Of a stretch of 64,000 bases of DNA, positions 1 through 64,000 are shown piece after piece (the first letter of the stretch is position 1; each line of letters begins with the position of its first letter). This DNA comes from Podarcis pityusensis. Lineage: Eukaryota. The DNA is taken from assembly GCA_964106645.2 (NCBI GenBank), contig OZ067044.1. One strand, given 5' to 3'. Both the position numbers and the translations under genes were made by a program. The notes below the pieces were generated by a model, which saw only the letters and a program-made list of their open reading frames with translations, was not told where the DNA came from and made no database searches.

Positions 1-1084
1 ACGTTTCTGAAGATTTTACCCCTCAGGGCCCCTACACTTTCATGGTATGCTGGGATGCATTTATTGACATGCAACATTTGGTCAAGCTTAAATATCTATG
101 GTGAGGTGGCAACTGGAAGAGGCAGAGTTCGCTCACAAAGTCTGGCAGGTCTGCTTGTGAGCACTAAATAGTAGTCTCAGAATGCCACTCAAACTGAGGC
201 ATTTGGACCAGTTTCTGGTCAGTGACATGCTGAATATATGCAAGAATGCAGATTATAACCTAGATATGTAGGGACACAGTAGCAGTGGCTTTTCAGAGCC
301 CTCATATTGTCTTTCTTGAAAGGTCTGGAAATGCAGAAGCACAACAAATCTTCCCAAGCTGACACAATTTAGAAATGCACGTTATTGTTTCAAGCTGATA
401 TTCTGCCTTCAGGAAAGGATACCAAAGTGACATATTGAAGTCATAAATTGCTGGTATGTCAATTTGCCTAGTAATATCTTCCATTATAAGCAGTGCTATT
501 TTTCTAGAAAAAGAGATGCCAGAACTTGCCATTGATGCCTTCCTTGTTCTCTTATAATGGCAATGGTGCCCACCTGAGAGGTTCCAGAACTGAGATCTAG
601 TGAGTTTCGGCTGGAAAAAAAATCAACCCTGATTATAAACTTGATTTGGGGACAACAGATTATTACATAAAATAAGTGGATCTTCTAGGGAGCCCTGGGA
701 ATACTGAAGAATGAACAAAGGGTATACTTGTTATTGTTTTTTTAGACTTTCTTGATAGCTCCAGTCTCAAATTGCTCTTCAGTTCAAAGTTTCATTGCAA
801 GACATATCAGATATGCCATATGAACAATTAGTGGGCCTTGGTTGTAATAAAAATAGCTCTGATTGCTGCTTATAGTAGTTGACAACTGCAAATAGTTCAC
901 GCTAGAAAAATGCACTGGACCCAATCCAACCATATGAATTGTGCAACCCTGTCAAACAAGGAGTAATCATGCAAGTGACTGTTTCTTTTTTGGGGGGCGG
1001 GGTGGAAATAGGAATAGTGTGCAGAGTAGAGACTTGTTTGTCCTCCTACTCCTCTCAGACAAATGAACAAGCGGCGTTATACAC

Positions 1085-1177
1085 TATTTTTGTTCTTATC
1101 TTGTATTTTTATGTTGTGAACCACCCTGTGATCTTGGATGAGGGACAGTATACAAATTTAATAAGCAATAATAATAG
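1085..1177 (+). mobile_element. L2-type LINE 3' tail fragment
   Basis: ttttatgttgtgaaccaccctgtgatc...gtatacaaatttaataa followed by (AAT)n; the same tail recurs at ~33400, ~56060 and ~59960. Confidence 0.55.
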
Positions 1178-1180
1178 CTA

Positions 1181-1363
1181 ACACCAAGTCAGACTGTTGG
1201 TCTATCAATACGGAGTGGCCCTCACTGACTGGCAGTGGCACTATAGGGTTTTGAGGCAGGGGCCTCTCATAGGCCCACCTGCAGATGCTGGGTTGTTCAA
1301 CCTGGGATCTTCTGTATGCAAAGATGCAAAGCAGATGCTCAACCACCGAGCTACAGCCCTTCC
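1181..1363 (-). mobile_element. tRNA-derived squamate SINE (Squam3-like)
   Basis: Minus strand starts gggctgtagctcggtggttgagcatctgctttgc (A-box-like tRNA head); related copies at ~12884, ~46545, ~52108, ~53568, ~57185. Confidence 0.6.
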
Positions 1364-1371
1364 AGGGCTAC

Positions 1372-1635
1372 TGTTATGTACTGAAGTTCTCACCCTGGGC
1401 CAGCAGGGGGATACTGTAGATAGATTTCACTCAGGTCCACATATGCAAATAAGGGATTGAAAGTGACATTCAGTGATTGGATAGTTACAGAAAATGGTTA
1501 CTGTTGCGTTCTAGTGGGGCTCTATATAAGCAGGCTGGCTGAACCCTTCAGTTCAGTTCTGTTCTGGCCTGTGAATAAACAAGAGCTGTTTGAAGAATTG
1601 CTGTGTCGTCTGATATGTTCACCCACAACGTAACA
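1372..1635 (+). mobile_element. Solo LTR (264 bp) from a second LTR retrotransposon family
   Basis: TGTTA...TAACA inverted termini; perfect 5-bp TSD GCTAC (1367-1371 and 1636-1640); TATATAA 1523-1529; AATAAA 1574-1579. Confidence 0.85.
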
Positions 1636-2009
1636 GCTACAACCAGTGTTATCACTGGGAGTGGCAAAGTACATACAGCCCTGTCTGCCAGATGAATTTG
1701 GGGGGATTCGCTTCAGCAGCCACCTCTATCTCAGCATCATTACTATTGGTTTCCAGCTAAATCAAACATTATTTTACTGAGTTAAGATATGAAACTGCTG
1801 TAAATAAATGATCCAAAGTAAGTGGCTTGCAGTCTTTCTCCTCTTGTCAGCAGAGACTCCTGTAGGTTACAATCCAGTGTAGTTTGGGGCTAGAAAGGGC
1901 AACACTGACTGGCATTAAGCTGAAGGAGAGATTTATGCAAGGCTGTGATTAACATATGTTTACACATTGCTTTGCTGAAGTTCCACAGAGAGATATTGTG
2001 ATTAAGTAG

Positions 2010-2417
2010 TGTCAGGGAACTGCCATCGGAAGGAAGGGAAGTGAAAGGGCTCACACAGGTTGGGAGAGACTCAGCAGCTGAAGAGGGAACCAGTAGGGGG
2101 AGAGGAGCTGAGCTGAGGGAAAGGGAGCTGGAGGGATGGCTCAGAGACACTTCCAGCGAAAACAGTGGGGAGGTTTCAGGACCTCCTGTAGGGACACCCA
2201 CTCCTCGCCGGAAACTGTCACGCAGAGAGTCCAGAAGACGTGTTTCCGTTAAGGAGCTTTTATGTTGGAAGCGATTCCGAAAGCAACCACTGTCGGAATC
2301 TGCCAGCGACTGACGGAGCCATGTTTAAGGGGCTCCGTTACAGACAGAGGTTTGCAAACTTGACCAAACTCTGAGGGACTAGGATTTTACACACAAGCAG
2401 CTCATCGTCCCCTCACA
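2010..2417 (+). repeat. 5' LTR
   Basis: TGTCAGGGAAC...GTCCCCTCACA (9/11 inverted termini); no difference seen by eye from 7093-7500. Confidence 0.97.
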
Positions 2418-2419
2418 GC

Positions 2420-2430
2420 ATTCCGACAGT
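2420..2430 (+). promoter_or_regulatory. Self-priming primer-binding site (Tf1 type)
   Basis: ATTCCGACAGT lies 2 nt after the LTR and is the exact reverse complement of ACTGTCGGAAT at 2289-2299; no TGG-starting tRNA PBS. Confidence 0.85.
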
Positions 2431-2462
2431 CTTCGTGAGCAGCTTGTGCAGGAGAAGGCATC

Positions 2463-3476
2463 ATGAGCAACCCAGCCGGAACCGGAGAAGCAGGAGCTGG
2501 AGCGGGTCCAAGCCTGGAAGAAAGGTACCGGGTGTTGGAGGTCCAGCTAGCGCTGCAGACGGCGAGGCTTGAGGAGAGGAGGGCTCAGGATGCAGACAAA
2601 AAGGGGAAAGACACCCAGCTCGTCAGAAAGGTACCAGGATTGGTGCAGAAGTTTGGGGGGGAGCCCAAAGACTATCATGGCTTTCGGACAGAGATGCAAT
2701 ATGCCCTCAATCTGCAGTTTGATGAATTCCCTGACGAGGAATCACGAGTGGCTTTCGTGATTGGGCATCTTGAAAAGGGGGCGAGAGACTGGGTTAGACC
2801 CCTGATGGCAGCGAATAGTGACGTCCTAAAGGACACGATGAAGTTCTTTCGCGCCATGGATCTGATGTTTTCCAGCGATATTGAACAGGGAGTGGTCCGC
2901 AGACAGTTAATGGCTTGCAAACAGGGGAGCCGATCTGTCCGTGAGTACTGGACTGAGTTCACCATGTTGATCCATAAATTGGGGTGGGATCTATCGGCGG
3001 AACCCATTCAAATGCTCTTTGAAGAAGGGCTTTCTTCGGCTGTGAAAGACGAACTTTCCCGGGCGCCCAGGGCGGAGTCTATGGACCAGCTGACCAAATC
3101 AGCGCTGACCATAGGAGCGCGCCAGGAGGCGAGAGCATTGGAGAGGCGGGAAGGGAAGGGGGAACGTTGGAAGGAGTTCCGCATTCCAGACATTCCAGAG
3201 CCAACTTTCCCGCCGGCAGAGCCGATGGAAATCGGAACAGCGCGCGCGCGCGCAGTTTCAAAGCCCAGTGAGGGGGGAAAGAAGGAGGGAAAAGGCGCCC
3301 GGAAATGCTATCTCTGCCAACAGCCAGGTCACTTTGCCAGAGTCTGCCCCCAGAGGAAGGAATGGCAAGGGATGGTAGGAGTTGTGGAGGGAAGAGAGGA
3401 AGAAATACCGAAGCAAGTAAAAGCCAACGCCTGGCTGCCACCGTCGGGGCACAGCAGCCAGGCCAAAGAGCAGTGA
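2463..3476 (+). CDS. gag: Gag polyprotein (sushi/PEG10/RTL1-like capsid plus CCHC zinc knuckle), 337 aa
   Basis: KFGGEP and KQGSRSVREY capsid motifs, EPMEIG motif, CYLCQQPGHFARVC knuckle; ATG 45 nt after the LTR. Confidence 0.95.
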   Translation: MSNPAGTGEAGAGAGPSLEERYRVLEVQLALQTARLEERRAQDADKKGKDTQLVRKVPGLVQKFGGEPKDYHGFRTEMQYALNLQFDEFPDEESRVAFVIGHLEKGARDWVRPLMAANSDVLKDTMKFFRAMDLMFSSDIEQGVVRRQLMACKQGSRSVREYWTEFTMLIHKLGWDLSAEPIQMLFEEGLSSAVKDELSRAPRAESMDQLTKSALTIGARQEARALERREGKGERWKEFRIPDIPEPTFPPAEPMEIGTARARAVSKPSEGGKKEGKGARKCYLCQQPGHFARVCPQRKEWQGMVGVVEGREEEIPKQVKANAWLPPSGHSSQAKEQ

Positions 3477-6400
3477 AAGTGCCCACGCCAGAACCTCCTA
3501 AACCCGCCCTAGTGATAGAAGTGGCGCTAGAGCTGCCAAACGGACACCCTCTAAAGATAAAGGCGCTGTTGGACTCAGGCAGCTCCTGCAATTTCATGAG
3601 CAAAGAGTTTGCAGCTGAACACCAGATACAGACGATCCCTTTAAGCAACCCCCTGCAGGTGACCACGATCGATGGCAGGGAGCTGTTGGGAGGAGAAGTC
3701 AGCTTGCAGACCGTCCCAATGATAATGAAGGTGGCAAGGCACACCGAACTGATAGCGTTTAATGTGGCCACCTTGGGAGGAGCTCCCATTATATTGGGGA
3801 TGAGCTGGCTAGCGTTACATGATCCGCTGGTGGGCTGGCATCAGAGAGTAGTTTCTTTTGGTTCAGCACATTGCTTAGAACACTGCAAAGAGGGAAAGGG
3901 TTTGGCAGGGGCCCAAGCCACCCTAGCAGGGACTGAAGTAACGGAGAACGTGAAGGTACCACGACAATACGCAGATCTCCGCGACGTCTTCAGCGAAAGG
4001 GAAGCTGACCAACTACCCCCGCATAGACCCTTTGACTGTCAAATCAATTTACTCCCTGGGGCACAGCTCCCTGTAGGCAAGCTGTACGCCATGTCAGACA
4101 GAGAGATGCAGGAGCTAAGAGAGTTCATTGACAAGAACCTGAAGAGAGGGTTCATCAGAGAGTCCAGGGCGGTGGGGGGCAGCCCAGTGTTTTTTGTGGA
4201 TAAAAAAAACACGAACAAGCCGAGGCTTGTGTGTGACTTCAGGGCCTTAAATGCAGTGTCAGAACCAGTGGCTTTCCCTATGCCCAGGATTGACGACATT
4301 TTGACAAGGGTCAGGAAGGGAAAGATTTTTACTAAACTGGACCTAAGGGGGGCGTACAACCTGATACGAATAAGGAAGGGGGATGAATGGAAAACCACCA
4401 TGTTCACCCCTTTGGGGGCATTTGAATATTTAGTTATGCCCTTCGGCCTACAAGGAGGCTCCGCGTGCTTTCAATCGTTTATGAACCACGTCCTGGGGCC
4501 TTTGCTTTACAAGAATTGTGTGGCCTTCTTAGACGACGTGTTGGTGTATTCTGAGAATGAGGAGCAGCATGTGAGAGACGTCAGAGAAGTGTTGAGCAGG
4601 CTGCAAGCCAACCAGCTGTGGGTGAAACTGGAGAAGTGTCAGTTTCATACCAAGGAGGTGGAATTCCTGGGGTATCGCCTGTCAGACAAGGGATTGGCCA
4701 TGGATCCCGGCAAGGTCCAGGCGGTGCTGGAATGGAAAACACCCAAAACAAGGAAGGATGTGCAGAGGTTCCTAGGATTTGGGAACTTCTATCGTAAGTT
4801 CATCCGAAACTTTGCCCACCTGACGGCGCCCATTACGGACTGTCTCAGCAGTAAGAAGAAGTTCGTTTGGACTGAGGAGGCGGAGCGAGCATTTGAGGAA
4901 CTAAAAAGGGCCTTCGCCTCGGAACAACAACTCCTGCATGTGGATTTACAAAAACCGATGAGAGTGGAAACTGACGCATCAGACAGAGCTATTGGGGCGG
5001 TGCTTCTGCAGCCAGGGAAGGAGGAGTCAGAGTGGAGACCGTGTGCCTTTTTTTCGCGAAAGCTGAACAAATCCGAGAGGAACTACACGGTGTATGACCG
5101 AGAACTACTAGCCATTCATGAGGCGTTCCGGAGATGGAGGCACCTGCTAATTGGCGCACAACATAAGGTGCAAGTGTGCACTGACCACAAGAACCTAGAG
5201 TATTGGAGGACGGCACGAGTGCTCAACCAACGGCAAGTGAGATGGGCCCAGGAGTTCTCCAAATTTAACTTTGAGATTTGTTACGTGCCAGGCCCAGAGA
5301 ACATTAGGGCGGACGCTCTCTCACGCAAACCTGAATATTTGGAGGGGGAGGGAGCACCCGAAGAGAGACATGTCATTCCAGAGGACCGCTGGGTGTGTGG
5401 GGCGGCATTGGTGGGACAAAGAGAACTGGTAGAGGAAACAGAGAATGATGAATACGCCCAGAATAAGCTCAGAGGTCTTAGGGGTGAGGGAGAGGAACCA
5501 GGGGGTTTCGAGGAAAGAAATGGAGCTTTGTATTACAAAGGGGCACTGTATATCCCTGAAGGAGACTTAAGGGGGAGGGTACTCAAGCAGTTGCACGACA
5601 GCCCCACGGCGGGGCATTTTGGACAACACAAAACCATGTGGTTGGTCACCAGGGAATTTTGGTGGCCTAAGGTGAGGGAAGATGTACGGGAGTATGTAAG
5701 AGGGTGTGAGCAATGCCAGCGAGCCAAAGGGGAGAGGCGGGCACCGGCGGGGCTATTAGAACCCTTACCAACCCCAGAACGACCTTGGGAGGCAGTGTCG
5801 ATAGATTTTATGACTGATCTGCCGAAGTCCAAGGGGAAAACAGCCATCATGGTGGTGGTAGACCTACTAACAAAGATGTGCCACTTTGTAGCCTGCTCGC
5901 ATGCAGTCACGGCGGAAGAGACAGCGAAGTTATTTGTAGAACACATTTTTAGGTTGCACGAGGTGCCATTGAGGGTGGTCTCAGACCGAGGAAAACAATT
6001 TACTTCCAGGTTCTGGAGGAAGCTCATGAGCTTACTGCAGGTGGAGGTCAACTTTTCGACTGCCCGGCACCCTGAAACCAACGGGCAGGCGGAAAGAGCA
6101 AACGGGGTCCTCCAGCAATACCTGAGGTGTTATGTCAATGACAGAGAGAATGACTGGGTAGAAAAGTTGGCGCTGGCGGAATTTGCCTACAACAATGCCG
6201 AGAATGTGTCCACAGGGATGAGCCCCTTCTTGGCTAATTATGGGTGTCATCCCAGGGCTTTCCCAGGGGGAGAAGGGGAGAGATGGGGTGTCCCGGCAGC
6301 CGAGCATTTTGTAGAAGAAATGGAAGCAATCCATCGTCAGCTCCAACTCAACTTAGAAAGGGCGAAGGAAGAATACAAGAGGCAGGCAGACAAGAACCGA

Positions 6401-7396
6401 AGGGAAGGTGAAACCATAAGGGTGGGAGATAGGGTGTGGCTGTCAACCCAAGGGTTGCCGTTTAAAGGAGGTTGTAAGAAATTAAGACCCAGGAGATTGG
6501 GTCCCTTTGAGGTCATTCAACAGGTCAACCCAGTGGCTTTCAGGCTCCGGTTACCCAACCACATGAAACTGCACCCAGTATTTCACAGGTCGTTACTGTC
6601 ACCGTATGAGGGGGGACGAGAAGGGATGGCCACTCGGGGACCGGTCATAGAAGAAAGGGAATGCAGCAGCCATGTGGCAGAAATCCTCGACGCCAGATGG
6701 AAGGGGGATCAGGTGGAGTATTTGGTAGCGTGGGAAGGAGAACCGGAGTCAGAAAACACTTGGGTAATGGCAGAAGATATCAATGACGAGGTATTGATAG
6801 AAACGTTCCATCAAAGGTTCCCAAGGAAACCTCAGCCTGTGGAGAGGTTCCGGAGGGAATACTTTGGGACCACCGATGAGGAGGAGGAGTTGGAAGGATT
6901 CTCGGAATCGGAAGGGGAAGGGGAGATGGACTCTGAGGAGGAGGAGTACTTCGAGACCAGGAACCGCAACAGGTGGAGAGAAGTGTTCGGGACATCGGAA
7001 GATGAAGGAAGTTCATTCCGGGGTTTTGCCTCCTCACCGCCCGTAGAGGAGGGGGCGAGAGGGGATGAAGGGGGCCCTGGAGGGGAGGTGGATGTCAGGG
7101 AACTGCCATCGGAAGGAAGGGAAGTGAAAGGGCTCACACAGGTTGGGAGAGACTCAGCAGCTGAAGAGGGAACCAGTAGGGGGAGAGGAGCTGAGCTGAG
7201 GGAAAGGGAGCTGGAGGGATGGCTCAGAGACACTTCCAGCGAAAACAGTGGGGAGGTTTCAGGACCTCCTGTAGGGACACCCACTCCTCGCCGGAAACTG
7301 TCACGCAGAGAGTCCAGAAGACGTGTTTCCGTTAAGGAGCTTTTATGTTGGAAGCGATTCCGAAAGCAACCACTGTCGGAATCTGCCAGCGACTGA
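3305..7396 (+). CDS. pol: Pol: aspartic protease, RT, RNase H, integrase, chromodomain and acidic/basic tail; probably made as Gag-Pol by -1 frameshift near 3416-3422
   Basis: LLDSGS (D at 3572), KLDLRGAY/MPFGL/FLDD (4526-4537), ETDAS, HHCC finger, IDF/SDRG/NGQAER (DDE), GPF, YLVAWEG..NTW; open to TGA 7394-7396; -1 frame relative to gag. Confidence 0.97.
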   Translation: MLSLPTARSLCQSLPPEEGMARDGRSCGGKRGRNTEASKSQRLAATVGAQQPGQRAVKVPTPEPPKPALVIEVALELPNGHPLKIKALLDSGSSCNFMSKEFAAEHQIQTIPLSNPLQVTTIDGRELLGGEVSLQTVPMIMKVARHTELIAFNVATLGGAPIILGMSWLALHDPLVGWHQRVVSFGSAHCLEHCKEGKGLAGAQATLAGTEVTENVKVPRQYADLRDVFSEREADQLPPHRPFDCQINLLPGAQLPVGKLYAMSDREMQELREFIDKNLKRGFIRESRAVGGSPVFFVDKKNTNKPRLVCDFRALNAVSEPVAFPMPRIDDILTRVRKGKIFTKLDLRGAYNLIRIRKGDEWKTTMFTPLGAFEYLVMPFGLQGGSACFQSFMNHVLGPLLYKNCVAFLDDVLVYSENEEQHVRDVREVLSRLQANQLWVKLEKCQFHTKEVEFLGYRLSDKGLAMDPGKVQAVLEWKTPKTRKDVQRFLGFGNFYRKFIRNFAHLTAPITDCLSSKKKFVWTEEAERAFEELKRAFASEQQLLHVDLQKPMRVETDASDRAIGAVLLQPGKEESEWRPCAFFSRKLNKSERNYTVYDRELLAIHEAFRRWRHLLIGAQHKVQVCTDHKNLEYWRTARVLNQRQVRWAQEFSKFNFEICYVPGPENIRADALSRKPEYLEGEGAPEERHVIPEDRWVCGAALVGQRELVEETENDEYAQNKLRGLRGEGEEPGGFEERNGALYYKGALYIPEGDLRGRVLKQLHDSPTAGHFGQHKTMWLVTREFWWPKVREDVREYVRGCEQCQRAKGERRAPAGLLEPLPTPERPWEAVSIDFMTDLPKSKGKTAIMVVVDLLTKMCHFVACSHAVTAEETAKLFVEHIFRLHEVPLRVVSDRGKQFTSRFWRKLMSLLQVEVNFSTARHPETNGQAERANGVLQQYLRCYVNDRENDWVEKLALAEFAYNNAENVSTGMSPFLANYGCHPRAFPGGEGERWGVPAAEHFVEEMEAIHRQLQLNLERAKEEYKRQADKNRREGETIRVGDRVWLSTQGLPFKGGCKKLRPRRLGPFEVIQQVNPVAFRLRLPNHMKLHPVFHRSLLSPYEGGREGMATRGPVIEERECSSHVAEILDARWKGDQVEYLVAWEGEPESENTWVMAEDINDEVLIETFHQRFPRKPQPVERFRREYFGTTDEEEELEGFSESEGEGEMDSEEEEYFETRNRNRWREVFGTSEDEGSSFRGFASSPPVEEGARGDEGGPGGEVDVRELPSEGREVKGLTQVGRDSAAEEGTSRGRGAELRERELEGWLRDTSSENSGEVSGPPVGTPTPRRKLSRRESRRRVSVKELLCWKRFRKQPLSESASD
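3416..3484 (+). promoter_or_regulatory. Putative -1 ribosomal frameshift signal (A_GUA_AAA plus H-type pseudoknot)
   Basis: Stem 1 GCCTGGCTGC 3429-3438 pairs with GCAGCCAGGC 3454-3463; loop GGGCAC 3447-3452 pairs with GTGCCC 3479-3484; 6-nt spacer after the heptamer. Confidence 0.7.
7079..7092 (+). promoter_or_regulatory. Polypurine tract
   Basis: GGAGGGGAGGTGGA directly before the TG of the 3' LTR. Confidence 0.8.
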
Positions 7397-7500
7397 CGGA
7401 GCCATGTTTAAGGGGCTCCGTTACAGACAGAGGTTTGCAAACTTGACCAAACTCTGAGGGACTAGGATTTTACACACAAGCAGCTCATCGTCCCCTCACA
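7093..7500 (+). repeat. 3' LTR (first 304 nt are in the pol reading frame)
   Basis: Direct repeat of 2010-2417, followed by TSD AGTAG. Confidence 0.97.
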
Positions 7501-8805
7501 AGTAGCAAGTGCAATTAATCAACCAGAATGGTGGAAGCATAGAAGATGACAGACTAATACAAGCAACCAAATCAACCATGAGATGATGTTAGAAATTAGC
7601 ATATACCACAATCTTTCATATTTATTTAGTATTTTTTAGCGGTTCACCTCTGAGGCAGAGGGAAATGAGGGAACTTCTAGAAAGGTGGTGGGCAAGTTGC
7701 CTATCAGCTATTTTCTTTCTATTCAGGAGCCCTTCATAAGCATTCAAATGTATTTTCAGAAGATAGCTTTGCATCAAGTGGTATACCATATACCACAGGA
7801 TTTGATGGTTGGCATGCAATGATATTGAAAAATATCTGTCAGTTGACATATAATAGCTGTCTTGTTGTTTTTTAAACTTATTGCAGGGGTAATCAATAGG
7901 GTGCTCTCCGGATGTTGTTTGACTACAATTTCCATCATTCTGCACCATTGGCTATGTGGGCTGAGGATGATAAGAGTTGGAATCCAACAATATCTGGGTC
8001 TGATACTTCTCGCATATAACTGATAAGATGCAATGCAGATACACAATAAGGTTTGATCCAGTGAAGCATGAGCACAGTGTCCACATGCAAAGAATCCTAC
8101 TGAGCTCAATAGAGTCCTTTCCCACTTCACATCAGTCTAACTGCACTGTTCTCACACTTGCTCAGGATATGTGTATCTACATAGGTATCAGCAATCCCAT
8201 GGTCTAGACATCCTGGTTCATTTAGGTCTTCCCTACTGTGTGTGTAGCTCTAATCTTTCTCTGTAACGCTAATCAATCATAGCTGTTACTTCACCCATTG
8301 GCTAAAAACACTGAAAGGGAGTTGCCCGTACTGTGTTTCCTGGTTTTAATTACCACATTATTTCCTTGTAACAGAATATTATCCAGCAACCTCTTCAGGT
8401 GGGCCAACTGAGGGACCATTCATAATGTCAGTAACAAAACCATAGATATTTCTGTATCCCAGAAATCCCACATGAGAGTTCTGTATCCCATTTACACTCA
8501 TTATTTCCCACGCTAAAAAGTAAAGGTTGCTTATCTCTCTTTTTTTTGCTTTTGGAATACAATAGGCAAAAATACCTGTTTGCAATAAAAATGGCACTAT
8601 ACATGCCATTGTTTTGTACAGACACAGCTCTACATTGGTACCAAATGCAATTTAGTAATAGAAAATTAAAATGTTCAGTCTCTTGAGCAGTGAAACCACA
8701 AACTGGTTTATTGTTGCAGAAATATTTTTTTTAGAATGTGGGGAACAGCCCTTCCCATTCACATTCCTCCTGCTAAGGTTTGTTAAACACCCATGGCTGG
8801 ATTAA

Positions 8806-9170
8806 CAGACCCTCCAAGTGTCCCTATTTTCCAGGGACGTCCCTGATTTAGAGAAGCCGTCCTGGTTTCTGATTTGATCCTGGAATGTACCACTTTTCCT
8901 TAGGATGTCCCTATTTTCATTGGAGAAATGTTGGAAGATATGGTAGGATGGAGAACATTGGAGAAATACTGGAAGGTATGGTTATCTGACCCCCGAGCTA
9001 TCTGAAGGCAATCCTGTATTGGGAAGGTTTTTTAAAAAAATGTTTAATGTTTTATTATGTTTTTATATATGTTGAAAGCTGCCTAGTAAGATGTGTGGGG
9101 TATAAATAGTAAAATTATCATTATGGAGTGGGACGTCCCTGTTTTCATCAGAGAAATGTTAGAGGATATG
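8806..9170. mobile_element. Non-autonomous TIR DNA element containing an L2-like tail
   Basis: cagaccctccaa left end and ttagaggatatg right end; GATTAA on both flanks (8800-8805, 9171-9176); similar termini at 61528-61866. Confidence 0.55.
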
Positions 9171-10960
9171 GATTAATCATTATTCTAAGTACCATTTCAG
9201 TGTACAACTCCCCAAAAAATCTGGGGCCTGGGTGGGTCACCATTCCTGCTTTTTGAAATGAAGTTTTGTTTAAAGCTAGGGAAGAAAGCACTTTAAAGAA
9301 AAATGAACTGAAGCAGGAAGAAGGAAGTTCAGGCATGGCTGGCAGAGAAGAGGCACATTCTGATACATACTGTTCCTTTGCTTAGGGAGCAAATGGGAGC
9401 TGAAACAGCCCGTTGGTTTTCAAAATGAACTGTGAGACCATGCCTAGACCATGTCCCCTTCCCAGGTTGCACCCTTAGTTGTCCCACTCCATGCCCTTCT
9501 CAAATGTTTCTTCCTAGCTGGAATGTGCCCTTGAACTGTGATCTTGCTTATCCTTTGCCTGGATGGAGATTCGTATTTGTAGAAATCTCTGATTTATGCG
9601 TAGTTGGAATGTAATCTACTGTACAAAGCTAAAAGACACACCTATGGGTTTCACTCATTTTGGCCTCTGGCCCCATCTTGCACCGGCATTTACCCTCCAG
9701 AATGAATGAACCCATGGTTCCAAAAAGGGTTCCTCATCCCTGATATAAACCCATTTGCTCCCTTGTTTCACAATTCTGATAAAGAAGTTGTTTTTTTAAA
9801 AAAAAACTTCTGTAGAAGCAGAACTGAAGTGCTAGCATTTCTCTGCCCCCTTTCCATCCAGAATTAGCCAACATTGCTGCAACCGTCTATTTATTTCATC
9901 ACATGATTGTTTTAGTGTTATTTGAAGCACTATTTTGGAGCCAGACATAATCACATTATACAGTTCCCCACCTTATTAACTGGCAGAGAACCATTCCCCA
10001 TTAGACAATTGATCCTGGGTAGATGAAGCCATTAAAAACAGCACTAATTAGCTGAAGATAGGAGACAGAAACACAGGCTGTATCCTTTCCTTTCATGCTC
10101 CGGGAAGTTCATGTTCCAGACAAATAATAATTGATATGTACTCTTCCTTAATTGTGGATGTTAACAGCCCGCAGTATAATGACAGGCTGACAATCCCTGT
10201 CTAGCCCATTGTATGTTTAGTTTTGAATCCATGTACCACTGACTAACATTTCTGGTTAAAACCTGGATTTCAGAGAATACACTTACAACATTGTCATAAT
10301 CAGAGGTGGGCAGACTACATTAGTTTTCCAAATTACATTTAATATGTGCCCGAGTGTCTGTTGTTTTGTTGGCTCGGAGGACTGGATGTTCATAATTATG
10401 AAATAGCGAATGAGAACAGGAAAATAATGAGCAGCATGGAAAACCAAAAACACCTAAGCAGAGTCCTAAGTCGAAACAAAAGATAGCAGCCTTAAGTTCA
10501 CGGTGTTGTAGGTCACAGGGCTAGGAAGTGATATATAAATACTGCGTTAAGTAAAACGGCACTTTTACCATCCCTCAAAAAACAATCACCTGTAGCCGAA
10601 TTCTTGTGTCTCGTCTGCAGCCACACCCTGTGCTGCCCTGGTAACACAAGAATGTCTGGGGAGGGAGGAGAACCTGAGACTTATTTATTATTATTATTAA
10701 GAGTAGGAGCAATATTAGCAATAGCAGCTGGCACGGCTGTGCAGGTGAGGCTGCAGTGGTCTCCTGTCTTCCCAATGTCACATGACACTACCATATAGCA
10801 AGAGGGAGAAAGGACAGGCAGCAGGAGCTCCATGTGATGTGTGCATGGTGTGGAGCATCAGATTGGCTCTGCTGCCTTGCCCCACCCCTCTAGGTAAGCA
10901 GCAGCAGCATGTGGAAAAGACAGGAAAGCAATGGAACCCCACCAGCCACTTCTTAGTGTT

Positions 10961-11077
10961 CAGGGGTCGTCAACCTTTTTATACCTACCGCCCACTAATG
11001 CATCTTTCTTGATGGTAAAATTACCTTACCGCCCACCAGTGCTGCAGTAACATGTGCCATAGAACCCCCTACCGCCC
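10961..11077. mobile_element. Truncated hAT-like MITE end
   Basis: CAGGGGTCGTCAACCTTTT terminus with three taccgcccac subterminal repeats; other end not found. Confidence 0.45.
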
Positions 11078-11337
11078 ACCAAAGGTGTCATGGACTCTGA
11101 AGATGCTCAAACTCAAACTCAGGACGAAAGGGAGAAACGTGCTAAAAGGAAAGCACATTTGGCAAACCCTCACCATGATCAACTCCTGCCTGGAAACCTA
11201 TGTCCCCACTGTGGAAGGACGTGTGGATCCAGAATTGGCCTCCACAGGCACTTATGGATTCACTGTTAAGACCATGTTCATGGAAGACAACCTTTACTCA
11301 GCTACGAATGATTGCCAAAGAAGAAAGAAGAAGAAGA
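11078..11337 (+). mobile_element. RTE-clade LINE 3' fragment
   Basis: 11201-11269 translates to CPHCGRTCGSRIGLHRHLWIHC* (RTE C-terminal C2H2 finger), then a short UTR and (GAA)n tail. Confidence 0.8.
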
Positions 11338-11443
11338 TAGCATGCAAAAGTTATGAAGTCCCTACCCAGAGATCTTATAATCGCCACTAATAGATTGGTC
11401 ACCTGGCACCATGTGGAACTCTATTGAATCCTTCAAGTGCATC

Positions 11444-11444
<1 letters not shown>

Positions 11445-11484
<40 letters not shown>
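11445..11484. repeat. (CA)n microsatellite
   Basis: About 20 AC units. Confidence 0.95.
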
Positions 11485-11488
<4 letters not shown>

Positions 11489-12883
11489 CTTGAGTCCAGT
11501 TTGGACTGTTAGAAAATATATCAGGAAGTGCAAGACTGAGACAGTGAAACTAGAAAGGTACAAAGTGGTGCCTAGTATGTTGGATCAACAGCCTGTCTAC
11601 CTGCTCAGTCTGAAGAGTGGTCTCATCCCAAGTACACAGGGAGGAATGAGCCGATCAATATTCTAAAACTATGTAGGGCGGATGGACCCTAAATATGCAA
11701 TTTAGGAGTGGGAGAAGAAAGGGAAGTGACATGTGGGATAAATGGAATGTTGTATATCTGGGTTGACATTAGGATAATTCTTCTGTTTTATTTATACTAT
11801 GCTATTCAGAATTACTCATTATCAGAGAAAACAGCACACAACAGATACTCTGTTTGACTGATTGTACCTTTGAAGAAGCATCAGATTAATACAACCTGCA
11901 TAAGGGCCAAGGCACAAGGACATTATGATTCAAAGAAATAGGAGATAATTGGAATCTGTCCTGATGTATGTCCAAATGTGGAAAGCCTGATAGCTATTAA
12001 CGAAACAGGAAATTTAATGTCAAATATCAGCATTCAGCAAACTCTTCAAAACTAATGAGTTAAGCTGTTAAGATAAGATGTTTCTCCGTTTATAAAAGGG
12101 CAAGAAATAAAACTACTAAAGGGAAGGAACTCCGTGAAATAAAACGATGAAGGCTGAGGCAGTGTGTTATGGAGACTGGCTGTCTACTCTTTACAAAGTG
12201 TAAGTCTTTGGTCAAGCAAATGTGGAATAAAAAGCCATTACCCAAGAACCCTAAGAGACCTGTAATAACCCAAGTTAACATGAAGTTATAGGGCATGATT
12301 TTCTTTTCTAATGAGGAACAGGGGGAACCCCTGATGCCGTAGTAGTGCCTGAATGGGAGACCACCAGGAGCCCAATATAAGCCACTCTGAGCTTTCTAAA
12401 AGCACCGGGAGCGCATATTAATAGAAAATGGAGCTACCCCAGATCTCACTGATGAAGATGTATTACCTGCAAGGCAGACACATTAAAAATACACAGCAAC
12501 CTTGGAAGCCTCAACCCATGTCTGACTTCCTCACAAAGATATATGCCTTAGCAATTTCTATGTAACATTTCTTTAGGAACAAGAATTTCCTTACATGGCA
12601 CAGCAACAAACTGAAGTTTACCATTGATAGTGGGTGCCAGGTTATTATAGCTCTTTGTCAAATGTACATCTGTTCCAAAAATGTACTTTCAAACATTTGT
12701 TTCTCACATTCACACATTACTGTATATTTTTAGGTACATGTCATAGGCATACACCCCTACCCTCAAACAAGTATCTGGTACAATCCCTTCCCATGTGGGT
12801 ATAGTGGTCATGTGCAAAAGGATCCTCACAGATCCCAAAAAGTTTCTTCTGCCTCTACTGCTTGTGCATGAGTGTGCATACAG

Positions 12884-13037
12884 AAACCTATGAAGCTGCC
12901 TTACACAGAGTTATGCCATTGGTCCTTCTCGCTCAGTATTGCTTACACTGATTGGTAGGCAGGAATCTCTACCAGTCCTACCTAGAGATGGTTGGGGTTG
13001 AAAATGGGACCTTTTCATGCAATACCTGAGCTGCAGT
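12884..13037 (-). mobile_element. Degraded tRNA-derived SINE (Squam3-like)
   Basis: gaagctgccttacac..ccattggtcc..ctcagtattg 3' part and gggacctt..tgagctgcag head remnant. Confidence 0.5.
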
Positions 13038-13146
13038 GGACCATTACAGAGATCAGATGTGTGGGGAGAGGGCCAGACACAACTCTTCCAGCCTAGGCTT
13101 CTTCTGGTCAGCCAAGTGTCATGAGTTGAGGTCTGGAGGGCATGTA

Positions 13147-13515
13147 AAGGTAAAGGTAAAGGTAAAGGTACCCCTGCCCGTACGGGCCAGTCGTGTCCGA
13201 CTCTAGGGTTGTGCGCCCATCTCACTTAAGAGGCCGGGGGCCAGCGCTGTCCGGAGACACTTCCGGGTCACGTGGCTAGCGTGACGAAGCTGCTCTGGCA
13301 AGCAAGCACCAGTGCAGCACACGGAAACGCTGTTTACCTTCCCGCTATAAAGCGGTACCTATTTATCTACTTGCACTTCGGGGTGCTTTCAAACTGCTAG
13401 GTGGGCAGGAGCTGGGACCGAAAGACAGGAGCTCACCCCGCCGCGGGGATTCGAACCACCGACCATGCGATCGGCAAGCCCTAGGCACTGAGGTTTTACC
13501 CACAGCGCCACCCGC
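13147..13515 (-). mobile_element. Sauria SINE
   Basis: (ACCTTT)n tail on minus strand; cttccgggtca / cacggaaacgc / cggtacctatttatctacttgc core; B-box ggttcgaatcc; head gcgggtggcgctgtggg. Confidence 0.9.
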
Positions 13516-13809
13516 ATGTACAGCGCCACCTGCATGTACAGACCACTCATTGCTGCCTGGGCATGTTGCTTGCATGCATGTCCCTGTGCATGAGAGGAGA
13601 AACAGGGCTTTGTGGAGCCCTATGAACAGCTCCCCCCCTCCATGAAAGGGCATTGTTTCTGCACAGAGGAGGATTATAACCTAACCCAAGGTGTAGAGAC
13701 GTCCATCGTGAGTGTCTTTAAATGACAAGCAATAAAAAGCTCCTATAAAAGGAAACCAAGAGACAGTATGTAAGTGTGGACACTCAGAAAAAGAAGATTA
13801 TGAGAAATC

Positions 13810-13818
13810 ACACACACA

Positions 13819-13858
<40 letters not shown>
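13810..13858. repeat. (CA)n microsatellite
   Basis: Interrupted CA run. Confidence 0.9.
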
Positions 13859-13859
<1 letters not shown>

Positions 13860-15803
13860 TCCTTGAGTGTCCACTTTTGCAGGCTGTCTCTCAGCTTCCA
13901 TTTACGAGAGCTTATTTCTCTTACTTGTCATTCAAATACACCCACTAAGAGAATGAATAAATGCCATGAAAACTAGCAAGATGACATAATGAATGAGTTA
14001 CTGTAAATGCCTCCAGCATAAAACAATTATGTACCTGCTATTGTCAAAAACATTCAACATTTTCTTTTGTTGAAAAGGAAGCAGCTATAAATTATTCACA
14101 GGGGCACTGAAAGTACTTCTTTTTTCTTTTTGGTTGCTACCAATTAATTCTTCCCTGAACATCCCCAGATATTTAGTTAAGGACAGAAAATTTACATGCA
14201 GAGTTTTGATTTTTCCATGGGGTTATCTAAATGAACATCCTTTTGTTTAAAATATAAAAAAATGACATTTGCGATGTGGAATGGTGAAATACCAACTTTG
14301 CATCTGTGAGCTGAGCACTGTTATAGGGGGTAATTTAGGCTCTGTTTTGCAACAGCAATGCAAAGCAAAGTAAAAATAAGAGCATTGCAAAACAATATAT
14401 GTTGGTGTTCACGTTGCCCTTGTTTTATTTAAAAAAGAAATTAATAAAAATGAGGGAAATTGAATCAGATCATTATAATGTTGACTCAAGAGTGAATGCT
14501 TATTGATCGATTGATATGAGCACTTACAGACTGTCACTATTTTCGGATGGGATTCAATCACGGAACAGCAAATTCAGGTTTCTCATTTATAGTCGATGGA
14601 GACTCTTGTTCAACAAACTCACTTCTCCAAAAGATTGGACTTTTCACGATGAGGAAAGTGATGGGAAAATGCAGTGGAAAGTGTGGGATAATGCTGGTTT
14701 GATGCAACGTCATCTAACCCACCCACAAACAAATCAGGATTTAATGGTCATTCAATAGCCAACATCGCATAATCTTCCTGCAAGCAAATCAGAGAGAAAG
14801 CTTAATAAACAGGTTGTCTGGACATGCTATCTATCTGTGTCTGAGAAGAAGCAGGGGCCTGGGAAGGCAGGTGGGAAGAAATTCTCAAAATTCTCAGGGA
14901 GAAATATCTTATGAGGTAAAAGCACTAGACTGGCTTTCCTCCCTCAACAAATGTTTTCATCCTCAGACTTAGTTGCGCCACTGCCACAAAACTACAACAA
15001 TCAGCAGCCTGCAGCCTGCCTATTGAAGACACCTGTGTGAGGGCAAAACATCATTCGAGGCATGGTGTGTGTATGGGGTGTGTGTGTGTGTTTGTGTAAA
15101 ATGGTGGCTTCCACTGACCAACCCAGCTGGCTACAACTGTTGTAGCGTCGTCACTGCTTGAGGCAATTGCTAAAGAAGATTTTTATTTTTAAGTTTATTT
15201 TTCACCTTCCTCCCAACATACATTGCAAGAGTCACAAATAAAAACGCACAATCAATAGAAATATTTTAAAAACAATTAAATAAGTAACCCTATAAAAGCG
15301 TGTGTGTGCGTGCGCGCGTGTGTGTGTGCATGTGCGCGCACACACACAGATAGAACTATAACATTCACCGTCAGAAGACCATGTCACAAGACCCAGTTAG
15401 TGGCCAAACGCCAGTCAAAACAAAAGTCTTTGTCTGCTGGCGAAAGGAAGGTAGAGAAGGGGGCAGTCTAGCCGCCCGTGGAGGGGGAGCAGCCACTGAG
15501 AAGGCCCTCTCTCATGTCCTCAGAAAACGTGCCTGTGAAAGTGGCATGGCTGAGAGATTTTTTTGTAGCAAAACATGTAATGCCACTGATGCTTTCCTGG
15601 TAAGCCCCTCCCCTCCTTCCCAAAAATGTTTGAAAAATTCTTCTGCCCCCTGATAAAAATGGCTGAGATGTTTCCATTCACTTTCAGATTTCCAGTCTAC
15701 TTCCACTCCATTTCAATGGCCAACCACAACTTCTAGTACAATGAGGGCAAGCAGAAGAATGCCACACCATGCATAATTTTGCAAACACCTACAGGTTCCC
15801 CTT

Positions 15804-16305
15804 TAAGACCGCATCTTAAAAAGCAGAGACATCACCTTGCCAACAAAGGTCCGCATAGTTAAAGCTATGGTTTTTTCCAGTAGTGATGTATGGAAGTGAG
15901 AGCTGGACCATAAAGAAGGCTGATCGCTGAAGAATTGATGCTTTTGAATTATGGTGCTGGAGGAGACTCTTGAGAGTCCCATGGACTGCAAGAAGATCAA
16001 ACGCATCCATTCTTAAGGAAATTAGCCCTGAGTGCTCACTGGAAGGACAGATCCTGAAGCTGAGGCTCCAATACTTTGGCCACCTCATGAGAAGAGAAGA
16101 GTCCCTGGAAAAGACCCTGATGTTGGGAAAGATTGAGGGTACAAGGAGAAGGGGATGACAGAGGATGAGATGGTTGGATAGTGTTCCCGAAGCTACAAAC
16201 ATGAGTCTGACCAAACTGCGGGAGGCAGTGGAAGACAGGTGTGCCTGGCGTGCTCTGGTCCATGGGGTCACGAAGAGTCGGACACGACTAAAAAACTAAA
16301 CAACA
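15804..16305 (+). mobile_element. Bov-B (RTE) LINE, 5'-truncated 3' fragment
   Basis: LRVPWTARRSN..LKLRLQYFGHLMRREESLEKTLMLGKIEG; tail gtccatggggtcacgaagagtcggacacgact..(CAA)n; 13-bp TSD acaggttc(c/t)cctt at 15791-15803 and 16306-16318. Confidence 0.93.
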
Positions 16306-19300
16306 ACAGGTTCTCCTTAGCTGTCTCTCCCTCTATAAGATAAATAATCCCAAATGTTTTTAGCTTTCCTTGCAGGGAGAATGCTCCAACCGCTTGCTCA
16401 CCTTGATTGCCCTTTTCTGTACCTTACTGTCTTGTTTTTGTCCGATGATGCAGTTTTGCTCCCCCCCCCCACTCCCTTTGGATCTGCTTTTTTCCACCTT
16501 GGGACAAGAAGGAGCCTTGTCTGGTTTTTCATCTCCGTAACACCCTGGAAGGCTCCATTTGTTTGGACAGGCTCACTCTGACAGGATTCAAGAACTCCCC
16601 GACTTAGGCATAATTAGTCATTCATACAACTGAGGAACTGGGTATATACATTTATAACAATTTAAGCTGAGATGTTTCTTAAAATAATTCTGGAAATGTG
16701 CTTAATTATTAGGTACTAATGCCAATGCCAATGGCTTACAATATGATACCATAATGACTTCCCAGCAAACAATGGGGGAAGTGAACACTTCATCATTGTA
16801 AGCTATTTAGAAGACCCTGTCTAATATTAGTCTACGACTACTTAGCGAAATGAGAAAACAAACTGTAAAATCCTAACAGAAGAAACCCACTTCCTTTCCG
16901 AGTCTCAAGAGGGAGGGTTGGGCTGTAATAAAGCTTTGTTGTCAATTAAGCATATTTTTCATACCCTCATTAGCGCAAACGTCTATTTTAGGAAAGGATT
17001 TCTTGTTGCCATTCAGCTGTAACATTTAGGCTTATGTTGGCTCCCAGAGTCTCTGCTTTAAAAAAAAATACGAAGAAAAGAGGTGTGTGTGGGGGGGGGG
17101 AGGGAATATCTTCCATGGGACGTGTGCGTGTGAGTCCTGTAACTGTTAAGTGTAATTAATAGCAGCACATTGGTAGAAAGTCAGACATAATAATTGATTT
17201 CTTCTTTTTACTGTGCTAAAGATCAAGGGAACATATCCTTCATCCTCCATTATGCACGCACAGCAATAGCAGAATAGATCCTTTGGGAGAGTTTGAATAT
17301 CCGGTGTTTTGCTGCCCACAAGATCCTTATTATAAAAGGTGTTGTAAGCTAGCCAAGATGAAGAAAAGCTGCTGCTGCTGCTAGAATTACTGAAAAGTGC
17401 TTAGCTCTGATTCCTCATTACAAAAGGAAGGAAGTGGGGGCAGGGAAACAGCACCCCAATAAATGAGATTAATAAATGAGAGGGAAAACCAAGTTGTTCC
17501 GAACAGGCGGCAAGCAGAAATAAACCTCTAAAACCCTACTTGCGGCTGCTTTTCTGTAATGTATTGCTCTTACACTAACTGTATTTACTCAGGAGTAAGT
17601 ACATTTGATTTCATGGATAGAATTATGATTGTAGCCTTAGGCATTGTCAGTGGCTGCCCTGGAGTGGCGAACACACTTCTCCCTGGAGATTTCCCAAAGT
17701 CTGTGTCTGAGGGTGCACACCGGTGTTTGTAACATACAAATGTACCAGATGTGTGCTCAAATCTCCTTTAAATTTGGCTGGTGACCAAGCCAAATTGAGA
17801 GAGTTCATGCTGGGCCATTGGTCGTCTGTGTGAATTATGAGTGTCTCCTGGAGCAGGGTAAGGTGTTTCTATTTGAATGGCTTTTGATGACCAAAGACAG
17901 GAAAAGATGTGTTGAAGGTAAGGAGAGTTAATTACTGTACTGTAGCAAAGGGTATCTAGCTTTCAACCACTGATACCTCACCAAATTTCTTGGGATGGAG
18001 TAGGGTGAGAAAATGTGGATGGATCCAACCTAGGAAGAGAAGGCAAATGAGAAATGTCTGCCATGGTAGCTATTTTCTTAGGACTTAAATTTTCAAAGAG
18101 ATTGTTGTCTACTCAGCTGGTTGGAAATGATCAACTGGCAATTTTAGCTCCCACCTCCAGGATCCCATCTTTCTATCCATGGAAGCTTTGGTCAGCTACT
18201 TTATGAGCTGGAAGAAAGGGAGATGGATTCTATATAGGCCATCAGAAGGGGAAATCATTTCCCACTCATCAAAGCCCATGAAGAGTTTTGTTTTTTAAAA
18301 TCCAAGTTGCTATCCACAACTATTTCACTGTGATCAAGATGGCTAAACTTACAACAATGTGATTAACCACAATCCTGTAATTTGCTAACAATATGCCTCT
18401 CAGTTCATTCAATATAGAATGGATGTTTCTAGATTCTGGTTGTTATTCTTTAAGAAAACACTATGACACAGATAACAGCTGACAGAATGTCATTACCATG
18501 TCTAATTTCTGTGGTTTTGCAGCTACTTATGATCAATCTAACCCAACAGATAATGTAAGGCAGGATATATCTATACAGCAATTATAATGAGGCTAAGCAG
18601 CTGAGCCAGGCAGTTGATCATATCCACCACCCCCATTTCAGGATGAGTACTGGTCCTGGATATTGTGGTTACTTCCTATGAGATTTATCTAGGAAGGATA
18701 TAGAATTTACCAGAAGCAGAAGTATCTGAGGATATAGTGTTACAAAACCGATTTCCTATCCCCATTATTCTTTGAAGCTGTGTTGACATGGGCATAAGCA
18801 AATAGTAAGGCAATAAAGAGCTACTCAGAAGTGTGAATTTATCATCTTTTTAAAGAAGGTAAATATATTCTATTTTCAACACCCTCGGCAGAGGGAATGA
18901 CATTCAGTGAGGCAATGGCGGGTGGCCCAGGTTCTTGGTTCTGCTTCCTACAGTATGTTATTTATTTGAAATCTTGCCAGGCTTCTTTTCTGAGGAGAAG
19001 TCTCTCAAAAGGCTTAAGTGGTTTTTAAGAAGTCAAACTCCAACTGCAAAACATATTGCCCTCAGACGGTTGTCCATGAGGGAACATGGCCCTTGGGCTG
19101 AAAAAGCTCCCTCACCTATGAACTGATGGAAGGACCTCCAAGAAAGAAGATGTCACCACATGCTTGTGAACATGTGTTATGTTTTTGTCACATTGCTATG
19201 TTAGCAATGTGATATGTAGGTTTAAGGGTCTCATGAGCAACTTTATGGTTGGGTTTCAAAGTTTATTTAGGGAAGGAAAGCCAAATCCTTCCTACATTCG

Positions 19301-19774
19301 AATGCTTCCTTTGCTGTTACTCTATTGAACTTGAGAGAGTTGTATCACAGATGTTAAGACCCACCCCGCATAATAGATCACATGACATGGTGCATGTACA
19401 CCATTTGAATGGCAATGCTCATCAATTTTGTGGGGGCCTGGCCCCCTCAGGTATTTTATTGTGAGAGTTGAAGCCCCAACAGCCCCTAGGAGTTGGCTCC
19501 TATGATAAGTCTCTCTCTCTGTGCATCTTGATGATCTCTCTTTAAATTCAGGAAACGGCATACTAGGTCTACAGAAGATTTTCTCTCAGCACAGTTGAAC
19601 ATCCACAGTGAACCTGCTGCTGGTGGGTATAATACTGTGTCAAGTTTTACATTTTAATGCATTTCATACACATAACACACAAATACTCAAAACTGAGTGT
19701 TTTCCTGAGAGCATAAAATGGTATGGTATTTATGATGAGCCTTAACCTTCACAGTGCACTTTGTATGGCCAATA

Positions 19775-20009
19775 CAGTCGTACCTTGGTTCTTGAATGGA
19801 AGTTCGACTTCCGAAAACATTTGAAAACAAAGGTGCGGCTTCTGATTGGCTACAGTAGCTTCCTGCACTCAATCGGAAGCAGCGGAAGCAGAGTCGGATG
19901 TTTGGCTTCCAAAAAACGTTCACAAACTGGAACACTCACATCCAGGTTTGCAGCGTTTGGAAGCCTAAACGTCTGAGTACCAAGGCATTTGACAACCAAG
20001 GTACAACTC
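19775..20009. mobile_element. Tc1/mariner-pogo-type MITE
   Basis: TA + cagtcgtaccttggtt ... aaccaaggtacaactc + TA. Confidence 0.75.
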
Positions 20010-20121
20010 TAATGATGATGCCAAACCATAGAGACCATATAAAATGTAGTCTCCAATCTACTCTTTTTGTAACCTCAAGCCTATAGCTGGGGGAATAATT
20101 GCACCCATGGATAGCTGTAAA

Positions 20122-20268
20122 CAGTGCTTCTTTTCTAAAAAAAATGTTTAGGGGTACTCTCAATTTCCTACTCATATTAAAATATTGCCCCTCAATAAGG
20201 CCAAACTTCGATTCACAAAAATGTTTAGAGGTATGCGTACCCCTGCATCCCCCCAGAAAAAAGCACTG
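20122..20268. mobile_element. hAT-type MITE
   Basis: cagtgcttcttttct / agaaaaaagcactg TIRs; perfect 8-bp TSD GCTGTAAA (20114-20121, 20269-20276). Confidence 0.85.
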
Positions 20269-23200
20269 GCTGTAAACATAACAGAGCTTCTTTTACAAGA
20301 GTCTCAGGCATCTTGTTAGTGTAGGCCAGGGGTATCCAACATGTTGTTGGAGTACAACTCCCATCAGCCTCATCCATCATGGCCAAGCTAGTCCAACAAC
20401 ATCTGAATGGTCATAGCCTCCCTGAAATATGATATGTGCATGCATGCAGTGCCACCAACATTATTAGCTGGGATAGAACTCATAGTAAACATTTAAGCTT
20501 TTTCTGAATGGTTGCTGAGCAAGTTCATAGATACTAAATGAATTTCAAACAGAGTCAAGGTTAGTTATCCCATTACTACTAAAAAAATTAATGATGACAG
20601 ACTTGAGATAAGCTTTAGGAACTACCACCTGTGGCCTTGACCAAGACGTTCCTGCTGCATCAAGCTACAGGTCTTCCTTTGCGTAAGGTGAGAAACTTTA
20701 GCAAGGGCCTCTCCCACTATTTTTTTTTTTTAATATGAAAGGTCACAGTTGATCAAAGCAGCCAATGATGATATTTTGCATTGAGCTTCTCCCTCCCAAG
20801 ATTTTACCAAAGATTTTAAGTGGCCACACAATATCATTGCCATATTTAAACTGTTTGCAGGCGCATTTATAGGTTCTTAAAGCTTGCTGAGGCAATTGGC
20901 ATGCGGAAATTTTATTTTTTATTCAAGTTATGCATCAGCCTGGTTTTAGTTTCTTTGGATTGTTGTTTCAGACATTGTTTTAAGGTGTTTTGTAAGTTGA
21001 CGGGGTAACCCATCATCAGATCGACTGACAAAAATATGCTTAACAAATAAATGATGTTAACTATCCTTGTGAACGGTGTGAATAGTTCTACTTTGCCAGG
21101 CCAGGGTTCACTGAACAGTGGGGAGTAACTCAGTGAGGCCGATAGAGCCCAGACAAATGCATTGTTGAGGGATTTGATAGAAACCAGGTGGTTCTGATCA
21201 AAGGGTGGTTTGGTATTGAACACTGAGCGTTAGCAAAAGCAGCTAGTGTGCTGAGCATGCTAAATTCTGGAATTTGACTGGATTCAGTCTTGATTTGTGT
21301 GGCCTCATACTGTTTTAGCAGGGACATGTTGAGAAGGTTAATGTCCCATCTCTTGTTGCTCACCCACTCCCCCCTCTCTCATCACTGCCACATGCTGTCT
21401 GGGAGTTGTGCATCCTTGGCTTCATTTGTTGAGAGGAGCATCATGTTCTACCTTTTACCTCAATGTCTCTGTCAGACTCAGCTTGGGGAACAGTGAGAGA
21501 ATCCCCCTTGGCTGCTCCAAGCCTGCAGGTAAAGAGAACAGTTTTCTAAACTCTCTCCCACAAGATCTGCAGGGTCTGTTGGCTCAAAAACTTTGCCTAT
21601 TTCCCCCCAATAGTGATGCCATATTCCATGAACTTGTCAGCTGCTGTGACATTATCCCAGTCCTTACTAACTATTGTTTCCTGACCTTCTTTTATTCATC
21701 TGTAAACAAAGCCTCCATCACTCCAATGATGTTGCCCTGAATGTCCCACTGCTCAGAGAAGAAGTGGGTAGAGGTTAGAACAGACGCTTGTCGGACATCT
21801 GGAAACAAATACTCTGTAAGTGGATAATTGTTCTGTCCCAGCTGGCAACTCCTTCATACACACCCTTTTTCTTTTCCCTGTTCCATGGATTGAGAAAACA
21901 AGGCTCTGTTACTGTGAAAATGCATCATGTTTAGAATTAAAATGTGTTCTGAGAAAAATGATGCCAGTCTTGAAGGCAGGAAAAAAAGAGAGTCTCTGAT
22001 CAAAGATAATTCCATAATATTAATTTACTGGATAACCCCTCTTAGTTCTTTTATGAATAGCTGGCGCACAAAACATACTTTCTGTCCAACCCGATGCCTG
22101 GTATCTGATCTTCGATAATGTGTATTACTCTTTGAAATGCAGCCATTATTCTGTGTTATCATCATATTTATATGGGGGTCATGTTTTACGCTGATGTAAT
22201 ACAGCCTAATATACGCGAACATACATTGTATGTGAGAACATATATTTTTAGTACTGACCTTGAACTAACAGCAGTTTGATAGCAATTATCTGATCTAAAT
22301 TATTGTTTCCATTTTAGAGAACCCAAGCGTCTGGGAAGGGTTGTTTTTTTAAAAATCCACTATTAGTCCACAAACACATCATACTGAATGCACAGCTCTG
22401 TATAATATAATCTACAGTAAACCACTGGGAGCATTCACGATATAGCTGGGGTTTTTTTTGTGTGTAATGGCTTTTGAACAACCCATTTTCCTGAATAGAT
22501 GAAGTGGGCTCCATTTTTGCCTATAATCCTGAAAAAAAAAGTATGAAAGAAAGAAAACCCAAGGAAATGGAAGGTTACACAGGTGACAAGAATATGTTGG
22601 TGAAGATGCCTAAGTGCTGCTCCATGCATTTTTGTTTCAGAGATTGCCAAATTCAGCCCACCAGCTATTTTGTCACGGGATGACTCTGTAGACCTCATGG
22701 AAGGACATAATTTGTATCTGAAGGCTTTTACAAAAGCTTGTGGAAAATAAAAGAACCTAAATGGCTCTAGAAGGATATCATGAAATCCAGTTGACTCCTG
22801 ACTATCTCTCTAATTCCTATCAATTTTTGGGTTTTTTTGGTGAAGTAATTTAGAATGTGAATGCAAAAGAGGAAATAGAGTCTCTTATTACTTGGTTAGT
22901 TATATCCTGGTTTTGCTATAAAATTTTTAAAGTGGCTTACTTTTTAAACAACAGCAACACATACTGAGAAACAATTGTTGACAAAAAATGGAGTCTGTCC
23001 CCAAAAGAGCACCCATTGACTAGACTTCTCTTTTGACTTTAAACTAACACCCACTATGTTGCCCACTGACTTCAGCCCTATTCATACTCACATGATTACC
23101 ATCACTGGCCCTACCTACATCCCCTGCTGAACCTCCCCATTTCATCCATGTATTCATGGACCATGAAGTCTGAAGTGGGCAGCCTCCTCCAAATGTGTAG

Positions 23201-23456
23201 GCTCCTTGAACTCTGGGCAATCAGCTTTAACTTCCTGCTTGAAAGCTTTCCCCCATTCATGGGTGACCTGGAGTCTGAACACTTGACTAGGACTCTGAAC
23301 AGATGACCAGCTCTCATTCATGGTTCCATCAAAGCCCTACAGAATCACTTCAAGGACCTAAACCGTGGTCTGCAGGCTGCCATGGGAAGGATGCCTCTGC
23401 AGCAGCATCTCCTAATCTGCTTCTTTGGAAGGAAGGGTGGAATATAATTGAATAAC

Positions 23457-23487
<31 letters not shown>

Positions 23488-24075
23488 ACAAACAAACAAA
23501 GCAAGCTGATTGAGTGATAAAGTGCTCTTCAGACAGTGGTCTCTAAAGAAGAGAAAGAGTGCTGATCAGGAGATCAAATTCCTCTGCCAGTTCCTTAAAA
23601 ATCCTTATTCACATTATATAAATAGTACTTAGAAGGCAATAATTGCACCTGAGATTTAGAGAATAAATATGGATTTATAGATCTAATTTTGTAGAATGAA
23701 ATAATATTATGCCAATTTTCATGTACAACCAGTAAGGAAATGTCTCTCTCCTTACCTAGTTGGCTAGGTAGCCGCTAGTATACAAGGGACAGAGTCTGCA
23801 TTGGTATCAATTCTTATGGAATTTACATGCACAAATAATAGATACGTATACAGAAGAATAGATGTGTTATTGAGGGAGACTTGAAAACAACAGCAATGAG
23901 AGCAGGAAGGATCTTGGTAAAATTTAGAAAGAAATCCAGGAAATTCAGATTGGCAGCCCAGGGGCCCAATGCTAAACATATTTACATGGAAATCTCATTG
24001 ATTTCAATGGAACTGAAATCCAAGTAAGGATATTTAGTTTTACAATATAAGAAAGTTCTCACCAAAAGAGAGAAA

Positions 24076-24094
24076 ATGTGTGTGTGTGTGTGTG

Positions 24095-24129
<35 letters not shown>
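24076..24129. repeat. Compound (GT)n(GA)n microsatellite
   Basis: Direct reading. Confidence 0.9.
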
Positions 24130-24132
<3 letters not shown>

Positions 24133-26947
24133 TACCCTCCAGTTTGGAATCATTCATGGGGATGGGAGAGAAATTCAGTTTGATTCACATGCATGAACTG
24201 AAACACAGGAACCTTCAAAATTCACATTTCTCTGAATTTTGCAATGCAGTTCTCTGTCAAAAATAAAATGTATACAACCGTGGGAAATCTGAAAAAGTGC
24301 ATATATGAGTGAAAATAGCATATAAAAATGCAAAATTGCTTGCAAAAACATGTCTCTTAAAATAATGTGCATGAAAATACCAACAAACTTTTATGACAAA
24401 AAAGAATCACAAACTGATATACTAATATGGCAAAGCGAACTTAAAACAAATTAGAATCTGGGAAAAAAACCCAAAATTCCCTGCTTGGGAACATTGCTAC
24501 TACAAAATAGAAAATGAAGATATTTTTAAAAATAAAAAAATTAAAATATACATTCTAGTCAATGTGAGATTACATTTCATTTGCACAGGCAGAAAATGAA
24601 AACGAACCAGCACCTCAATGCTTAAGGAACCCAAAACATGTCACTCTGTGGTTATGCCAGTGTTTCTGACCTTTGTGGTCTTTTAAGCTCCATCTTCTCA
24701 AAGCTGGATACTCTGGCTCCATGCTCAAAAGTCTTCTGTGCCAAGGTGATAGAATGTGGCCTTCTTCAGTGGGGGAGATGTATTAGTCCTGCCTATTTAT
24801 AATTTAGAATGTGTTTTCAGCTCTTGCTCTTTGTTTTATATTGGCTTTGATGTATGTTCTATTTTTTGTAAGTTGCTTTGTGTTGCTTTTTGTAAAAAAA
24901 GAAAAAAGGGGGGGAGGAAGGGAGGGGGAGTGACTAGTAAGTTCAGTAAGGAAATGTATAAATAAACCAACAAAAATACATGACCAGTAGAAGAGGCTCC
25001 CCACTGCAGACATTCCCTTCCCAACACAAAACAAACACTGCCTTGCAGACCTTTGACAGAAATTCTATGTACAATAGAACAAATAAATGACAGTAGCAGC
25101 TGCTGTGGTGGGACAGGGTTGCAGAGCTGACCTCCCAACCCTGGTGTCACTGCAGCATATCTGGAGAGCACGAGGCCATGAGCAGCAGCAAGGTTGGAGC
25201 TGACCCTGCAGCCCTGAGCCTGCCACTCTTTCGTCCTACCCCACTGCCAGCCAGGTAAGCTGTCATAGTCTTCTTGTTGGTAGGAAGGCGCCATGGCTCT
25301 GCCCCACCTCACTGGCTTCTACTGAAGGACAACAGGTATGGCTACCCCCCCTTGGCATGCTTGCAGCTCATGATTATTACACCGCCCAAGCCCTCTTTCT
25401 TTTAGAGTTTTAACCCCTTCTGTGCAGTTCAAAGCTTTCATTTGTTTCCATATTCCTGTCTTGAAGGGCATCCTCCCAATTTGTACTGATTTTGACCCTT
25501 GATTCGTGAAATGGACATTAAAATCAGAGAGCAGATTTCTAAATGGGATATGTGAGTGATTTCGATACTCCTTTGCCTCCTAATTTGCACTCTCAGCAAT
25601 GTTTTGCAGGTGTTTTATATGACCCTATCATGCTTGGAAATAAAATGTGGCTGCACTATGTTGATAATATTCCAAAGTCATTTGTTTCATCCGTTGCTAG
25701 ATTATTAAAAGTGAAAAGATCATTCCAAGCAATTTACTTGCTCCCACCTCACAACCTCACAGAAAATTGTAATTAAAATGATACATCAGGGGACTGGGAG
25801 GATTAAGGGGTTGGAAAAATGATACAGGGGCTTTCTTCCATTCCCATTCTCTCCCTCCCCCGAGTTGCTGGCTCAAGCTTCGTCCAGGACAATAATGTGA
25901 AAAAGTATAATTAGTTCGTTGTGTTGCTCATAAAACTGGAAGATGATTTATTAAAAAGCTTAGGCCAAGCTTCTCATAGCTGTTGTCAGGACATTTCTGA
26001 ACTGCAACCACGTGCCTGCAACAATAAGTACTGGCATATTGTGCCAGTAACACTGACTCCTGGATGGCTGAGTCTTAGTCAGTCCTGGGAGTACATTGCT
26101 CCACATAGGAAGGATGATTACTTTGTGGAACAAGGGAGGCCTGTAACAAAGTGTGCTCCTGTACAGGGATCAAGCCAGCCATGCCTTTTTCCATGGTGCA
26201 CCATTTCATTCACTCCTCCATGCCCCCTCCTGATTTCCGTATTTTCCCCCAAGCACACACTCAGCATTCTGTGCTGACTGAGCATGCTCAGGTCTCACTG
26301 GATTTCATTGGTTCTCCACCTCCTCATAAGGTTATCCTTTAAATGTTTTTGTACTTCTGCAAATCTGGCGGTTTCAATGAGGAACCAAAAAAGGTGCAGG
26401 AACTCCCACTTTTGGGGGATGGACAACCCTAAGTTGATGAGCTTTTTAAAGGGTGAGCCAAAGTTGTTGAGCTTCTTTTAGGGGAAAAACAATGAGGTGC
26501 CGGAATGCACCAAAGAGGTTCTGGAACTTGGTTCCTGTGAGTTCTGGCTAAAACAAACCCCGGGTTTTATTCTTTTTGTTATGTTTTATTCTTTATTCTT
26601 TATGTTATTCCAACAGTGTTTATACCACTTAATTACATTTGTCTATAAGCTGTGCACAATGAGCTCAACGAAAACAACAGAGATAAAGTGTGTGCTGCAA
26701 TAAAGAAGCCTTGAACTGGGTGCCAGATGTTCAACAAGGAAGGGACCTGACCTCTCACATTATACAGAGTTTATAACCCACTTATTCTCAGCAGCCAGAA
26801 GCCTCATGGCCAGACACTGGAGAGACCTGTCAGGAGTAAACATGGACCAATGGTATCTAATTGTATGGGAAACGGCCTTACTAGAAAAGCTAACCAATAA
26901 ACTAAAACTGACAGGGGGACAAATAGAAGAGGACTCCTTCACCCCAG

Positions 26948-27023
26948 TGTTGTTGTTGTTTAGTTGTTTAGTCATGTCTGACTCTTCGTGACCCCATGGA
27001 CCAGAGCATGCCAGGCACTCCTG
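26948..27023 (-). mobile_element. Bov-B extreme 3' tail
   Basis: Reverse complement matches 16240-16308, including the (CAA)n tail. Confidence 0.85.
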
Positions 27024-30000
27024 CAATATTGTTTTCCCTTACTGGCTTTCGCTGGAATCAGGAAGTCAGTTCTGTCCCTGGGCGGGGACAGATAGTCGTA
27101 ACCAATGCCTAAGCAACCACTCACATTTATGTATTTTAATAAAGTTGTGGCCAAAATTATGCCAAAAACCTTAAACAAAATTTCTGTGTCAATTGTGATT
27201 TATTTGGGGGTGGCTTGGGGACCTCAACACACAACGAATTGTCTCTGCCAGTCATTGACTCTGGCTTTACCTCCTGCCTCACCATTCCAATGTGCACCAC
27301 CCAGTTCTTGCAGGAGTGGAAGACATAAAACCCCCAAAGAATTTGTTTCCAGGAGTTTGGGTCTGCAGAAGAAACCAGGCCGGGCATGTTCACGCACTGC
27401 ATAAACAACTGCACTTCTAAGCAGTGACATCAGTGCTACGGCCTCCGCATTCGGCACAGCACTGCTACATGCATGTCACCAAAATGAGATTATATGTGCA
27501 GCAGCTTGAAGTAAGGTACGGCATTCACAGTTCATCAGTTTCTGCCATTTGTGTTAGACAGTATCAATTGCTAGATTCCACCAAACCCTAAGCTCATTTC
27601 TGTAATATTTATATTGTCAATTTGTCCACAACACTGGGGCACTAGAGCAGAACTCCCTGCGCTAGATGTTACTATATACTGAAAATTGCATATATATATT
27701 TTTATTCTTCGCTTAACTGGCAATGCCATTACACATGAAAGGAAGAACACTTTAGAAAACAAGAGCTCCGAAATAAATGCTGTGCTAAGAATAAAAAAAT
27801 GAAAATGAAAAATGAAACCCTGAAAACATTTTTCATTGGAAAAGATTTTAAATCTTGGTTTCCTACTGAAAAATAGGATCAGGATTAAAGACAAGGCATT
27901 ATTACAATTAGATTTGTGGAAGACAACCTTGCAATGTTGAACAGCAAATTCAGGAAAATATTATAGGTCAAATTTATATATTATTTTGCCTGAGGTGCTA
28001 TAAAAATACCTATATAGAAGCACACTTTGTAATTTTTTTTCTTAATATTTAGCTCTTGTTTAGTCTAGGTCATTTTTTTCATTTAACAAAAACTATACTT
28101 TACTCAAAAAATTGTGTGATTAATGCATTGATTTAGTTTCCCAATGTGCACTGCTGCTAGGCAGATTCCAATATTATTTATTTTTATTAGTTTATAATAT
28201 GTCAATTTTTCTTGCTTATCTGTCAGCTCCCACTAAAATACATAAATCAAGGATATAGCAATGTGGACACTAACAAGGCATAATTATTGTAGGGCCTGTC
28301 CCCTTTTAAAGAAAAATACAATTACCTACCAGTATGTTGCTTAGATTAGGTCAGAATTTGCATAATCCTGACTCATATTTCCCTTAATAATTTTAACTTC
28401 AGACAATAGGTTCTGCAAATCTATATCCCTTTCTCCTCTTCCCAATTTTATTTTTCAGACTGAAATAATAAGTTCAGTCAAAACAAGATCATTATTGCAG
28501 TCTATCTCCACCAAAAACTTTAATTACTAAATGGTGTGTGTGTGTGTGTTTTGGATGAAGTCAGGATTTTTTTATATATATAAGGCTGGACCTTTTAAGA
28601 TCATCAACAACAACTGTCAATTAAGTCTGCCAAACTATTATTTATTAAAGTGAAATATATTCATTTTTTCCAGAGATAAATATTTAATAGAAAACAACTC
28701 TATCACTGCAGGAGATTAAAGAAGAATTCCACTCCACTGTAACCTTCATTAAAAAACAACAACAACAGTGGGATTTTATTTTATTTTTTGTCCTTGGCTG
28801 CATAACCAAATAGCAAACGATGAGATGAAAACAGTGGAAAAGTTTTTCACTCCAGCACAATAATAGCATGTGAAGCAGAGCCTTATGAAATCCCAAGTAG
28901 CTGAATATGCAATGAATGATCCTCTCTGAAATAAGGCAAAACCAGGGCTTGCATCCAGGGTTAAATAACTGTGATATATTTATAGAGGGCAAGGGATCAT
29001 CATAAAATAAAGCAGCAAATAGTAAAGAAGTCAATGTAAAAGAGAGGCCAGGGATTTAGGGTATAGAGATCATAAATTTTCATCGATATAAACAGCCCAT
29101 GTACCTCAGGAGCTAAGGTTTAGCTATAATTTCAGCGCTGACCTATAGGCTGCTGGTGCTCACAGTGCATGCACGATCAAGATGCCATCTCGGGAGGAGG
29201 AGGTGGGTGGGTGTGGGGAGGAAATGTAGCAGATCTGTGTGATTTACTCATTTAATCATCTCCAAATCCACCCCAAACACAGCAGCGCCGTGCTGAATAT
29301 CAGTACTTGAGAGGATTTTATTGTCCCAGTAAATTACATTTAATTCTTACTACGGCGTCACGTATAAACAAGTATAGTGAAGGATTTCTTCCCCTGAGCA
29401 TCCCTGTGCAGGGAAAGAGGAAGGAACCACTGCAAGGAGCACATAGATCTCTCGTGTCACTCACCAGCTCTGTATCCTTCAGATCACTCAAATACACCAG
29501 TCAGCTTTTAGCAGAAATGGATGCTTCCCGCACACCCTCCCACAAATATGCATACACAGCCTGCTTCTCCAAGATACCATTTTCATATTAATAATAATTA
29601 ATAGCAATAATGATAATAAAGGATGATGGCATCCACAGGAACCACTGATGCTTTTAGCCGGGGCCTAATTGCCCTTAAAGAGAATTCTAAATGCTTTCCA
29701 AATGACTCAAATGATCTGGCTAAACAGCTTGCTTGCTCCTTTCTATTAGTTTGAGTTGGAAAACATTGTGTCAGCACTAAGTGAGCTTTTTGTTCTCATC
29801 TCCATCCTAATGGACAATCAGTTTGTAGAAGACACCTCACCCACGTACTTATCTAAGAAGGGGATAGTTAATGGTCAGAGGTGTGGCGTGGGTGGGGGGG
29901 GAAGAGAGAGAGATGTTTCAGCCCCCGCTGGAAGTAAACGAAGATTTTGAAGAGGAAGGTTGTATTGACAGCCTGTTATGGACAAGACGTTACGAGCTAC

Positions 30001-31190
30001 ACAACTACCAAATTGACACATCCCTTTTGTTGTCTGCAGTCTTTACAGTGTATTTCCAGCCTGGAAAAAACAAATTTCTGCATGATTGCTGCGACGTTTG
30101 CGAGCCTCGCTGGTAGCTGCAAATAAAATCAAGGGATAGAGAAATGCTTGTTGAGGACTTTGGGGGCCTGGTGCTATAACCCCTGTCCAAGAGAGTAATT
30201 CTTGCTCATATTAGTCCTATTGATTTCACCAAGCCCACTCAAGTAAATAAGAACTGGCCCCCTGAGAAGAGGCTGTAGGGGAATAATTCAAACAAGCACC
30301 CACCGACGCTAACAATCCCTCAAGCCATGTTTATCATTCCGTAAGCTTTGCTGAGCCCTTCAGAGTTCATGCAAAAACACACACACGACGCTCTACAAAT
30401 TCCAATGAGATAATTGACTTTTTTAAAAAAAAAAGTCGGAGAGGGGGAGGGGAGCAAATGTACAGGTGCTTGTTTTCAAATGTAGTGTCTGGAAAAGTAG
30501 CAAAAGGCAGCTGTCCCTGAGTTTTCCGGGAAAGGGTTCAGTTCTGTGGCCACTAGGTTGTGCTGTTGTATAGAGAACAGGCATTTGGGGTTTTTTTGCC
30601 TCCTGCATAAGAATAGTTTCACGCTGTGCAGAATCTTGTAAATACTGTTTTGCATTTTTCACTAACAACAGAAGTATACAAGCCAGAGTGAGAGAAGGAG
30701 AGAGAGTGAGACTGTCATTTGCTTCCTCCTCAAAGCCAGGTTAGCCATTTTTGTGCTCTGCGGTGGGTACCCTGAAGATACCTACCTTGCCATATAGAGT
30801 GTGTGTTTATGTGCCACTAAGACCATGCACTTCCCCTTCACAAAGCCTCAGCTTGATATGTTTGTTCTGAGAGGCCTTTCCAAAGCTCTTATGGGCTTTC
30901 TGAAGTTAAAGGCAGAATTTGCCTCCCTTTCCCAATTTGGCGCCGTACTTTCTGCGGCCTGCACAATAGACGTTATTGTTGACCATGGTGATGTGCAAAG
31001 TGCTTTACAATTCTTACTTCATTTATCACAGCAACACAGTGAGATGGCCCAAGGTGAGAAACAATGACTTGCTCACTGCCACAGTGATCACTCGGCACCC
31101 TTCTGAGTGAGGCCTCCCACCTGCAAACCCAAACCACGGAACCAAATGGGCATTCTTAGTATAAAATGCTGTTTTCACATTTGAGATCAA

Positions 31191-31309
31191 AGAATCAGAG
31201 AATCTGAAGGGACCCTGAGGATCATCTAGTCTATGCAGCTGTCCCACACGGGGATCAAACCTGCAACCTTGGTATTATCAGCACCACACTCTAACCAACT
31301 AAGCTATCC
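31191..31309 (-). mobile_element. tRNA-headed SINE with CR1-like tail
   Basis: Minus-strand head ggatagcttagttggttagagtgtggtgctgataa..ggtttgatcc, tail tagatgatcctcagggtcccttc; second copy at 62860-63011. Confidence 0.7.
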
Positions 31310-33399
31310 AGGATGTGAATCATCATTAAGCACAATAGTCCCCTTACATGTGCAATACATATGGAACATACACAAAGACTTTTTGTTGCTTATGTGTTTG
31401 AAAAACTTAATTGCTTTTCTCTTTACATGTTTTTCTTTTCCATTCCCACCGTCCAGCAAAAAAACAAAAAACAAACAAAAAAAACCTTTCAAAATAATGT
31501 GGTTTCAATTTGGGCAATATGCTGATGTAACCTATTTGACATCATGCAAGCTCTCCTGAAAGAGGCTTCATTCTGTATATATCCAGTTGGTTTTCTAACA
31601 CACTTCTCCTCCTCATATGAACTGTGTTTTATTAAGCAAATGACTTACAGGTATTTTGTGCATTTGTGTGTTTTAAGAAGAACAATCCATTCCCCCTCCC
31701 CTGCTCGTCTTTGGTGTAAATCTTTCTATATTTTGCTCTATGGATTAACACCTTCCTCGTCCTTCCTACTCTTTGGTAAGCTGAGACAGTTATAATGAGG
31801 AGCAGAGCCAGGGGCTCTCTCCATACCAAAGCTGTCGGGGAGAATAAGGTCATCTCAAAAGACTTGAGTCTGCAATTGGTTAGCTTAGTTGGCCTGGTAT
31901 AAGACTTACATTTGGGAACTATCAGCCTCAGGTTTTGAATCTTTCAGTAACAAATTCTTTGCCTGTTAATTAATTTCTGACTGCTGTTGTAGAATACAAG
32001 GACCCTTTCCCCCAAAGGGTACACAGATTAAAAAAAACCAACCAATTGTACTGATTATGAGAGCACAAATTGCATATAATCAACCCATAACAGAAAGCTT
32101 GATATTACCAACAATGATGTAATCTAAGAAACAATAAGAGATATAAAAATGTGTAGTCCAGCTTTTGTTTTAACACTCAGTTGCTTAAATCTTTTGATTC
32201 ATTTTAAGGGAACTATAAATCACTGACAAAATTCAAGTGCTTTCTCTACTAAAGCTGTGAGTAAGTCACAGATTCCCTCTCTAAATAAGGTACACTGAAA
32301 TCTCAATTGGGGATATCTATATCTGAATGACATGAGAAACGAAGTCCCAAAACAGAACACCAGTTGTACAAATTCTATCCAGCAATTAGAATTGTGAATG
32401 CAGAATTTGAAGATTAGTACAGATTGTGGAACCCAGCACTTTTCATGGGTGCCATTCTCAACCCTTCCTCTCTTACGCATGTGTCTTATGAATAAAATGT
32501 CTGCAACATACAGTATGTGTACTTACAGCAGGGATTCATAAGTTACTTTTACCGAAAACTGCAAGCATCTGTTTCTATTGAACATTGCCATATGAGGAAA
32601 GAGCAGTGGTGGATGGTAGAGCACTGCCTCTCACCTGATCTCAATTCGCTTGCTTCACTGCTGATTACTGGGAGGTAGAGGGGAAAGGGCAAGGCTGTGG
32701 AGAGGTTGGCATAGTGCAAATGCATCAGCAGGAGCCCAGAATTGGCTCTGTTTTCACCATGCTGACCTCCTCACCCTGTCACCCTTCCCCTTCTCCTCAT
32801 GGTAAGCAGTAGCAATGTGACTGAATGGAGGTCAGGTGAATGGTGGTGCCCCACAATGCCATCTGCTACTAGGAAAGAGCACATGACACTCTTGTGTCCA
32901 CTCTTGTAGATTGTGGTGACAGAAGAAGCATGGAGGATTATTAACTCAACACAGGGTTGCTGAGTGGTTAGCTGCACCAAGAATGTGTGACTGACAGTAT
33001 GACCCACACCTGATATTATAGGGTTGCCATATTTAAAACAGTGAAAATCCCAACAGAAACATCCAGATTTTTCCAGACATTTTACTAGTTTTCGCCTGGA
33101 CGCTGGTGCCAACTGAAGTATTCCGGATATGTCTGGGAAATCCCTATGATACGTTGCAACCTCCATGCCCCCAATGCTACCCCCAACACCCTCAGCTCTG
33201 CCCCACAGCCCCAAGAGCAGCACTCAGTAGTGGATGCAGCTAACCAACTCAGGAGTCATTGTGTATTTTTTTTTATAAGAACTTAATCGGTTCTGAATGA
33301 CTATGATCTGAACGTCTGAATAATATTGGCACATTAACCAGAAGTTGAGAGGAAGAGCCATGCTGTGCTATAATACAGCATTACTGGACACAAGAGGGA

Positions 33400-33665
33400 A
33401 TGTTTATTTGTTTATATACCATCCCTCATCTGCAGATCCCAGGGCAGTTCACAACACAACAGTACAAGATAAAAAAACACAAAATACATAATAAAAACAA
33501 GAACAGAACAGAACAATAAGCCCCTTTCCCCACCACACACAAACACATTGAAAAGCATGATAATCAGCAAAAGGCCTGGTTGAAAAGAAACATTTTTGCC
33601 TGGTGCCTAAAGGTGTATAATGAAGGCACTGGCCAACTCTCCCTGTAGAGAACATTCCACAAATG
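33400..33665 (-). mobile_element. L2-type LINE 3' fragment
   Basis: Reverse complement of the tail family seen at 55640-56145 and 1085-1177. Confidence 0.6.
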
Positions 33666-33915
33666 AGGATGCATAGGGGATATTTGATACCTATGGCTGC
33701 AAAGAAGGAATTGATCTAATTCAGGGAGCTTGTGTGAAGAATCAAAGTGGGACCTTCTGCACATTTAATCAATATGTGGTTAATATAGTTTTCCCAATGA
33801 AAACTGTTATCTGAGCCCGAGAGCTTAATTTAGGTGCTCTGTGACAAGAACACATAAAATCTCCATATTTATTTTAAATTGTATTCATATTGCTTATTTT
33901 ATTTCTTATTATGTA

Positions 33916-34134
33916 CAGTGGTATTTCTACTTACAGACACAATCTGTTCTGGGGTGCCATTCACACCCTGAAAAGTCCATAAGTAGAGCACCGCTTCTGT
34001 GCATGCGCGTGATGCGATAGAGCGCTTCTGCACATGTGTGAAGCGGCGAACCCGGAAGTAAACACTTCTGGGTTTGCCGCATTCATAACCAGAAAAAACG
34101 CAATGTGAAGCAAACACAACTCAAGGTATGACTG
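33916..34134. mobile_element. Diverged Tc1/mariner-pogo-type MITE
   Basis: TA + cagtggtat ... ggtatgactg + TA; CpG-rich interior. Confidence 0.55.
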
Positions 34135-36446
34135 TATTTCAGCTTATAATTTATGGAATGCAAATGGCAATACAACAAAATACAACATAAGACGTAAAAG
34201 CGTTTCCAGCATGACAAATTTCAGTTGCTACAACTGGCAGAAAAATCACCACATGGTCCACCAAGCCTAATAGCAATTTTAAAGTGGTCCATTGTGATAG
34301 TGGTGGGATGTTGGGAACCACTGATATAACAGAAATTTAGACCACTGCAAGAATGGTGTGTGCTAAAACAATGGCATTAATGGCGTCATAAGGAGAAGCA
34401 AGAGATTGGGGGAGCCCCTCCCACTCAGCTGGGTTCCAGCTGAGAAGCATCCAATGTCCCAGCCAAAAGGCCAGCTTTAGACTGCTGAAAGTGTGGCACA
34501 TCCCACATACACAACATTAACATTAACCAAATAGAAGAATTTGTGAGCCTATATAAACCTAGCCTCTTGATTACTCCCAAGTAACAAATGAGATTTCTTC
34601 CCCCTGTGGTTTGCTCATCTTTGGCTAAAACACTATTCGTCCTGACCTTTAAAAGAAAATCCATCACTAACAATGTATTGGGGGGGGGGGGAACATCACT
34701 GCTAAGCATGTAATTGCTATTAGTGTGGATAGCAGCAAATATGTTCAGTGCCAAATCTTTCTTTCTCCTTAAGTGTATGAATAAAAGGAGGGGGGAGTAT
34801 TTGTGCAAAGCGGACAAAAGATAGACATGACTAATTATGTCACCATTATCAAAAGAGATGATCTATCTTCCTATCTTTATCCAGAATTCCTCTTGGCTGA
34901 AATTAGTCGTATCAATATTAGTAGTAATAACGATGATAATGTTCACTATTTCAATTTTTGTTTTAGCGGAGACAATAAACAAATGGATGGGTGGGAAATT
35001 AGCCTAGGGAACTTTCGATTTCTAATGCAGACACATACATATTACTTGTTAGGCAGCTGAGGAAATTTAACCTGTGTGACTTTTCCTCACAGACATCCTC
35101 AGACAAGCTTATTTCAGTCTCATTTTTGCTCCACATTGTTCGTAGGATGTGGCCACCGTTTCTCATTAACATTCAAGGGGGTATGGGGCTGTGTAGAGAC
35201 TGCTGTGTATATTATGCATACAAAATCATTGTTCAAAAAGATTTCTACTGCCTATTCCCTTGTAACACCTCTGTACTTGAAATGTAGTGTGCCTGTACCA
35301 ATCAGAAAATGGAGTGATCATAACCTCTTTGCTTACATTGAAGGGAACTAAAAAAAAGAAGAATTCTCGACTGTCATATCAATGGGCTAAAATCCTTCTT
35401 TACTGAGCAGGCTCAAAATATTTTAAAAATGGTAAACACTAACCATTAGATGCAAGTTATGTATGCTTTGCAGAGCTTTAAAGGCAGACCGCTTCAGCCG
35501 TGCAGGTGCCTGTGGGGGGGTCTTCAGCAACTTGGGTAACCAAGTCAGTCAAAAGAATGGCTCCAAGAAGTACATGGGGAAGTTCATATATTTTTAAATT
35601 CCTAGATTATACCAATGATATGCTGATACATTCGGAGGCAGCAGTGCCTGGAATACATATTAAGAGTATCACTACTGGCACAAAAGGGACACATCATTCC
35701 CGTGCTCTGGTGATGGATGCTAAATCCCCCCACTGCATCAATAACTGTTGGCACTGCTATGCCATTATGATGCCTTTTAATATGATACTTTTACATTTTT
35801 ACAAAATGCTTCCTAGCAGTTTCGATTATGCCCACCCCCACAACAGCCCTGGGTCTGCATAAGCCCCCAAGATTTCTCTTGCAACTGCGCAATTTTATTT
35901 TTTTAAAAAAAGATTCAAATCTGTTTTGAGTTGTTCTGTGTTCTCTCCACTGAGCTGCTCTGTATAAAACCAAGCTCTGTGTTTGTGACTCACTATAATG
36001 GGAAATCTAAAAATGGCTCCATAATCCATTATGAAGGTTTTGTCTCTTGGTTTTCCTTACCTTAAAACGATTAAGAGGAGGCTGAGTGGTGTGAATTTCT
36101 GCTCGTACTTTTTTTAAAACTGCAGCTTCACTCCGACTTTTCCTTTCTGGTGCTCGTGTCCTCGGAGAGGTCTTAAAATGAAAGGCTGTTTTGAGATGTG
36201 ACATATTTTTTAAATTGTTAAAGTAGTACAATGTATAGGGTTTTTTTTGTTTTTAAAAGCTAAAGATGAAGCTTTTGATTTAAGCAAAATTTGTTGCTAC
36301 TTTGATTTAATTACAAATCAATCAATCCAGAATACTTCAGGCAGCATTTTGGACAGCCTCACTTACTGCTAACTCCATGGACCGGGAGACACATTAAGAT
36401 ATAGGAAAAGATAAAGCTTTCAGGTCATAAAAAGTAGAAATAACTG

Positions 36447-37070
36447 AGTGACATGAGGCTTTATGGGGCCCTGATTTGACTTGGGGAGAGGGTTATTGGC
36501 ATGACTCTTTGACTCAGGAAAGGGGGAATCATCTCATTATTTGGCATACAGAGATCTGATGCACACCCCATGGGATTGGTGGTGGGATGGCGATGAGTGG
36601 TCAGAGGGAGAAGACTGGGTGGAGGAGGTGTCAGAAGCTGAAGAGGTATTAGGGCTTGGTGAGGAGGGAGATAGAAGTGCAGAAGCAAAAGGAGAAGAGT
36701 GGGATGAAGAAGGCCAAGAGTCAGAGATGGGTCAGGCTGGTGAAGAAGCACAGGGGTCTCCTCCTCCTGCTGCAACAAGCTCCCCTCCCCCATGGCCTCC
36801 CAGAACCAGAAGAGGCATGAAAAGGGTGGGTAAAAGGCAGGCATACTGGCATAGTCTCAGATTGCTTAGGAAAAACCCAAGAAAGAAGACTTAGACAGCT
36901 GTGGGAAGGTGGGAACCATTATTCTCCTCAATGCCTCAAATGGCAAGGCCTGGCACTCCTGAGAAGAAACTCCTGTTTCTTCTAATTAAGAGTTCGCTTC
37001 ATTTGCTCCATGTGATTTATTGCTGTCTTTAGAATTCCAGTGGGTGTGGGGATTAATCTTATCATTGCAA
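36447..37070 (+). mobile_element. Probable degraded Gypsy-type LTR relic with an acidic/Pro/basic ORF; boundaries approximate
   Basis: Purine-rich island; ORF 36541-36894 has the same acidic, Pro-rich, Arg-rich order as the LTR-encoded Pol tail; no TSD resolved. Confidence 0.4.
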
Positions 37071-38252
37071 GGTAGTCAGGTGCAGTGTTTGAGTTTTTCT
37101 TTCCATTTATCCTGCATTCTGCAGGCTTCCTGTTTGCCCATAGTTCCTGATCTGAAAAAGCCCAGTGGGAGGAGTTATCTCATTATGCCCCTGCTGTAGG
37201 CTTTAATTGAAATGCCAGCACCTGAGAAGGCTGCCAAGTGAGATGATTTGTAGGATGAAAGGACACTCACAAACACCATTGGACACTTCAAAATCAAGGT
37301 AAACATGGCAAGAGCCTTGCACCTAAATTTCATATCTGCTTTGTTACTTTTTGGATGCAATTTCTTTTCTCTTTTATTGATGGGAATGGTAGAAAAAAAT
37401 ATGGGAGATTTTTTGGCAAATCACATTTTTCAGACTAAACTAAAACAACAAGAGGAAACTCTTGGAGGAAGCACCAGGAAATGCTCTCTGGAATCTGAGA
37501 AGCTACAAGTCTTCCATCTGAGATAACCTTTGTAAGCCTTGTTGCTCATCATTTCTGAATTTTCCCTTTAACACACCTCAAATAGGAAGCCTTTTGGAAA
37601 TATTGTAAATTGGATGTATTTTCTGTTAAAATTTGCAAAACTTTTGTTTAAAGAAAAACACATGTTTGATATTTCCTTTTTCAGCAGTTTTGGCATCTTG
37701 TAATACAGAATATTTCTTAATATAGTAGCAAAACAGGTGAGTAGCACCAACTTCAGTTGTCCTTAGTTCTTATAAGCAAAAAGAAAGCCTTATTGATTTC
37801 ATGCTGAAAAATGCACCATACCTGCGAACTATATGTATGAAGCTATACTTACGAACCTGAAAGTAAGTCCCTATTGAACAAATGGTGCTTACTTCAAAGT
37901 TGATTGCACTGCATGTTATCTTATAAAATTTAGCACAAGAAAGAGAGAGCTGGTACACACACGCCAACTGCCACATTAAAGGGGTGGTTTTGTGTCCTTC
38001 AGTCTCAACTTCAACAGTGAATGCAGGGCTGCTCCAATTATTCTGGGTTTTTTTTAATAGCAAAGCTAATGATTTTTTTTAAAGCCAGGCAGAACTATCC
38101 TCCATAAACCACATAGAAAAATGGTTTGTGCACAATGTAGAGCCAAGTGAGTGTCCTGCCATTTAAAAAAACCGTCAGCAGTGTTTCAGGGTAAAATGTG
38201 TGACTTCAGGAACCTGTACATGTTGTAATTTCATCCTAAGCAAAATAAGTTT

Positions 38253-38253
<1 letters not shown>

Positions 38254-38292
<39 letters not shown>

Positions 38293-38306
38293 GTAGTAGT
38301 AGTAGT
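38254..38306. repeat. (AAT)n(AGT)n microsatellite
   Basis: Direct reading. Confidence 0.9.
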
Positions 38307-38922
38307 TTCTACCCTTGCATTTAGGGCAAGCCCTAACAGAAGCATAATACTGGAAAGATGTTACATTAAAATTTGCCTTTCAAGAGAGGGGTTGGGGGAC
38401 TTAGCAGTATCAGCATGATTTGGAGAGGTTGTATTTGAAATGGGGGTGTGAAAAGTATGGAAGAGCATTGCATGAGCTCCAAAGTGAGGGAGAACTTAAT
38501 GTAGTCTTGTGTTTTCACTTCCCAGTGATGATGGACACTTCTTTTATTAATAGTTACATGTGAGTTAACAGCATCCCCCTTGCAGATGCCCCTTAACCAC
38601 TCTAACATTCTCTACCAATGAATATAAATGACTAATCTAATCAGTTTCCCTTAACCACCTTACCATCTCTTATCCTGAAATTGAAATGCCTCCAGCAAAA
38701 TTTATTTCAGTGCTGACCCCTACCCATTCTGACATACCTTATTTTGAATTCTAATACCACTTCTCTCGTGGCACTTATTTATAGGCTCCCACCCCACAAA
38801 CTATTGTGCCTATTGCCACAATGTCTCAGTTCTTCACATCACTTAAGGAACTTTCTCTCAAAATCAGTATGAGAGAGATATGCACCAATAATGTCCTGAT
38901 TTTGTGGTTGGGGTTCAAACAG

Positions 38923-39011
38923 TGCATCCTATGCATGTCTACTCAGAACTAAGTCTCACTGATTTCACTGGAGCTTACTTTTAAGGAAACTTGGGTAGGA
39001 TTGCAGCCTAA
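38923..39011. mobile_element. Short palindromic MITE-like repeat (multi-copy family)
   Basis: tgcatcctatgcatgtctactcagaa..aagtc..actta..taggattgcagcc; relatives near 17570, 23965, 37830, 46980, 55240. Confidence 0.5.
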
Positions 39012-42000
39012 GAATTTGCAAGTTGACTATTTTATGCAGGATACCCATGGCAAAATCAGTAGCATAGTTTTAAGAGCTCCATTGCTCCACCTTAGCTACA
39101 GAGCACATTGAACTTTGCACTTAATATTAGTGCATACAAATAGCATGTATGCAGGCTATTTGCCTAATTTAAGTCCTCTTGGAAATTCATCAGCATTTTA
39201 GTGTGAATTTCTATTAATATACAGATTTTATATACAGTTTTGCCTAACATGAACATTTTGCAAATCAACTCTCCCTAATGTAATGTATTTTTAGTGTGAA
39301 ATTTCCTCTAACATATGCACATTTTATCCCATTATATATATTCTTGTGCATATTATTTGGCTACAGAACTGCACTGCAATATTCAGATAAGTGTGAATTT
39401 TGGAAGAAGGCTCTTGTGTTTTCATTCTAATACCTTTTTGGGAAACGTGAATTAAGTAGACTTGACTTTAAATGTGAACAGAATCAAATTTCTTCCTCAT
39501 CATTAGTTGAGCATCAACCCTTCTTCCATTTTGGCTCAAAGTGAGTACAATACATATTTCTTTGCTAAGACATGCTTCTGCCGGGAGCTTATTGCTGAAA
39601 GTATTATGTACTCCACTTTGCTATTTAAAGAACCTGTGGTGTATCAGGAGATGTGTTTTTTTTAATCACAGTTATTTTTACCTGCTGTTGGGGTTCATAG
39701 ACTCCTGGTTTGTGATAGTTTTAATATGATTGATGGGTTTGGGGGCTTGTATTGTGTCCCATCATGTGATCAGTTCTTATGAAGGGTGGCTTAAAAAAAC
39801 CAACAGCAGATATATCTGTTAAGTATAATTGTTTAATTGACACTGAAATGGAGAATGTCTAAATGTGTATTGCAAACACTGGAGTTTTTCCATGGTACCA
39901 TACTGAGCTTTAACTAGTTGTAAATTAACTGAATGTTCTCTGCTGAAGGTATTTGGTTGCAAATCTCCTTTTTTAAAGGGAGTTGCCTTTAGTCTTTTGT
40001 TCCCAGACTTATTGGGAGTAAGGGTGTGCAAATGAGCCTCTCTGTGAGTAAATACAGCTCCAAGCAAAATGGAGGACAGAGAGAGAGAGAGAGAGAGAGA
40101 GAGACCTTTGATTTTAGGTGGTGTGTTTGGAATTATCTTTTATTTCTTATAAGAAAATGAGCCTGTGTTGGACATGCACAAGGTATTGTATGGAATTATT
40201 TGGACACATCTTTGATATTTTTGTTCTGTTTTGAAGCAAGTTCTGCAAGTAAAGTTTTGAATTATATCTAATAGATCTGGACAAAGTTTTATTCCAAAAG
40301 GAGTCAGTTTTGTATGTATCCTTGTTGATTCATGCTGCATAATATTAATATCTGCAATAATATTTCCGTCATTGCTCTCCATCCATGGAACCCCTGATCC
40401 TCTTTCTTTTTCAACCACATCCTTAAGTATCCAAAATAATCATCTCCCATAATATACATCATGCCCTGGGTTTTATCTTTTCTTATTGATCAGTTGATTT
40501 AGATTTCTTCCCGACTCATTCCTAAGGGCTCAGCTCATATCACAGTATATCCTTTGTTCATTTTAACTCTGTAAAAAAACCTTTGAGGAAGATTAGGTTG
40601 AGAATGTCCAGAGGTTACCCAGTGAGCATCATAGCTTTCAACTGTTATGCCTAACTGCAGTGGTCAAAGAGAGGCCTCTAGAAAAATCAACTCAACTGAT
40701 ATGGCTGCTTCAATTATCTTGAGATTACCTGGAGTTACATCACTGGCTGTTTCACTCACTTCATCCACCTTAAGCACTATAAAAATATAGATGTTCACAG
40801 TGGGTTATGGCAAATTGAAAGGAGAGCAAACAAAATCGGGGGATTAATTTCCTCCATGCCAAGATATGAGTGCATAAATGAAAATACAAACCTAAATTCC
40901 TAGGCTGAGCCACAGCTATCAATGCACAGGGTGAATCCGTGCCAGAAAATGGAGAACATCTCTAATTTTGAAAAAGCCCACTCATGTGACTCATACATTT
41001 GCTTCTGTTACCCATGCATCCCTGTTAATGATAATCTCATTTCTAATGACCTGGAAGATGACAAAAATACAAAAGACCCACTACACTGCTTTTTAGCACA
41101 CAGCCCTCTTTTCATTCGCATATTCAGAAAACTCTTTCAGGAAGAATGCATTTATAACACCATTGTGGTAGGACCTTGGCAATAATAACATCTCAATAGC
41201 CAGAATCACTTACAAAGGGAGGGTGAGTGGATAGGGGGCTTTGGCCCTGAACCCTCAGTTAAGTGAGTTTCCCCCACCCCTTAACACACTCCCTGTGGTA
41301 CATTAAATTTTACTGATATCTAATAGCTTCACTATCTCTGGCCTTGATTTTATTAACCTAAAGGACTGAAGAATAAAAGACATATACTGCTGACAGGTTA
41401 AAAATTCCTTAACAAAGGTATCATTAACGGCTCCTCAGAATATGCAGTGAAGCGACCTATAATACTCATTCCAGCAGACATTTATTATTTTGGACTCAGT
41501 AATTTTCCATGAAGGATGTTTTGATGGGTTTTATGTCTTTATGTGAAAGTCTAAAAAAAGAAGAAGCAAAGCTGTTGCCTGCATTAAAATCTTACCTTCT
41601 TGTTCCTTCTTTCTCCTATTTCTCCAAGCAACTGTTAGCGACGAAGCAGTGTATAGCGATACAGATGTGATAACCAGCAACTTTGGCCTAAACGCTTCTC
41701 TCAAAATGATGTCAAATGCTATCTGATAATCAATATCTCGGCTTGTGGTTATGGGCAAATGTGTTTCTAAATGTGTAACTGTTGGTTGCACTGCCGACAA
41801 ATGCAACTGTTGGGGATTTAGGACAATTTGGGTGCTGACGTGATGAGTCTAGAAAGCAAAAGGGTTGTGTGACTTAGAGTTAGCTATGGTCACCAACCTT
41901 TTAGGGTCAGTGGGCATATTTGGAATTTTAGGAAAGTGCTGTGGATATCAGTTACAAAATGGCTGACATGGGGTGTCGTATAATGGCTGCCACTTCTAAA

Positions 42001-42566
42001 AGAACAGGAAAAAAGACAGGAGCACAAAATGGTGTGGACATGGGCTCCATCAGCCACCTCATCAAAGTGGGGGGTGGGGAGACACCTACATCAGCCACCG
42101 CCATGCTCACTCACAGAGAAGATCTTTGCACCTCTCCTCTGTTCAGAAGAAATGGAAAAGTGGGCCTCAAATCCTGGCATCCAACAAAATGTCTGTTTGT
42201 TTCAGGGGTTGTATTCAATTAGAACCAGTGCAAACAGTAATTGCACAGGAAGAACAATTTCTCATGTATTGTATATTTCTGAGTATGCATGTATGGAGAC
42301 CTTTTGAGGATGACACAGGAGGTATTGGCAGGCATTCTGGCACCTGTGGGACCATGTTAATTAATTTTAAGGTCAGTCTTATGGGGACAAGTACAGGCTG
42401 TGCTTAATTTCTAAAATGAGATGAAGTGCCAGAGGCTGGCCTCTGATCTAGAAGCCTGTATGAAATGATCAAGCAGGACCTGGGTACAAGAGCACTGTCC
42501 CCTCCTATGGTTTCCACCAACTGATATTTAGAAGCATTACGGCCTCTAACTGAATCTAAGCAGATA

Positions 42567-42792
42567 CAGTGGTACCTCGGGTTACAAACACTTCGGGTCA
42601 CAGATTCCACTAACCCAGAAATAGTACCTCGGGTTAAGAACTTTGCTTCAGGATGAGAACAGAAATCATGCGGCAGCGGCACGGCAGCAGCAGGAGGCCC
42701 CATTAGCTAAAGTGGTACCTCAGGTTAAGAACGGTTTCAGGTTAAGAACGGACCTCCGGAACGAATTAAGTTCATAACCAGAGGTACCACTG
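42567..42792. mobile_element. Tc1/mariner-pogo-type MITE, copy 1
   Basis: TA + CAGTGGTACCTC ... GAGGTACCACTG + TA. Confidence 0.9.
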
Positions 42793-42854
42793 TACATATC
42801 TAAGCAGAATAACTGAGATCCAGTTCTGGGGGCTTTTTGGCAGTTCTCTCACTG

Positions 42855-43520
42855 CGAGAAGTGAAGTTACAGGGAACCAGGAAGAGGGCCTTCTCGACAG
42901 TGGCATCTGCCCTGTGCAACGCCCTCCTATCAGATGTCAAGGAGATAAAGAACTACACAACTTTTAGAAGACATCTGTAGGGATGTATTGGGAAGTTTTT
43001 TTATGTTTGTTTGTTTGTTTTCAATTTATTTATTTGGTTTTTCAAATTAAATTTTTACAGATATATCAAACATTAAAGAACAAGATTCCAAGGAATCTCC
43101 TGGACTTCCATCCTTCCCTTTGTGGGTCCTATTATTAATCATTTCCTCCTGCATCTATTATGATGATCCAAGTCTTTCACATCTCCATTGTTTCCAGAAT
43201 TCACCCTTAAACTACATGTGATATTCCAATCCTACTAACAAGTGATATTCCAATCCTACTAACTGTTTACAATGGTCTTTAATATAAGTTATAAATGTTC
43301 TCTAATCCTTATTAAAACTTTGGTCTTCCTGATTTCTAATTCTTCCGGTCAATTTAGCCATTTCAGCATAATCCATCAACTTCATTTGCCATTCTTCTCT
43401 GGAAGTTTTTAATGTTTGATATTTTATTTTGTTTTTCTATGTGCTGGAAACCACCCAGAGTGACTGGGGCAACCCAGCCAGATGAGTGGGGTGAAAATAA
43501 AATAATGTTAATGATGATGA
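42855..43520 (+). mobile_element. L2-type LINE 3' fragment interrupted by an L1-like insertion
   Basis: gggccttctc..gccctgtgcaacgccctcctatcagatgtcaagg..ttttagaagacatctg, resuming at 43401 with ccacccagagtgactggggcaacccagccagatg. Confidence 0.7.
43001..43400 (-). mobile_element. L1/Tx1-like LINE 3' fragment
   Basis: Minus strand encodes REEWQMKLMDYAEMAKLTGRIRNQED, homologous to the end of ORF 60645-61040; A-rich tail; 10-bp TSD GGAAGTTTTT (42991-43000, 43401-43410). Confidence 0.8.
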
Positions 43521-44328
43521 TGTCAGTGTTTGCCTAGTGTGTATTCCCATGCCAGCAAAATGCACATGCTAGTGATGTGTTGTTGCACATTTTGCTAGCT
43601 AGGGGTGGGGCTAACTTGCATGGCCTTGTGATCTCCCTCAAATGCATTGGTGGACCTCTGGTCTCCCCCAACTAAGAGAAACTGTTGTACACACACACAC
43701 AAAATCACAATTTGTATATGTGAGCATTTGTGGAGGAAGCTGCATTGCACTGGCAGACTGTACCACATCCTCAGACTACGACACTTTAAATATACCATGT
43801 GCTCAATAGGAGGCAAATTTTCACCCATGTGAATTGGTGTGAACATGAGTTGGTGGGCACAGCATTTTGTACGAAGGGCACATGAACCTGGAGGACCTTG
43901 TGCTGACTATCTTGTTCTAGAGATTTTGTGAGTTTAATACTGTGGAGGCAGCCTTTTTCTTCATTCCAGAAAGATTCATTGTAAATAAATCAATGTCAGG
44001 ATGCACTAATTCCTGTGATTAGTGTGGTCTTTAAACACCGACCTCTATTTAGTTCTAAGCTTGACATTTCCATCTTTAGTGAGACACACAAGTTAATTTT
44101 AGAATCAACTCATTAACCTGTATATTTTAATTCACTTTATCTGCTTTTACTGAACTTGATCTGACTGCAGCTAATGTTAATTTTGTCATTGATTTGTGCA
44201 AGCAGGATTGCATCCACTTTATATGTCCTGTACACTTAAAGAGTGTAATCTGTTGTGAGAGGATTTCAGCGATGGATAGCTGCATACCCACAGAGCTAGG
44301 TGGTACTGTGGTTGTTGGCAGCTCTGAA

Positions 44329-44367
<39 letters not shown>

Positions 44368-45597
44368 TGACCCACAAAGCAACAGTGTGATTTTTTTAAA
44401 AGAACAACTACTGTATCACTCAGGCAGAATCCCCCCCCCCCCATTGTAAAATAAAATAAAATAATTTCACAATTCAATCTGACATTTCTTCTCTGGATTT
44501 TGTATGAAATGGCCAGACCAGGTGTATATGATCTAGGATAGCAAAGGTTTTGGGGTGATTTTGCAGCAAAATATACTTCTGGACTCCAGAAAAACTTCTA
44601 GAAGAGCCTCCCACCATCTAGTGCCCTCCAGGTATTTTGAGCTATGGCTCTCACCATGCCTCAGCCACCAGGATCGCTGGCCAAGGATGATGAGAGTAGC
44701 AGTCAAAAATATTTGGAGGTCACCACTACTAGAGGCCAATTGAGAAACAGGTCAAGAACTGCTAGGGTGCTGTTGGCACCATCATGTGGCCTGTGCATAA
44801 AATCTGGAGGACATAATGGCCTTCTAGAACACAGAAGTTGGCCACATCCATCTTCATCATAGCTTCCTGGTTCTCTCTGAAATGAATCCATTTGTTCTTT
44901 TCTTATCCTTCCTGAAAAAGATTCAAGATCCACCAGGGATTTTTCACTTCGCAGAGTAACTCACAACACCATATATTTCTTACACAAGGAGAAAAGTACA
45001 AAATGTACCAACCCAGTTCCTGTGGGCCTCCATTAAAATAGTACGTGTGCCAGGAGTGGCGATAGGGTAGAATGAAATGCATAGTTCTGGCCCTGATCCT
45101 ATGGGTCAAGATCCAAACCTCAGCTCAAATGCTGGGTGCAGCATCCATCCCTGGTATTGATGTTCGTCTGTTTTAATGCATAGCAGAGCAGTATGGTGCA
45201 AGTGGGTGGGGTGGGGATGGCCAACAAGATGGCCTTTTAAGCAGAATCTTATGAGCTGTCAACAGGCATCAGAGGTGATGACAATGTAGAGATTCTGAGC
45301 CACATTCCACAGTAGTACACTATTTATTAAAGCACTGGAGCAGAACATAACTTTGCCAAGTCTGCAGTCAAAGATATTGTTTGCACTGCTGTAGCTGAAA
45401 ATTCATTAGTTTGGTCAGCCAAAACAGTAATCTCCACTTGAATATAGAATGCTTAAATGAATATATTATGTAACTGATATCTGTTTATTTATTTTTAAAT
45501 ATTTCTAGTTGCCTTTCTGGGTAATCATCTTTCAAGGTGGCTTGCAACATTAGCAAACAAACATAAATGCCAACAATGCAACCAAAAATAAAAACTA

Positions 45598-45905
45598 TCA
45601 TAGAATTGTGGATTTGGAAGGGACCTGAGTGCTATCTAGGCCAACCCCCTGCAATGCAGGAATCTTAACTAGATCATACATGATACAAGGCCATCCAACC
45701 TCTGCTTAGAAATCTCCAAAGAAGGAGAATCCACTACCTCACGAGGGAGTCTGTTTCACTGGCGACCAGCTCTTACTGTCAGAAAGTTCTTCTTGATGTT
45801 TAGTTGGAATTTCTTTCCTTGTCATGATGTCTTTCAAATCTCCTCTCAGTCTCCTCTTTTGCAGGCTAAACATAACCAACCCCCTCAACCGCTCCTCATA
45901 AGGCC
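45598..45905 (-). mobile_element. CR1 LINE 3' fragment
   Basis: tcatagaat..ttggaagggacc..tctag.ccaacccc tail; cagaaagttcttcttgatgtttag (LNIKKNFLTV on minus strand). Confidence 0.85.
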
Positions 45906-46015
45906 ACTGAGAGCCAGTAAAAATAATACTCAGCCAACTATATAAAGCTGCCTTATATTAGGGGATATTCGTGCAAACACTCCTCTTGCATTGAGTTCAT
46001 GTACGGTACACATTA

Positions 46016-46256
46016 CAGTGGTACCTCGGGTTAAGTATTTAATTCGTTCCGGAGGTCCGTTCTTAACCTGAAACTGTTCTTAACCTGAAGACCACTTTAG
46101 TTAATGGGGCATCCTGCTGCCACCGCGCCGCCGGAGGACGATTTCTGCTCTCATCCTGAAGCTAAGTTTTTAACCTGAAGCACTATTTCTGGGTTAGTGG
46201 AGTCTGTAACCTGAAGCGTATGTAACCTGAAGTGTATGTAACCCGAGGTACCACTG
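46016..46256. mobile_element. Tc1/mariner-pogo-type MITE, copy 2 (inverted relative to copy 1)
   Basis: TA + CAGTGGTACCTCGGGTTA ... TAACCCGAGGTACCACTG + TA. Confidence 0.9.
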
Positions 46257-46544
46257 TATTTGCTTGGAGAACTACATTGCAAAATTCAAAGTGTGCAAAT
46301 TTTGATGGATAACTGCGTTTCAGTTTGCTTATTGGTTTGAGAAGTGCAAATTAGGTAGTTTCTCGTTCGAATGCATACAACATCAAATTTCCCTCATCCC
46401 CAATTGGCAGAGCTCCATCACATATAAGCCAAATGTGCGGATGACAAGGACTTTTGACTGCCATGCATAGTGGTGGGGACAGTGGATTCGGCTGTACAGA
46501 TTACACTTCTGGAACATATAGGGGCATCATCTGATTCCTCCCCC

Positions 46545-46692
46545 CCTTGTTGACTCAAACCATTGATCTGTCTAGGCAAGCATTTCTAAGCCAGCTACCT
46601 GAGATTGTTTAATTGGAGAGATTCCAGGGATTGAACTTGAGACCTTCTGAATACAAAGCATATGCTCTACCACTGAGCTACAGTCTTTCTCC
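46545..46692 (-). mobile_element. tRNA-derived SINE (Squam3-like), partial
   Basis: Minus-strand head ctgtagctcagtggtagagcatatgctttg..aaggtctcaagttcaatccc. Confidence 0.6.
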
Positions 46693-49600
46693 ATGAAGTA
46701 ACGTTTATAAAATTAAGCATTTATGCATTAAGAAATTCTATGCAACAGACTGAGAGCTTGCAGAGAACCATGCCATGCTCTTTTTTATCATCTTCATTAT
46801 AAGTTTCATAGGTTTGTGAATCAGAAACCAGAAACCTCCTGTTTAGATTGCTCTCCAACCACCCTGCCTTGCAATTATGTTAAGTTTGAGAGAAAAGGTC
46901 AAGGAAGAACAGTGGTTTCCTCACTTATTGGCTGAGTAGACTGCAGTGAAATAAAGCCTGAATAAATGTATTCTTAACTGTGCAATCCTGTGTGTGTTTA
47001 CTCATAAGTAAGTCCAACTGTGTTAAAGGAGAGTAAACTCCTGCAACCTTAATGTAACCTAATAAATACTATTCACTTAGTGTTTACTTATCTGGCATTT
47101 AGGACTTGGAAAAAGTATATTTCATCTTCTGATCAATAAAGAAGGTACAAGTAGCTCAGGTCAAGCCAAATCTAATTTTTGATGCTGTTTTACAATAGGG
47201 CTTCAGCATTTTTTTATTTTCTTTTTCATGTTCTCAAGGTATGGTGGGTTTGGAAATTCATGCCAGCACAAAAATCTGGCTGAAACAAACAAACAGAATC
47301 AGAAGCAATCCAGTCAGATGGGTGTGGTGTAGTAATCATCATCATCATCATCATAATAATCATACACAACCATACAACAAAAATAAGTTTGTCTTGCAAA
47401 TGAAAGTCTCAAGCACTTGACTGATTTAAAGTAGCCCCCTCAAATCCCAGTAGGTCATTAGCAACCATGCCTAGCATTGCCATATTTTGTGCACAAAAAG
47501 TACATCCATTTTATGTCTTTGATGAAGCATTGTGGGAAGTGGTGAGTGTGTTCCGATTTGCCTCCCCATTTCCCCCAGAGAGGATTCTGTCAGCCCAACT
47601 TGGCACTGACGATTTTTCTTCAGGACACTAAACTGTTTCTAATTGTTTTCTTTTCCTGCCACATGCCTCTTCCTGCTATTGCTCATTTCTGATATTGATA
47701 CCTTGCTTCCCTTCTCCTGTCTAATGATGTACATGTCAAAGCAGACCACCTTTCAAAGCTACCCATGAATGAACTGAGGGAGGGCGCAAGCCAGCTGCAG
47801 TCAGAAATCGAGAATTCCTGAGCAAAAAGGCATAATGGCAATGGTCCAATTAATGGTGAAGCCAAGAATAGTGTGAAGTAGCTACTGTTGCATAGTGACA
47901 ATGGAAGTCTAAGCTTCACATGATTATTTCAGTCCACATTCTACTACTGTTTTTGCCTCTGCCTCCTTCCTTAACTCCCCAGTAATGAAACTTGTATCTT
48001 ATACTCAAGTTTGTACCAAAATCTGTATGCGGAGTAGTCAAAGTCAGAAGTGTCACAGGACCACATTTCCTATTTCTCATGTCTACATGGAAGATGGATG
48101 GATTTGCAAAACACACTTTAAAATAAATAATTAGTGGATTTCTCTACCACCTTTCAGCTACAAGAGCCTCCAAGGTTGCTCAAAATATAGATCAAAAGCA
48201 TCTACAACAACTCTACAATAATACCACACTAAAACATACAGGAATGGAATGGAGAGCTTAAAAAGCAGAGCTACATGAAACAGTAGCAGGGTGCGAAGTT
48301 AAAATTATCTGAAACCCTGGCAAAAGAAGGTCTTGACTGTTCACAGAAAGGATAAATCAAACCAACCAAGCTCTGCAAGGAAGGGCATTCCACAACCTTA
48401 GTGATGGCCCTGTCTCGTATCTCAAATAACTGTGCCTCTAACGGCAAAGCCTCTGTTGGAGATAATAAAAGATAGAAGACTTAAATGAGAGAAGACAGAC
48501 TTTCAAACAATATGGCCCCAGACCATTTAGGGCAGGGCAGCCCAACTTCTAACACAAAGTGGGTTGCAAGAGTACTTTGACACAGAACCTATGGGCCACA
48601 AGCTGCCTTGTTGCAGAAGAGCAGGGAGCGAGGCCACAATTTGACACCCCCCTTGTGCTGTCTTCCCAAAGTTGGCTAAGCAAGGCACTGGGCTTTGGGA
48701 AAGAGGCACATGGCTGTGGCAGGGTCCTAGAGCCCTCCCACCTACTTTCCTAATCTGGGAAAGTGCTAACAAGGCTTTGGGAAGCAGATGGGAAGAATCT
48801 AGGACCCTATCAGAGCTCTCATGCCTTGCTTACTCAGGTTTGGGAAGGCAGCTTGGGAGAAGCATAAACTTGCCAAGGACCAACATAAAAGGTCTTGAGG
48901 GCTGCATGTTGGACAGGCAACTTAAATTGTACCTGGGGAACAAACTGAGAGCCAGCGCAACTTGCTGGACTTATATGTAGTCCCATAGTTCCATAATAGT
49001 TTCCCCATTGTCTAGAACTCTCATTATTTATTATTATTTATTTACTTATATGCTGTCCATCTGACTAGGTTCCCCCAGCCACTCTTGGACGCTTCCAACA
49101 AATCAAAATACAATACAACATCAAACATTAAAAGCTTGCCTGAACAGGGCTGCCTTCAGATGCAAAATAATTCACTGCAGACCATGTGCAAAAATATAAC
49201 GGGGAAGTCGGTGGATAGAATGCAATCATTTATTAGCACAAGTTTCTGGCTCATATATTTATCCCAGCTGCCATCGATCTCTTCCACAGTTTCTTTCTCT
49301 TGTATACTTTCTTTTTTGTTACTCTTTCTGCAGGCAACCCCCAGGCTTCTGACAATCCCCCCCCCAACCTCTGAAGAAGCTCTGTTCATTCAGATGACTT
49401 TATTTCCCTGTTCATTTCCTTTTACTTCACCTTTCCAGTTTACCTGGGTCTTTCCTCCCCATCCCGATTTCCACCTAAATTTCTCATTTGTCCTCCCCAT
49501 GCACAATTTTCTTCTGTTCCTGATAAACAAAAGGATTAATCTGCTAAACATCTGTTGAAAGTCAGTGGAAGAAACAATCTTGACACTTCGTAGGAACTGC

Positions 49601-52600
49601 TCTAAAACTTACAAGATCACAGACACTTCTTTTGTACGCAGAGTTGCCTATCATTGCTTCTCTCTTTAGCCAATAGTCCAAAACACACTCAGCAGAAAGC
49701 GAGCCTCACTGAACACAATAGAACCTGCTTCTCAATGCATAAGATGGCACTGTAAGTTTTGTCACATGCTGTTTTTAATAATCAATGCACCAATCCTCTG
49801 CTTTTCCTTAGGGATTTTCAGCCACTAGTCTTCAATGTGGAGTGCCAATGTGGGGAACAGTAACAGGACTGCATCTCCCGGTTCACCCTATATGTCTTGT
49901 TCACACATTGAGCACATATCTGTAAAGGGGGATCCTAGATGTGCAGAGGTGTACACGCATAGGATTCCACATTATTAGGAACCCTGCGTGATTTGGAAGG
50001 GATTCAGCACGTGCAAAAACAGATTTGCAGGAGAGAGTCTGCTGCAACCATCCCTGGAGCTAGTTAACCACTACAGGGTCACTGAGCACTCTTTGTTAAG
50101 ACATTAAACCTTTGATCCTTTGTATTTCAATGCAGTTGCATCAAGCAAGGCTTGATACTCAAAAGGAAATGGCAGGCTGATATGTGGGGGTGCATTGATT
50201 TAATTAAACTGAGCTGGAAACAGTTTTGCTTAATTTGACACAGCTCTCCTGTCACCCAGGGTGATTTGCCTATTGCTTTTTTACAGACACACAAAACGTA
50301 GCTTCGTTACTGTGCTACACATGGAATCCCGTGGCACTCTAAAGGTCACAAGCAATGTGTGAATAGGTAACACATTAAATTCATATTGGAGTCCATGCAA
50401 TAATCTGGATTTTTTTGTTTTGTTCAGGGCATAATTTGAGTCAGGCCACACAAGGGGTTACCCCTAGAAGCCACTTTAAAGATCAGCTCCTTGCAAGTGG
50501 ATTTTGCTTGAAATGGGAGGCTGGTACATTAACTCACAGGTAGATTTGTCCTGAAGGAACCACCCCCTCCAACCCCCCCACCCTTTTTATCAAGATGCAG
50601 ACCAAAATGCCTCCCCACAAGCATATGCTCACATGAAGAAATTCTCTAGCCAACTTCCTGAAGTCTGATTGTGTGGACCACAAGTGTGCAGAATGGAGCA
50701 AAGAGGGGCAAATAAGAAACAACGAAGAAGTAAATAAAGAAAAATGAATGGAAATGGTGAAGGGGGCAATGATATGAAAGCAGCATTGCCATATTTCATA
50801 GGGATGCAGCTGCTACTGTGATATCTGTGAAGAAGGTGAAATGAAGAGTTGAGGGACAACATACCTTTAGCGGGATCACCTTGGGTTAGTGAGACAAAAA
50901 TGCAAAACACCTTTGTAACTTCAGGCAAAAGCTGCTTCCCCTGACAAGCTTTCAGCACATCAAACAGTTATCAATAGCGTAACTAGTAGAGCAGAACAGA
51001 TTGTTTTGAGTCACTCCCCAAGTGAACTCTATTCAACCCATTGTTTAAAAACCCCAACACAGTTAAAGATTCCCAAGCACAGTTTCTGAAAGTTTTGGAC
51101 ATGTTCCCTTTCAAGACAAAGACTGAGAGGTTAAAGATGGTCTGGTTGTATAGAGGGGTTGCGTTCATTTGCACTGAATTCATATGCCTTGCATTAAACA
51201 TTCTCTTTGTTTGAGACACCTGGATACAATCAAATGATATGTATCTAAGTACTTACTTGGGAGACAAGGAGGGAGCTGCTAATATAGTAGCAGGCCAGAG
51301 CTACATTTTTCATTGATACTATTAATGATAATTTCACCAGTTTACTATCATTTCCCATGTCCTTCTACTTCAACCTTACCAACCTTACCTTCATACTGTA
51401 CTTCCTGAGCATTTTAATGGTGCATTAAGAGCACCTTTGTATGGGTGTTTACTTACTATTTTTCTCTCGGCATTCATGGTGTTCCCTACCACACAGAGAG
51501 GGGGCATGTGCAAAATGCGATGCTGCAAGTTGCCATAGTAACATACATATAACTAATGCCAAAAATAGTGACTGTTGCATTTGTAAATGTATATGTAAAA
51601 GCTGCCCTGTAACACAGCTGATACCTACTGTGAGGGATTTGTTGTTTTATTCCCTTGCCTTATGTGTTTTATTTTCAGTGTACACACCAAATACTGCAAA
51701 TAAATCTGTTCTTAGTGATCAGGGTTACCGTTTTCTGCGGAAGGAACCTCTCTTATGTATCACAGGCCTAAAAAGGCAGTGTGGGTTTTTATTTTAATGT
51801 CTCATTTGAGAATTTGTAATCTGCTTTTCAATTTAAACATGTTCTTGAAATGGAGAGTCATATTATTACAAACCAAAAGCATACATTAAACTATCCAAAG
51901 GTATAGTTCCTGTTGAGATAGTTCACCAGTGCCTGGAGTATACCAGATCGAAATTCCAGTAGAAACACATGGGATTGAATGCCTTCATACAAGAAGGGGA
52001 ATCCACACACTGAAAGCAAGTATCTCAAAGAGAAAACTAGGCTAGAACCCTTCTCCCTGGCACACTAGTTTTCTGCATGAGAGGAATGTTTTACATTTGA
52101 AGATGTTTAGTGGTAGAACATGTGTTCTGCATACAGAAGATCTCAGATGCCATCCCCCAACAGCTCCAGATAGGGTTGGAAAAGACCCCTGTCTGAAACC
52201 CTGTGATTTTTGAAGGATAACTTCATTTTGCTTCACATGTTGGCTCAAGAAGCACAAATAAAGTTGGTTTGCCCCATGCCTAATTGTGACAGGTGACACA
52301 TTCCTGTTCAGTTTGCTAACTGTTGATGGGTGACTTCAAGGTGATCTGGAATGTTATCTTAAACTCAGATTTGGACTGGACAGCCCTTCAAACATAGGAT
52401 TTTCGCAAAGAGAGAGGATCGCCCCCTGACAGCCATTTGAAAGAGGACTGTTCTCTGTAAAGTAGAACACAGGATCACCCTACCCAGACCTGTATTATCT
52501 TATCAAGCAGAGGTATTGATACAAACCCTAGACTAGCACATACACCTAAGGTTTTAATAGGCATTTCACATCTAGGAAGTGGCTCACATGGTGGGGTGGA

Positions 52601-52630
52601 GAAGAAAAGGCTAAAGATGAAACTTTACAC

Positions 52631-52766
52631 CAGTGTTTCCCAACTTTGGGTCTCCAGCTCTTTTTGGACTACCACTCCCATCATCCCTAGCTAGCAAGAC
52701 CAGTGGTCAGGGATGATAGGTATTGTAGTCCGAAAACAGCTGCAGACCCAAGGTTGGGAAACACTG
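52631..52766. mobile_element. Palindromic hAT-type MITE
   Basis: cagtgtttcccaac / gttgggaaacactg TIRs; 8-bp flanks ctttacac and ctctactc (6/8). Confidence 0.8.
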
Positions 52767-53567
52767 CTCTACTCAGATGTGGAGTGGAGTCCCTTGTATG
52801 CCTCCTTCCAGCAATTCCTGCAGCCAAGCGGTGCCAAATGTATTGCTCTGCTTTGCTTTGGACCATATCAACGGGGCCGAGAGGGGTGTCTTGTCATCTG
52901 GGCAGGACCTCTAGACATATTGCCCAGGCTTGCATCCCAGAGAGGTCACTTCAGTGCTGCTAACACAGCAAAAACAACATGGGAAGCAGCAGTCGTGAGT
53001 TACTGGTCTATGCAGCCACAGCAGGCGCTGTGGTTCCCCAGCGGTTTGACTTCACCCCTGGAGGTGCACTTCATTGCCTCTCAAGATGGACAGATGACAA
53101 CAAACTCTTTCTCTCCCTCCCCCCCCTCTCTGATTACTTGGAGTCTCAAAAGTTGGGAAGGTGCTGATTTTTAAAAGGCTGAAGAGGTACTTACAAGGTG
53201 CTCAACCATGGTAAGCACTGATGCTGGTCCTGGGTCAGTCTGACCAGGTGCTATGGATTGCTATATAGAAGAAGGATTTCAGCAGGTGCGGTTTGGCATG
53301 CCATAGCCCTGTCAGTGTGAGCAAAGACGGGCCTGCAGACATTCCTCTTCTGCACGACTATGAATGAAAAAATACAGGATCTTTGTCCTCATTGTAGCTG
53401 GTAACCCTTCCAGTGGGAGAAGTGGGTATTTCTTGTTCTAAATAAAGGCACCTGTCCTTTTGGCATATTTTGGGCAGTGAACCAAAATACCACAGATGAG
53501 TCTTCCAGGAGGCTCCTGGTTTAGCAATGACTATAGCAGCACCAGCGAGAAATGGGGCCATCTGAAT

Positions 53568-53735
53568 GGGCTGTAGCTCAGTGACACTGCGTTTGCTGTG
53601 CATGCAGAAGATATAGGCATCTCCATGCAGGGCTTGAAATGTCCTCCGTTTGAAACCCTGGAGAGTGACTCCAGTCAGTGTGCAATGCTGTAGGTGGACC
53701 AATAGCCTGACGTGGTATAAGGCAGCTTTATGTGT
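53568..53735 (+). mobile_element. tRNA-derived SINE (Squam3-like)
   Basis: gggctgtagctcagtg..tgcatgcagaag..gaaaccctggagag..ccagtcagtgt..tggaccaat..gtataaggcagctt. Confidence 0.65.
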
Positions 53736-55639
53736 TGCTGCATTTCACCTCAATTATTGCATCTTGTGAACATCTACCCCAGTTTCAAAGAAAGCCCATC
53801 TTACAGCTACTATCTAGTTATTAGAGGGTTTTATTTTTCTGTAGCACTCTAAAAGCAAACAGCAAAAAGGAAACCAAAGCAAGTGTAGAAAAATAAGGGG
53901 ACCCTGAAAGGAAATCCTGTGATATAGGGAGAAAAAGTAAAGCCATGTACTTATTAGGTAGGTCCCTATGGATTTCTCCCCCCCCCTCTTTTTTTTAGGG
54001 GAAAAAAGTCTTTGTTGTCAAAAGTGGGAATCAACTACTTGAACATTTTATCTAAGAATTCTGAGATACATATCTAGATATCTTTAAGTAGGTTACCTGT
54101 GAACTAAATCAAAAAAATACATTATCTATAGAACTGTAACATTAAAAATATGGACTAGAGTTCAGATCTTGCAGGTCTTGTTATGAGTGCAGGGGGGGAG
54201 GGAAGGAGCGCAGATAAAAGAAATTGAGCAATGATTAAGAGAATGCATGGATCCTGAGTGTAGTATTTTGAAAAGTAGAAACGGTGCTCATTTGATCAAA
54301 GAGGTTAGGCTAGGCAAATGAAACTATCTCAAAGATTACGTTTTGACATTAGAACTCTCTAACCCGTAGAAAATAATGAGGACTTGCTATTCAGGGTATC
54401 AAAAGTGGAATCTGCAAACATTTATTTAAAGAGAGCGAACGAGACTGATAATATGTGACGTTCATTTGGATTACAATGTTCAGTATTATCTAGCTTGTAG
54501 GAAAAAATATTTTTAAAAGTTTCTTTACACAATGAATTGGGATTGGAGGGGGTGGCCTTTTTGACATATAGTATGCTGTTTGAATGCAATTAAAATCTCT
54601 GAATGTGACTGCATAGTGGATCCCTGTCAGCTATCCAGATATCATTCTGACAGTTCAGATTTCTCTTTACAGTCACACTGCATGAAAGATCATCAAAAAA
54701 ACAATTATTTTGAATCCTTGGTCAGGAACAAAAAATCACTGCAAATAAAATGTCTCAGATAGGAATGTTTTGCTTGCCATGCCGTAATAATTTACCCCTT
54801 GATGTGCATCTTGAAACACCCCCTCCCCATGAAATTACCTGCTAAAATAGAAGGAACTCCAGGGCTCATAGAATAGCAAGGTAAGCTTAAGCTGTATTTG
54901 AGATGGGGAGGCTGAGGGAGAAATGAAATGTAGGTGGACTGTCAGAAGTGTGATGTGCTGCATAGAAGCCACTTTAAAAGTGGTGCAATCTGGTTTGGAG
55001 AGGTCTTTATTTATTTATTTTATTTATTAGATTTATCAAAAGAACTCAGGGCGGTTCACAGAATAAAATACAGGATAAAAACAAGTAAATAAGTAAAACA
55101 AAACAGCAAAGCAATAACACTCCTTCCTACAGACACATTTAAAAGGCTGTAGTGCCATGCCATTGATTACTACCACAAAACTATCTATTTGCCAATAATT
55201 TCAATTTAGTACATGTTGCCTCCTAACAGTTGAAGCCTATGCCCACTGAGTTCAATGGGACTTACTCCCAGGTAATTGTGTATAGGATTGTAGCCTAACA
55301 ATGAACCACTTGTGTCCAAGAAGTTGTGCATTTTTTAAAAAATACTTACTTGCAGTATTTATAACATATGTCCTTTGCAAATAGTCCTAGGGTAAGGTGC
55401 ATAGGCAAAACAGTATAACATCAAATATAAAAAGCATACACTCTGAAACTTTCACAAGGAAGATCAAAACAATTTCTGAAAGCAGCCTATGGTACCTTCC
55501 AGCTGTACAATCTTCACAACCTCAACCTTTCTCAAAGGCCCAGCCAAGGAAGCACACGTTTAGTCAAGAACCGCCTCTCCCCATACAAACCAACCCAGAT
55601 GCTGTGACAACCATCTGGGACACTTCTTCATATGCCTCC

Positions 55640-56145
55640 TCCATGAGAGGTCCAGAGGGTGGCAATGCGAGAATGGGTATTTTCTATGGAGGCTCACTGT
55701 TTGTGGAATGCTCTCTTCAGGGAGGCTCACCTGACACCTTCACTACATATCTTCAGGTGCCAGGCAAAAATATTACTCTTTAACCAGGCCTTGGACTGAT
55801 GAACGTTCGATGTCCTTACAAAATAAAAAAATTCCTTCCAGTAGCACCTTAGAGACCAGCTAAGTTTGTTACTGGTATGAGCTTTCGTGTGCATGGTCTC
55901 TAAGGTGCTACTGGAAGGAATTTTTTTTTATTTTGTTTTGACTACGGCAGACCAACACGGCTACCTACCTGTAACTATTCTATGTCCTTGTAAATGTGTT
56001 TGTGTGTGGGGGGGATTTCTTTGTTTTTGTTTTTATATATTTTGTGTCCTTGTTTTGTCTTTTTATGTTGTCAACCACTCTGCGATCTTCGAATAAAGGA
56101 TGATATGCAAATTTAATTAACATAATAAATAGTAATAATAATAAT
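55640..56145 (+). mobile_element. L2-type LINE 3' fragment interrupted at 55818-55977
   Basis: gtggaatgctct..ttcaggtgccaggcaaaaa..tttaaccaggcctt, resuming with ttttatgttgtcaaccactctgcgatcttc..aaatttaattaa. Confidence 0.6.
55818..55977. mobile_element. Penelope-like element terminal remnant in inverted (hairpin) arrangement
   Basis: ~41-bp arms 55818-55858 and 55894-55936 containing gtagcaccttagagacca; spacer has gagctttcgtgtgcat; 12-bp TSD ttc(g/t)atgtcctt (55806-55817, 55978-55989). Family assignment is from recall. Confidence 0.7.
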
Positions 56146-56242
56146 TGCATATGAAAGGAATACAGTGACCACTTGTTCAGTTCTTGTCCACCTTCAGGGG
56201 TCTTCTGCCCACCAGGAATGTGAAAACTCTAGCTGGTTCTTT

Positions 56243-56556
56243 CAGCAGTGGAGCATATGCCTGCACTGCCCAGGGCGGGTGCATTCTCGAGGGGCGCGGG
56301 GCGCAGATGGTACCCTCACGGTAGGAGAGGGGCGGGGAAGCTGCTGGTCACTCTCCTCCTGCTCTCTGCAGCCAGGTCAGACATGACCTGGACGCGGAGC
56401 TGCTGCGGTTGGGTGAGCGTCACCATGGCTGAGGAGGGCTGCTCTCTGCCACTGGGTCAGAAGAGCTGCTGCCGCCGGGTCCACTCGCCTGCCACTTTGT
56501 CACCCCCCTCAGTCATGACACCCGGGGTGGCCCGCGCCCCCCACCCTACGCCTCTG
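56243..56556. mobile_element. GC-rich hAT-like non-autonomous element
   Basis: CAG..CTG ends; 8-bp flanks ggttcttt and ggttctct; gtcaccccc/gacaccc subterminal motifs. Confidence 0.5.
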
Positions 56557-56718
56557 GGTTCTCTCTTTCTTGCTGCCTCCAGCCCTGTACCTTTGTTTCC
56601 TGTCCACGTATGTTATTTTTCCAGTCTTAGTTAAGAACAGAGGGAACACAAAACCTCACACTCACCCACTAAACCAATGTTGTCTACTTTTTCTCTAAAC
56701 TGGGAGGGGTCAATAAAA

Positions 56719-57064
56719 CAGAGGCACCAGCTTGTGAGGGTGATTGGGGAGACCCGATGTTGTGCGTGATGTCACAATGTTAGGAGGAGCTGGGGCAGAG
56801 CCGAACGCTGCAGCCATGAGGCTTCAATGGCTGGTGACTCCTCCTCCGCCTTGCGCCATCTCCAGTGGGAGGCTGCTTTGACCCTCCTTCCGCTCCACAT
56901 CAGGAGGAAGAGAAGAAGGAGGCAGCCACTGCAGCTGTGTCACACTCAGCTCCATGCCTTGCCTCCACGCTTTTTTGACGTGGGGAGAGTCTGCCCCCCA
57001 AAAAAAATATGGGGGGGGGGGTTGAGGGCCAAAAGGGCTTAGCTCTCAGGAGCTGGTGCCCCTG
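56719..57064. mobile_element. TIR DNA element (hAT-like)
   Basis: cagaggcaccagct / agctggtgcccctg TIRs (13/14); TSD unclear. Confidence 0.55.
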
Positions 57065-58349
57065 AATAAGGACCTGGGTTTCTTGCTTGGTAACCACACC
57101 ATGTGGGATTCCAGGTAACATAAGAAGGCTTGCCTACCTTAGCCTTTTCTCTGGTTGTGAGAAATGTTGTTGTCCAAGAGCCAGAGTATCTACACTCAGT
57201 GGCAGGGGTTCTCCAGGATTTCAGACAGGACTCTTTCCCAGCCCTAATTGAAGATACTAGGGACTGAATCTGGGACCTTTTCCATGAAAAGCAGGTGTTC
57301 TAGTGCTGCTGTTTTGTCCCACTTCAGGGGGAAAAAAATACATCAAAATATTTTCCTATATAATTGATCCTTGAATCTCTGGTGCACATGGAATTCTGAT
57401 GCATCCATCAGAAAACACACACACACACACAAACACACACACGATCATAATACAATACACAAACCATCCTGCTCTGCTCCTATCAGAGCGCCAATAAAGC
57501 ACATGTCATATATGTGAAAATTAGAATGTCATGGCTTTTAGTCTCTCCCCACTAGCAATTTACACTGATATGGCAACTGTAATGCAGAGACCATTAGAAC
57601 GCAAACATCCCAAGGCTTAGTTTCATGTGTTCAATTCTTCTCTTTTTTATTTTTTTCTTAAGTAAATGAAGGAAAGTGCTTCTGCATCAAGAGGAAGAAT
57701 AGACCATAAAATTAGAATTTAAAAATGATCAAGAGCTCGGATTAAATTTCTTTCACTCCGATCCTCCTTCCTTCTCTCCCCCGCCCCACCCTGTAATCTT
57801 TGTCACTGAAATACAAATGTCATGAATGTGAGAAGAAAGCATCTCGGGCATTAGGCTTCAATGATAGCTCATTCACATGACAATGGCTGCGCTGAGAACA
57901 GAACATTTCACAGAATGGAGCTATTCTTGTGGCAAAGATTATAATGACAGGGAGAAACGGTGCAAAATTAACCAATTCTTGCATCTTCAGAGAGTAATCT
58001 TACAAGCCTCCTTGCGGGCTGCATAATAAGAGGAGACAAACTGCAGCATGCCTTCTGGAACAATGAAAGTTAGCAGCTCGGCCAAGCTGCAGCAAGCCTT
58101 CAGTTGATGGAACCGCCACCGCTAGGTGCCACTGTAATCAGCTCCCACATGCCCAGGGGGTCTTGGCAGAACCATGGTAATGGAGTAGAAATTAAGAAAA
58201 TACAGATTTATTTTTTTTGTTATTATACACCATTTTGAATTTTATTTTTTTAATGGTGGCTGCATCATTTTTTGGGGGTGGGGCAGGACAATGCTTTCTA
58301 TACTCAGGGCTGGAAGGCCCCTACTCAGCATCAGAGGCATCCTTTGTTA

Positions 58350-58709
58350 CATTCAGGTAGGTAGCCGGGTTGGTCTGATGCAGTCGAAATAAATAAAAAA
58401 ATTGTCCAGTAGCACCTTAGAGACTTCGTTGGTCTCTAAGGTGCTACTGGACAATTTATTTACAGTGGTACCTCAGGTTACATACGCTTCAGGTTACAGA
58501 CTCCGCTAATCCAGAAACAGTGCTTCACGTTAAGAACTTTGCTTCAGGATGAGAACAGAAATTGTGCTCCGGTGGCGCGGTGGCAGCATGAGGAAGCCCC
58601 ATTAGCTAAAGTGGTGCTTCAGGTTAAGAACAGTTTCATGTTAAGTATGGACCTCTGGAACGAATTAAGTACTTAACCTGAGGTACCACTGTATTTATTT
58701 TATTTATTT
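58350..58709. mobile_element. Second Penelope-like hairpin remnant with a nested MITE
   Basis: caggtaggtagccgggttggtctg end (reverse of 55948-55971); perfect 26-bp arms 58399-58424 and 58432-58457; 12-bp TSD catc(c/t)tttgtta (58338-58349, 58710-58721). Confidence 0.7.
58463..58691. mobile_element. Tc1/mariner-pogo-type MITE, copy 3
   Basis: TA + CAGTGGTACCTCAGGTTA ... TAACCTGAGGTACCACTG + TA. Confidence 0.9.
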
Positions 58710-60545
58710 CATCTTTTGTTAGGTCACATTTTCTGCAGTTGCTTATATACGGAGAGGCACAATCCCATTGGAATACTCCTTCACACCTTCCGATAAGGAA
58801 ATTACTGTGGCTGAATCCGCACATCACATTAAGCCTTGTGACATCGTGCCTACCTGGGCTTTTTTGGTCAGTGTGGTGTGGCAGCTGTGCTGAGGTCTGA
58901 CTTAGCAAGTTGTCCAAATTATGATTCCAGTCCTAGGGTTATAGGTTAAGGAGGAAAGACCTTGACCATGCCCCCAGGTTCAGTTGAACAGCTAAACCAA
59001 CCCTTTGCTTTGCTGCCATCCGGTGCTGGCCTAAAAAGCTCAGGGATGAGCAAAGCAGGAGCCAGTACATTTGGATAAGCAAAGCAGGTCATGGTAAGCT
59101 CTACTTATATATATATATTTAGATGTTCTAAAAGATTTTAAATGGTTTAGATGGTTTTAAAATTTTCTTTTAAAATTATAATATGTTTTTATTTTCTCTT
59201 AAATCATATTGTTTTACTATTTTGATGTTGGGTGCCCTGGGCTCCTTTGGGATGAAAGGCAGGAAATAAAATTAATCAATACTATTATTAATGCTCTGGC
59301 TTATTGTGATCTGTGCTATGTGAGCAAGGCCATTGACTCAAGATGGATAAGAAGACATTATCCTCTGAAGTGTGAGGCCAACGTAGTGTTGAGTGCATCT
59401 GAGCTAGGAATTTTGCAGCAGTTTGTGAATTTTCTAAATAAAAATTCACCAGCAATTAACTGTGAATATAATAAAATCATAGAATTGTAGAGTTGGAAGA
59501 TACACCGAGGGTCATCTAGTTTAATCTCTTGCAATGCAGGAGTCACAGCTCAAGAAAACCTGACTTTTTTGACCAATGCACACATTTTTGCAAGCATTTT
59601 CAACTAATATAATGCATTTTGTACATTATTTTCACTAATATATTCATTTTTATCCACATTTCCCTTTAACATATGCATTTTATAAACATTGTTTAGTTGG
59701 GAGTTCTGTATTGTAAAATTTGGATAAGTGAGAATTTGAAAGATAACTGCATTTTGGTTCATATACCATTTTAGAAATTTCAAATTGGATAGAGCTGGCT
59801 TTAAATGTGTACTGAATTGAATTGCTCCTCCATCCCTTACCTGAGCTCATTGATTTCAATCAGTCAAAGCAGTTGCAATTATGGGTTGGACATTTGCTAA
59901 AGCATAGCAACTCAAAATGCTGGCCAAAGATGGTATTTTTGTGTTCTCATTTTGTATTTTTATGTTGTGAACCACCCTGTGATCCTGGGATGAAGGGTCA
60001 TATACAAATTTCATAAATGATAAAGAATAATAATAACAAACAGGATGGTAAAGACTATCTCAAAACCAGCTCAGTATATCACTTTACTGTGTGTCTTTGC
60101 CCTCTTCAGAAATCACTGTGAATTAGGGTGAGATGATCCTATACTTTGGAATCAAACCTCATTTTTTCAGTGTACTCTCTCTATATGTGTGTAAATGCAA
60201 AACAAAGCATGCACAACTTTCCCCATATTTACAATCCAACTTATCCTAAGTAATTTTATGTACTACTATTATGTTATTTCAACAATGAGAAAGCGTTAAA
60301 TTGTTATATATATGTGTGTGTGTGTGTGTGTGCACGCGCGCTCTTTATGTAATTAGTTGAGGGCAACTGAAAGGTTTCAAGTTGTTCTTGTTTCTGCCTC
60401 CCAACTGTAAACATACAATTTTTGTGAGTTTGGATACCATACATACCTTAATTTAATTAAATTACTCTTGCACCATGGATTCCATGTTAGCCATGTGACA
60501 GCAATTGATATTTCCAATACTCTTGTCTAGAATTAACTTTGAGTC

Positions 60546-61352
60546 TGGGCCAAAGATTTTGGATATAATATACAGATGGAGGATTAGGAGAAATTATGGA
60601 AAGAAGGTTTAAGATTCACTGCATGTATAACAATTAAAGAAAATGTGATGAAAATGATGTATCGATGGTATGTAACACCAGTGAAGTTAGCAAGGATGTA
60701 CAAGGGATGTAATAAATGTTGGAAATGTAAAGAAAAAGAAGGTACATTTTATCATATGTGGTGGGAGTGTAAGAAAGTTGGAAGCTTTTGGGAAATGATA
60801 TATAATGAATTGAAGAAAATGTTTAAATATACATTTGTCAAGAAACCAGAAGCGTTTTTACTTGGTATTACAGGGAATGAGATAAATAAGAAAGAAAGGA
60901 AGTTATTTTTATATGCAGTGACTGCAGCAAGAATATTGATGGCCCAGAAATGGAAGCAAGAGGAGCTACCTATGTTAGAAGAATGGAGAATGAAGATGAT
61001 GGACTATGCAGAACTTGATAGATTGAAGGGAAGGATCTGAAATCGATGAGATCAGAGATTCACAGAAAGGTTTATAGAATATATGCATAAATTAAGTGAT
61101 AACCAAATAACGTTTGTAAGCTTTAATGAAGCTCTATGAGAAGAAACGTTAGTAAGTGAGCAAAAATAAGAACTAATTTATAAAAACAATGGAAGTAAGA
61201 TTTTAGAAATGTGTAAGAAATTAAGAAGGGAAGGAGTATCAGTCAAGTTGAGAGAAGTCAAAAAGAGAATAGAGATAAAAAAAAGATGTATGAACTGTAT
61301 AAATTTTGTATTGGAAAAATTGAATAAAAATATTATATATATATAAAAAAAA
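60546..61352 (+). mobile_element. L1/Tx1-like LINE, 5'-truncated (ORF2 C-terminus, 3' UTR, A tail)
   Basis: YRWYVTP..CWKCKEKEGTFYHMWWEC CCHC motif; AATAAA and A-rich tail; perfect 18-bp TSD TAGAATTAACTTTGAGTC (60528-60545, 61353-61370). Confidence 0.92.
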
Positions 61353-61527
61353 TAGAATTAACTTTGAGTCAGGTTCCTAAAGCTTTGCTTGCATTATCTG
61401 ATTGGTTTCAATAAGAATGGAACCCATAAATCGGGGCTGAGCAAACTGTGACCCTCCAGGCTTCTTTTTTGTAAAAAAGAAAAGAAAAGGTGCTGTTACA
61501 CATATATTGATAAAAGTGCTGTGGTTA

Positions 61528-61866
61528 CATACCCTCCAACATATGAAAGCGAAAAACAAGGATGCCATCTTCTGGGGTGCATCTTCCCATTTGTTCTTGT
61601 GAGACCATGGCAGCCATTTTGGGCATTGTGATCTTGCATGATTTCATGTGATGATTTCCCCTGAAAAATATTCCCCCCCCCCAGGACCGCAATCTCATGC
61701 TGTGGCCCGATACACATGTTTGGGGATACTGTACCTGTAAAAAGCAATTATTCGAGGGCAAATTGTGGTGTGAAATCACATGAGATCACAGTGCCCAAAA
61801 TGGCCACTGTGCTCTCATGAGGAAAAAGGGGATGTCCCGGTTTTCTCAGGACAGTTGGAGGATATG
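61528..61866. mobile_element. Non-autonomous TIR DNA element with internal inverted repeat
   Basis: cataccctccaac / gttggaggatatg TIRs (12/13); ccattttgggcattgtgatc pairs with gatcacagtgcccaaaatgg. Confidence 0.7.
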
Positions 61867-62542
61867 TAGTTGTTATTACAATTTGGCTGCTGTAGGCAGC
61901 AAAAGAAGAGGTGCTGGAACTCTGTTATGATTAATCTCACATCCCAAAACTGACCATTTGCTAGCTGGCTGGAGGGCCACAGGTTTTCCACCACCTCTAT
62001 AACTCTTTACAGTATCCTGGAACCAACATATGATTTCTCGGCAGCTATGTTTGTGTATACAGTTTCTTGCTCTTTGACAACACTGTGCCAAAAGCCAGCA
62101 TCAGTCCTTGGTGCAAACTTTGAACCTATACTGAACCAGACAGGAAACCGCTGGAACACATTTTTTTTTTTTAATTTTTTGGGAAGCACACTACTATATT
62201 AGTTTCACACCTCTTTACTCTTACTATCACGAGGTGCAAGAAAACGAACTAAGTATTCTATCTTGAGTGTTAAGGGAAAAGGAAAAAAAAAAACCCCACA
62301 ACCAAACAGGAGAAGTAATACATTTGAACAGTCTTTGTTTTTAACTCTTATCCCCTGATGTTTATGTAAATGCTGTGAAGTTTCTGTGTTTGGGTCCATT
62401 AATACAATCCAGTTAAATTCAAGGCTGTTCATTTTCCCATATTCTCAAGCAGAAATGCAAGTGCATTAGCAACCATCTAGCAATATCTTGTCACTTTTGT
62501 GTTAACTGAAGTGGCATCATGTTCAGCTTGTCCTGAGAGCAT

Positions 62543-62546
<4 letters not shown>

Positions 62547-62615
<69 letters not shown>
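62547..62615. repeat. Compound (CT)n(CA)n microsatellite
   Basis: Direct reading. Confidence 0.95.
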
Positions 62616-62621
<6 letters not shown>

Positions 62622-62859
62622 GAAGTGCTTGGCAAAGGAGACAGACTGACAGTTCTGTTTGTTCTAGTTCAAGAGCCATACATATTCCTGCCTGTTCTTC
62701 AAATTCTTTTCCAGAATTTAGCTTTCATTTTTCACGTTAAGACAAAACTTTTAGCTGATTTAGTCCCTGAATGAATTTGCATGTGTGATGAAATTTTAGG
62801 TTTCTGCATATATGTATGTGAAAATGGACATAACCACATACAGTTTTAGTAATACTGTA

Positions 62860-63011
62860 CATAGAATAACAGAATTGCAGAGTTGTAGAAGGGACCCTGA
62901 GGATCATCTAGTCCAACCTCCTACAATGCAGGAATGTGCAGCTGTCCCATACAGGGATTGAAACTGCAACCTTGGTGTTATCAGCACCATGCTCTATCCA
63001 ACAGAGCTATC
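62860..63011 (-). mobile_element. tRNA-headed SINE with CR1-like tail
   Basis: Similar to 31191-31309; tail matches the CR1 end at 45598. Confidence 0.7.
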
Positions 63012-63265
63012 TTATCCATGGGTGACTCCATTTAAAGGCAAGCAAGCTCTGTTACTCAAACTACTGCAACCACCTGAAGAGAAAATCCACCAACCTTTGT
63101 TTGCACTACTTGACAGGGAGTGTCAAGGGGCTTTCCTTTGATTTCTTGTCACACTGGCCCTCTTTCATCAAAGACCCATAGAGAAAATGGTGTTATCGTT
63201 TGGCTTCCCAAGCTGAGATGAGAAGCTTGAGAGACCTCAGCCCTTAACAACGGTAGCATTACAAG

Positions 63266-63617
63266 GTAAAAAGGTAAAAGGACCCGTGACCATTAGGTCC
63301 AGCTGTGGCCGACCCTGGGGTTGCAGCGCTCATCTCGCTTTATTGGCTGGGGGAGCCGGCGTACAGCTTCCGGGTCATGTGGCCAGCATGACTAAGCCGC
63401 TTCTGGTGAACCAGAACAGCGCACGGAAACGCTGTTTACCTTCCCGCCAGAGCGGTACCTATTTATCTACTTGCACTTTGTGCTTTCAAACTGCTAGGTT
63501 GGCAGGAGCAGGGACTGAGCAACAGGAGCTCACCCCATCATGGGGATTTGAACCACTGACCTTCTGATCGGCAAGTCCTAGGCTCTGTGGTTTAACCCAC
63601 AGCGCCATCCGTGTCCC
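63266..63617 (-). mobile_element. Sauria SINE, full length, different subfamily from the 13147 copy
   Basis: Head gggacacggatggcgctgtggg; shared core motifs; ACCTTT-type tail; perfect 12-bp TSD TAGCATTACAAG (63254-63265, 63618-63629). Confidence 0.93.
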
Positions 63618-64000
63618 TAGCATTACAAGATAAGTGTGGTTAAATAAAGTCATTGGTGCTCAAGGGAACAGGTTGAAGACCCCTGCTTTCGTTAAATGCT
63701 TTTAGTTAAATTATAGAAATATAGACAGCATTCTACCTTCAGTTTAACTATTCTTACTCAGACATTAATATCATTTTTTTACATCAGGTGCCTCTGAGAA
63801 TAGAAAAAATATAATATGTATGTATATGTAGTAATAATTATATTTTTTATACTCCACCCATCTGGTATGTATGAATACGTATTTTATTCATCCCATCAAG
63901 TAGAAATAAATATGGGTTGAGAATTTTTAGGGCTTCAACTGTCCTTTTAAATTCAGTGGTGTTATACTGATGTTGATTAAGGTAGAGACACAAACTGTGG

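Follow-up and report, generated by a model that had tools for sequence, protein, structure and literature searches.

How does a lizard retrotransposon prime the synthesis of its own DNA? We analyzed a window of 64,000 nt from Podarcis pityusensis (contig OZ067044.1 of assembly GCA_964106645.2), in which an intact Ty3/gypsy chromovirus occupies positions 2010 to 7500 and is bounded by two 408-nt long terminal repeats (LTRs) with 100% identity (Table 1). A preliminary description of this DNA had pointed out that ACTGTCGGAAT (2289 to 2299), within the 5' LTR, is the exact reverse complement of ATTCCGACAGT (2420 to 2430), which lies 2 nt past the end of that LTR at 2417, and our analysis confirmed this. 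The description went on to propose that the RNA starts at A2289 and that its first 11 nt, once cut off, serve as the minus-strand primer, as in Tf1 of Schizosaccharomyces pombe. The position of the complement, its covariation among relatives, and the pattern of copying errors around it all point to the capped 5' end of the element's RNA as the primer, a reading to which we assign a probability of roughly 0.88. Our confidence figures for this reading and for the rival readings weighed below overlap.

Element structure and family

The description of the element as intact was borne out by its identical LTRs, its target-site duplication (TSD), and the presence of gag together with a full set of pol domains. 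The pol domain order (PR-RT-RH-IN), the TG...CA ends of the LTRs, and the TSD are all features of a Ty3/gypsy chromovirus. The gag and pol frames overlap with a -1 shift, and frameshifting is predicted from the sequence, with slippery candidates at 3275 and 3287. Among solved structures, Gag best matched the PEG10 capsid domain (7lga; E value, 3e-5) and Pol best matched Ty3-G Gag-Pol (E value, 2e-138). The nearest labelled reverse transcriptase (RT) relatives came from Podarcis muralis (95 to 96%), Anolis (52 to 54%), and fish, amphibians, and fungi (43 to 50%). Going by the labels of these relatives, the element is a vertebrate chromovirus.

TABLE 1 Features of the element and its borders in the window
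Feature	Position	Strand	Remarks
5' target-site duplication AGTAG	2005..2009	.	Same letters at 7501-7505
5' LTR, 408 nt, TG...CA	2010..2417	+	100% identity to 3' LTR; without TATA string or AATAAA-type hexamer
TTTTAT, weak TATA-like element, -31 to -26 of predicted start	2258..2263	+	3' LTR copy is Pol-coding
Predicted self-primer, +1 to +11	2289..2299	+	Predicted capped start A2289; predicted cut 2299/2300
U5 arm, predicted pairing with leader 2434-2448	2392..2407	+	One flanking duplex of a Tf1-type pretzel; P 0.17
Spacer GC, 2 nt	2418..2419	+	G predicted paired with C2300, C bulged
Primer-binding site (PBS)	2420..2430	+	Exact complement of 2289-2299
C directly 3' of PBS	2431..2431	+	Putative copy of primer m7G cap; 1,321/1,323 junctions
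Hypervariable bases 3' of PBS	2432..2434	+	Putative untemplated additions, end of plus strong-stop DNA
gag ORF, 337 aa	2463..3476	+	Retrotrans_gag, zf-CCHC; weak match to PEG10 capsid
pol ORF, 1374 codons stop to stop, -1 frame to gag	3272..7396	+	PR, RT, RNase H, integrase, SH3_Tf2-1, chromodomain
Chromodomain in pol	about 6674-6817	+	PF00385, E 7e-10, aa 1135-1182, integrase C-terminus
Polypurine tract	7079..7092	+	Read from sequence
3' LTR	7093..7500	+	Second 11-mer copy at 7372-7382, inside Pol codons
3' target-site duplication AGTAG	7501..7505	.	Matches 2005-2009

Because pol extends 304 nt into the 3' LTR, U3, the TTTTAT string, and the 11-mer are also coding there. We compared the reach of Pol into the 3' LTR in the window (7093 to 7396) and at five other loci (L099, L101, L102, L062, and L080). 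In families A and B, the Pol stop lies 25 nt after the start of the primer copy, and in family D it lies 22 nt after; in family I, the stop comes 36 nt before that start. The Pol tail inside the 3' LTR is rich in arginine, and the tail of family I has the letters RRSARL, which we presume to resemble the nucleosome-binding core of HMGN.

Pattern counts over the searched genome (1.5 Gb) yielded 1,323 exact LTR-PBS junctions and 2,188 exact LTR primer sites for the window's family, which is very young, having recently been inserted and amplified. The first 30 copies were picked by junction identity and are uninformative on variation, and an independent set was drawn on gag. A search with Gag found 5 relatives. 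Three LTRs had two PBS junctions in a row, the arrangement of tandem copies that share an LTR; the tandem loci include G000:C1:33936949-33946860 and C1:45270387-45281419, and one such locus (L025) contains Ns and may reflect assembly effects. Such tandem copies are described for Tf1 (PMC11042837). On one 38-Mb contig (C19), older, broken copies of several families were strongly overrepresented; our guess is that this contig could be the W chromosome.

Complementarity and folding of the RNA leader

No LTR segment has a longer complement to the post-LTR sequence than the 11-mer. When the LTR was shuffled with its dinucleotides preserved, 14 of 20,000 shuffles (P = 0.0007) yielded an 11-mer complement starting 0 to 5 nt from the LTR end. 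The preliminary description stated that pairing stops at both ends of the 11-mer, which is correct for contiguous pairing, but the predicted fold adds three pairs, 2300-2302 with 2416-2418, beyond a single bulged base at 2419. The base at +12 is C in 10 of the 11 primer types that we distinguish below (T in the other), and the G that it faces after the LTR is invariant in 11 of 11.

When the RNA from 2289 to 2435 was folded, the 11-nt helix formed with pair probabilities of 0.75 to 1.0. The helix was mostly lost when 19 to 29 extra upstream bases and a longer leader were included, and thus the position of the RNA start matters for the fold. For the three-duplex structure known as the pretzel, the downstream duplex reached a P of ≤0.05 in 4 of 11 types and the upstream duplex did so in 2 of 11. 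Neither flanking duplex was significant in the window's family (downstream, P = 0.17; upstream, P = 0.50). The U5-leader arm occupies the same position in A, B, and B2, with letters that differ among them.

Because the LTR contains no TATA string, no AATAAA, and none of 13 other TATA- or poly(A)-like strings tested, neither end of the RNA can be read from motifs. The AT-rich TTTTAT to which attention had been drawn upstream of the predicted start does occur at 2258 to 2263, but it does not match the TATA consensus and is also read as Leu-Leu-Cys of Pol in the 3' LTR. As a coding string that is absent in some families, it is a weak argument for the start site, and its reading as a TATA box was dropped as a main one. 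A T/A-rich core near -30 was found in 6 of the 11 types, clearly so in family I, and was missing in 5. Initiators have a pyrimidine-purine step; the duplex starts at such a step in 9 of 11 types and starts 2 and 1 nt upstream of one in types G and H, respectively.

Covariation of primer and PBS among relatives

We retrieved 60 further Gypsy loci from this genome and examined these and the window, 61 stretches in all, for LTRs. One stretch was without an RT, 20 were without an LTR pair, and 10 were left out due to unresolved ends or unmatched TSDs (L073, L075, L082, L098, L103, L104, L109, L112, L114, and L120). The 30 elements with resolved ends and matched TSDs entered the pairing analysis. 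In all 30, a site in the 5' LTR pairs with the bases that start 2 nt past the LTR, with a score of 10 to 11 of 11: 19 elements pair at 11/11, six have perfect 10-nt duplexes, and five have one mismatch or two G-U pairs. Second-best LTR sites scored no higher than 9.5, and at control offsets of 15 to 399, a complement of at least 10 nt was present at 0 to 0.8% of positions.

The preliminary description had named covariation of the two 11-mers among relatives as a check, and we found it: the letters differ and the pairing is kept in 11 primer types, which span RT identities of 54 to 87% and pair across types at only 1 to 10 of 11. The sister type nearest to that of the window is two compensated changes away. 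Types G, H, and I have duplexes of 13, 10, and 10 nt, respectively, not 11. The types are related on a quick tree and therefore do not represent 11 independent draws. Covariation is also visible within family D, in which PBS base 5 was changed in 7 of 22 copies and the matching LTR change was present in 7 of 7, one of them carrying a second compensated change. In the set used for this junction comparison, 10 loci had no junction alignment (1 in family C and 9 in family B), and six were read separately. In contigs of four other runs, neither 11-mer differed among the matches listed, and positions 2434 to 2444 were variable; this is a sign of conservation, not of covariation.

At three loci, L115 (the same as L223), L107, and L245, the LTR primer is one base off the PBS, and the PBS keeps the sister type. 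In L115 and L107, the primer change is present in both LTRs. These loci are possible intermediates of primer-PBS turnover.

The same data bear on the idea that a host tRNA, a tRNA half, or another host RNA is the primer and that the LTR complement serves solely as a structural stem. Retroviral leaders do have U5-leader stems, and our tRNA set was partial, consisting of 27 distinct sequences with 11 anticodon types, drawn from 30 loci among 54 matches and from the one call made in the window. As previously noted, however, a tRNA-type PBS is not present, as the first 30 nt past the LTR lack a TGG. Across the 31 calls of this partial set, pairing of the PBS with any tRNA 3' end leaves 6 or more mismatches in 11 nt, and its best tRNA complement is 5 nt and internal. 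Moreover, thirteen distinct PBS sequences all match the LTR of their own element, and in two copies the PBS continues into the complement of upstream LTR bases; no host RNA could keep pace with such changes of letters in primer and PBS, and the covariation thus largely refutes a host primer. In the one case of a TGG-type PBS that we could compare, an element nested in L071, the LTR held no complement as long as 7 nt. We rejected tRNA priming on two grounds, the missing 3'-end match in the partial set and the joint variation of PBS and LTR, and we hold a host RNA of any kind to be the least probable of the sources considered here.

The nested element of L071 (4092 to 8155 on the minus strand of that locus) belongs to another type of LTR element with 477-nt LTRs and lies within the RT of a copy of family B. 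In the window, ARAGORN called a tRNA-Thr(TGT) at 46615 to 46688 on the minus strand; the called sequence appears degenerate and is possibly a SINE of tRNA origin.

Variation behind the PBS

We next consider the errors that copying has left at the two ends of the primer. Under the Tf1 model, RT would finish a strand, and could err, at two points: at +12, where minus strong-stop DNA would end and an error would alter +11 of both new LTRs, and at the end of plus strong-stop DNA, once the primer has been copied, where an error would alter the bases immediately behind the PBS. Footprints were obtained as whole-genome pattern counts for the window's family, and the background was estimated from 78 loci and 754 sites. 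This background amounts to about 1 to 2 rare variants per 1,321 copies and to 2.5 to 4.5 per 2,845 LTRs.

Base 12, counted from the start of the PBS (position 2431), was C in 1,321 of 1,323 junctions, and the bases on either side of it were often changed. Base 11 (position 2430) was changed in 28 of 1,321 copies (25 T>A, 3 T>C, and no T>G), on several backgrounds and with the LTR primer intact in 28 of 28. Base 13 was changed in 19 copies (13 to A and 6 to C). For comparison, base 10 had no change and base 1 had a single one. This combination of hot spots at bases 11 and 13 with a fixed base 12 is what we would expect if the RT copied the primer and its cap. The changes at base 11 could be due to an early stop followed by an untemplated A or to misreading of a modified A next to the cap.

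The base at LTR -1 is C, and a primer extending further upstream would therefore give G at base 12. The two exceptions at base 12 have such extensions: L251 reads G and then C, and L252 reads GGTT, which are the complements of LTR -1 and of LTR -1 to -4, respectively. Both look like copies from RNAs that would have started slightly upstream of the usual position. Since their extensions are LTR complement, the PBS side appears to be written from LTR sequence; rewriting of the PBS from a changed primer is suggested by these two upstream-extension copies and by one base-1 copy. Together, the fixed C, the hot spots at bases 11 and 13, and the two upstream-extended copies lend indirect support to the predicted start at A2289.

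Other families have a similar pattern. In families C and D, base 12 was C in 23 of 23 and 22 of 22 copies, and the 5-column windows over PBS+11 to +15 held the most haplotypes in 3 kb (12 and 10, versus means of 1.9 and 1.2). Family I had little variation after the PBS (1/24). Across all primer types, C follows the duplex in 11 of 11, whether the -1 base is C or T.

A primer taken from the 3' copy of the 11-mer (7372 to 7382), at the far end of the RNA, with the start site elsewhere, would also pair with the PBS. The 11-mer occurs twice in the RNA, and the LTR is without a clear TATA or poly(A) signal. An uncapped fragment, however, could run upstream and would then leave G at base 12, in conflict with the nearly invariant C of the window's family and with the C that follows the duplex in every type irrespective of the -1 base. 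Elements in which both LTRs are changed at +11 also keep the old PBS (9 of 9; see below). We thus regard a 3' origin of the primer as highly improbable.

A more serious competitor accepts self-priming and holds that the C after the PBS is an inherited, selected base rather than a copy of the cap, with the hot spots being old subfamily differences. In the window's family, bases 14 and 15 do fall into few common haplotypes and are largely inherited (in a hand count of the first 100 listed, 64 CTTC, 17 CTCC, 10 CTTT, 7 CTCT, and 2 CACC), and untemplated additions need no cap. On the other hand, the variants at bases 11 and 13 occur on several backgrounds, and the bases that flank base 12 are hot spots while base 12 itself is fixed. 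Further, the C of L251 comes after an extra templated G and so has moved with the apparent start. On balance, we consider an inherited, selected C doubtful and prefer a C that would have been copied from the cap.

Variation at the predicted cut

The opposite end of the primer also carries a footprint. LTR position +11 was changed in 34 LTRs, corresponding to 18 elements, of which 16 were changed in both LTRs and 2 were singles; the alleles were A in 12 elements, G in 4, and C in 2. At the neighbors, no change was found at +10, +12, or -1, and one was found at +1. A Poisson test of 18 events against 4.5 gave a P value of 1e-6. At least 6 combinations of allele and background occurred among the 11 elements with a +11 variant that were seen, and the PBS was unchanged in 9 of 9 copies with such a variant whose 5' LTR was read.

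Raw counts of LTR variants have to be read with caution. Across the 24-mer that surrounds the primer, 657 LTR matches deviate at a single base, and 35 of these were assigned by direct counts. Most of the other one-base variants appear to be inherited subfamily alleles (position 2304, for instance, differs in 11 of 78 loci), and the one-mismatch count is too mixed with such alleles for use as a background. Position +11 stands out because of its three alleles, mixed backgrounds, and empty neighbors, not because of its raw count. The paired +11 variants could in part descend from a few source copies that were mutated in the 3' LTR only.

A change at +11 in both LTRs of a new copy is expected under self-priming, because minus strong-stop DNA would end at the 2299/2300 cut. 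The cut after 11 nt that had been proposed for this element is thus supported indirectly by a hot spot at +11 with no change at +10 or +12, as counted in genomic copies.

Proposed priming cycle

These observations can be arranged into a cycle of five steps. In the first, a capped RNA would start at A2289, as the footprints suggest. In the second, its bases +1 to +11 would pair with 2420 to 2430, for which both the complement and its covariation were observed. In the third, the RNA would be cut between 2299 and 2300, at the position indicated by the footprints; by analogy with Tf1, the cutter is presumed to be RNase H, a domain of which is present in pol. In the fourth, RT would extend the 11-mer into minus strong-stop DNA of about 120 nt (from 2419 back to 2300), would sometimes add a wrong untemplated base at the 2300 end, and would then jump to the 3' repeat, which would supply +1 to +11 and U3 to both new LTRs. 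In the fifth, plus strong-stop synthesis would copy the retained primer, a C opposite the cap, and a few untemplated bases, and the PBS may thereby be rewritten from the primer in each cycle.

The second step would take a different form if element RNA primes in trans, either from a second packaged RNA or from a short capped transcript of another LTR; the remaining steps would be unaffected. Thousands of LTRs share the 11-mer (2,188 of them exactly), and one copy (L301) has a PBS base 1 that matches the most frequent LTR +11 variant despite an unchanged 5' LTR of its own, which fits two templates. Against this, the hot spot at LTR +11 indicates that the template RNA itself ends at +12, the distance from primer to PBS stays at 127 to 149 nt in 10 of 11 types, and the fold of 2289 to 2435 described above is predicted in cis. 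For these reasons we find priming in trans unlikely; the primer would more probably be the 5' end of the same RNA.

A wider reading of these data strikes us as fairly probable. According to it, a vertebrate sushi-type RT copies its primer and the m7G cap in every cycle, so that the fixed C would be a genomic copy of the cap; primer and PBS would drift jointly without constraint from the host, and copying errors would map both the start and the cut to the base. Vertebrate self-priming would then have its first in vivo record in these copies, which come from a lineage whose promoter, start, and primer lie inside the Pol frame.

Comparison with known systems

In Tf1, RNase H cuts the RNA between bases 11 and 12 (PMC7175516), about half of the cDNA retains a copy of the PBS at its 3' end, and the RT adds untemplated bases (PMC11042837). 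The Tf1/sushi group is defined by self-priming and includes vertebrate elements (10.1101/2022.12.06.519325, PMC6317226, PMC4600332, PMC7175516, PMC5341516), self-priming and the pretzel are predicted for vertebrate chromoviruses (10.1101/2022.12.06.519325, PMC6317226), and full-length chromoviruses are reported in reptiles (PMC3670739). The lizard element shares with Tf1 and Tf2 of Schizosaccharomyces pombe, and with Tj1 and Tosmo1-3, the build of a Ty3/gypsy chromovirus and an 11-nt complement between LTR and PBS. With sushi-ichi, Amn-ichi/ni/san, and the GyDB V-clade, compared by description and by the labels of relatives, it shares membership among vertebrate chromoviruses with predicted self-priming. 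It agrees with the Tf1/sushi group in PBS, LTR complement, and footprints, and with the members of that group outside fission yeast in frame layout, which suggests that it works like Tf1.

There are also differences. The fission-yeast elements are described as without CCHC and with one open reading frame or an in-frame stop (10.1101/2022.12.06.519325); as far as these descriptions go, the lizard element differs from Tf1/Tf2, Tj1, and Tosmo1-3 in that its gag has a CCHC knuckle and its pol lies in the -1 frame. Unlike in Tf1, the lizard pol crosses U3 and the primer copy, the pretzel is found only in part, and the mechanism is deduced entirely from genomic copies. A Sushi LTR model trained on fish has a clear AATAAA and a T-rich U3 (PMC3601003), whereas the lizard LTR is without AATAAA and its U3 is purine rich and coding.

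RTs of the MMLV type are reported to add an extra C opposite m7G, most often as +CAA (PMC6885630). In the lizard family the likeness to this signature, as there described, lies in the C at base 12 and in A being the commonest change at base 11 (25/28) and base 13 (13/19), whereas here the signature is fixed in genomic copies and lies beside the PBS.

In tRNA-primed elements, the cap signature is expected at the U3/R border; in the window's family, this border had 0 to 1 variants.

Self-priming has been demonstrated in Tf1 of fission yeast; for vertebrate sushi elements, it was reportedly inferred from sequence by Butler et al. in 2001. Within the scope of our literature search, we found neither a test of self-priming in vertebrates nor a study that drew on copy footprints. 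The primary literature on Tf1 and sushi elements may already contain a cap-derived C on Tf1 cDNA or a member of the group from reptiles. The mechanism itself is not new; the footprints at both ends of the primer are new here.

More than 1,300 near-identical copies record RT errors at both ends of the primer, and this record appears to support the Tf1 model, step by step, for the germ line of an amniote. The fixed C, the hot spots that flank it, and the +11 changes in both LTRs make up a test of self-priming that can be applied to the sequences of any suspected family and can separate a capped primer of 5' origin from one of another source. The source of the PEG10/RTL genes is a relative of this clade. 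The lizard Gag resembles the domesticated, sushi-derived PEG10/SIRH genes of mammals in its match to the PEG10 capsid domain; unlike them, they being without LTRs, the lizard family is autonomous and recently amplified.

Other features of the window

Upstream of the element, a 221-nt TG...CA segment (1415 to 1635) contains TATATAA and AATAAA and has flanks that match at 4 of 5 positions; it is likely a solo LTR of another family. Near the far end of the window, an open frame of 150 aa (60588 to 61040) has a C-x2-C...H-x4-C pattern, which we take to resemble the C-terminus of LINE ORF2.
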